From positions 43,276,001 to 43,340,000 of the forward strand of contig OZ024749.1 of assembly GCA_964016885.1 (NCBI GenBank): a stretch of 64,000 nucleotides of DNA. The letters run 5' to 3'. The DNA comes from Eledone cirrhosa. Taxonomy: Eukaryota. Position numbers and translations under genes: made by a program. Below, in pieces: positions 1 through 64,000 of this stretch (its first letter is position 1; each line of letters starts with the position of its first letter). Below the pieces are notes generated by a model that was not told the origin of the DNA, made no database searches, and was given only the letters and a program-made list of their open reading frames with translations.

Positions 1-1366
1 GTGTGTGTGTACTGTATGTTGAAGGATCAAGAATATTCCACCCTCGGTGACGCAGTTCAATTTTGAAATGATAATATTGAAAACCCTGCCCCCCCCCCCC
101 CCAAAAAAAAAACAGGAATCGTTACAAACTATTACTAAGTAGTACTGTGTGTTGAATATCCTCGCCTATCATGCAGGGAGACCAGTGCTCCATTGCCTAC
201 CGTGAAGACTTATGCTTTTACTGACAGTCTCCCATTATGGAAACAGCCCGTTACTGGGAGAGGTTACTGAATACAAGTGTAAACCGTTTGTGGTTTGGTG
301 GCGTATTTTTGTTATAATTGGCATTTCTATTTTTCCATTTACAGTCGGGATAAAAGGTTTGTTTATACGATCTAATCGAACCATAGACGAAGTACTACAG
401 GTGCACATGCGTCAATGCATTGGTAGAAACGTTAGCGCGTCTCATAACATTCTTTGTGTTAATTCTCCTGGATAATCTCCAAGGTTAATTTTGCTCTTCA
501 TCTTCCCATGCCCCACCCCCACCTCCAAATTTCTGGCCCTGTGTCTAAATTAGAACCCAATAGAAATATGGTATGAAGATATATGTGTATTACAGTGAGT
601 AGGTTCTCTGAGATTATCAATATATTGGATCGTCAAGTATGAAATCTGTAGAAATATGTAGAGAAAAAGGAAATTTCTACAAATTTCGTACTTGACTACA
701 AATAGATTAATAGGCGAAATCCCATTAGAGGTGTTTAAAATATTAGCACAGACAGCAAGGGAGATAACTTGCATTTAAATCAGTTTTGGACATATAAGCT
801 GATATATATTTATGACTCATTTAGCTATGATGTTGTCTAAATATATGCATAACCTCTAAAGTAAAAGATTGAATGCTATTAGAACATCTAAAACACTATC
901 TCCATAAAATAATCAAGAGAAATCTGTGAAAATAAAATAATATAATAAAATACAATAAAATAAATAGGTATAAAAATGTATATAAAAATAAACAAATTAA
1001 TCACCGGAATGTATAATCATTACAAGCCGATGTTTTTGTATCAAAAACATACTCCGTAAATGTATAGAAAAATACTGGGGGTAGGGGGTGGGGGGGTGGG
1101 GGGGTTGAAATAACAACAAGGAGAAAAGTGGGGCTTATTTTTAATTAGCTTCGGTAGCAGCATTATGATAATTGGATGTTTTCTTTCATACACCAATGAA
1201 CAGGGTTATTAAAATTAGGAATAAGGTCGATGGCGGTAGTTTACGAGGTTACGATGATGATGATAGTGAAGTAGAGGTGAAGGAGGACGAGGAGGGGGGT
1301 CTCTAATATTAATGAGAGAGAAAAAATTAAATTATAATAATGATAATATTAGTGATGGTACAACAT

Positions 1367-1406
<40 letters not shown>

Positions 1407-1450
1407 ACTACTACTACTACAGCTATCATCATCATTATTATTATTATTAT
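1367..1450. repeat. Compound (CTA)n/(TCA)n/(TTA)n microsatellite
   Basis: Trinucleotide runs seen directly. Confidence 0.95.
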
Positions 1451-1455
1451 CTTTA

Positions 1456-1742
1456 TTCTTTGAGTCTCAGTCATTCATGTTATTTAACTGGAAAGTTTGT
1501 TGAAATGAATATCAAGCCACTACCTGCAGCCTCAGATATTCAGGACGTATCGGAGCGTTCTTGCTGTTCCCAGCAAGCATGCCTTTTGAAGTGTTCCAAA
1601 AAGCGGGGCTGGACTAATCTTATTTACCCATCCTTGGAAACTCTTTGAGATAGTCCCTAGTGCGCCTATGACAATCGGGACAACTTTGACTTCATGGCAG
1701 TTCCAAATCCTTTTTACCTCCCACTTTAAGTCCTGGTATCGT
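1456..1742 (-). mobile_element. 5'-truncated R4/Dong-like non-LTR retrotransposon 3' end (RLE C-terminus plus 3' UTR), copy 1
   Basis: Minus strand encodes RYQDLKWEVKRIWNCHEVKVVPIVIGALG...LQKACLLGTARTLRYVLNI*, typical of the R4/Dong/Rex6 restriction-like endonuclease C-terminus. Flanked on both sides by (TAA)n. Confidence 0.85.
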
Positions 1743-1759
1743 ATTATTATTATTATTAT

Positions 1760-1803
<44 letters not shown>

Positions 1804-1944
1804 TCACTGCCATTTCAATAACTACTGTTGTAGCTAATATCGCTCCTAAAATGTAGAAAGAAGAAAGAAAGTGAAAGAGAAGGAGGAGACGGAAGAGGGG
1901 GGGAGAAGAAGAAGAAGAAGAAGAAGAAGAAGAAGAAGAAGAAG

Positions 1945-1985
<41 letters not shown>
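1743..1985. repeat. (TAT)n, (AGT)n, (AAG)n, (AAC)n microsatellite cluster
   Basis: Seen directly. Confidence 0.95.
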
Positions 1986-2275
1986 GATCCCGTTATTTAC
2001 CACCTTTATTTACCACATACAAAATACTGCACATTAAAACCAGTGGCTGGAAGAGTGATAACGAAAACATGTGAAGCAGGACAAACAGGTCACCTAACAC
2101 AGGAAAGCCTGGCTCAATGATGAAATGCAATAAATGTAGTACGGGAAGCAGCTCAGTAATTTTTGAAGCACATTCACAGAATTACAGAACATATAATCGA
2201 ATATAATAAGTCGGGCAATAAACAAACAAGATGCTACATTGGTAGGGGAATCTAGAGTGTTTGTCCCTTCATTTA

Positions 2276-2444
2276 CCGTATTTCCCGGGCGCCGAAAAAG
2301 ATCGCCCTCATGGACGCACCCTAATTTTGACAACCAAAAATTTGAAAAAAAAATAATTAACACCCTTCAGCCTTCAGGACGCATGATAGATATTTGAGAC
2401 TTATTTTAGGAAAAAAGTAGCGTCTTTGACGCCAGGAAATATGG
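2276..2444. mobile_element. TcMar (Tc2/Kanga-like) MITE
   Basis: TA|CCGTATTTCCCGGGCG...CGCCAGGAAATATGG|TA: imperfect terminal inverted repeats with a TA duplication, non-coding. Confidence 0.75.
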
Positions 2445-2535
2445 TACTTCGTACTTACTTACTATACTACATGCATCAACACGTTTCCTGTCTCAACCCA
2501 ACTTCAATACAATGAGTGGGTTCAACTGAGACTAT

Positions 2536-2572
<37 letters not shown>

Positions 2573-2862
2573 AGACAGACAGAGAGAGAGAGAGAGACAC
2601 AGACAGACAGATGGGAATGGGGTTGCTAAATATCCTACGTAGAGTGATGGAACATTGGAGTTTATGATTGTGAAGTGATGCCTGCGTCCACTCACTCTCT
2701 CTCTGTATATATATTCTGTGTGTTTAAGTGTATACACATATTATATGTATATACATACATATATATATATATATATGGGGGTGAGTGGGGCGCATGTCTG
2801 CGTGTATATAAAAAGATATATATATATATTAATTAGAAAGTGAACAACACAAAATATAACTT

Positions 2863-2930
2863 CTCCATTACCAAAGGTTTCTGGATCCCAGACAATATTA
2901 ATATACGTCTGGATCGGTCGTCAGACAGAG
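2863..2930 (-). ncRNA. Type I hammerhead ribozyme, core intact, base of stem II decayed
   Basis: Minus strand: CTCTGT-CTGACGA-ccGATCCAGACG...TGTCTgGGATCca-GAAA-CCtttGG-TA-ATGGAG. Stem I has 6 pairs including G-U, and the cleavage triplet is GUA. Confidence 0.7.
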
Positions 2931-3028
2931 ATGTTATGGATAGAAAATATGAAATGAGATTTAAAATCGCACTGTTCTATACATAGAGCACACTTTTTCC
3001 CTTTGCTTTTTCTTCGGAATTATCTAAC

Positions 3029-3071
<43 letters not shown>

Positions 3072-3074
<3 letters not shown>

Positions 3075-3235
3075 CGAAGGAAATGTGGTAAGGAACCAGG
3101 TGGACCATAACGCACCAAAGTACTCAATACTTGAGGTAGTAGAGTGGGTAATAGGAACCAGTAAGACCCCGACAGCTAATTCTATTAGCCGTCGAAACGG
3201 CTTGAGCTCAGCTGTCGGGGTCTTACTGGTTCCTA
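3072..3235 (-). mobile_element. TA-embedded fold-back element family A, copy 1
   Basis: Tail TAACGAAGGAAATGTGG...GGAACCAGTAAGACCCCGAC plus an inverted arm ending ACTGGTTCCTA. (TA)n on both sides. Confidence 0.85.
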
Positions 3236-3249
3236 TATATATATATATA

Positions 3250-3391
3250 TAGGAACGAGTAGGACCCCGACGGCTGAGCTCAAGCCGTTTCGACGGCTAA
3301 TTCTGGACTAATTAGTCACTCTATTACCCTAAGTATTGAGTACTTTGGTGCGTTATGCTCCATCTGGTTCCTTACCACATTTCCTTCGTTA
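3250..3391 (+). mobile_element. Fold-back family A, copy 2 (internally deleted)
   Basis: Inverted arm TAGGAACGAGTAGGACCCCGAC... followed by tail ...CATTTCCTTCGTTA, within (TA)n. Confidence 0.85.
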
Positions 3392-3502
3392 TATATATAT
3401 ATATATATGTATATAGTGTATAAATATATATGTATACACACACATATATATATATAGAGAGAGAGATAGATAGATAGATATATATATATACATATACATA
3501 TA

Positions 3503-3728
3503 TAGTAATAATAATAAATTTGAAGACTAAAATCCAAAGAGGGGTCGATAAGGATAAATATATATCAAATATATAAGAACCGTAGAGAAAATATTTATTA
3601 AAATAAGAGATAAAAGTTTAAGCAAAGAATCGCTGCTTTCACCCTTAACGGGATCTGCAGAAGGTCCCGTTAAGAATGAAAGCAGCGATTCTTTGCTTAA
3701 ACTTTAATCTCTTATTTTAATAAATATA
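3503..3728 (-). mobile_element. TA-embedded fold-back element family C
   Basis: Inverted repeat 3591-3728 (about 65-bp arms) plus a tail at 3503-3590. The tail recurs at 13324-13393 and 44527-44618. Confidence 0.8.
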
Positions 3729-3931
3729 TATATATATATATATATTTAATACATTAACAGAGAAAGCTTTAAGCAATACTCCGACCGGCTTCCGTCTCAC
3801 TCAACAAACATTAGGATTTACCTTAGTATAATCCCAATTTTACGTTTGGGGTGCTAACTATACGTATTTTGCGGATACCCAGTTGTATTATTTTATATGA
3901 GACATAATTAAAATACATCTCTTTTTCCACA

Positions 3932-4117
3932 GGACGGTGGATTGGCAGTATCGGTAAAGTGTCGGGCGCCATGCTTTGAAGCATGGAGCTACCTCCCTTT
4001 ATGATCTGAGTTCAAATCCCGCCGAGGTTAACTTTGCCTTTCATCCTTACGGGGTCGATAAAATAAAGTACCAGTCACGCACTGGATAATTGCTGGCCTT
4101 GTGCCAAAAGTAGAAAG

Positions 4118-4121
<4 letters not shown>
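3932..4121 (+). mobile_element. Octopus-type tRNA-derived SINE (family 1)
   Basis: A-box TGGCAGTATCGG, B-box GTTCAAATCCC, central GCCTTTCATCCTTACGGGGTCGATAAA (Nin/Deu-like). About 16 copies in the window. Confidence 0.9.
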
Positions 4122-4163
<42 letters not shown>

Positions 4164-4677
4164 ATGTTTATGCGTGTAACTATGTGTCTGTCTGTGTGCC
4201 TGTCCGTGTGCTGGGACACTTATATAGATATATTACAAGAAGGTGTATTTCTCTGTGTAATGTTAACATTACATACAATCGATTCTATGTGATGTTAAAC
4301 AAATTAACACAGTATTTACACCTATAGCCACACTTTCTACTTAATTACATTAGAAATATAACCGTTAGATTCTACATGTAACCTCTTAATAGAAGCCGAT
4401 TAAACAGATACGTCATGCAAGCTGATGTACCGAGGTCGGTGTTATTTCAACATTTCAACCTCTCTTTAATATTAAACAGATACATTTACACTAATGACTA
4501 TATTAGTTCAATAAACATAATAGTTTTAAGAGATCGTTTTATAATTACTAATGTGCACACATATAATAATAAATCAAAAGTGATGTGTTTAGTAATCCAC
4601 GATTACATACAGGCATACATTTTCACATACACACACACACTCACACACACACACACACACATATACATATATATATA

Positions 4678-4839
4678 TAGGAAAATGTTTAACCCCGACG
4701 GCAGAGCTCAAGCCGTTTCTGGAGTCCAGAAATAGCCGTCGAAACGGCTTGAGCTCTGCCGTCGGGGTTAAACATTTTCCTATTACCCACTGGTGCGTTA
4801 TGGTCCATCGGGTTCCTTACCTTACCACACCTCCTTCGT

Positions 4840-4840
<1 letters not shown>
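4678..4840 (+). mobile_element. Fold-back family A, copy 3 (divergent variant)
   Basis: Same motifs as the other copies. Variant bases (GGAAAATGTTTAACCCC / GGGGTTAAACATTTTCC) are mirrored in both arms. Confidence 0.8.
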
Positions 4841-4897
<57 letters not shown>

Positions 4898-4901
<4 letters not shown>

Positions 4902-5095
4902 AACGAGTAGGACCCCGACGGCTGAGCTTAAGCCGTTTCGACGGCTAATTCTGGAGGTAGTCCAGAATTAGCCGTCGAAACGGCTTGAGCTCATCCGTCG
5001 GGGTCCTACTCGTACCTATTACCCACTCTACTACCCTAAGTATTGAGTACTTTGGTGCGTTATGGTCCACCTGGTTCCTTACCACATTTCCTTCG

Positions 5096-5098
<3 letters not shown>
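4898..5098 (+). mobile_element. Fold-back family A, copy 4
   Basis: About 58-bp inverted arm plus a full long arm and tail, within (TA)n. Confidence 0.9.
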
Positions 5099-5151
<53 letters not shown>

Positions 5152-5172
5152 GTGGTTGCACAACAGTTAGTT

Positions 5173-5223
5173 CACCATACCGAGAACAATTGTTTCACCT
5201 TAGCGGATATTCAGCTCGGGGTG
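5173..5223 (-). ncRNA. Minimal type I hammerhead-like motif with a core variant
   Basis: Minus strand: CCGAG-CTGAATA-tCCgctaaGGt-GAAAC-AATT-GTT-CTCGG. Stem I is perfect and stem III is palindromic (ACAATTGT). The core G8 is replaced by U. Confidence 0.6.
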
Positions 5224-5274
5224 TGCATGGACTGAGTGCTCTACCACTACGCATATTACCTTCCAGTGTTCCAC

Positions 5275-5315
<41 letters not shown>

Positions 5316-5318
<3 letters not shown>

Positions 5319-5520
5319 TTTAGTACAGCATTAACGAAGCTTTAGAACACGGCCAAGCTAACGAATGCATAATCGGTCTGTAGTTTTAGCACTCGGATGA
5401 GGAAGAACGCCAGAGTAATAACATTACGTTCAGACAGCTTAGCAAATCAGATATAGCGGTCGGCAGTCCAGCCGCATCACTAAAGCAACGAAAATACAGG
5501 AGCCAGGAAAAGATTTTATA
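5316..5520. repeat. Dispersed TA-associated repeat family D, copy 1
   Basis: Highly similar reverse-complement copy at 50781-50987. Confidence 0.85.
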
Positions 5521-5679
5521 CTGACCCGGACAGAGCGGTGAGGTTGAGTGCAGAATATATAACTTACATCGTATATCACACAATATACATCACATACAAC
5601 ACCCAACATCAGCGCTAAGTTTCTGCAATTCCAAGATCGATAAATTCGAGAAAAACCACAGACCCTCCATCTCAACTCA

Positions 5680-5717
5680 CCTTTTGAAAAGCAGAAGAAC
5701 TGCGAAACCGGTAAAGG
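5680..5717 (+). ncRNA. Decayed minimal hammerhead motif
   Basis: CCTT-tTGAAaA-GCAGaagaaCTGC-GAAA-CCGG-TA-AAGG. All three stems are present, with two substitutions in the CUGANGA box. Confidence 0.55.
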
Positions 5718-5786
5718 AACCAAATAAATATATATATTTAAAAAAAAAATAAGACTTCAGTTGCATTTTCGATTTCATCCCTTTTT

Positions 5787-5860
<74 letters not shown>

Positions 5861-7752
5861 CCGTATGTGGTTGTCGGCTGAGTGAATAGAGTACTTAGTA
5901 CCGAAGTACAGTTTAAATATTTGGGGCTATACTCCGGAGTAACCAGACTCGGTATTTAGCCATAATAAAGTGAATATACACCCAATATATACGTATGTAT
6001 GTTTATGTGTGTGCGTATGTGTGTATGTGTATGATTGTGTCTCTGTCTGTGTCCTTGTGTTTGTATAATAATGTTGATATACAACACAGGGCATGTCGTG
6101 AATTCTTAGAACTTTCCATTCTAAATTATTTCACGTTTCTGCAGTCGAGAATTGTTATAGATATAATTCAAAGGGCCAGTCTTATGAAACACTCTGTCAC
6201 GCTAAATCTTCCTAAAAACTACGGTAAGTGTGGAATTACTCAGGCAGCAGATTGTTCTTTCGTAAAAATAAATGGAACTCCTATCGTAATTCCGACGCTC
6301 ACTCACACACTGTCCCTTTTCGTTTTCGTTTTTCGTCCCACTTCAATATCTGTGATACATATGATTTCCGTGATATGAAGAGACAGATTCACATAGCATC
6401 TATGTTATTGACTATATAAAAATCAACATGAATATTTCAAAGACAACACATTAAGCAGCCATATTAAATTGTATTACATGTACTATAACCAGTACATGAT
6501 ACCTGACCAAGATTGTTACATATATTAATATCACCACGTGAGTATTAATGCAATAAATAATAACTGGACGCCATTGCTAACTATATCCAAGGGAATCCTA
6601 AGTATACACATATGTATATATTTATGTTCGCATCAATACAATCAAATCGATCCTCGTATGAGTTTGTTAATAACGGTAGCTGTTTATGTGTCCAACTAAA
6701 TGCATGTCCATCGCCATCAATTTACTTTAAATTGAAATCTATTAATGTTCCTATGTAATGGACAATGTACCATAAAAAAAACACATCACAGGTTTGTTTA
6801 GCGTAACATATATTAGTTGAGAAATATGGATAAAATATAAAACATGAAATACAAAATTATCGATTCCCAGATGTAGTAGACATTAGGTTTAGGCAATTCC
6901 GAAGATGATGTTTATTTGTTATTCTGTTCTGTTGAATATACACATGTTTTCATGATAGTTACATTTACATGAGCGTTCTATGAACATACTAGTTAGTTCT
7001 TTATGATAGCAGTGTGATAAAAAAAAAAGCTAGAATATTTATTTTTTCGAAATGATGGTAGGCTATATGTATATATTACATTCAAACATGGTATATAGTT
7101 CTCCTTAGAATAAAATAATCTTTATGAAATATGTATTTCAGGCGACACTCTGTTTTTACATTTTATTTGCAACAACAAATATAATGGACGTAATATAAAT
7201 AAGAGTTTAAAATATAGGAATATAGGTGTATCATATACAACACATGCTTAATGTGTGTGTAAGAATTCGGAAAACATTCTTATAAACGATGTATGTTCAG
7301 TTATACATGCAATACAAAGGATGGAAATATTCAGTGAAGTTTTACTCATTCAACACCAATACTATCTCAAGGTCAATATAACTAGATAACTAGGAAAATA
7401 ATCAAAACTACGGGGGAAATAACGGAGGCTGTGTGGTTAAATCTTCGCTAGGCAACCATATGATTTTAAGATAGACACAATTGAAGATGTCACATGTTTG
7501 TGTCTAAATATATAATAGAAAATATATCATAATACTGGGCATGACAGCATATATATGTTTGTTTAATTGCAATTAATGCATGTGTAGACTGTGTTCAGCA
7601 CTCATTACTATACTAAGAAAAGATGAAGCCGTGTTGACACAAAAGGCGGGAGAGAGGATTGCTACCTAATATCAAGAGGTATTACAGATTAACAGATTAT
7701 ACCAATGCACACACACACACAATATAAATATACATATATATATACACCCACC

Positions 7753-7807
<55 letters not shown>

Positions 7808-7822
7808 CGGCGATGAATTTGT

Positions 7823-7878
<56 letters not shown>

Positions 7879-8355
7879 TATATGTAAACTAAGATAGAAA
7901 ACAATAACCAAAACACAGTCACCCAAACGTGAACACACATCAAACACTATACACACACGCAAACATATGCGCAGAGAAGACAAAAATAAATAAAGAAAGA
8001 AATAAAGAAATAAACAGATTAAATAAAGATGGCGTAAACATACAATACAACAGGAGGAAACATAATAGCACCACTGACGATGTTGCAGATATGCAATGAA
8101 AGAACTTTGTTAGACTATATATATGTATTTGTGTCTATATTATATCTGTACTTTTCACCGTTGGTCAGTCAATGGTAAACATTGAGGACCGAATAAATTA
8201 ACTGATATGAAAGATACAGAAGCGAAAACCAACCAAACAGTGAGTGTGTTCTGTGATTAATTCTGGCAATATTATTACAACAATATGACCCTCCCCAAGT
8301 ATAACAATATATATATGTGTATATATATATATACATACATATATACATTAGTGAA

Positions 8356-8568
8356 GGCGTGTGGCTGAGTGGTTAGAGAATTGAATTCGCAATCGTAAGG
8401 TTGTGAGTTCGTTTCCTGGACCAGGCGATGCGTCCTTGAGCAAGACACTTTATTTCACGTTGCTCCTTCTACCTGGAGTTGCGACCGATAGATAGTATTA
8501 GCAATTGGAAAGACCAACGGAAACATTGTTCCCTCGGTCCGATTTGACGAAGGTCGATCGTTCCTTTC
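8356..8568 (+). mobile_element. tRNA-derived SINE family 2, copy 1
   Basis: A-box TGGCTGAGTGG, B-box-like GAGTTCGTTTCC, CORE/V-like CCTTGAGCAAGACACTT. A second copy is at 27773-27991. Confidence 0.85.
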
Positions 8569-9020
8569 ATATATACATATATATATATAGAAAAGCAGCT
8601 GTCTTTAATCGAGGATATTTATTAAGTAACTTCAGAAATGCATATATTTCCAGCCGAAGACAAAACCAAAACTCTGTTTCATTTGCAACCAATATATGCA
8701 AGTATAAAAGAAATGAACGAGGACATCTCCAGAAGAAAAAAAGATGAAATGAGAAGTAAGCCAAAATTCATTGAAACTACCAAATAGATCTGTCACATTT
8801 TATGATATATTTCGTATGAGTAAAGTATGCAAACACCTATTTTTTATTCTTATTGACATTGCATTAATAGAAAAAGTAATAAAGAAATCAAACTCGATTT
8901 GATTGCCTACCAATAAATGTCCAAAACTGTATCAGGGAAACAATATATTGGTATTTTGATTTTTTTTTACATTCATTTATTATATTTTCAAAGATTATTA
9001 TTATTATTATTATTGTTGTT

Positions 9021-9397
9021 GTTCTTTGAGTCTCAGTCATTCATGTTAGTTAACTGTAAAGTTTGTTGAAATGAATATCAAGCCACTACCTGCAGCCTCA
9101 GATATTCAGGACGTATCGCAGGGTTCTTGCTGTTCCCAGCAAGCATGCCTTTTGAAGTGTTCCAAAAAGCGGGGCTGGACTAATCTTATTTAACCATCTT
9201 TGGAAACTGTTTGAGATAGTACCTAGTGCTCCTATGACAATCGGGATGACTTTGACTTCATGGCAGTTCCAAATCCTTTTTACCTCCCACTTTAAGTCCT
9301 GATATCGGTTAATTTCCTCCCTCTCCTTTTCTTGCACCCTCGTGTCAAATGGGCAGGCTACATCTACAATCAGGCATGATCTTTTTTCCTTGTCCAT
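9021..9397 (-). mobile_element. R4/Dong-like retrotransposon 3' end, copy 2 (longest)
   Basis: DKEKRSCLIVDVACPFDTRVQEKEREEINRYQDLKWE...RYVLNI*, an RLE PD-(D/E)xK region. (TAA)n on both sides. Confidence 0.88.
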
Positions 9398-9413
9398 ATT
9401 ATTATTATTATTA

Positions 9414-9796
9414 TTTTTCAAATTTCATTTGAAAAGGAAAATCAGGGTAGAGAGGGAAGTGCTCTCTTCCCAGCATTTTGTTGAAAGATGGGTGAGAGAA
9501 GCAAGAATGGCCCGAGTGAATGAGCCTACTCTGAGTATGTGTCTGTAAATTAAAGGTGGAAAACTTGGAGAGGGCACTTGCCCTGGTGGTCAGGGTCACT
9601 GTGGCCTTTTAATGTGCTTTCTCCACAAATGTCCCTCCGAAGTCTCCTCCCTATTGTGGAATTTTTCATTGTTATTTTTATTACATCCTCTGTTTTTGTT
9701 TTTTACACGCAGAAATGCCCATTTGTACCGTCCTCTATTGTCCTGTACTGTCCTTAATGTCTACTTTGTGTAAGCCCCTGTGGTTAATAAAGAAAG

Positions 9797-9797
<1 letters not shown>
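9414..9797 (+). mobile_element. Probable Tx1/L1-clade LINE 3' end
   Basis: FFKFHLKRKIRVEREVLSSQHFVERWVRE...* resembles Tx1 ORF2 C-termini (F..RW). The UTR ends CCCCTGTGGTTAATAAAGAAA, and a related tail is at 39616-39857. Confidence 0.55.
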
Positions 9798-9830
<33 letters not shown>

Positions 9831-9839
9831 GCTATTGTT

Positions 9840-10040
9840 ATTCCTTGAATCTCAGTCATTGATGTTGGTTAACTGGAAAGTCCGTTGGATTGAATATCAA
9901 GCCACTACCTGCAGCCTCAAATATTCAGGACGTATCGGAGGGTTCTTGCTGTTCCCAGCAAGCATGCCTTTTGAAGCGTTCCAAAAAGCGTGAAGGGGCC
10001 AATTTTCTTTAACCATCCCTGGAAACTCTTTGAGATAGTC

Positions 10041-10041
<1 letters not shown>
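9840..10041 (-). mobile_element. R4/Dong-like retrotransposon 3' end, copy 3 (diverged)
   Basis: Homologous to 1456-1660 and bounded by (TAA)n. Confidence 0.85.
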
Positions 10042-10090
<49 letters not shown>

Positions 10091-10669
10091 GAGTCTACTA
10101 TCTAATAGAGCCTTTATAAAAATTCAAGATGGGGAAACAACAAGAGGATGGTAAACATCACACGGCAATCAACGTCGAAAATATATTTTTGTAACAAACA
10201 TTAATCGATATATATCATAAATATATCGATGACTTTGAAATATCATATTGCACAATTTCTAGATGTCAATGATATATTCAGAGAATATAATTACAGAAAG
10301 ATTCATTATTTTTAAAAAGCCCCCCCCCCACACACACACGCGCACACATACTTATATATGTATATATATATATGTATATACATCTATATATATGTATATA
10401 TGTATATATATACATACATATATGTGTATGCTGGCGGTAGACAATAGGTGTAGATTATTTTCAAATGTCGAGGTATCAATTATGTGAAATGGATCTCCAC
10501 CATTAAAATCTTTAAATAGAGTGAAGGAATTAGTTAAACAAGAATGTATCTTATCCTCGATCGATCTCTTTAGTTTAATTATTTTCTTGCTATTTTATTC
10601 AACTCTTCTGCTAATAAAATTAGAACGTGATACTTTAAACATTTGAAGTTCAAAGACATTAAAAATTAA

Positions 10670-10851
10670 ATTGGCAGTATCGGTAGAGGGTCGGACGCCA
10701 TGCTTTGACGCATAGAGTTACGGCCCTTGCCATTCTGAGTTCAAATCCCGCCGAGGTTAACTTTGCCTTTCATCCTTACGGGGTCGATAAAATAAAGTAC
10801 CAGTAATGTACTTGGATAATTGCTGGCCTTGTGCCAAAAGTAGAAACAATT
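10670..10851 (+). mobile_element. SINE family 1
   Basis: Family match, with TSD ATTAAAAATTAAAT. Confidence 0.9.
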
Positions 10852-11198
10852 AAAAATTAAATAAAATAATTTCTTGAGTTTAGAGGCTCAATGATCCGGC
10901 GCGGGTCGCCTGATTTAAATTGCGTTAAGTAAATGAGAATATAGGTATTCTCTTAGATGGGACGTCGGTCTTTCGAAACATTAACTACCAGGAATTGGGA
11001 GTACACATTTCTTTTAGCAGCCTGAGACAAAGTCCTTACCCAACTAGACAACGAATCTTTAATTACACGATTGTGCGCTCAACTTACTCACCACAAAACT
11101 CTGTTTCTTTTATCGAGTATCTTATGTAGCTCTAAATACATATAATGTTCTCTACCATTTACTTGTAAGTTTTTCACACCACACCCACACACAATACA

Positions 11199-11199
11199 T

Positions 11200-11230
<31 letters not shown>

Positions 11231-11268
11231 TCATATATTTATACATATATATATATTCATATACATAT

Positions 11269-11302
<34 letters not shown>

Positions 11303-11368
11303 ATATATATACATAGATATATATATACATATATATATATACATATATATATATACATATATATATAC

Positions 11369-11401
<33 letters not shown>

Positions 11402-11507
11402 CATATATATACATATATATATATACATATATATGTATATATGTATATATATATATATATACGTATAAATACATGCATACTTATACATATATACACATAC
11501 ATCCATC

Positions 11508-11587
<80 letters not shown>

Positions 11588-11620
11588 TGTGTGTGTGTAT
11601 ATATATAAATATATATATAA
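11199..11620. repeat. (TA)n/(CA)n/(TG)n compound microsatellite
   Basis: Seen directly. Representative of dozens of similar tracts, e.g. 14244-14545, 17230-17700, 27377-27771, 31786-34280, 41326-41760, 45650-46375, 49575-50410. Confidence 0.97.
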
Positions 11621-12507
11621 TTGGAAGAACTAAACTTAGATATTTCTGGTATGAATATTTCAGCTTACACAAGTCTAAACAGCTGTACTCCTCTGTGGTA
11701 TATATTTGTAAATAGTGTAACTATACGTACTTATGTATTTATTGCGTTGTATTGTATTGTATTATACGTATATATATTTAACAAATGAGGACGTCATCTT
11801 TGGAATATTTAACGTTAGTATGATTAATTACACCTTAATATTTATACGTCTTCATTGTATTTCATACAAACGGAATGGTATTTATCATTGTTATTCTATT
11901 AGCTTCCTAAACTTAATACTTTAGTCGTCCATCTGCCATATAAAAATCTTCATCCATAGATTATAGTTATATTTATATTAGTTAAGTCGTGTGACTCAGT
12001 AATGAAGCTGTAGGTGGTGGTAAACACTATTAGCTCTCGTGTGTATCTTTCACTGAATTTATATAGAGTGAATAATCCATGTTTGTCGGGGGAGAGGAGA
12101 ATTTAATATAGCGCGGTGTGTTATGAAATAAATAATAACAAATTGAAATATGTGATATTTTATAACCCGTAAATCAATAAGCATAAAAGCACATGACTAA
12201 TTCTGTAAGAAATCGGTGAAGATTTTGTAGTAGAAAAACAAATGTACGTGGCTACATCTACAAGGTTTTCCGATGTACTAACTTATAAATCTTCATTCTG
12301 TAAGTTTTCTTTACAGATACCCCCCCCCCCCGAGAGAGAGAGGATTATATATATATATATATACGAATATGTTACCTAAGAGGCTGCCTGAAGACGTCGT
12401 GTCAGGAATTGTGTTACAGTATCATAATTAAAAGTAACACCACAGAAATGTGTATTATGTAATAAAAGACTTTCTAGAAACCAGGCCTTCTTATTTTATT
12501 TTTATTG

Positions 12508-12544
<37 letters not shown>

Positions 12545-12709
12545 AATATTTCATGTTGTTTGGATGGTGGATGTTAGTATACACCTAAACATAGGTATCT
12601 TTCTGGGAATTTGATCATGCGTGTATGAGCTCACCGATATACGTTCGTGTGCATGCTTAACTGAAACACAACAATGGAAATCTCCGCCAGTTAAGCTGAG
12701 CAAGAGGAT

Positions 12710-12775
<66 letters not shown>

Positions 12776-13272
12776 CAGCAGCAGAGCAATAGCAGCAGTA
12801 GCAATAGCAGCAGCAGCTAAATACATAATACATTTGAGGACGCCTGAAATACTTGTAAGCTGTCAGTATTGTTAAATTTGAACGTTTGTCATCGTCTCCT
12901 AAGAGAGTAGTTTAGGTTGTAAATGTGAAGTCTACTTCACAAGAGAATGACTTGCCACAAACATACAATTGTGTGTTCCAATATAATTTCCTATGAAGTG
13001 CTGCACTTCACCGAAATTGATGAACAGGAAGTGAATTGTATACTAATAAGTAACTAACTACACAAAAACCACATCATATGGCGTAAACCTTATTACAATT
13101 CAAAGAGAACTTCTCCGTAATATAGTTGTCAGTGAAAAGATTTTAAATATATTCCAAACATAGTTTTGTCGTCTATAATGAGATTTTCAGAGATTATGCA
13201 CAAAACACCAAATTAATTTCGAGTATATATTAAATATATTTTTAAAATGAATGCTATCATTAGAATATCAAA

Positions 13273-13317
<45 letters not shown>

Positions 13318-13323
13318 TATATA

Positions 13324-13393
13324 TATATTTGATATATATTTATCCTTATCGAGCCCTCTTTGGATTTTAGTCTTCAAATTTATTATTATTACT
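13324..13393 (+). repeat. Family C tail fragment
   Basis: TTTGATATATATTTATCCTTATCGAGCCCTCTTTGGATTTTAGTCTTCAAATTTATTATTATTAC, the reverse complement of the 3503-3575 region. Confidence 0.85.
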
Positions 13394-13448
13394 ATATATA
13401 TATATATATATATACACACACATATATATATTCACTGAGATATTGTAA

Positions 13449-13506
<58 letters not shown>

Positions 13507-14344
13507 ATATGTGTGTGTCTGTTTGTGTGGGTGTGTTGAACATGCTTATTGCTATATATAATAGCTTAGAAAACCATAAACAGGGAAACATGTGGTCAAT
13601 GGCACCTACGTAGAGTCAGATCCCGTATTTCTCGAAAGGTTCCAAAAAAGCTTACTAGCAGGCGACATGTATGATGAAGTTATAACTGTATAAGCACTGC
13701 GTGTATAACTTTACATACACTTCTCAATGTGTGACGAAAGAATATTGACAAACGAATGAATAACTAACAATAAAGATAAATTATATGGTATGTGTTTTTG
13801 GCAATATTGGCAATGTTGACCAAACGACCGTACCCAAATATAACAATATATCGGTTTCAACACACACTACTATACATCAAGAATTTTTCAGAACAAATAT
13901 ATAAACGCATATATATAGATATATTTGAATGTATGTATAGTATATTTGGCAATATACCGTATGTTTAATTAAAAACATTTTGAAGACCATATGCTATCGG
14001 TTTTAAAGTAGTGACTATGTAACTTACTTCTTTTCGGCGAAAGAAGGAAGAGAAGCTAACAGTCTGTTTCACTCTGTTTGGCGATCATCAGATTTACTCA
14101 CTCCCTGCTTCCGCCGAAAGTTATAGAACGTGGATTCTTATAGAATTCCAGTAATAATCAGGAGCTGCTTATACAGAGCGATTGCCGGTCCAGCAAAAAT
14201 TCGGTATTAGGATAGGTGCTCTGAAATAGCGATGTATGCATGAATATATATATATATATATATATAAATATATATATATAAAAATATATATATATAAATA
14301 TATATATATATAAAAATATATATATATAAATATATATATATATA

Positions 14345-14544
<200 letters not shown>

Positions 14545-15048
14545 CACACAAGTATTTAGTATAGTTGTTTCACACACACTTCTACTGAATTAATCAGAGA
14601 GAGAGAGAGAACATTGAAATTGATTTCAATGAAGCAATATTTTGGTAAAATGGGAATCTTTTCTGAAATATTCTCGAAACCTCTCTCGTTATTTTTCTTT
14701 TTTTCTTTTTTATTAATATATCCCTCTACCGGCAATGAAATTATACTATATTTGTTTTAGTGGAACGTAAATGAAAACGGCCCAGAATGAGAAATATTAA
14801 CATCTATATATTAATGAGAATTTATCCCATGAATTTAAATATGTTCCAATACTAATAGCCGTGGAACATAAATCACGGAAAATATTTAATTGCAGTCTAC
14901 GAAATGCACATGACAGCTGGAATATATTGGACGAAATATATCTTGAATACTGCTGCTTTACTCTTGCATGCGTTTTCAGACGCACACATACATATATGTA
15001 TATATATAGATAGATACACACACACACATACACACACACACATACACA

Positions 15049-15153
<105 letters not shown>

Positions 15154-15209
15154 GGAGAGAGATGCGAATCGACAACGAGGTAAAGCAACAGGGAAGAACA
15201 CTAGAGTAC

Positions 15210-15261
<52 letters not shown>

Positions 15262-15326
15262 TCACACACAGGCCTACGTACACACACACATATATATATA
15301 TACATATATATATGCATACATACATA

Positions 15327-15770
15327 CATGGTGGCTGCCAACTCATTTTCGTGTACGGCCACTACTTTATATCCATGTAGGAGAACCCCTACCGATGCTT
15401 AAACAAGTGTGACTTTTTAGTCCAGCCAGCGACTTGAAAACTCTGGTACAAACACTTCACCTGTGACAATTATTGACACATAGTGCTGGGCCCATGGCAC
15501 CATGTGACGACAAGTGCAGAGAGATCTCCAGATATAAAGTAATGCCTGTGCCGTGAAGCTTTTATAGTGAGCAAAGGCACTGCACAAAGCCAGTCCCACT
15601 CTCTTAACCAAGAGCTTAAAAGCTTCACGCCACAGGCATTGTCTTATATCTGGAGATCTCTCTGCACTTGTCGTCACATGGTACCATGGGCCCAGCACTA
15701 TGTGTCAATAATTGTCACAAGTGTAGTGTTTGTACCAGAGTTTTCAAGTCGCTGGCTGGACTAAAAAGTC
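15327..15770 (-). mobile_element. Probable RTE-like LINE 3' end with about 154-bp inverted duplication
   Basis: Arms at 15411-15564 and 15617-15770. Translation gives [16 protein letters not shown](H/R), a C2H2-like motif found at some RTE ORF ends. The tail ends in (ATGT)n. Confidence 0.65.
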
Positions 15771-15781
15771 GCATACATACA

Positions 15782-16025
<244 letters not shown>

Positions 16026-17248
16026 AGAGAGATGGGAGAGATAGACATCTAAAAGTATATTTAAGAAAATTCATTTTCTTAAGTAGACTTTTATCTTCAC
16101 AATAGAACATGTCACGTGGCAATCTAGAGTTACCGTGTTCCTACTAATGTGACATATATTAATCAGATGATGTATACATATCCTATCCTCAAATCTTAGA
16201 CGCGTCTTGATGCTGTCACTGACTTATTGATTGTGAAGATATATTAAAGTATAGAGACTGTGAAATGTCACCACCTATTAATACCTTTTATTGACAGTTT
16301 ACCGTGGTAGGATTTACACCGTAGATGATGTCACATACATAAGACCAACTGGCAAATTTCATTCAGTTAAGTGTACAGGGAAAACTATACGTTAGTAAAT
16401 ATGCTTATATTTAGAGTATATTTGAAATACATGTTATGAACAGAATGTGAAAGTTGTTTCCTCAAGTTGTCATGCTAAATTCGATCTGAAGTCGCCATAT
16501 ATGTGAAGTGATTCATACCATTGACACTTGACACAAAACGCTAGGCCATTCATGTGACAAAGATACTCTAGAAGGAATAAATGTTTATATTTTGGAGTTA
16601 TTTGCAAAGTGACAGCAGTATAGTCCGCAGTTGCTATAATACCACAAATTTATGACACCCTAAAGAAACCACAGATAAAACAGAATTAGGATAGAGAAAG
16701 AGAAATTGAAATTTTTTTCAGTTCTTATAGGAAACTAATCCAGATAATGTCTGTAAAGAATAACCAAGTTGATAAGAGCGGGATGCATAATGTACAAAGT
16801 GGAGACAAACGACAGAAAAAGCATTGGAAAACGAATTTCCGCTTATGCACAAATGGTTTAAAATTCATGTACAATGAAGACCTTCTTAAAATTGAGTTTC
16901 AATGTAAATATTCTTCCCGCGGATGCTTTTATTAATGTGGTATGGCTCAACATTATGCATGTCAAAGAGGACTATTTTCCTATATCATGACGTGTATTTA
17001 TATAAGTGGAGAGTGGCATATACCGTTTAACTGAAATGTTCAATTTCTAGAAATGCATGGCCCTTTATATATCTATGTATAATGAAAGCACAAATATGTC
17101 TGAAAATTTGCTAATATATATGCTGACTCACCTAAATTTAAATAAACAACACAGCCGAATATTTAACGATATTTGCTGAAGCTATTGTGAATGAATATAT
17201 ACGGTACTCCCACACACAGACCCCCCCCCCTCACACACACACACTCAC

Positions 17249-17298
<50 letters not shown>

Positions 17299-17337
17299 GT
17301 ATATATATATATGTATATATATATGTATATATGTATG

Positions 17338-17368
<31 letters not shown>

Positions 17369-17432
17369 GCGTGTATTTATATATATATATATATATATGA
17401 GTGTGTGTGTATATATAAATATATATATACAC

Positions 17433-17468
<36 letters not shown>

Positions 17469-17624
17469 ATATATAAACATATATACACACACATATATAT
17501 ATATATAAACAAACAAATATATATATATATGTATGTATGTATGTATATATATATATATGTGTGTATTTATATATATATATATGAATGTGTGTGTATATAT
17601 ATATGTACATATAAATATATATAT

Positions 17625-17700
<76 letters not shown>

Positions 17701-18071
17701 AAACAAATAAGAACGAGGTGTCTCAGTAAATTCAATATAAAACTTTGTTATTTTATTAAACTGATCAATTTATCTCTTCCTTACCAGGTCAGATTTGTTT
17801 TCCTCTAAACTCGCAATGTTTACCTCCATAACCTTCCTCTTCCATTCCTCACTTGATCTATTGCCGCGTAAATAGAATAGTGCCATATATTTCCAATATC
17901 TTGCCATTGTCTCATCTTCTCATTGATTTTGTTTATCTCCTACAACCAATACATAGCTGGTGGGTTAAGGTAATACTGATGGTTGAGGTCTCTATTAGGT
18001 TTAATGTTTTGGTAAATATGTAGAATAAATCCTTGATCCTGTAATAAAACATTATGTTATGTATGATGTAA

Positions 18072-18260
18072 GGCGGTGGATTGGCAGTATCGGTAGAGGG
18101 TCGGACGCCATGCTTTGACGCATAGAGTTACGGCCCTTGCCATTCTGAGTTCAAATCCCGCCGAGGTTAACTTCACTTTTCATCCTTACGGGGTCGATAA
18201 AATAAAGTACCAGTAATGCACTGGGTAATTGCTGGCCTTGTGCCAAAAGTAGAAACAATT
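18072..18260 (+). mobile_element. SINE family 1, full length
   Basis: 20-bp TSD ATTATGTTATGTATGATGTA at 18051-18070 and 18258-18277. Confidence 0.93.
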
Positions 18261-18354
18261 ATGTTATGTATGATGTATTTTATAAGAAAGTGCATTCTAA
18301 AACTAACTGAATCTTAGTACTGGTTAAATATAACTGTAAGTCAACAAAAACCTG

Positions 18355-18567
18355 GTTTCTTATATAGGCACAAGACAAGCAATGTGGGGGGGAAGGGGAA
18401 AGTCAATTAAATCGACCCCAGTGCGTGACTGCTACTTCATTTTATCGAGCCAGTAAAGATGAAACAAAGTTAACCTCGGTGTGATTTGAACTCAGACCGC
18501 AAAGGGACGTAACTCTATTCTGCAAAGCATGGCGTCCGACCCTCTACCAATACTGTCAATCCACCAC
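18355..18567 (-). mobile_element. SINE family 1, long form, diverged
   Basis: Reverse-strand family match including the extra GGGGTCGATTTAATTGAC segment. Confidence 0.85.
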
Positions 18568-18660
18568 AAAACTAGAAAATAAGAAATGCCATTCACGTAT
18601 TCAGCCCAGGATCGACTGAAAATGTTATAGGCTGGATATTTTATAAGCTGGCCAAGATAC

Positions 18661-19205
18661 TCGAACCTCAGACTACGCATCACCTCTTGATATGCCCCCT
18701 GCTGGAATACCCTCTGCACAGCATTGGACTTGGCAGGGTTTAATGAGAAAGGACATCAATGTGTTCAGCTGCAGCGGAACCACATCTAGCCAAGCTCTGT
18801 AACTGACACACCTGTGGACACATTCAGAAGGAGACTCCAATAAGCTATGTATTACTAGTTTTATCGATCTTATCAATACTCCCAGAGCCGAGGCGTGGAA
18901 GCTGCTATCTTGACTAAGATCTGGTGTTGGACGTGCAAAAGTCAATTTTGCAAAATGGGGATATTTAAAGTATTGGGACGTTGTGTGTGACCGCGGCATC
19001 GAACCCCAGACTACGCAACACCTCCTGATATGCCTACTGCTTGAACACCCGCTGCACAGCATTGGACTTAGCAGAGTTTAATGAGAAAGGACAGCAATCT
19101 GTTCAGCTCTCGCGGTACCACATCTAGCCAAGCTCTGTAACTGACACACTTGTGGACACGATAAGAGAAAGAATACTACAATAAGCTATGTAATGCTAGT
19201 TTTAT
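18661..19205. repeat. Diverged direct repeat, 2 x about 205 bp, period 338 bp
   Basis: 18661-18864 aligns to 18999-19205 (CAGACTACGCA...ACCACATCTAGCCAAGCTCTGTAACTGACACA...AATAAGCTATGTA). Confidence 0.9.
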
Positions 19206-20246
19206 GTATTATATTTATTTGCAGTATTCTCACATAATTCACATAATTTAGAAGTATGCTACAAACCAATTGCATTGTAATTTTCAAAATTTATATTCTT
19301 TATTATTTTTTTGTTTGTTGTTTCTTTTATTTGTAGCTCAGATGTACGAAACAGCAATTAAATGTCCATATTACTTAAGGAAATTGGGATTTAACAGTAA
19401 ATAAACTCAAGTATTTTCCCAGTTTAAGATTTCATGAGATAATAGCACTTAAAACCATTTAAGATGTGTATACCAGCTATTTAATCCATTACGGTATTTC
19501 ACATTCCTCATAATCTCCATTCACATGTAAAATGTTTCGTGTAGATAAACTACGTTGTCTTTCAATTATATTAAAACTAATTTTTAAACGTTATCCATTT
19601 TCTTTGTCAAACAAACAGACGTATTTCTGAGGGGAAACGTCAATCGTTTAATTGATCATTTCATAAATTAAAACTATAATCTAAATGCTCATGATAATCT
19701 TCCTTTCAAATGACAACCAGTAATAGAATACTTTCTAACGTCAATGAAATATAAAGGGAAATAGGAAATAAGACAACAGAAACTAGGAAATGTTTGTCAT
19801 GATTTGGCTGGAAATTATTACGACCATGTCACAATAAATCTCAGCTATATTTCTCATAATGATTTGATGATATCAATGGTTTCACTAGTAAAAATGGGAA
19901 ATTATTATGACGACCAACCAATCGTTTTTGTAGGCGTATCTCCTTCTACTTTGAAAGGGAATTTAGCCAAATACTCCGCTAAATACCTCTTTATATAGTT
20001 AGTAATTTGATGGTGATAAACTATCGTCAATTTGGGATATGACACAGGAACAATATTTTGACATTCTACTACTACATAAATAACCTACAAACCACGTTGT
20101 GATTTCATATGATTAATGGTCTAACATACCCATTAAGTTCATACTATGATACTGTATATTATTTCATAATATGTGGTATGAAGTTAAACGTAAACAGAGT
20201 GAGAAGTGAAAACGGTTCTCAATTATTGTTTACGTATCTATCTATT

Positions 20247-20358
<112 letters not shown>

Positions 20359-22186
20359 ACTCTCTGTGTGTCTCCCCTCTCCTTCTCTTTCTCCCTCGAC
20401 CTCTTTCTCTACCTCTTTCTATCCCTCTCTCTTTTGTGCAGCCACTTGTTTAGCATTTATATGACTACATTATGTCAAGGTCCATTTAGAATGATAGTAA
20501 AAATGCCATTTTTCTCCGTTATGCATTTTCAATAGATTAACAAACATACGGCTTTATAATGTAAGCACTCTATTTATGTTGATAGAGTAGAATCTACGTA
20601 CTTCCACATAATCTCTAAGAAAATTGCCCATATTTCAAAAAGTCACCATGTTCTCTCATTAAATGCTCCACATCATAAGCTTTTGACTCCAGCAAACTGT
20701 CAAGTAAAGCTGGCTAATGTTTATCTATCATAAAAAGTAAATATGATATTTTAACGTAACTACTGTTCTATCTATAAGAATATCGGTCTTTTTCCTCAAC
20801 ACAAACAACGAGATTGTTGAAATGTTAATTTTCTTCTAACTTATCTTGCTTTACGTTTAATTATTTTAATATCAACTTCTGTTTGTGAAAGAAATTATTC
20901 TATTTTGCTTTTATATCCGTAAATATATCTTTGAAGATCTCTCTCATGTTTCTGTAGGTATTATAATGGAAAGAATTGCTAAAAACAACCTATGTTGGCC
21001 TTTTGAAGGATACATTTTTATCTAAATAGAAGTGATATTTTTATATCATACCTTACATGGATATTAATATTTTTTAAACATCCAATTATATCCTCTGTTT
21101 TGTCAAAAAATTAGAAAACATTAGCAAGCTTCTTGATTACAATTTGCTAATGTCCATGTGGCGATAAATAAATTTACTACAAACATCAGGTATAATTATT
21201 AAAATGCACAATCCACATAACTTAGAAATAAGGAAAATAGATTTTAGAGAGAAAAAAAGGAAATCTCAAAACTTATCTTGTAACTTAACATCTCAGAATA
21301 TAATTTCATCTACGATTTATTTTTCTTTATTATTTCTAAATACGTGTAATAAATAATTTGTGTCGATCAATAAATCCAAAACTGTTTATGTGTTTATTTT
21401 CAGGGAGAGAGAGAAAGAGAGAGAGGGGGGGGAGACGGAGAGAAATCACCTGGCCAACATTTCTGTATATTAACGTACTTTCATTTTCATTGAACTACAA
21501 ATAAATCTATGGAAAGGGGAAATGTACTTGATTTTTTTTAATTGTATTTATGGTTGAGTTACAAACTTCATTAGTGAGTAACATAGAATTCCTATAGACT
21601 CTACAATTGAATTGGCTTATCTACAGATATAACAACAGAAGCAGATGCCAGAGGAATAGAGTTTTTAATTATACCTTACAAACGGCAAATGGTGAATACC
21701 AATAAAAATTTCGTTATTTAAACAAGTTATGATTTACAAAATATCGGTCGTCTTTTTTTTTCTATGCTTTTTCTACATAAATATCTACTGAACTTTATCG
21801 CACCAATTATCTACAATAGATTTAATTTTCTTCTCATATATTTTTTTTTCCTCGAACATGCAGTAAACAATGTAATCTGAATAACGAGGGAAATCAATAT
21901 AAATGAGATTATTGTCGTATTTTATTATCATTGGCCATTATGTTTAATGAAACATATGACTGTTGCTCATTCGTGTGTAGCAGTGTTTTGCATAATTGTA
22001 AGCTGGATTGGAAAGTCACATTTCACTAAATATAAGATGAAGGTTAATAGGATAACGAACGGTTAGACTCGTCTTTTCTAAACCTATAATATAACATAAC
22101 TGATTTCTTAATTTCCTCTTCGATTAAGAACATTAACATATACTGCATAATTAGTCAGTGCAGCTATATTTATGCATTATTACTTA

Positions 22187-22718
22187 TCTATATATATAAA
22201 GCTGTGGTTGTCTGTCTGTCTATCGATTTTTGGCACACTTCTCTTAGAATCTCTGACGGAATTGCACCGAAATTGCTATACTTGTACATTGAGCCCTAGC
22301 GAAGACATCGGAAAAATAATATTTCAAATTGACCCACCCTATGTGACGAAATCGAATCTAATGTATCGATTTTTGAGCGTAAGTGACGAGTTATTTCCCT
22401 TTGTTCTGTTTACATTGAACGTCTTACGTTCTTTCGAACACTAAGCTTCCGTTTTGCTTCATTTCCATTTAAAAGCCTTTTAAAACAATATTTTTACTTG
22501 AAAACAAGTCTATTTAAAGACTACGTAAAACAAGCAAATATTTCGTAAAAAAAAGCAAAAATTATATAAGTTTATTTAAAATATATGTATCTGTAAAGTT
22601 CGTTCGGCGTGCAGACAGACAGTGGTGCAGACAGACTTTAAGCCAAAAAAGAAACTTAACATTGTAACTTTAACACAGCTACTGAGCGACCCCGAGCAAC
22701 GCCGGGCTTTACTGCTAG
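22187..22718 (+). mobile_element. Non-autonomous Helitron
   Basis: 5' A|TCTATATATATAAAG, (GTCT)n near the 5' end, subterminal GC hairpin CCCGAGCAACGCCGGG, 3' CTAG|T. Inserted between A and T with no TSD. Confidence 0.85.
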
Positions 22719-22950
22719 TATATGATATAATAGCAATCCAACACTACCAGATTGTAAATAACTTTACAATATTATAAAGCCTGAATAGTCGTTTAATATT
22801 TAATGAGTAATCATATTTGATTAAATTTAATCTCAATTTCCAGAAACTTACTTAGCAGTTTTACCAACTGATATAATCTAAGTAAGTATATACGTTCATA
22901 AAACTGAATATCAATAAACGGCCTAGTGGATTCTAGACTATAGGGTTGAT

Positions 22951-23130
22951 AGAATGGAATTCCGTCATATACGGAGTATAAAAAAAATTCGTTGAAACGA
23001 AAAATTCTTTATAACGAGATCAACCGAAACAAATCGAACGTTTGTTTGTTATTACCTCGGGCATTGAAAAAAAAATGTTCATACTGAAAAATTCGTTATA
23101 ATGGTATTCGTTATAACGGAATTTTACCTA
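22951..23130. mobile_element. Tigger/pogo-like MITE, copy 1 (degenerate left end)
   Basis: Right end TTCGTTATAACGGAATTTTACC. Homologous to 29553-29741. Confidence 0.65.
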
Positions 23131-23465
23131 TAGTAGAAAGAGTTGTGGATAGCAGAATCAAAGACGAAAAGGTTAACAGTTTTGGGTTACATCGTTTTAC
23201 GTTGTAAGTTGAAATTCTACGGATGCTAATATTAGCCTTAGATATGGTTAAACAAAATAGGTTGGAACCGCGACCTGAGATTGATTGATTCGACTTAGCT
23301 TATTCGGTATTTGAGAAGAAACGCCAAGACTTAGATATATAATTGTTATTACACAAACATAAATATAATAAAACATTACATAAGACACTGTATGAAAAGA
23401 CTAGCTCTTTGTGTAACTATACAAACCACGTTTACTTGATATATCTATGTATATATATATATATA

Positions 23466-23535
23466 ATGGAAAAATTTGAACAGGAACAAAACAGAGAGGC
23501 AGTACAACGAATGTTTATTAATTTCACGCTCTGGA
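23466..23535 (-). repeat. TA-associated tail family E
   Basis: AAAACAGAGAGGCAGTACAA...TTTATTA..TTCACGCT matches the reverse of 53043-53105. Confidence 0.7.
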
Positions 23536-23570
23536 GAGTTGGGTGGTGGTGGGGAGAGAGAAGTGATATA

Positions 23571-23626
<56 letters not shown>

Positions 23627-23980
23627 TTCTCTCTCGCTGTTATGTTTTCTTACTTATCTATATCTATAAATATCACTTCAATTTTCATATTCATAGTCAA
23701 ATTTTAAAATGTTTCACCTTATATACATCTGTAACGCTTTCTTCTCCCCTCTCCAACCTGGTGTCCTCTACTCTCCCATTTTCTCCCAGAACACAGTTAT
23801 ATGACCGACGAATAAGACTGGTTTGCCAAACTACATTCACTCTATGCTCTTCACTATATTGAAGCTTCTCTACTGTATAACTTTTATATACAAATGCTTG
23901 TAGACTTATATAAATCTTACGAATATCGGACACGAGAAACACGACGCGATTCTTTATGATGTATCAATTTCCTATAGTGC

Positions 23981-24012
<32 letters not shown>

Positions 24013-24215
24013 GGAGAGAAGAAGTTTATGAAATGGAAATGCGGGTGTAAAGAATTTATTAGGTAACAATTGTTTCTATAGTGTATGGGTTACCTATACC
24101 TCGCTATTTGAATAATATAAAAATATTATCATAAACCGAAGGTACACTGTAAGCAAACACCATGTCGTCAGACCTTTGTATTGGACCTCAGTAACATTGG
24201 AATACAAATTTACTA

Positions 24216-24290
<75 letters not shown>

Positions 24291-24314
24291 TAACATCAGC
24301 ATCTTTCTTAATGT

Positions 24315-24357
<43 letters not shown>

Positions 24358-24433
24358 ATATATATATATATATATTTATATATATGTGTGTGTGTATGAG
24401 TGTGTGTGTGTGTATGGACATGTGTATGAATGA

Positions 24434-24577
<144 letters not shown>

Positions 24578-24615
24578 ATGAGTGTGTGTGTGTATGGACA
24601 TGTGTATGAATGAGA

Positions 24616-24686
<71 letters not shown>

Positions 24687-24689
<3 letters not shown>

Positions 24690-24821
24690 CGAAGGAAATG
24701 TGGTAAGGAACCAGGTGGACCATAACGCACCAAAGTACTCAATACTTGGGGTAGTAGAGTGGGTAATAGGAACCAGTAAGACCCCGACGGCTTGAGCTCA
24801 GCCGTCGGGGTCTTACTGGTT

Positions 24822-24824
<3 letters not shown>
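24687..24824 (-). mobile_element. Fold-back family A, copy 5 (inversion centred on the stem III hairpin)
   Basis: ...GACCCCGACGGCTTGAGCTCAGCCGTCGGGGTC..., within (TA)n. Confidence 0.88.
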
Positions 24825-24916
<92 letters not shown>

Positions 24917-25394
24917 TTATGTGTTATTACGTAGTGCATAGACGATAGACACAGAGAGAAATAAGAGTATGATGGCGATTTATTAAAAATAACAAACTTC
25001 ACAAAATTTACTTTACGTAGCAATGTTAATTTTAAACTCCACGGAATTAGGAGGAAAAAATAATCTGAAATCAAAATACAATATAAATGTTTGGCGGTTG
25101 AAAATGAAAAAAAATATATATATTACAACTACAAAATGCAAATTAGTAAATTGTAGAATAAATAGACAAATGGTTGAATTTACACGCTCCCTTGTGATGG
25201 AATCAAACATCATGTGAAAATTGAAAGACAAAAAAATATACAGAAACAAAATACGATAGAAGCGAATCCAAACATTAGCTTATTGATTAATGGGCACCGA
25301 TTTAAACAATAGCGCTAGACAGTTATCGATCTTTGAATTTGTACTCTTGTCTCCAAACGTAAAATTGATGACACATTAAACGAAAAACTAGTGT

Positions 25395-25444
<50 letters not shown>

Positions 25445-25625
25445 TGCATGTCAGAGTACTTGTGTATGTGTGTATGTGTGTTCTATGCTTCTCTGGTTGT
25501 TTGTGTGTGTGTCTATATGTGTGTGTGTGTGTACGAATGCATGTGAACATGTCTCTGTACGCGAGAGTGGTGAATAAGTATGTATATAAGCACAAGTACA
25601 TGTATATATATATATATATATATAC

Positions 25626-25700
<75 letters not shown>

Positions 25701-25702
25701 CA

Positions 25703-25881
25703 TGGCAGTATCAGAAGAGGGTCGGACGCCATGCCTTGACGTAAAGAGTTACGGCCCTTTATGGTCTGAGTTCAAATCCCGCCGAGGTTAACTTTGCCTT
25801 TCATCCTTACGGGGTCGATAAAATAAAGTACCAGTAATACACTGTGATAATTGCTGGCTTTGTGCCAAAAGTAGAAACAAT
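25703..25881 (+). mobile_element. SINE family 1
   Basis: Family match. Confidence 0.88.
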
Positions 25882-26382
25882 TATTCATATATATACTATA
25901 CATATTATTTATGTGTCTGTCTGTGTGTATGTGTGTAAATATAATATATTCCTTTACGCAAATACATGTACTAACACCATAATATCAGACGTCTGTATTC
26001 ATTCATATGTACGTATGTGTATCCGTATGTATATAAGTATGTATATATCTATGTATTTATAGATGTGTGTATATAGGCTTAAAGTATTGAAAAATACAAA
26101 GTCCATTAATTTAATTGGATCTTCTGATTTACTCCATCTCCGCCATTTTGCATGTCTACCAACTTACTAGTTTTGTTTAAGCATGCTTTAATGTATTTTC
26201 CTACGATTACTTCCATGTATGTATAAGTGCATTGGTGTATATCATGTGTATTTCTTTCCTAAGATTATCTATATATCTCTCTCTATATATATACGTATGC
26301 CTTTACATTCGTTTAGGCATGCTGGTATGCAAGTGTACCTCATGAACATACTGGTATTGTCTCTTTGTAAGTCTTGTTTAGG

Positions 26383-26477
<95 letters not shown>

Positions 26478-26514
26478 AATTACACTCAGACAAATACACA
26501 GTTAAATACACACG

Positions 26515-26605
<91 letters not shown>

Positions 26606-26695
26606 ATAGTGCATATGTCTTTACTATGACAATCTATATACATCTCCTTACATACATTTATGTATGTATAGCATTAATATATACATACGTCTATG

Positions 26696-26786
<91 letters not shown>

Positions 26787-27096
26787 CATACACAAAGAGA
26801 AGTGTGTTACACAGTGAGACGTGTGTAAAGAATTATTACAAGTGAGTTTTACCGTTACTGTATAGAGAGCAATATCTACAGGTTTAGCAATTAAATAGAA
26901 AGAAACTAAGTCAGAATCAAATCTCTGAATTAGAGTTTTAAATTACCAACCTTATAACTATAAGATTGCTGATACGAATCTCGCTTCGTTTCACCACTGA
27001 TATGTGCAGTATAACAGGCCACAGGATCCTCAGTCAGCAAATGTGGACACTGTCTACGACACATCTAACCTCATGGATAGAGAGATACATATATAT

Positions 27097-27772
<676 letters not shown>

Positions 27773-27991
27773 CGCGTGTGGCTGAGTGGTTACAGAATTG
27801 GATTCGCAATCGTAAGGTTGTGCGTTCGATTCCTGGATCAGGCGATGCGTTATGTCCCCTTGAGCAAGACACTTTATTTCACGTTGCTCCTTCTACCTGG
27901 AGTTGCGACCGATAGATAGTATTAGCAATTGGAAAGACCAACGGAAACATTGTTCGCTCGGTCCGATTCGACGAAAGTTGATCGTTCCTTT
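27773..27991 (+). mobile_element. tRNA-derived SINE family 2, copy 2
   Basis: B-box GTTCGATTCC. Homologous to 8356-8568. Confidence 0.85.
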
Positions 27992-28141
27992 ATATATATA
28001 TATATATATATATATATTCCCTAACGCATATATACTTAAAGAGAATCAACTTCGCGCACATTAAGACACAATATATATATTCAATCTAATTTTTACATAA
28101 ATTTTGCATTTACATATGCGTATATATATACATATAGAAAC

Positions 28142-28195
<54 letters not shown>

Positions 28196-28478
28196 TATAA
28201 GCGTGATTTTGCGTCTTGTTCTGAGTGTCTGGCTTTATACATGTTCTGAATGTTTAATTTAATTCCTTTTATGTAATCGATGTCGTGTCATTCCTTGACT
28301 CTCTTTCCTGATCTCTCTCTCTCACATTCTCTACTCCATCTCTCTGTCTCTCTTTATCATCTTCGGTCTTTCTTTTTCTCCCTCTCTCTCCCTTCCCTCC
28401 TGACTTCCACTTATTCTGCTTGTCTCTTTCGTATTTGTTTATTGTTGTAATACACTGATTTGCTTTTAATTTCATCCC

Positions 28479-28699
<221 letters not shown>

Positions 28700-28950
28700 A
28701 AGTTATAGATCACTTGAAGCATTGTGTAATGAGCTATAAACGTTTGTATATGTATAATAAAGCCAAAACAATGCTTTACTTCCCTCCGAAGAAGAGATAT
28801 TATCTCGAAAATTAAGGACACTTAAATAAATCTAAGGTAAAAGACTAATGATGAAACAATATCTTTTGCATTTGCATTCTTTATTCTATGTCCATACCTG
28901 CATTGTTTTGGCTTTATTATACATATACAAACGTTTATATATATATATAA

Positions 28951-29009
<59 letters not shown>

Positions 29010-29037
29010 AACAAAAGATGGTTAAAAGAGTTCCATG

Positions 29038-29108
29038 TATTTTATTATGCGCATTTCAAAAACAAATATCATCATGCAATAATATTTGTGTTTTCATCAG
29101 AATAAATA
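29038..29108 (-). ncRNA. Minimal type I hammerhead ribozyme, family H copy 1
   Basis: Minus strand: tatttatt-CTGATGA-AAAcACAAATATTAT tgcatg ATGATATTTGTtTTT-GAAA-TGCGCA-TA-ataaaata. Stem II pairs at 14 of 15 positions and stem III is palindromic. Stem I is partly decayed. Confidence 0.8.
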
Positions 29109-29455
29109 GGAAGACATGATATGAAGGTTAAAAAACACTTGTGGATAGTGCAGTTTTAAATCAACATATGAGAAGTAGTTTTAGATTGATGTGTGATATT
29201 GGGAAAAAAATATTTTTTGAGGGGGGGGGGGTGAAAAAGAGGAGGAGATGAGAGTAAAAAGTGGAGAAGGAGGAGTATAATGAGGAAGGATGAGATAGGA
29301 GGAGAGATGGGTGATAGAGAGAGAGAGAGATAGCTTTTATAGCTGAGAGAAATATATTGTTTTACATAGAGAGGTTGAAAAACCGTTGGAAGATAATATA
29401 TAAATTAAAAGAATTTGAAAATTAACGAAGAGAAAAATAATGTAAAGTCACCTCC

Positions 29456-29511
<56 letters not shown>

Positions 29512-29552
29512 CAGTATATATATATACTGTATATAGTATATATATATATATT

Positions 29553-29741
29553 CAATAAAAGTCCGTTATAACGAAATTCACGGGGTGTAAAATTAATTTA
29601 TCGTAACGAAAAATTATTTATAGATCAAAAATTAACTATAGATCGATCTAACATATTGAACGTGTCGCCAGGGATTGAAAACAATTTCGTTATACTGAAA
29701 AATTCGTTATGACAGTCATCGTTATAACAGAATTTTACCTG
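29553..29741. mobile_element. Tigger/pogo-like MITE, copy 2
   Basis: CAATAAAAGTCCGTTATAACGA...TCGTTATAACAGAATTTTACCTG|TA, imperfect terminal inverted repeats. Confidence 0.7.
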
Positions 29742-30130
29742 TATATGTATATATATGCATATATATATATATATACAGAGAGAGAGAGACGAGTGTATGT
29801 GTGTGTGGTGTGTCCGGGGTAACCACAAATAAAAAAAGGTCCTCAATACATTGTTAGACTATAGGCATCTATATAATACATACAGAATACAGAAATGACT
29901 CTCACAGGTCCAGAACTGTTTCATATATCAGCAGGGGCTTCCATTAACAACACCACAATCATTACTCCCACCAACCACCAAAGCCATAATCAATATGACT
30001 CAACAACGACGTCACCACCACCACCACCACCACTACCACCACCACCACCACCACCACCACCTCCACCATCATCATCATTATTTTTATTATTCTTTAAGTA
30101 ATTGTTAAATCCATATTCCAGCTGCAATCA

Positions 30131-30196
<66 letters not shown>

Positions 30197-30518
30197 TAAA
30201 CATAGTTAATTTATTTAATTGTTTCATTTGAATGCTCTGAAAATGTAGAGAAATGTGTTTGTCTTTCTCAGAAATATTTATGTAGTAGATGCGAATATTT
30301 CTTCACTTCTGCTATTTCTACCTCAATACTCTTACCTTGATGATGGCTGCCGAGTAGTATGCTTTGTGCTATTCGTCCAGATTTTAGTTTAAATTCCACA
30401 AAGATCAACCATACCTTTTATCCTCACAATATTGATAGATAAAGTAACATTCCACTAACTCGTGTCGATTCTTGCTATATTCTCTTTCTTTCTCCCTTGT
30501 CTATAAATCGGTCGGTCG

Positions 30519-30600
<82 letters not shown>

Positions 30601-31094
30601 ATGTCTATCTCTCTTTCTCTCTCTCTATCTATCAATATCTCTCATTCTTTCTCTCTCTCTATCTATCTATCTATCTATCTATCTATCGACCTATCTATCT
30701 ATCTGTCTATCTATCTATATATGCAGCAAAAACGTAGTGATTTCCAGAGATTGACTGAGATGGGACTGTCAATCTTTCCGTTGTTTCTTACAATCTCTTT
30801 ATCCTATGAGCCCTCCATTTTGAATATATATATATATATAAGGTCCTAGGGTCAACGTCATTGACTTTGCCCTACACCCAGAATTTTAACCTGGTACTTT
30901 TTGTAGTGTTTGTTTTGCTGTTTATTTTGTTATATAATGAGTCATATCTGTAGGTGAGGTAGACTATAATTATCAGAAATATTTCTTTATATTAATGTAT
31001 TTAAGCAATTTTTAGTTCGGCACAGATACCTTTCTGTTATTTGAAATGTTGGTGGCTTAACACTAGATATATGTTGAGTAAACATTAGACAATT

Positions 31095-31127
31095 AATACT
31101 ACTGCAACAGCGACGACGACGACGACT

Positions 31128-31162
<35 letters not shown>

Positions 31163-31357
31163 AACAACTACTACTACTACTACTACGGCTACTACTACTA
31201 CTACTGCTACGATTGCTACTACTAATACTACTATTACAACTATTACTACTACCACGAAAAATAATAATAAATATTATTATGATACAAGAAGAAGAAGAAG
31301 AAGAAGAAGAAGAAGAAGAAGAAGAAGAAGAAGAAGAAGAAGAAGAAGAAGAAGAAG

Positions 31358-31391
<34 letters not shown>

Positions 31392-31395
31392 GCAA
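31095..31395. repeat. Compound (CGA)/(CAACGA)/(CTA)/(GAA)/(CAA) microsatellite
   Basis: Seen directly. Confidence 0.95.
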
Positions 31396-31793
31396 CTAAA
31401 ATAATTGTCTATGGGTCTTAACACTATAATGATAATCACATCTATAGACGAATCGATATTTTTTATTGCAGAGAAAGAAGAGAAAAGAACTATAATGAGA
31501 AGGCTTAGAAAGTCGAAAGTACATTCACTAAAATTAGAAAGTAGTTGCTTATGTTTAGTAGATAAAAGTTCTCTATCGAAATAGCGCAACAGTTAGCGGT
31601 CTGTGGTTGTAAAGACATAAAGACATTTGCAAAGGCCCATTTACGTGTTTTCTATGACGTATATTCTGAAGTAATTTAAAAGAATCTATAAGGAGTAGTA
31701 AAAATAGATATAGTAGATAGAGAAATACTGATTCAGAGGGTTATATATATATATATAATTAGTCAATCTATATAGCACTGAAAGATGTATATA

Positions 31794-31884
<91 letters not shown>

Positions 31885-31887
31885 GTT

Positions 31888-31960
<73 letters not shown>

Positions 31961-31961
31961 T

Positions 31962-32114
<153 letters not shown>

Positions 32115-32279
32115 CGTATATTATTGGAAGGATTATTATTTGAGGGACACCTAACCTTAAACCGTTTCGAGATTAAATGGGAACATATTTAATACTTATA
32201 TATATCTATCTATACATACATATACATATACATATACATACATATCATCTATATATATATACATATATATATATACATA

Positions 32280-32349
<70 letters not shown>

Positions 32350-32590
32350 CATATATACATATACATATATACATACACACACACATACATATATGCATAT
32401 ATATATATAATCAATACGACTCCTTTAAAAGATATGCGCAATGTAGTCAGAACGAATCTGAAAGCCTAGGATACGTCTGTTTGTTCAGTTCAGATCAGGC
32501 TATAAATATATGGAGACCTCTAATAATAGAGTACTTAATGAACATTTGGTTTCACAATTTATACATATATATGGAGATAAATATCATTTA

Positions 32591-32682
<92 letters not shown>

Positions 32683-33001
32683 CACTTATAGATATATATG
32701 TATTTATATATATGTATATATATGATAAATATTATTGAATATATATATATGTATATATATATATGTGTATATATATTTATATATAAATATATTATATATA
32801 TATATATAAATATATATATGTATATATTTAATAAATTTATCATATATATATATACATATATATTTTCAATAATATTTATGATATATATATAATATATGTA
32901 TATATAATAAATACATATATATATCTATATAAGTGTGTGTACATCTAAGTGTATATACAAATATATATAATATACATACACTAGAACGCACACCCACATA
33001 A

Positions 33002-33091
<90 letters not shown>

Positions 33092-33471
33092 ATATGTGTG
33101 CGTATGTAATTCACAACGACCATCTTATAATCTCAACTAACGCTCACCACATCCTTTAGATAATCATACATCTACGCTCAAGCGACTTTCACCCAGCTTC
33201 CAGACACTACATAATGGTTGTCTGTTGCTACGTCTTTAATTATCTGTCTATTGATTAGAAAATCCATCAAATTAAATAATCTATATGTAGTTCGATTGAA
33301 CCACTCGTCATACTAGATTGAATCCTCAGTCTCTCCGTACATAGAGTGGGCAGAGCTTTATTTTATATATATTTTATTTTGTGGGGAGGTTGTAGTTATA
33401 TTTATGTATGGATATATATATATATTATATATATATATAAATATATATATATTTATATATATAAATATATA

Positions 33472-33503
<32 letters not shown>

Positions 33504-33528
33504 ATATATAATATATCTATATCTATCC

Positions 33529-33612
<84 letters not shown>

Positions 33613-33621
33613 ATATATATA

Positions 33622-33655
<34 letters not shown>

Positions 33656-33682
33656 TATATAATATATATTATATATATATTA

Positions 33683-33781
<99 letters not shown>

Positions 33782-33831
33782 CATGTATAAATATATATAT
33801 ATAAATATATATATACATATAATATATAACA

Positions 33832-33898
<67 letters not shown>

Positions 33899-34026
33899 GA
33901 TATATGTGTATATACACACATATTGGTGTCTATCGATTAGCTGAAATAGTATAACTTTAGTTATGTATATATACGTGTGTGTTCGACTATGTGTGTCTAC
34001 ATATAAACACATATACATATATGTAC

Positions 34027-34285
<259 letters not shown>

Positions 34286-34503
34286 TACCATGTACGTCAA
34301 TACTCATCTTTTTCATATTTCTCCGAGGGTTCTTAACCCCACTATCAGGCTAAATAATTTCTTTAATTTCTTTAGTCAAAATACGGCGATAGCTTACATT
34401 TCTAATAATTTCAAACCCACTCGCTGTTTCGAGAATATTCTTACTTGATATGTATATATATATATATATACTTATATATATCTCTATATATATATTTTTT
34501 TAT

Positions 34504-34674
34504 TTTTTTTATTTTATAGAAGGAGCTTCTACAGGACTAGTACTGTTTCATTCATCTGAATGAAATAGTACTAGTCCTGTAGAAGCTCCTTCTATAAAAT
34601 AAAAAAATTTTACTCTGCCATGTATTGAGTACCTTACTTACCGTGGTTATCCCCGACTCAACCCGGGACCTACG
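34504..34674 (+). mobile_element. TA-embedded fold-back element with hammerhead 3' half
   Basis: About 51-bp arms at 34504-34554 and 34557-34607 containing GAAA(C/T)AGTACTAGTC. The tail carries GTATTGAGTAC, as in family A. Confidence 0.8.
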
Positions 34675-34841
34675 TATATATATATATATATATATATGCA
34701 TATACACATACATATATATATATATATTTACACACATATATATATATATATGTGTGTGTGTAAATATATATATATATGTATGTGTATATGTATATATATA
34801 TATATATATACATATACACATACATATATATATATATATTT

Positions 34842-34888
<47 letters not shown>

Positions 34889-35413
34889 TATAAATATATA
34901 TATATATAATAATGAATGCGATTCTTGTGTTTTGGTGCCTGTGACACAAACATGACCGACAGTGTGTGTACATCGATCCTATTGTATTCTAATATATACT
35001 TTTGTTGACCTAACCCTTAAGAATGAACTGATGTAGAGCGAATATTTCATCAGTTCATCTAAAACATTGTTAGGTACATTATACCCTTTAATTATGTATT
35101 TTGTATCTATTTCTGTTAAATAATTTCAAACCTCTGCATCGGCAACTCTGTTGATATCGACGTATCTGAAGTATATTATATCATTTTATATTGATATCAT
35201 TATTCTATGTAATATTACTCATAACCCCATATATATACATATATATATTCAAATATATATATATACATATATCATTACCACTAAAGAGGTGCGACTAGCC
35301 ATTGATTACAGAATCGGTCTAGATCGATACAGATCGAATCTTCAGCTGATCGGTGGAGAAACGCGCGTCACCAACCAATAAACGTAATGAAGGAGTAACC
35401 ACTCGTCCTTGAT

Positions 35414-35482
<69 letters not shown>

Positions 35483-35530
35483 GAGAGAGAGAGAGAGAGA
35501 GATGCGCGCGCACATCTACTCAAAGACAAG

Positions 35531-35636
<106 letters not shown>

Positions 35637-36085
35637 TATGTGTGTCTGTGTATGTAATTATAATCATATATAGTAGAACAATACACTGTTAACAGAAAAT
35701 AATTGGGTGTTATGTGGCTTTAGTTACCATCATTCGATTTCATCGGAAACAAACACAAATATTTTATTTGAAAACATATAAACCAAAGAAACCAACTGAC
35801 AATGATGTCGACAATGGGTGCAAAAGCAATCACATATCGAACACATATATGATATATTGGAAAACTAAAGAAATATTAAAAACTGAAATATATATTAATA
35901 GAAATAGAAGTAAATAAATGAATACACAAATATGAAAACAAGCAGTAAACCTATTTGAGATGAAGGATGGATGATAGAAGAACGAATTGATAAATATTTC
36001 ATGAGTCACAAACGTGTTATATCTTGACATTTGGGAGAGTAAATCACAAAAAATGTTTTTGTAAAAATAAAGAGTAATAGTCTAA

Positions 36086-36628
36086 ATTGGCAGTATCGGT
36101 AGAAGGTCGGACGCCATGCTTTGACGCATAGAGTTACGGCTCTTGCCATTCTGAGTTCAAATCCCGCCGAGGTTATCTTTGCCTTTCATCCTTACGGGGT
36201 CTATAAAATAAGGTACCAGTAATGCACTGGGTATTTGCTGGCCTTGTGCCAAAAAGTAGAAACAATTATAATATTCTTACTATACACTAACTAAACTATT
36301 GTTTAAATGTATTATATTTTTTTTCAGTTATTATTATAACAATACGCGGTCGATAAAATAAAGTACCAGTAATACACTGGGGTCGATTTAATCGACTTTC
36401 CCCTCCCCCCAAATTGTTGGCCTTGTGTCTATATAAGTAACAAGTGGATTGGCAGTATCAGTAGAGGGTCGGACGCCATGCTTTGCAGCACAGTTACGTC
36501 CCTTTACGGACTGAGTTCAAATCCCGCCGAGGTTAACTTTGCCTTTCATCCTTATGGGGTCGATAAAATAAAGTACCAGTAATACACTGGGATAATTGCT
36601 GGCCTTGAGCCAAAAAGTAGAAACAATT
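36086..36628 (+). mobile_element. Cluster of three SINE family 1 copies (36086-36267, partial long form 36347-36441, 36444-36628)
   Basis: Family matches. Confidence 0.88.
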
Positions 36629-37679
36629 ATTATAATAATATGTTTTATAGTTCGAATTACAATAATTGTAATACTATATTACAAGGATCTGCAATCGGTT
36701 GATCGCTGCAAAGAAGTGTTTTACTGAGGAGGAATAATCTCGAAGCCTCAAGTCTTTTCAAAATATTCATGTGGGCTAATGCCAAATCTAGAAAAAAATC
36801 AAAATGTTGTTAACACTTGTATAGATATGTAATGAAGCTGTGAATTGTCAAAACTATCCTCCTATTTGTCTAGCCCATATTGAAGTGTGATCGAGAAGAG
36901 GGAACATTTCCTTTTTATATGCCCAGTATTCTATTGGCAAAATCGTGATACTGATTTCAATGTGGATATATATAAAATATTATAAAATGTGATCTGTAAA
37001 AAAGATATTTTGGGGTGAACAAATATAAAACGTTACAGTTTTGTAGGAATAATACTAAACTATAATGGGAATGAATGCCAGTGGAATGATACAGTCAAAA
37101 CCACAGTAAATGATATATAGACAGATGCAAAGTGCTATGACAGATGGCAAGGTATATGGATCGCTGTGAAGATAGATAAGTAGGGGCGATATGAATGTAA
37201 ACGAAAAATTTAAAATTACCTTAAAATGAAAAGTATAACTTAACTTTTATATGTTTCCTTAATGCAACATTATATAGAAATATATGGCTTGTCTAAGAAA
37301 AAAAGATCATATGATATAGAAAAATTTATTGTGAAATAGGGTAAGAACATTCAATGGAATAAGGTTATATCTATCTTCGTTTCTCATTTCAAATATGCAG
37401 TAAAAGAAGATTTGTTCACTGAACTCCAATATATTTTTTAAAAATTGTAAGTCTACAAATATATCTATTGAAATTATTTTAAGAGCCAAGGCAAACTATG
37501 CAGAATTAATAGGCAATAAAGGCAGTCAACGATTTTTTAGGGTGATATTTTTTAATAAAAATATATGAATATTTCCCATAAGTTATAACATTAAAACAAA
37601 ATGAAGAATATGAAGAAATGTCATCCATTCTAAGATAGCAAACATTTAAATGTGTATACAGAAAGGAAATAAATTCAAG

Positions 37680-37865
37680 CATCGGATAATATGCTTTGTG
37701 GCATAGAGTTACAGCGTATTACGTTGTGAGTTCAAATCCAGCTGAGGTTAGCTTTGCCTTACATCCTTACGGTGTCGATTAAATATAGAACTGGGGTCGA
37801 TTGAATCGAATTTCCCCCTTCCTATCAATTTACTGGGCTTATTGTAGAAAAATGTAGAAAACATT
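37680..37865 (+). mobile_element. SINE family 1, older diverged long form
   Basis: GAGTTCAAATCCAGCTGAGGTTAGCTTTGCCTTACATCCTTACGGTGTCGAT. Confidence 0.8.
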
Positions 37866-38655
37866 ATTACATTTTTTCCGTGTATATATATTGCGTAATC
37901 GCATATTACTTTACGAAATTGTAATACGTTCTGGTAAATGTTTTGTTTATCGCCGCTTTTTATTGAAAGTTTCTGTCCTTCGCATCATATATTCTGTTTT
38001 TATAAAGTCCTGATTTTGCCCTCATCATAGACTGAAATGTTACATTTACGATGTTGTTTAGTAAGATTTACTAATACGACCTTTGTGTTTTTTCATTTTT
38101 TTATATATAATCTGTTTGTCTCACTTTCAATATCCGGACTGTGGATCCGATGTATTTAACAAACATTCGAATACGGTATGTATTTTAATTTCGATATCTA
38201 GAAAGTCGTACCAATAACATTTAGAAAGAGATAAAGCAAACCATAGAGAGCCACGCAACACAAAACGAATCCACTATTTATAAAACAACTATCGTGAAAC
38301 GATACAAGAAAATTATTTGCATTTTGTTTGCAGTAGCATCAAGCACGAGCTGCGCTAAAAAGAATTAAGTTTCAATGAACGTTATACTCTGTTGCATATA
38401 TTGATGTATTACGTATAAAATTCTTATAGATTAACATTTGAATATACATATATATATATATGCATGTGTACGTGTGTGTGTACGTACAACATACACAGCA
38501 ATGTGATGTAGCAACATAGTGTCTATATGGATGATTTGATATATATATATATGTCTCTGTGAGTATGGGTGTGTGTGTACAGAAGATAGATGATGCGATA
38601 TATAGATGGATAGATAGCTAAATAGACATATAGTTATAAATACGAGGGAATGACC

Positions 38656-38757
<102 letters not shown>

Positions 38758-39513
38758 AGGATAGAAGGAGACAGAGATAGAGAGTGAGGTGAGTAGAAAA
38801 CGAGACACTGTGTAATTCAATTTAACAGAATCAGACATTTTATCGTGACAGACATTTTCAATTTTCCCCTCCTTGATGTGAATATATCGAACGTTTCAAA
38901 GTTTAAACCACCAGACGATAGATAACTGCACATAGGAAAACAGTTCAATAATGTATTTAGACATTGAGTAATATTTCGACCAAACGTTATACAATAATAA
39001 CTAACTGATTCGATTAGATTTCTTTAGAGATGTGACCATCTACTGCTCTGGAAGATTGCTGGAAAACTTTTCAGGCTATTTAAACTAATTATTAAAACTT
39101 TAAACTGTACAAAGCCATCATGTAAAATTTATTCGTTCGCCTTTTGTAAACAAACGAAATTTGTCTAGTTTGTAACCAGTTTTGCCAGTTCTGCTCTTAC
39201 AAAATTTTTATTAATATAAATGTTTAGATATAATGAAATAATCCCTCTGTTAGTATCCTGTGCCAATGTATATGTGAGTATATCGCTGAAGAGATCGTAG
39301 CTTTCAGGTCAGTTTGTATTAAATGATATTCATACACAAATGGAGGCTAAACATTAAAAATAAGTGTGTTCATTATATATACATATATACTAATTTAAAT
39401 GCTTTATGGTATATCTGTCGGGTTGGTGAATTTACTTCATAAAACTCCTGAGAGATATAACTAGACATATAGAGAGATAAGATAGATAGCTAGGTAGATA
39501 TGTTGGTAGGTAT

Positions 39514-39581
<68 letters not shown>

Positions 39582-39615
39582 GTAGGAAGATAGAAAGATA
39601 GATACGATAGATAAG

Positions 39616-39857
39616 TTTCTATTTATTAGCCACGGGGGCACAAAAGAAGGGGACAAATACAAATGGGGAGTTTACATACAGGTATATGAAAATAAAACTA
39701 TTAATACAATAACAAATAACAATTGAAATCCCCAATAGGGGGGTAGGTGTTACACAGGGGTTGTACACACGAAGGAAAAAATGTACAACCCTCATCATCC
39801 AGGAGCACCAAGAGTGAGTACTCCCTTCCTCTCTTCCTCTTTTTCCTCAACCTACAG
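39616..39857 (-). mobile_element. Probable Tx1/L1-like 3' UTR fragment next to (ATAG)n
   Basis: Minus-strand end CCCATTTGTA...GCCCCCGTGGCTAATAAATAGAAA resembles the end of 9414-9797. Confidence 0.45.
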
Positions 39858-40241
39858 GCTTATATAGAGAGAAGGCCCAACCACTCGGATACGATAGATA
39901 GATAGATACATAGATAGATAGATATAGCAATATATATATGAAGGCATATACGATATGCTTTTCTATAAAATACATATAACAGTCTCGTTATAAATATTTT
40001 AAGGTGTGAACTTTCCAGCATATATATTATAAAGACTCGGAATCCGACGGCTGTGCTCCTGCATTCCAACAGCTAGCTCTAGACTGTTTGCCAAAAGACG
40101 CGAGTAATTTGTTTTAGACAAAAAACATTTTTGTACATGATTCACTCTCCTGTGGTGAGTTTAGAACGTTTACCAATGAGTTCGTATGTACCTTAAAGTA
40201 TCAGAATCTACCTGATGAATGTTGTCGACACACACCCTAAT

Positions 40242-40615
40242 AATTGTTTCTATTTTAGGCACAAGGCCAGCAATTAACCAGTGCATTACTGGTACTTTAT
40301 TTTATCGACCCCGTAAGGATGAAAGGCAAAGTTAACCTCGGCGGGATTTGAACTCAGATCGTAAAGGGACGTAACTGTGCTGCAAAGCATGGCGTCCGAT
40401 CCTCTACTGATACTGCCAATCACAAAATAATTGTTTCTACTTTAGGCACAAGGCCAGCAATTACCCAGTGCATTACTGGTACTTTATTTTATCGACCCCG
40501 TAAGGATGAAAGGCAAAGTTAACCTCAGCGGGATTTGAACTCAGATCGTAAAGGGACGTAACTATGCTGGAAAGCATGGCGTCCGACCCTCTACTGATAC
40601 TGCCAATCCACCGCC
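40242..40615 (-). mobile_element. Head-to-tail SINE family 1 dimer inside one TSD
   Basis: Copies at 40242-40421 and 40429-40615. 17-bp TSD ACACACA(C/A)CCTAATAAT at 40228-40244 and 40619-40635. Confidence 0.9.
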
Positions 40616-40911
40616 CTTACACACAACCTAATAATGATACAAATATCCAGGTACCAAAATTACTAAGTTATCACAGGTAATATTCTACTGTTGATTTTAA
40701 CATATATGTTATTTACATATTAATTTGGCATTGATGCTTTCTTTAATTTGTTCAGGACAACTAATTTCATTAGTGTGCGCACATTAATTTCACAATCTCA
40801 GATCGCAATGTCTGCGTACATTTTACAGACGTTTTAACGAGAATATTCCACCAGCGTTCCTTCATTTCATGGCTGAGTGTTCATTCCACATTACTGTACA
40901 TACACGCAGGC

Positions 40912-40960
<49 letters not shown>

Positions 40961-41323
40961 TATACATATATTTACATATAGACACACACACAAATGATAA
41001 ATGATAGGTAGCAAGTTATGTGGATGGATATAGAGATAGATATATGGAATTTACATGAATATAGGAATATAAATGTGAAAAATATTTAAATTCTGCTGCA
41101 GAATGAAATAAAATATATATGTTGATTTTATATTTTAACTGAATGCAACATTATATTAAAATATATGTCGTGAATGTGCAATCCGATCATATGCCGCGTA
41201 GAAAAATCTATTGTTAAATAGAGTAAGAAAATGCAATGCAATAAATGTTTATCTCTGCTCGTTTTCCATTTCAAATGTGAATATATATGTATAAATTTAC
41301 ATACATACTTACACACACCTGCA

Positions 41324-41392
<69 letters not shown>

Positions 41393-41515
41393 TCATATAT
41401 ACATACGTATATATACATATATACATATATGTGTTCATATACATCGATACATATATACAAATATATATGCGTATTCATACATATATATATATACAGATAT
41501 ATAAGCATATATATT

Positions 41516-41621
<106 letters not shown>

Positions 41622-42251
41622 TGAACATATATATATACATATATGTACATATTCATATACATATAGATATATATATACATATACATATGTAACATATATA
41701 TATTGTATATATATATATATACATATATCTACATATACATATATACATTTACATAAATATATGTGTGCATCTGTGTGTTCACTGAACTCCAAAATATTCA
41801 ATAAAAAATCTGTATGTCTACTAATGTATCAGTTGAAATCATTTTATAAGGCAACGTAAACAATACATATTTAATAGGCTATATAATCTGTCAAAGAGTT
41901 CTTAAAACCGTATTTTGACATTAAAGAACAAATTCAACCTTTGCCACACATTATAGCTTGAAATATACCTAGTGCTTAAAGAAAAGTTATCGTTATAGGA
42001 TAACTTTGCTTTTAATGCATATTCAAAATTTTGTGTTAAATATTATATTTAAATTCTTCCATTAAATCATAAATATCGTATGTTTTTTTTTTTATTTCAT
42101 ATTTGTATATATTTAAGGAAAAATGAAAACAAAGCTGCACTATATTTTGATCTGATGTTGTTGCAACATATCTGGTCTGAGTTTGTTATGGCACAAATAT
42201 TAGAAGATTGAGGTGGCCATTTTGTAGTTTTCGTCTAAAAGAAAAAAAATC

Positions 42252-42399
42252 TTAACATGAAAGAATCAAATTCCCATTGACACTGCGTCCGTCTCTCTTG
42301 CTCTCCTCATCCCTCACTATATCAAGAAAATATAGTGAAGGATGAGGAGAGCGAGAGAGATGGAGGCAGTGGCAATGGGAATTTGATTCTTTTATGTTA
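42252..42399. repeat. About 70-bp-arm inverted repeat (hairpin)
   Basis: TAACATGAAAGAATCAAATTCCCATTG...CACTATAT, loop CAAGAAA, ATATAGTG...CAATGGGAATTTGATTCTTTTATGTTA. About 6 differences between arms. Confidence 0.9.
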
Positions 42400-42706
42400 G
42401 GAATTTATTGGCTCCGGCGGACAGAATAGAGAAGTGTTTTCCCAGAGGATAGTAAGGGAGTCGCGTTGGAAGAGCCATTCTAGCTCGCGAGGCTCACACG
42501 TATGGGTAGCCAATTTAGTGTCGATGTGGGTGAGCATGGGAGGTGATCCTCGGGACAAGGACACCAGAAATCTCCACTGATACGGACTCAACCGCAAACC
42601 TGTCGGAGAACGATCGATATTTGGAGAGTTTAACCTCCACGTCCCGAAGGGCAGCAAAGCCAGGATTATTCGCAGACTGCATCAGTTTTTCGCTACTATG
42701 GAGCAG
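42397..42706 (-). pseudogene. Frameshifted CRE-like non-LTR retrotransposon RLE C-terminal fragment
   Basis: Minus strand SANNPGFAALRDVEVKLSKYRSFSDRFAVESVSVEISGVL, then after a frameshift HIDTKLATHTCEPRELEWLFQRDSLTILWEN. This resembles the CRE-type K..KY...P.A.ET.G...LFQR.S..I.RGN ending. Confidence 0.7.
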
Positions 42707-43623
42707 AAATTAAGTATACATGGTAATGAAATACTTATCGAGATATATCCCTTCCCATTTCAACATTAAACCGTGGAATTTAACAGTTCTGTTACTTTAT
42801 CTTTCCTATAGCGAATGTTATATATAAAACATGCCACAGGGGGTTATCTCGGTATGTACTTACATTTATAGCCTATTTATATAACCCGCCTGAATTCGAA
42901 TTATATCTCGTTTTAACGACATTTCTGAATTATAGTTGCATGTAAGATGTCCCTAATGACTAGTTAACAGTTACATCATCTAATTACACTTTAATGTATA
43001 TTATATATTGGAGATATCTCTTGTTGAATAAAGTTAATAGTAGTTTATGCCATACTTTGTCAACTCAACAAATGTATTCTTCATCAAGAATGGTTACCAC
43101 TGTATATGGTTTTCACGGTTACTTTTAAAATGAATTTATACCTGAAAGCATAAATAGCCCTTACGGAGAACATGGTCTCTTGGGTATTTAAGCTCGCAGT
43201 ATCTGCAATAATTAAATTACTACATGTACATTATCGATAGAAAGATTATACAGCTATTGGACTTAAATATGTTATTAAATAATTTATGAACACAAATCAT
43301 GGTTTGTCACAGGTTCAATCTCATTATATGGAATCCTGGACAAGTGTCATGTAGCATAGCCACGCCTCGATCCAATACTTTTACTGAAATTGAGTTGTCT
43401 AAATACGATGTACTGCATACGATGTACTGCATCTGTAATTCGAAACACCAGACTGTGTCACACTGAATCTCCCTGTAAAATACGTTAGAGTTGGGTCGAC
43501 GTAAATACGTCAAAATTGGGTAGACGGAAACTGTTGAATGATAAGTATGTGCATCTCTCTGGGAAGTACGTTATACATATACATATGTATATGTATATAA
43601 ATATATTTATATATATAATACAA

Positions 43624-43694
<71 letters not shown>

Positions 43695-44026
43695 TAGTCA
43701 TACATATATATATGACAGAGAAAATTATACTGCTTTTACACGAAGACAATATCGCAAACAGTAAAGTGAACGAATCTTATACAAGATTTTTTCCTAAATA
43801 TCTATGCATATTAACAAGCACGCAGCATATTTTCTAGTAATTCAATTTGCCATATAATCAAGTACTTTTGTGGCTTCTTTACACACATGATGGAATTTAA
43901 GTATGACAGGGTGTGGATGGTAACTATTATGTAGGATTGCAAGTATTGTTATCCACGTCAAATGCAACTAAATGCACGTCTGTAAAGTGATAGTAACACA
44001 TACATACGTTCGTCCATAAATATCTT

Positions 44027-44066
<40 letters not shown>

Positions 44067-44072
44067 ACACAC

Positions 44073-44121
<49 letters not shown>

Positions 44122-44329
44122 TTAAGTTGTTAAACAATATTCGATGATTATATCAAATAATGAGTTTTACAGTAGATAGGAAGCACTCAACGAAAAATAA
44201 TTTTCAGGAGTTATTAATATTAAAATATAAGTATTAATAAAATAAATTGATTAAATATTAAAATATAAGTATTAATAAAATAGATTGATTAAATCTTAAC
44301 CATTTAACATCTCAGGGTGTCATGTATCA

Positions 44330-44390
44330 TTATATTTTGTCTGATGAGGACGTACTGTTGTACATCCGAAATATGTATAATAAAATGTAA
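44330..44390 (+). ncRNA. Minimal type I hammerhead ribozyme, family H copy 2 (best preserved)
   Basis: TTATATTTTGT-CTGATGA-GGAcGTAC tgtt GTACaTCC-GAAA-TATGTA-TA-ATAAAATGTAA. Stem I has 11 pairs with G-U, stem II pairs at 7 of 8, and the cleavage triplet is AUA. Confidence 0.88.
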
Positions 44391-44526
44391 TTGATCAAAA
44401 GAACATCTATTTTATAAATACTTATATTTTAATATATATACATATAGATATATATGTATGTATATATATATACATTTATATACACATATATATATATATA
44501 TGTATATATATATACATATATATATA

Positions 44527-44617
44527 AATATTTGCTCTAGGGTTCTTATATATTTGATATATATTTATCCTTATCGAGCCCTCTTTGGATTTTAGTCTTC
44601 AAATTTATTATTATTAC

Positions 44618-44618
<1 letters not shown>
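44527..44618 (+). repeat. Family C tail fragment
   Basis: Matches the reverse of 3503-3597. Confidence 0.85.
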
Positions 44619-44653
<35 letters not shown>

Positions 44654-45292
44654 AATGAAAAGTATAGAAATATATATATATATGTGTGTGTGTGTGTGTT
44701 TTATGTAAAATGTGTGCGTGTGTGAGTGTGGGTCTAATGTATATATAAAACATATTCATAGAACCATAACGTACAACACGTACAACATACACTCATCTAA
44801 ATTTTCATTTCATTATTCCGAGAAATTCATGATTGGATTATATGAGCGGATTCAGATATGTTTTTATAATACTAATATTTCATATTTATTCTAAGCAACA
44901 ACAGCAATAACAATTCTACAGCAACAACAACAAGGACAACAAGAACAACACCAACCATTCCAACCATTTTCTTTGCAAATAATAGAATGACAATAAAAAT
45001 GGAGAATATACAAACAGAGGCCATTGATCACAAAGCAATCAGAGGAATAGAAAAGAAATATGATTGTCTGGCTAAATATGGAATGCTTTGATTCCACAGC
45101 AGTCCTGCATTATAGCTAAGATCCTTTTAATATCATTAGGGTAACGTAATCCAGTATGAATAGCAAAGGATGAGGAAAGTGAGGTCACTGTGAGAGGTCA
45201 ACTTTGGAGTTGGATCCTCTATCTATTGAAAACCAGAAGAGAATAAGTGCAAATAATAAAAGCAATACATACATACATACATACATACAAAG

Positions 45293-45400
<108 letters not shown>

Positions 45401-45449
45401 ATGTGTGTGTGTGTGTGTGTAGGAAAAGAGTCCGGATCAAGACGGCTAG

Positions 45450-45500
<51 letters not shown>

Positions 45501-45646
45501 CATCTATCTATCTATCTATCTCCCGACCCTCTCTCTCTCTATATAAATATATATATATATATGCATACCCATGAGTATATATATAGATATGTATACTTAT
45601 ATATGTGTCTAAACACACAAACACACACAGACGCGCACACACACAC

Positions 45647-45774
<128 letters not shown>

Positions 45775-46009
45775 TATGTGCAAAATAATATATCCGTATT
45801 CAGTCATACCCGTGTGTATACACGCTGAAGTAAACCAAGGGGTTGAACTCTCTATATATAAATATGTCTATCCATCTTATGTATGATGACACCCATATGG
45901 GTCTGTATATAAACGTACTATTAGATGTATATCACAAAAGAAATTAACAACTGTACACAGATACACACACATATCTATACATATATGTATGTATATGTAA
46001 ATGTATATG

Positions 46010-46072
<63 letters not shown>

Positions 46073-46127
46073 TTATTTATATATATTATATATATATTAT
46101 ATATATATTATATATATATATATATAT

Positions 46128-46171
<44 letters not shown>

Positions 46172-46174
46172 CAT

Positions 46175-46205
<31 letters not shown>

Positions 46206-46214
46206 TATATATAT

Positions 46215-46279
<65 letters not shown>

Positions 46280-46319
46280 CATTATATATATATATAATAT
46301 ATATATATATTATATATAC

Positions 46320-46376
<57 letters not shown>

Positions 46377-46607
46377 GTAAAGAAGGAGACCATAAGTGTA
46401 GATCGATAAATGGATAGCAGGAATACGTATGATTCATATATATATATGAAAGATATATACACGCATCTATATATATATATACATTCACTTATATTACTCT
46501 GTATATAGGCTCAAACAAAATTCATGCTACATTGATTTATTCACTATTTTCTCCCCACTTTCGTTTGGAAAACGAACAAAAAAAAAAACACGTCAGTTAT
46601 TTTGCTT

Positions 46608-46674
46608 TTTTATGTATAGTATTGTATATTTTATGTATAGTATTGTATATTTTATGTATAGTATTGTATATTTT
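46608..46674. repeat. 21-bp minisatellite, 3 copies
   Basis: (TTTTATGTATAGTATTGTATA) x3. Confidence 0.9.
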
Positions 46675-48199
46675 TCTTTCACCTTCTGACGAACACATTG
46701 TCTTCACCGTCGCCAATCTCGCCATAGCGACGTTTACTGATCAGCTCCTATACAATTAAATGAGGGGTCGGACGGGTTAGCACACGATCAATAAGTAGTC
46801 GCGTTCGTTAGCAATTCTAAGCTTAGACAATTTAATTAACGTCTGAAATATCCACACATCCATCTCACGCCACCCACACCCTCACCGCTTATCCTCATCC
46901 AATAAAAATCCTTAGCCAAAGGAAACAATGGAAAAGATCCAGCACGCACATATTCATAGATCTGATCTCCATGATCCAAATTGTGTTTTGCCTTCTAATA
47001 TAATTGTGTTAATGATTGCGTAAAACACTAGATTTAATAAATAGAACCGATGGATGCAATCGCGTGACGCTCGGTCGGACTAGCAGCCAATCTTCATTAA
47101 GATAGTAAATAATAATAATTTCTAAATTACACACAAGACCAGGAATGTGAAGGGGAGATAAATGTCGATTAAATCTATCCTAAAGTATCTCTGGTATTCT
47201 GTGTTATCGAACACGGAAGGTTGTAAGGATGAAAGATAAATATGACTGTGCCAGGATGTGAACACAGATCCTATATATATATATATATATATGTGTGTGT
47301 ATATATGTGTGTGTGTGTGTGCGTGTGTTTGTGTGTATGTGTGTGCCCATTAATATATATGTTTGTCTTAGTTTTCTATGAAATTTGTAGGCCTAGGACA
47401 GATGTGTCTGTTAAGCATTTCTAAATAGTGTTTTTTTGTGTGGGGGTGTATGTTTGCGTGCGTGCGTGCGTGTGTGTGTGTGTGTGTGTGTATTTTAGAA
47501 TTAAATTCTAGATCATATAATTCTGAACGCGGTTAGCGACATCCTTCTTGCCTCCTAGAAAGCAATGAATTTACAAACGAGACCATTTTCTCCAACGAGA
47601 TCATGAAGGGTATGCCGTATATTCGAAACTAACTGTTGTGTAATAATTGATTTACCCATTCCATGTTTTGATTTCAAATCTCGCAAAGTTAACGTTGCTT
47701 TTAGTGTCTTCGGTATAAATTCGATATTATAATTCTTATACCCCATGCGCCCACTGGGATTAATTTTACGAAATATACACATTCGTTACAGATTTTGTAC
47801 TATGTTCAATATATAAAATCAATAATGTATGCTGCATCACGAAGACATTACAGTGGAACACTAAAACATGAATATTTATGACTATAAGGTTTTTTAGTGG
47901 TTTCCATATTCTACGAAACTTTATTTCCAATCCAATTATTTTTTAGTGTGCCAAGTAAATACATATTAACCAAGAAATGATCAATTAAATTTAATTTTAT
48001 AAGATCTAAGATCTATGCCCGTTGGCATTCATTGCATCTCCGCGTGTACATAAAATAGTTGTGTACTGTTATAACGCTGGATGCAAGACTATGTGAGCAT
48101 ATGGACATTAAAAAAATACATATAGAATAGCAATAAACACATCTCATTTCCACCCACTAATCTCTTCCTCTGAGTGTGTGTGTATATATATATAGATAG

Positions 48200-48233
<34 letters not shown>

Positions 48234-48976
48234 TTTCGTACACACATTTACACATACATATTGTAATAGTATTAAATGCAAAATAAAAAGGTTTCACAGT
48301 TGAATCTATTTTGGTTTCTAATCTTCGATTTATATATACTCACTGGAAATGAAATTTGGACATTTCGTTATTTACTTATTTGTCCGGAATCAATACAAAA
48401 ATTTGTTGTTCATTTATCAATGTATCGATTAGCCATTATGCTTGTATAAATATTCTATTAGCGATTCATAATACAGCACGGTCTCTAGATGATTCTATAA
48501 GTAACGTAACGTATTTATTTTTAGGTATATTTATAGCGATTTTGTTGTTAAATACAATGGCTTAGAGGATATTCTTCCATTCATGGGGAAATGAGATTGT
48601 GTGAGGTTCATGCGTTACTGGACAGCATTAGTATGAATGATAAATGAAATTAAATTACCACAACGGGAAATGGAAATCTTGTTGAGTATTTTCAAATCTT
48701 TGCATCGCATTAACATTTCACAGCAAATTTTCTCCATTTAATACAGATTAGACAATCATAAGGCCTCCTTTGTAAATGTTATATCATTACAATTCATTGA
48801 ATTCTAAGCAAACTTATCATATAATATGTTTCGTTGTTTCGTTCTTATTCTTGAATTCATCCGATTATATATGCAGCGAAGTAAGAGTAAGAACAATGTA
48901 AAAATGGTAAAGGATTCTAAAATAAAAGCCTATAGATACATATAATCATATATCTATCTATCTATATATCTATATA

Positions 48977-49067
<91 letters not shown>

Positions 49068-49132
49068 CTTATGTCAATATATGTAAGCTTATATAAATTA
49101 CATATACATACACCTAGCTATCTATCTATATA

Positions 49133-49242
<110 letters not shown>

Positions 49243-49948
49243 GGGGGGTCTCCATACACAGAAGCAAATATATGTATATATCATACAGATATTCATGCAC
49301 AAAGAAAAAACATATCTTACATATGTGTGAAAGTTATTGACTACTGCCCCTTCTATGATAGTGATATAATCCATGATTTAAAACAAACACTAGGAACCAA
49401 ACTCTGCCGAGTATTTCGTTATATTCTCTTGCTTTATTGTTTTAATAACTTTCTTCTTACTTCGAGAATGAATGATTGCTGTTGAGTTGATCCTCTCTTC
49501 TCTCACACGAGCAAGATAAGACCGATATTATTTGGGCACGTCACTTTGCAATGATACCTTCTAAGCGATCAATGTAAATATATATATATGTATATATATA
49601 TAATATATATATATAATAAATATATATATATCATATATATATATATATAATATATAGTATTAAGGATACTATTTATGGTTATGTATGTAATAAAGCCTTT
49701 TATGGTTATATATTTTTTATACAAACCCTAAATAGTGAAAAATAGTCATTAATTACTATCTTATTACCAGTAAGATAATCTATATATAATATAAATATAT
49801 AATATATATATATGTAATATATATATATATATGTGTATATATATATATATTATATATATATATATTACATATATATATATTATATATATATATATGATAT
49901 ATATATATATTTATTATATATATATTATATATATATATATATTATATA

Positions 49949-50405
<457 letters not shown>

Positions 50406-50503
50406 TATATATATGTATCGACAGAGAGAAAGAGCCAAAGAGAATGCTTGATATATATGTATGTATGTATGCGTAGGTTAAGTTACAATTTCCTAAATAT
50501 ATA

Positions 50504-50593
<90 letters not shown>

Positions 50594-50752
50594 CGTGTGT
50601 CTGTACGTATTCCTTGACGGATTTACACCGTTCCAGCTCCTCGTACAAATGCATTACCATATACGTACATATATAGATAGATACCGGATCCAAACATTAA
50701 CATTGAGAAGTCAAACTGACGAAACATCAGGAGTTAACCTTTACACACGAAC

Positions 50753-50780
<28 letters not shown>

Positions 50781-50788
<8 letters not shown>

Positions 50789-50987
50789 CTTTTCCTGAGT
50801 CCTGTATTTCCGTTGCTCTAGTGATGCGGCTGGACTGCCGATCGCTATATTTGATTTGCTAAGCTGTCTAAACGTATTGTTATTACTCTGGGGTACTTTT
50901 CCCCATCCAAGTGCTAAAGTTACAGACCGAATTTGCATTCGTTAGCTTGGCCGCGAACTAAAGCTTCGTTAATACTGTACTAAAATG
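50781..50987. repeat. Dispersed repeat family D, copy 2
   Basis: Reverse of 5316-5520, with (TA)n on both sides. Confidence 0.85.
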
Positions 50988-51247
50988 TATATATATATAT
51001 ATATATATATATAAATATATATATTTCCCTGTAGATAATATAAGTCCCAAGGCTCTGATACCATGGCTCTGATACCATCAACATTATAAACACAGAGCTG
51101 GCATATCTAAGAACTGACTAACTGCCTGATCAGGTCATAGCCATTCAATGGCTATCATCTAAATATATATAGCAGTAAATAAAGGATTATCACTTCATGC
51201 AATTGACTTATGTTTCGTCACTATATATATATATATATATACATATA

Positions 51248-51470
51248 TAGGAACCAGTAGGACCCCGACAGCTGAGCTCAAGCCGTTTCGACGGCTAATT
51301 CTGGACTAAAATCCTAATTCTGGACTTTTTAGTCCAGAATTAGCCGTCGAAACGGCTTGAGCTCAGCTGTCGGGGTCCTACTGGTTCCTATTACCCACTC
51401 TACTACCTCAAGTATTGAGTACTTTGGTGCGTTATGGTCCACCTGGTTCCTTACCACATTTCCTTCGTTA
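51248..51470 (+). mobile_element. Fold-back family A, copy 6
   Basis: About 63-bp arms with a duplicated centre, plus the full tail. Confidence 0.9.
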
Positions 51471-53313
51471 TATACATATATATATATATGAGACAGTAAA
51501 ACATAGACCTGAATGATAGAGACCTAGTTCGAATACAAATATAAATTAAAAAACATATGCACATAAACACACACTCCAGTAAACAACTATGTTGTATATA
51601 TTAAAATAAAGGGATATAACGCCAAAAAGATAAGCGACATTAATCTATAATACCGTAGCTATTAGTTCTTCGGTAAACCGTGTATTGTTTGATAGGGAGC
51701 TGAATAGATTCTAATATACACATTTTTATACTTACTATACAAAGTTCATTTGGTAATAATTTCATTTTACACTTTAGTTTTCTATTTAAATATAATAAAT
51801 ATAATAAAACACAATTCTGATGTCACTAAGTTTATAAATATCCGTTGAATCTTGAGTGTATGTGGTTTTGTGCATGTGACCAGCGTGTGTCTGTGTGTGT
51901 AATGGGTGTCAGTGTGTCTCTGTCGCACACATACACAGTCTCTCTCTCACTCCGTGCGTTGTTCTGTCTCTGTGTGTCCCTGATTCTGTCTGCCTGTCTC
52001 TATATATGAATGTGTATTATAGCTTCCGGCCCCATATTTTGTCAGATAGTGTTTCGCCAATGAAATTGTTATCTAAATCATGGATATTATCTACAGGGAA
52101 ATATGGAATAAATACTTCGAATGGTGAGTTAATATCATTACCAGGTCTTAAACTACTTTCTGGTGTTTGTCTTGTGTGCTGGTTTAACGCATTCATGTGG
52201 CCCTTTAGTGGAATGTATTGTGTTTCAAGCATTAGGACCACATCTCAACCCTCTCAAAATCCGACGCACCATTATCGGAAACACTTCATGGACACTAATC
52301 TTCCTTCACTAACGAAATATTAAAAGGGCTGACAATAGTAACAACAATTACAGGGGCAGAAAAGACATATCTTGTATTCAGCAGTCGACGGGGCATCAAC
52401 TTGCTTTCGCGACCTTCCAACATGACCACTCGACTCCAGCTGTGTCGGTAGTATTTAATCCATTCAGAAATCATACAAAATTACAAAGGATAAGAGAAAG
52501 GAAATAACAAAGAATAGCTTTTGTTTTGTTGACTTTATATCCTTATTGGAGTATCCAGAATTACGAACACAGGCTATACCTTAGCTTTCGCATCGTCATA
52601 AGGACCATGGAAACGGTAACGAGTGGCTGAGCTAAATTACAGTCTCACGAGAGAATCCTCATCTTTCTCACTCCACTTTACCATAGGATCAGTTGATATT
52701 ATTCTAATTACTATATAGACAGCTAAATCCAAGGCGAGAATATATCTACACGTTCCACTGAGAACAAATAGAAATACGACTACTACAATGAGTTCTTCAA
52801 ATGATTGACTATCTCAACAATGTTTCTAATAGAAATTTCACAAGATATTATTAGCTTGGAACCTAATCTTTTGATCATCATCGTAAATAAACAAAACAGA
52901 AATCTCTTGTGATTGTCATTCCATAAGATTTAAATTTTTTGTTCTTGATGAGCAAAGAACACACAATTTGAGACGTGGTAAAGATTGCTAGTAAATACGT
53001 TCAGGAACACACATCACACACAAATATATCTATCTATCTAAAAAGCGTGAACCTAATAAACTCATATTTGTACTGCCTCTCTGTTTTTGTCCTGTCTAAG
53101 ATTTAAATATATATATGTATATATATATATATATATATACATATGTATATATATGTAAATAAGTATAAATACATACATATAAGTATCGCTATGTATGTAT
53201 ATATTTGAATCCTGTGTATGTAGTTGGTCATGTTTATATATTTCTGCATGTGTCACGTGTGACACAAGGTAAATAAATGTTATTTCTTTCTGTAATGTGA
53301 AGTATATCTTAAT

Positions 53314-53503
53314 AATTATTTCTACTTTTGGCACAAGGCCACCAATTATCCCAATACATTACTGGTACTTTATTTTATCGACCCCGTAAGGATGAAAGGC
53401 AAAGTTAACCTCGGCGGGATTTGAACTCAGACCATAAAGGGCCGTAACTCTTTGCTGCAAAGCATGGCGTCCGACCCTCTACCGATACAGCCAATCCACC
53501 GCC
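53314..53503 (-). mobile_element. SINE family 1, full length
   Basis: TSD GAAGTATA(T/A)CTTAATAAT. Confidence 0.92.
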
Positions 53504-53598
53504 CGAAGTATAACTTAATAATAATGATAACATACACACACATATATATATATAGAAATATATATGTGTGTGTGAATATATCTGAATATATATATTTG

Positions 53599-53634
<36 letters not shown>

Positions 53635-53637
53635 ACA

Positions 53638-53857
53638 ATACGATATTAACAAATGGAAACTATATTTATAAAACCATATTTATTTTATTATACATATTTC
53701 AAGGATACCAAGTTAAATTATGGTATGCTTTCATCAGACAAAATACAATATATACCAGTTTTATAAATAAATATTGACATACCCTTTCAAAATGCTACCG
53801 TTACTTTTGGAAGACATCAGATTTTATAAATATAGTTTCCATTTGTTAATATCGTAT
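53638..53857 (-). mobile_element. Ribozyme-containing element with a perfect 36-bp inverted copy of its tail
   Basis: ATACGATATTAACAAATGGAAACTATATTTATAAAA (53638-53673) is the inverse of 53822-53857. Confidence 0.85.
53681..53745 (-). ncRNA. Minimal type I hammerhead ribozyme, family H copy 3
   Basis: Minus strand: TATTTTGT-CTGATGA-AAGcATACCA taatttaact TGGTATcCTT-GAAA-TATGTA-TA-ATAAAATA. Stem I has 8 pairs and stem II pairs at 9 of 10. Confidence 0.88.
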
Positions 53858-54309
53858 ATTTACTCCAAAGACTTGTCGAGTGCTTTATATCAGTTATAAA
53901 AATATTTGCTTGTTGTATCCCAACAATTTAAATAGAACTTTTGCATATATATATATACATATATGTTTATATGTGTGTGTATATCTATGTATACGTATAT
54001 GTTAGTGTAAGCCAGACAGACATAGTATTTATAAAACCATATTTGTGTAATTAAGGAAACAGTAACAGACCTACAAATGTTCTTTGCTTCATTACAGAGA
54101 ATCACTGTCTGTTTTCTTTCGGTTGAACATTTTTTATGCTCTGCCTTCCCACATTCCACTTTTCAACTTTTCATGTATATTATCATGTTCGACAATATGT
54201 ACATATTGTTGTGTCATTATATATCTCTCTCTCTATATATATATATATGTGTGTGTGTGTGATGTATACATATGTGTTGTGTCATTATATATATATATAT
54301 ATAATATAT

Positions 54310-55067
54310 ATATTAAGACAGGGGGAAGAAAAAATGGCTTCACTTGTGCTTTCAACAAATTTATTTTCTTCACAAAATCCAAAAAGAATTTTTTTCCGGA
54401 TTAGAAAAAGTTTTTTCTTAAAAAAAATTATTTTATAAATTAAGTTGTTGGTTGTTGGTTGTTGGTTAGGTCTTAGGAGTTCTTGGTTAACGTAGGAGGT
54501 ATTGTTTCGTTTTTAGAACGACCTTTCACGCTGAGGTGCGCTTGTCAAACTGATGTGTATGTGGTGTGTTGTTCTATATATAGTGATTTAACATGTTTGT
54601 GGTGTGGTGGGGGTTTCTTTTCTCTCTCTTTAATAAGTGTATGGGTGTAGGTGTGTTGAAAAAGTGTTAATAGCAGTAATGAGTTGAGACGGTGAGTAGG
54701 GTTGGGTGGGGAGAAATGTAGCAAGTGCGGCCTGCCCCGGTCATTCTCGAAAAATTCCTTTATTCAGGGGAAAAAGCTTTTAGTATTCCTTTTGTGTTGA
54801 GAATGGTCACAGGCAAATCGCACCAAGTTTTAAATAAAATTTTTCTTTTTTTTTCTGAAGAATTTTTCTACGTCCATCCCAAAATTAGTCCTTTGTTCAA
54901 CACACACATATGTGCGTATACACGTACATACACACACGTACATACACACACAAAAAAATTCTTTTGGGATTTTGTGAAGAAAATAAATTTGTTGAAAGCA
55001 CAAGTGAGCCATTTTTTCTTCCCCCCTGTCTTAATATACCTAACTGTACCAAGGATTACACACATTT

Positions 55068-55072
<5 letters not shown>
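54310..55072 (+). mobile_element. Large TA-embedded fold-back element (about 85-bp inverted arms, about 550-bp interior, tail)
   Basis: 54310-54394 is the inverse of about 54952-55036. A 36-bp tail follows, then (TA)n. Confidence 0.75.
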
Positions 55073-55138
<66 letters not shown>

Positions 55139-55371
55139 CATATATACATGCGTACATAAATATATATACAAATACACATGTATATAGATATATATACATA
55201 CATATATTTACATACATACATACACAAATACATACATACATATATATGTTTATATACATATATATATATACCTTCACTCGTGTAGGACACCTCGGTTATT
55301 TTTCATTTTGTAAAAAAAACCTCACTTTCTAATATATATACATATATTTACATACATATATATGTTTATAT

Positions 55372-55408
<37 letters not shown>

Positions 55409-55629
55409 CTTGTATTTTGTACTGTAAGTGATACTAGACAGACGTTAGAGGATTCCATAATTAGATATATGAGACAGCGTAGTTACATACATTAAGTTTG
55501 CCGAGAGCAACAGTGATTGTAAACACTAGCTGGCAGGTAATCATGGCAGAGTTTTGTAATCTTCGATATTATATAGAAAAGTGAGCGAAGACACAAAATA
55601 CACGTGTGAAATATATCAGTACATATATA

Positions 55630-55686
<57 letters not shown>

Positions 55687-55688
<2 letters not shown>

Positions 55689-55921
55689 ACGAAGGAAATG
55701 TGGTAAGGAACCAGGTGGACCATAACGCACCAAAGTACTCAATACTTAGGGTAGTAGAGTGGGTAATAGGAACAAGTAAGACCCCGACGGCTGAGCTCAA
55801 GCCGTTTCGACGGCTAATTCTGTACAGCTCAAGCCGTTTCGACGGCTAATTCCATAATTCCAGTACAGAATTAGCCGTCGAAACGGCTTGAGCTCAGCCG
55901 TCGGGGTCCTACTTGTTCCTA
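55687..55921 (-). mobile_element. Fold-back family A, copy 7
   Basis: Full tail, duplicated central segment, and an inverted arm ending TTCCTA. Confidence 0.9.
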
Positions 55922-55991
55922 TATATATATATATATATATAAATATAGATATATATATATATATATATATATATTCACATTTATTATTACT

Positions 55992-56142
55992 ATGCTTTGA
56001 CGTATAGAGTTACGGCCCTTGCCATTCTGAGTTCAAATCCCGCCTAGGTTAACTTTGCCTTTCATCCTTACGGGGTCGATAAAATAAAGTATCAGTAATG
56101 CGCTGGGTAATTGCTGGCCTTGTGCCAAATGTAGAAACAATT
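55992..56142 (+). mobile_element. SINE family 1, 5'-truncated
   Basis: TSD ATTATTACTAT. Confidence 0.87.
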
Positions 56143-56726
56143 ATTACTATATATATAGAGAGAGAGAGAGATCAGGATACAACTAGTTACACCATTACTC
56201 AATAGAGTACTCGATTCTTGGGGAAGTAAATTATGGTTATATTATAAAGTGTGTGTTTGTGTGTGCATGTGTGTGTGTATGTATGAGTGTGTGAGTATGT
56301 GTATGCGTGTGTTTACATTTATACGAATGTTGGCTGAAGGGTTCCTAGGCTGATTATGAAGGAGTGAAATTTTGCATGCATTAATTTCAATTCTTTTTAT
56401 CTTTTATATAAGTACTTCTGCTGTTAAAGTCCAGGCCTGCGTGAATAAATCACATAATACACATAATCAACGGGGTCCTATTCGTTTCCATTTTGTATTT
56501 CATTAATCGTAACCTTTCTATTTTTATATCATCCCTTTGTTTCAGGCAGCACTGTGTAATTCGTATTGCAATTGCTTGTTATGTATAGCAGGTCACGCAC
56601 AAAACGTATAGTGTGCCATTTCTGATTCGTGGGGAAGTAATTATTGGCGTTTTTATCCTCAACACATATCATGAGAAAACCATGGTTCCTCATTCTTTAT
56701 TCAGACGAAACAAAGAAAAGAATAAT

Positions 56727-56797
56727 AATTGTTTCTACTTTTGGCACAAGGCCAGCAATTACCCAGTGCATTACTGGTGCTTTATTTTATCGACCCC
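56727..56797 (-). mobile_element. SINE family 1, 3' 70 bp only
   Basis: TSD AAAAGAATAATAAT on both sides indicates truncation at insertion. Confidence 0.85.
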
Positions 56798-57844
56798 GGA
56801 CAAAAGAATAATAATGAAATAAAATAAAATGCCACACGCAAAGATTCATTTCTTAAAGTGGAATACGTATATGAATCATCGTAGGAATATGGAACTCTTG
56901 CCATATTGGACTAAGGATCATGTGAATCAGTATAAGGTTGACATTCGTACACAATGGGATCTCATGACAGATGTCTGTTAATGTTACTCTAATGAATTCG
57001 AAGTATACAATACACGTATCATTTAGCCCTAATCACATTTGTAGCAGATATCGTCTCCCCAAACGTAAACCTCTAGAGAAAAGGGTACACTTTCTATCAG
57101 AGAATTGACAATATATATTGATTTATTTGAAGCGGATATGATCTGATCATAACAAATATATAAAATGACAGTCCTTTGGTTTTATATGTATGGTATGTAT
57201 TATTGATATACAAAAATATGACGACGTCAACAACTTCATTAAAACCTCTTGCATATGCTTTAACATACATATTTATTGACTCAAGACAATACCATTAAAG
57301 ATCTCACATCTCACATAACGTCGATGGCCTACATGTCATATATTTCAATATTTCTATAAATTCAGCGGAGGAGAACTTGAGTTCTGGTGAAGGGAACGGA
57401 GGGATATTTTCAACAACAAACAAAAAAATATATAATAAAAATCACTCCACACTTAATGAAAATACAACGTAAAAATTTATCGATACATTTCACTCAATAC
57501 ATTTTACCACTTTAGTTAATCGAAAAATATCGAGAGAGGCAACAATTGGATGAGTAAGATGAAATATCCAAAAAATCAACAATGACGATGACAAATCCAT
57601 GGACAACAGAAATCGCTGAATCTCTCAATTTGATATAATCTTAAGTAAATATCATACCAAAAGGGAGTTTTGTTTTTATACAACACACCATGCAAATCTA
57701 TCATTAGTTAACAAGGTTTGATTCTGGAAAGGATGACCTCTCAGGGTGACGATGCTACGATAGCTAACATATATTTAGGTTTTAGCTTTTGTTTTCCTAT
57801 TTTTTTCACATTTTCAATCTGCAAATTGTTTTAGATAAGAATGA

Positions 57845-57861
57845 TAATAATATTGATAATG

Positions 57862-57941
<80 letters not shown>

Positions 57942-58010
57942 GCAAGATAAATGCAACTATAATAATAATAATAATAACTGAAGAAGAAGAAGAAGAAGAA
58001 GAAGAAGAAG

Positions 58011-58040
<30 letters not shown>
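57845..58040. repeat. (TAA)n/(GAA)n microsatellite
   Basis: Seen directly. Confidence 0.95.
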
Positions 58041-58041
<1 letters not shown>

Positions 58042-58885
58042 GAAAATTCAACCATAACAACAACCATGTTAACAGCAATAGAAACAAAAACAACAAAAAC
58101 AAAAACAAAAAAAACGATAGCCCGAACGTGAATAAAGACAATGATAAACAATAGTAAGAAAGTCATGTAACGTTATTTTGTTTTTATAAATCCAATATGG
58201 TAATTCCACAAATTCTTACGTGTTCTTCCATCTTTATTTTATTTATATTTATATTTTGTTGTACCCTCCCCCCTTTTTTTTCTCACACTGGCTCTATTTT
58301 GTTAATATATTTTTCAATTTTTTTATATATTTTCCCGTGTTTTTCATCGTTTTATTGTAGCAATTTCTGATATCAAATTCAACATTGTATGATTTGCATA
58401 GTAAAACGCCTTCTAAACGCACAATATTATTGGCACTGTTGTACTTTTATTTATTTTTAAGCTAAGCCAACCTAGAATCTTTAATCGCTTATATTCTATT
58501 TCAATTGTTCGATATGACAATACATATATACTTCAAACATTCACAAAGCCGAAAGATTTTGATTTTTTTTAAACTCATATAACTTTCACGCTAAACGCTA
58601 AATATACCTGAAAATATATATAATCTTTCCTTTCGTTTTTTTTTTTTTTTGGTTTCTTTGTCTTTCAATCTTCCTTCCCCGATCACACCTTAACATTAAG
58701 CCTTTTTGTTGTTTTCAATGTCCTAAAATTCCCGAGTTCCTTTTAATATTTTTAGAAATAAAGAAATTATATATATATATATATATATATTACTATATTT
58801 CGTTTCTGAATTTGTTTAGCAAGATTCATTTAGCAAGATATTTTCTTATTACTATATATATATATATATATATATATTACTATAT

Positions 58886-59005
<120 letters not shown>

Positions 59006-59249
59006 CTATATTTTCCCCCAGATAGTTTTATGGCAGTTCGCGCTATATCAATATAAAGACAATGTGCCACTTTTTATACATTTACATATTTATGTATTTA
59101 ATATATATTTTCATTATAAAAAAATTTCTACTTTCTTTATTAGTTCATGTTTACTTCAGGTACTGTTTGCATTAAATAATATTAAATCGCATATTCCATT
59201 GTAGATATAGGTTTCGTCAATCTAGAAGTCATTATTGCTGATGTTGTTG

Positions 59250-59325
<76 letters not shown>

Positions 59326-60948
59326 CATCATCATCTTCATTTTTTTATTTATTTTTTGTACTTTTGAAATCAATTTCGCTTTTATTTATTTCTGTGTTTA
59401 CCAATCTGTACTTGTTGTTGCTGTTGTTGTTGTCTTCATAACGCTTTATTTAACGCTGTTTTGATGTTGCTATTGCTGCTAGTTTTAGTATTGTTGCTAG
59501 TGCCTTCGCTTTTCATGTTATTTTCTTTGTTTCTGTATTTTATTTCGTTATTACATATATCCTACATTCATGCCTGTTGCTGGTTTTTATTATTTCTTTC
59601 TTTCCAGTACTGCATTTCAAGATTAACGTATTAGCATTGTTGTCAAGTAACTATCTTTCTCAGCACGTTTCCCAGAAGCAAACAGCTCAACCAAGAACTA
59701 ATGTTGATTAATGTATTTTAAAGGCTTATGTCATATTGAACGCTTCCTACATTCAATCTCCGTTTATCGCTTCTTTCTTTTATCCTTTTTTTCCAATTCT
59801 CTTCCATTTTTGTCAATTATCTCCAGAAACTTTATATCCCGTCTGTACAATATTTTTATTAAGTCCTCTGTTGATCAGTGAGAGTTTTGTTATAACATAA
59901 AACATTTCTATGCAATGTTTATGTCCAGTCCAATATTGCAACTATTTTGTCACAGTCGCATTATCCTGTGAAGGTTTACATTGATATACATTTTCATATC
60001 CTATGCTTATTTGGTAGGAAACATCTACACACGGGTTTGTTAATTCAAATGCCTATAGTATCTTTACTAGTGAACACATAACTGTAAATCTACATGATTA
60101 TGTGATATTCGGTATTGATAGTAACTTAAGTGTGATAAGGGGTAAAGCTACCATGAACATTTTAATGTATTCACAAACAAGATTATTCCATTGTGCTAAA
60201 ATTCAACCAATATTTTATTACATATTTGTATGTATGTGTGTGTAGGCGTGTGTATGCATGTGTGTATCTATGCATACATATGTATGTGTGTATCTATGCA
60301 TACATATTTGTATATATGTATGTGTCTGTTCTTATGTTTGTGCCAGTGTCCTGTTTCAAATGATTCGACAAAAATAGATCAAGCAAATAATTACTTGAAA
60401 CCCTATATACTGGTATCAATATGTTCCATTAAACACACTTCATAACCGTGTACCAGCAGTGTCTCCGCCTAGAGATTAATGTCACTCAACGAATAACTTT
60501 TTTAATAATATATGTATTCAAATCCCACTTAATCTTGGTGTTAAAATTTAGGGTAATTGTTCATTGCCAACATTAGAACTTCCGTTCAGTTCCTATAGGA
60601 TAATGCTGGAGCAACTGAGTGCTGGGTGATTTACAAACTGCTATGCCTTTGAACTTGTTAAATGACTTATAGTTATATATTATACCCCAGCTCATATTTT
60701 AAAGGTTTTCTATTTAAATTAATACCTTCCAACATAATTTTATATACGTGTGTAGTAATTTAAACCCGTTGAGGGTTAGTTTAACTCATCTGTATCAGTA
60801 TTTCCAGTGAAAGGGAATCTGTTTAAAATAATTGATAAATAATCCTGAACAATTTTACTCAAGTTATTAATTATTTCATTATTAATAATAGTAAGATGAG
60901 ACTACTTTTTATGAGGATTAGAGTAGTATTAATTAAAGATCGAATAAG

Positions 60949-61165
60949 GGCGGTGGATTGGCAGTATCGGTAGAGGGTCGGACGCCATGCTTTGCAGCCT
61001 AGAGTTACGGCCCTTTATGATCTGAGTTAAAATCCCACCGAGGTTAACTTTGCCTTTCATCCTTATGGGGTCGATAAAATAAAGTACCAGTCACGCACTG
61101 GTGTTGATTTAATCAATATTTCCCTCCCCCAAAATTGCTGGCCTTGTGCCTATATAAGAAATCAT
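60949..61165 (+). mobile_element. SINE family 1, long form, full length
   Basis: TSD ATT(A/T)ATTAAAGATCG(A/T)ATAA. Confidence 0.9.
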
Positions 61166-61484
61166 TTATTAAAGATCGTATAACTGGTTAGCTTGTAGTT
61201 CTGTCATGATTAGGTTCATATTTCTTGCATCTTCCTACAATAAAATTGAAGTGAATGTTAGACGGCGGGTTTCACAATTCTTAGGATCCAGCAGCTATAA
61301 ATATTCTGATCTTTTTGTTATATCAGTTCTTTGAGGTGCAGTTTGAATCAGTTTATACATCTTTCTATTGAAGTTCTCATTCAAGGCTTCTTGCATAACC
61401 TATTATAAGTATTCACTACGTCTCAGCCCTCAATCCCCACCTCACTCTCTCTCACACACACACGCGCACAAAACACACACGCAT

Positions 61485-61537
<53 letters not shown>

Positions 61538-62733
61538 CGGAGGTGGGGGACTGCATACTTATTTATTTATAAGTATATAAAGATCTATATATGCATCTTT
61601 ATGTGATTTTATAGAGCATGTGGCATGTGTGGTTATGTATTTTTCTAATAAAATGAACATCTCGACTGTCACCGAAATTGGAAATAACTATCAATTTGAA
61701 CTCTGTTCTGTGACACAAAAAAAAAGGCAGATGAGGAAAAAATGGAAAGCCTCGTAATATTTTTGTAGAAATCTTCTTCCTTATTTACCAAATTATATTT
61801 CTAGCCTCCAGCATTTCATCATTACAGAAATATACTTCATTCTAATGTCAATCCAACTTCCCATCTTCCTTATTATTTCTTAGGATGAACCCTCTCATAT
61901 ATATTTTTTCAAAAAAATAAAATAAGACACATACATCTTGCCGGCAGCTGTACGAATATAATGTTTAAAAATACCAATACTAACAGGATGCTTTCAGTCG
62001 AACGATTTAGGAAATATAAAGGGAAAGAAAAAAAAAACATTAGCAAATGCGTGAAAAGAATGAGCTGCACGCAAATAAAACATTTGATGAATCTTGTATA
62101 CGTGGAAAGAAGGGAAATAAACTGTCTGAAAATACAACATGATTTCGTGCGTTACAAATGGTGTTTTACCGGCACAAAATAACTAATTCCTCGTCTTGTA
62201 TTTATATTTTTTCTCTCTTTTACCTTTTTTCAAGTTAACACTAAAAGCTAAATTGAGATAGCAAATATGATCACAAACAACACAAATAACAACATAAATA
62301 AACAAACATATATACTTTTAAAAAAAAGACAAATCAACAAATATATACAATTAATAAATAAAACTATTAGCAAATATATAAAATTAATATACGTATAATA
62401 CTAATAAATATAAAAAAAATATTCACGGTAAACTTTCAGCTTCCATTTTTTTTTTTTTTTGTACATTTTATTTTTTTGTTTATCGTCTTTACATTGCTGA
62501 CGTGAATTCGTTGTGATGTTAAAGTGATTAATAAACTGATAAATATTTACGAAAATGAATACTCGTTGTACTGAATGAATGAATAAAAGACTAGGGTGGT
62601 GGGAAGATTTAATCCGATAATCACATCATAAACAGATTTCCGTTGATAAACAGGTGCTGTGGAAAATGTGGGCAGGAAAAAAAAGGAAAATGAAAAAGAA
62701 AGCTAGCCGATCCATCCATCAACAACAATTGAC

Positions 62734-62805
<72 letters not shown>

Positions 62806-63433
62806 CAACAACAATACGTGCATACGTTTTATTCCACTTTTGAAGTGAAATAACACTCCACATTTGAATAGCATGAAATCTTTAAGCTGACTAAATGTAA
62901 CAAGTACAACAACTGCAACAACAACAATAATCGCCTGTAGAAAATATAACAAATTCAATACCATCGTATTTCATGTCTTTTACTTTGGCATTTTATTTCT
63001 CTTCTTATTTATTAATTTTCTTTGTTAACAATTGTCATTATAAATCTAAAAATAATTTCGTCAATTAATTCCATGTTTGCATCTTACAGAAAATGTTCAG
63101 CTGCGTTGTATTGAGTTAGATTGGAGCGTAAAATACATAAGATGCTGATAACGGTTTTCTTTTACTCATTTCTCATAAACTATTTTTTTTTTTTTTTTTT
63201 TAAATCATTATATTTTATATTTCTTATTATAATGTCTATGAAAAACAGTAAATATTTTTTTCAGTCCTGAAACACGAAAACAGACGGAAAAGCAAAGTGT
63301 ATATTTCCGTAAAACCAAAATGACTACAATAAACAAATAAATAAATAAATAGATAAACAAAAAAAATAAATAAATAAATAGATAAACAAAAAAAAAAGAA
63401 ATAATATATATATATATATATACATATATATAC

Positions 63434-63499
<66 letters not shown>

Positions 63500-63538
63500 G
63501 TATATAATATCTAAATATATATAGAGAGAGAGAGAGAA

Positions 63539-63602
<64 letters not shown>

Positions 63603-63678
63603 TAAGCCCAGCAAGCTTTAATTTCAAGAAAACACAATATCCAGACGAAGAATAACAGATCAATCATTAACTGTAGAA

Positions 63679-63868
63679 TAATTGTTTCTACTTTTGGCAC
63701 AAGGCCAGCAATTATCCCAGTGTATTAGGGGTACTTTATTTTATCGACCCCGTAAGGGTGAAAGGCAAAGTTAACCTCGGCGGAAATTTGAACTTAAATC
63801 ATAAAGGGCCGTAACTCTATGATGCAAAGCATGGCATCCGACTCTCTAACCATACTGCCAATCCACCG
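63679..63868 (-). mobile_element. SINE family 1
   Basis: TSD TTAACTGTAG..TAAT. Confidence 0.9.
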
Positions 63869-64000
63869 ACTTAACTGTAGTATAATGTCGTAAAACAGAA
63901 GTTCAAGCACGGGTTACACACACAACCACATATACACACACTTGTGTTTAACTTAGTTGGGCGGTTGCACAGATAATAGAATGAGTAAGTGTGGTACGGT

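What the first reader, a model, noticed from the sequence alone, without database searches (positions are those of the whole stretch)
4898..5098. Family A is a beheaded hammerhead, with inversion centres on ribozyme stems II and III
Seen: the sense arm reads ...GTCCAGAATTAGCCGTC-GAAA-CGGCT-TGAGCTC-AGCCG-TC-GGGG (consensus; this copy has ATCCG). That is the GAAA box, a stem III with a palindromic loop, and a GUC site. The CUGANGA half is missing in all 7 copies and is replaced by the inverted arm. In six copies the symmetry centre lies just 5' of GAAA (predicted stem II), and in copy 24687-24824 it is the stem III hairpin itself. Centre sequences differ between copies, while copy-specific variants are mirrored in both arms (CGAGT/ACTCG, ACAAGT/ACTTGT, AAAATGTTTAA/TTAAACATTTT). 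Inference: the inversion arises independently at each insertion, when nascent cDNA snaps back on the ribozyme hairpin and self-primes.
Basis: partly seen in the sequence, partly recalled or inferred. Interest (0 to 1): 0.8.

Follow-up and report, generated by a model that had tools for sequence, protein, structure and literature searches.

The report
Back-to-back Penelope transcript-start copies
These short hairpin-shaped repeats are pairs of fragments of a very abundant Penelope-type jumping gene joined back to back in TA repeats; each fragment was likely copied separately from the capped front end of the element's RNA, which likely starts inside its predicted self-cutting ribozyme and would explain the missing half, giving a testable model for how such elements insert.

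Summary
The seven window copies are real and lack the ribozyme's 5' half. They are ends of an abundant Hydra-clade Penelope-like retrotransposon (717-aa RT/GIY-YIG ORF, 3,531-bp unit). It carries a complete type I hammerhead with core YUGANAA; canonical CUGANGA occurs in 9 of 5,834 matches. Paired insertions join two fragments head-to-head in (TA)n, ending at two fixed sites 80 nt apart (22,881 and 16,754 exact junctions). Snap-back fits poorly: the tail-less arm reaches at least 5 nt further in 17 of 60 pairs, and in two long insertions neither arm can be copied from the other. 'Mirrored' variants are subfamily markers; private ones are one-sided (26 vs 1). Arm starts pile up at the A of TTAGTC in stem II, often with an extra G (55 G vs 5 C), and three such copies read on towards the ORF. 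Best reading: both cut target ends prime cDNA at the two sites near a capped transcript start, run off, and are end-joined. A minor class starts at the predicted cleavage site. No RNA data were available. The scan noted two-ended priming before on other families; its look-ups held no note of the capped start.

The parts
4842..4899 (.). (TA)n target tract, left of the focal insertion
4900..4955 (-). Tail-less arm (A): element +58 back to +3. It starts at fixed site A, where the element reads on as TAT, matching the target
   Evidence: site A/TA junction 16,754 exact matches genome-wide
4956..4957 (.). Non-templated filler GG at the head-to-head joint
4958..5096 (+). Tailed arm (B): element position 0 to +138, ending at fixed site B
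   Evidence: site B/TA junction 22,881 exact matches
4958..4962 (+). TAGTC; A at 4959 = +1, the inferred capped transcription start inside hammerhead stem II
   Evidence: 5'-end pile-up, extra G; inferred, no RNA data
4969..5016 (+). 3' half of the type I hammerhead: stem II 3' strand, GAAA (4977-4980), stem III with palindromic loop (4980-4998), predicted cut after 4999, stem I 3' strand
   Evidence: fold and pairing of long parent copies; cleavage inferred
5017..5096 (+). 80-nt PLE 'tail' between priming sites A and B
   Evidence: tail concept from PMC11167929
5097..5148 (.). (TA)n target tract, right of the focal insertion
4680..4839 (+). Family copy, another subfamily: A arm 4680-4719 (to +19), filler TGG, B arm from +1 (G directly before) with an internal deletion in the tail
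3074..3233 (-). Family copy: B arm from +35, A arm from +9 (asymmetric)
3252..3389 (+). Family copy: A arm to -1, B arm holding little but the tail; may be a later deletion
24689..24823 (-). Family copy centred on stem III; loop polarity comes from the tail-less arm
51250..51468 (+). Family copy: both arms to -2, 17-nt filler that largely duplicates arm sequence
55689..55919 (-). Family copy: arms to +2 and +1, 36-nt filler that duplicates arm sequence

Best explanation
Family A consists of paired, head-to-head fragments of a Hydra-clade Penelope-like retrotransposon in (TA)n, likely made when both ends of a cut target prime reverse transcription at two fixed internal sites of the element's RNA and the two short cDNAs likely run off a capped RNA start inside the predicted hammerhead before being end-joined. 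Steps: (1) shown: one arm ends at +58, the other at +138, and both sites read on as TAT. (2) inferred: the element's RT/GIY-YIG protein cuts both target strands and each 3' end primes one cDNA. (3) inferred: the mRNA starts at the A of TTAGTC, so its 5' copy of both sites lies only 58 and 138 nt from the cap; priming there gives 'strong-stop-like' cDNAs that lack the core 5' half (-42..-36) and often end in a cap-copied base. (4) inferred: the two cDNA 3' ends are joined bluntly, by 1-4 nt microhomology or with templated filler, hence a different centre at each locus. (5) inferred: read-through RNAs hold the whole ribozyme and are sometimes cut at GUC, giving a minor class that starts at +42. 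Whether one RNA or two sister RNAs serve as template is open.
For: Parent: ORF with Hydra-clade motifs and exact 3,531-bp tandem units. Two ends: 5 of 5 long insertions examined have one A end and one B end in opposite orientation; 60 of 100 consecutive site-B insertions on C1 had a facing A arm found by script. Independent arms: A reaches at least 5 nt further in 17 of 60, B in 10 of 60, and 7 of 60 share no sequence. In L061 and C1:395.7 Mb neither arm can be a contiguous copy of the other. Joints from the A-arm end to positions beyond +58 also occur in contigs of 3 of 3 runs laid (one study, possibly the source sample). RNA start: 39 of 100 B arms and 27 of 60 A arms start at -3..+3; only 9 of 100 and 3 of 60 start further upstream. 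TA-joined arms with a G/C base: of the first 100 of 211 listed, 55 read TAT-G-AGTCC, 5 TAT-C-AGTCC and 3 TAT-G-TAGTCC; the same pattern at +93..+95 found 3 in the genome. Both arms reaching +1 (727 loci; first 50 read): filler C..G 12, G..C 0, single C/G 18, single A/T 3, none 8, other 9. Three of 4 copies with G before +1 that read past site B start at +1 with no upstream element sequence and reach +225 to +320. Cleavage class: 28 of 56 distinct TA-joined loci start at +42, 17 with no extra base. In vitro precedent: a lizard PLE cuts and extends both strands and starts RT at two internal sites bounding the tail (PMC11167929).
Against: No RNA run holds the element in the index, so the start site and the cap are inferred from DNA only. 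ATATAT is followed by G far more often than by C in this genome (82%), so 55:5 alone is weak (p=0.035 against that background, 2e-10 against the G/C share before A). The count of TA-joined +1 starts without an extra base was not obtained. Among 74 arms reaching +1 in unselected loci the preceding base was T 41, C 16, G 13, A 4, so there is no G excess where the partner arm or a TCAGT subfamily sets that base. The CAG/CTG fillers (9 of the 12 C..G cases) could be templated slips. Some asymmetric pairs may be later deletions of unstable palindromes (window 3252-3389 looks like one). No partner was found for 40 of 100 site-B arms (2 had a B-type partner scored apart in one case, several missed by the script, many truly solo). 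None of the 5 long insertions starts at +1. The parent hammerhead shows no compensatory changes, a folding z-score of 0.07 and no Rfam match; about a quarter of cores have a C3.A8 mismatch (24 of first 100).
Confidence: 0.72

Rival explanations
1. Two-ended priming as in the best explanation, but the pile-up at +1 is a reverse-transcriptase stall in the long stem II of the ribozyme, not an RNA 5' end.
For: +1 lies in the predicted inner hairpin of stem II. There are no RNA data. G after ATATAT is common in this genome, and there is no G excess in the mixed sample.
Against: Starts cluster near the top of the hairpin, not at its base where an RT reading 3' to 5' would meet it. The extra G is specific to +1 (55 vs 3 at position 0) and polarised in double-arm joints (12:0). 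cDNAs jump to other templates at +1/+2 (L145, L274, L287, L288).
Confidence: 0.13
2. Snap-back self-priming (first reader; akin to the self-priming idea in PMC3846280): one cDNA folds back on a ribozyme hairpin and copies itself to make the second arm.
For: Arms of one locus are far more alike than arms of different loci. Near-symmetric centres are common. One of 4 stem-III-centred copies (L037) and 2 of 5 long insertions are compatible. Templated fillers show some fold-back or re-priming during joining.
Against: The tail-less arm reaches further than the tailed arm in 17 of 60 pairs; 7 of 60 share no sequence. L061 and C1:395.7 Mb cannot be self-copies. Loop polarity is wrong in 3 of 4. Many centres have 0-3 nt between perfect arms, too tight for a priming hairpin.
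Confidence: 0.08
3. The short palindromes are a separate non-autonomous (SINE- or MITE-like) family, amplified from short master copies or from one ancestral inversion.
For: Short copies outnumber long ones: about 40,000 exact end junctions against 5,834 core 5' halves (patterns of unequal stringency). An internal promoter could let short copies be transcribed (internal promoter in fly Penelope, PMC2377424).
Against: Centres differ at nearly every locus. A and B arms form no separate groups. The main short-copy subfamily types are also found in long copies. G+1 copies read on towards the ORF.
Confidence: 0.07

Closest known systems
Hydra clade of C-terminal EN+ Penelope-like elements (Craig et al. 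2021, PMC8557442; section 11, passages and supplement part 2 read)
   Same: Single ORF with C-terminal GIY-YIG; RWR, DKT, CxCx5C, CxxC and CxH motifs; (TA)n targets; hammerhead near the 3' end; inverted 5'-truncated copy and tail.
   Different: Unit 3.5 kb (described: generally under 3 kb). Tail 80 nt (PLE tails described as 30-40). Core YUGANAA, whereas 26 of 26 Hydra rows in file S2 read CUGANGA. The hammerhead differs from Hydra-1_Obim. Most insertions are short fragments starting at one point.
Poseidon PLE of Anolis, PAc (Frangieh et al. 2024, PMC11167929; parts 1-2 of 4 read)
   Same: Both target strands cut and extended; two internal RT start sites bounding the tail; predicted dimer; uncleaved RNA is the main template.
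   Different: Another clade. The parts read do not link two-strand priming to inverted arms or describe run-off at a capped start. Here both start sites have TA microhomology to the target.
Head-to-head PLE palindromes of Adineta vaga (Arkhipova et al. 2013, PMC3846280; passages)
   Same: Inverted pLTR with a palindrome at the junction; tail on one end only.
   Different: Explained there by self-priming on an antisense template; the arm asymmetries here argue against self-priming.
PLE hammerheads incl. the U3-A8 variant of Schistosoma Cercyon (Cervera and de la Pena 2014, PMC4209133; passages)
   Same: Type I fold, long helix II with unpaired base at its 5' end, G10.1-C11.1, palindromic loop 3, U3-A8 core, pairs on opposite strands.
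   Different: Stable 6-bp stem III, about 45-nt stem II insert that holds the inferred start site, and a C3.A8 subfamily.
L1 twin priming (recalled; paper not held)
   Same: Both target ends prime cDNA; inversion joined by microhomology.
   Different: L1 arms copy different parts of one RNA from a variable internal site; here two fixed sites give overlapping arms.
Animal non-LTR retrozymes (PMC7229834 passages; bioRxiv 10.64898/2026.07.22.740005 part 1 of 5)
   Same: Short, non-coding, hammerhead-related, PLE-linked repeats.
   Different: Family A is not a tandem unit with a whole ribozyme; it is fragments of a coding PLE.

Membership tests
Penelope-like element, EN+ | Single ORF with RT and GIY-YIG endonuclease | tested here: met
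   717-aa ORF from ATG with FDI and YRDD RT motifs and VIY...YIG; 2,049 homologues among 7,996 scored, best hit carries PF01541. Direct Pfam scan gave 0 families.
Penelope-like element, EN+ | Tandem or partial-tandem units plus inverted 5'-truncated copy, tail at one end | tested here: met
   5 of 5 long insertions
Hydra clade | RWK-like, DKT, CxCx5C linker, CxxC and CxH around conserved E and N, C-terminal EN | tested here: met
   RLRWR 35, DKT 117, CNCPDRSIC 572, CNLC 670, CKH 698 against section 11
Hydra clade | Insertion into (TA)n | tested here: met
Hydra clade | Canonical hammerhead (CUGANGA core) | tested here: not met
   Hammerhead topology present, core YUGANAA; 9 of 5,834 are CUGANGA. 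Read as a variant, so filed as a variant of the clade.
Hydra clade | Placement in an RT tree with reference Hydra families | not tested
   Reference proteins were not available as tool sequences
Type I hammerhead ribozyme | Three stems around the core, GAAA, NUH triplet | tested here: met
   MFE fold of L073:3222-3350; 95% of cells paired in 9 sequences, 24-53% when slid
Type I hammerhead ribozyme | Watson-Crick 3-8 pair in the core | tested here: inconclusive
   U3:A8 in 76, C3.A8 mismatch in 24 of first 100 listed; U3-A8 is a known natural, active variant (PMC3088659 passages)
Type I hammerhead ribozyme | Compensatory base changes in stems | tested here: inconclusive
   0 of 22 pairs change on both sides; sequences too alike. 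No Rfam hit.
Type I hammerhead ribozyme | Self-cleavage at GUC | not testable with these tools
   Indirect only: 28 of 56 TA-joined loci start at +42
Non-LTR retrozyme | Tandem non-coding units each with a whole hammerhead | tested here: not met
   Short copies are single head-to-head fragments without the 5' core; tandem units carry the ORF

The most novel reading that the evidence does not exclude
The inverted-arm-plus-tail scar of Penelope-like elements is the normal product of two-ended target-primed reverse transcription from two fixed internal sites. Because initiation is internal, the enzyme mostly fires at the copy of those sites next to the mRNA cap, filling the genome with tens of thousands of 'strong-stop' palindromes. 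The promoter also gates the ribozyme: transcription starts inside stem II, so the mRNA's 5' copy cannot cut itself and only read-through RNA can.
Probability: 0.55. Interest if true: 0.7.

Novelty: new variant of a known kind. Interest (0 to 1): 0.5.

Why it matters
How PLEs form inverted repeats and tails is named as an open problem in PMC8557442, and the published guess for head-to-head palindromes is self-priming (PMC3846280). This family gives tens of thousands of natural products and many near-identical copies with open ORFs. It lets the two models be told apart by counting and by a simple in vitro assay. It also offers a reason why a conserved ribozyme is seldom used on the template, and shows that MITE- or miRNA-like palindromes in such genomes can be by-products of a coding retroelement.

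Tried and rejected
Rfam: only low-scoring miRNA-type matches among the 150 of 316 rows shown for the window and no hammerhead match to the parent. Pfam: no family for the ORF or its pieces. RNA runs: no RNA holder listed, which says nothing on expression. An early idea that C3:G8 and U3:A8 covary inside the genome was dropped: G8 copies are 26 sporadic cases, and the first search had selected them. Collision of the B cDNA with the A primer on one RNA: not supported; the 7 non-overlapping B arms start at 67-106, not at +59. Full-length linear copies from +1: none among 5 long insertions or the 4 matches. A formal arm tree was not built; distances and a permutation test were used. Rows dropped: 6 of 73 pairs for short coverage; duplicate rows of one locus. 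Counts were made by eye on the first 100 rows listed (C1 onwards). Paper searches: 'twin priming'+'Penelope' listed 3 papers, none on PLE insertion by title or abstract start, not read; 'octopus'+'Penelope'+'hammerhead' 4 listed; cap/extra-G searches 0; others. The library misses most subscription papers, so absence from print is not shown. Cap copying by RT, the TCAGT/TTAGT initiator and L1 twin priming are recalled, not read (not held). Supplements of the 2026 preprint were not seen and may bear on PLE end structures.

Full report
Observation. The window is AT-rich, microsatellite-dense animal DNA from a 3.0-Gb assembly, G000:C9. The focal copy reads (TA)n, a 56-nt inverted arm (4900-4955), GG, a 139-nt sense arm (4958-5096), (TA)n. 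Seven copies lie in the window and none has the 5' half of a hammerhead core. Only three are near-symmetric about stem II; the others are asymmetric or centred on stem III. I number from the A of TTAGTC (+1 = 4959): the predicted cut follows +41, site A is +58, site B is +138, and the core 5' half starts at -42.

The parent. A gapped pattern search found copies that continue upstream. One led to a 3.75-kb head-to-head insertion holding a GIY-YIG C-terminus. That protein piece has 61,792 first-look candidates in the genome, and many listed matches sit in long open frames. Tandem arrays have a 3,531-bp unit with a 717-aa ORF from ATG. The ORF has RT motifs and the RWR, DKT, CxCx5C, CxxC and CxH motifs that define the Hydra clade of Penelope-like elements (PMC8557442 section 11), which also target (TA)n. 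A protein search gave 2,049 relatives among 7,996 scored, mostly about 40% identical and unnamed. The published octopus member Hydra-1_Obim has a different hammerhead, so this is another family. No tree was built.

The ribozyme. Long copies fold into a type I hammerhead: stem I, a 7-nt core strand, G10.1-C11.1 closing a long stem II, GAAA, a 6-bp stem III with palindromic loop, and GUC. The core is YUGANAA: of the first 100 of 5,834 matches, 76 are U3:A8 and 24 C3.A8, with all four bases at position 7. Only 26 have G8 and 9 are canonical. U3-A8 is known from a Schistosoma PLE (PMC4209133 passages) and as an active natural variant (PMC3088659 passages). Against over-reading: no Rfam match, z = 0.07, no compensatory changes. 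Indirect sign of cutting: among 56 distinct TA-joined loci starting between +35 and +44, 28 start at +42 (17 with no extra base; 6 of these could borrow GG from a stub of the other arm, and 4 of the other 11 could be CpG decay), 6 at +40/41 and 9 at +38/39. This class is minor: 2 of 100 tailed arms.

Two fixed ends. Exact site-B/TA junctions number 22,881 and site-A/TA junctions 16,754, with 0 in reversed controls. In tandem arrays both sites are internal and read on as TAT. All 5 long insertions examined, chosen for ORF content, have one A end and one B end facing head-to-head. This matches the PLE 'tail', which in vitro is the stretch between two internal RT start sites, with both target strands cut and extended (PMC11167929).

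Snap-back versus two cDNAs. A fold-back cDNA can only make a tail-less arm contained in the tailed arm. I mapped the first 100 site-B insertions on C1. A facing A arm was found for 60. It reached at least 5 nt further than B in 17, B further in 10, and 7 pairs share no sequence. End calls are uncertain by a few bases, and later deletions may explain some cases; window 3252-3389 looks like one. Long insertions are firmer: in L061 the A arm has about 600 nt that B lacks and B has the tail that A lacks; C1:395.7 Mb is similar; C2:78.8 Mb is borderline; two are compatible with either model. In 3 of 4 stem-III-centred insertions, including window 24689-24823, the loop comes from the tail-less arm, though deletion could also give this. 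Arms of one locus differ by 4.5%, against 10.0% A-A, 12.2% B-B and 11.1% A-B between loci (0 of 2,000 permutations as low); 62 of 67 pairs share a subfamily against 19 expected; private variants are mirrored once and one-sided 26 times.

Why beheaded. 5' ends pile up at -3..+3 (39 of 100 B arms, 27 of 60 A arms), with few further upstream (9 and 3). Where an arm joins (TA)n directly with a G or C, the first 100 of 211 matches show TAT-G-AGTCC 55 times, TAT-C-AGTCC 5 times, G before +2 10 times and G before position 0 3 times. A matched pattern at +93..+95 has 3 matches in the genome, although 2 of the 100 mapped arms start there on TA. Where both arms reach +1 (727 loci), the first 50 have C..G fillers 12 times and G..C never, a single C/G 18 times and a single A/T 3 times. 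Three of four copies with G before +1 that read past site B begin at +1 with no upstream element and reach +225, +320 and +235; two also show a jump from the 5' end onto another position. I read this as run-off at a capped mRNA start in an initiator-like TTAGT/TCAGT (cap copying and the initiator motif are recalled knowledge; fly Penelope starts in its upstream pLTR from an internal promoter, PMC2377424). Cautions: G follows ATATAT in 82% of G/C cases in the genome; in unselected loci the base before +1 was T 41, C 16, G 13, A 4, set partly by the partner arm and a TCAGT subfamily; only 2 of 5 unselected TA-joined starts near +1 have a G; CAG/CTG fillers may be templated slips; and there are no RNA data.

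Mechanism. Shown: the element, two fixed ends with TA microhomology, independent arm lengths, unique centres, a pile-up at +1 with extra G, a smaller one at +42. Inferred: double-strand cut in (TA)n, priming from both ends, a capped start at +1, joining of cDNA 3' ends by blunt, microhomology or templated-filler end joining, occasional ribozyme cutting of read-through RNA. Confidence 0.72; stall in stem II 0.13; snap-back 0.08; separate short family 0.07.

Comparison and novelty. Inverted copies, tails, hammerheads and (TA)n targeting are known PLE traits (PMC8557442), and self-priming was already proposed (PMC3846280). I found no paper linking two-ended priming to the inverted arms or describing run-off at a cap inside the ribozyme (searches), within a library that lacks most subscription papers. 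Earlier notes of this scan reached a two-ended reading for other families in the same genome; I saw them after forming mine and they are not independent support. Look-ups by this sequence and by the cap idea returned nothing. Verdict: a new variant of a known kind, interest 0.5.

Noticed in passing
window 5149-5278 (- strand): A second hammerhead-like PLE-type end sits in the same TA tract, right after the focal copy. It reads CTGAATA...GAAAC here; a related locus reads CTGAAGA (row), and the family is also upstream of L288.
   Followed up: partly
L076/L077 = G000:C1:~91,489,170-91,492,740: At the 5' end of a 4.5-unit arm, a 55-nt piece of the ORF (+1755..+1812) is repeated about 65 times, nearly all identical, just before the inverted arm. 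This is either reiterative, telomerase-like copying by the RT or a later minisatellite expansion.
   Followed up: no
L040, upstream of the match: A related short head-to-head family (ends GAAAAG..., stem III GGCCGGAGCTCAGC) whose two arms also begin at (T)AGT but differ from each other at several sites; a possible two-template case.
   Followed up: no
L145, L274, L287, L288: cDNA appears to jump from +1/+2 to an unrelated position of the element (3' UTR, ORF, +225, +320), a route to partial tandems.
   Followed up: partly
L072-L074 = G000:C1:437,198,000-437,214,400: About 4.6 tandem 3,531-bp units at 99.9-100% identity with open ORFs: a very young array, from a tandem source or a circular RNA.
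   Followed up: partly
L019, L020, L153: Some insertions have the tail on both arms (B plus B), so the A-plus-B rule has exceptions.
   Followed up: no
window 40239-40608: Two tandem copies of a 187-bp SINE-like repeat, 96% alike.
   Followed up: no
window 15408-15773: Inverted repeat with 157-nt arms, 95% complementary, 52 nt apart; not family A by BLAST.
   Followed up: no
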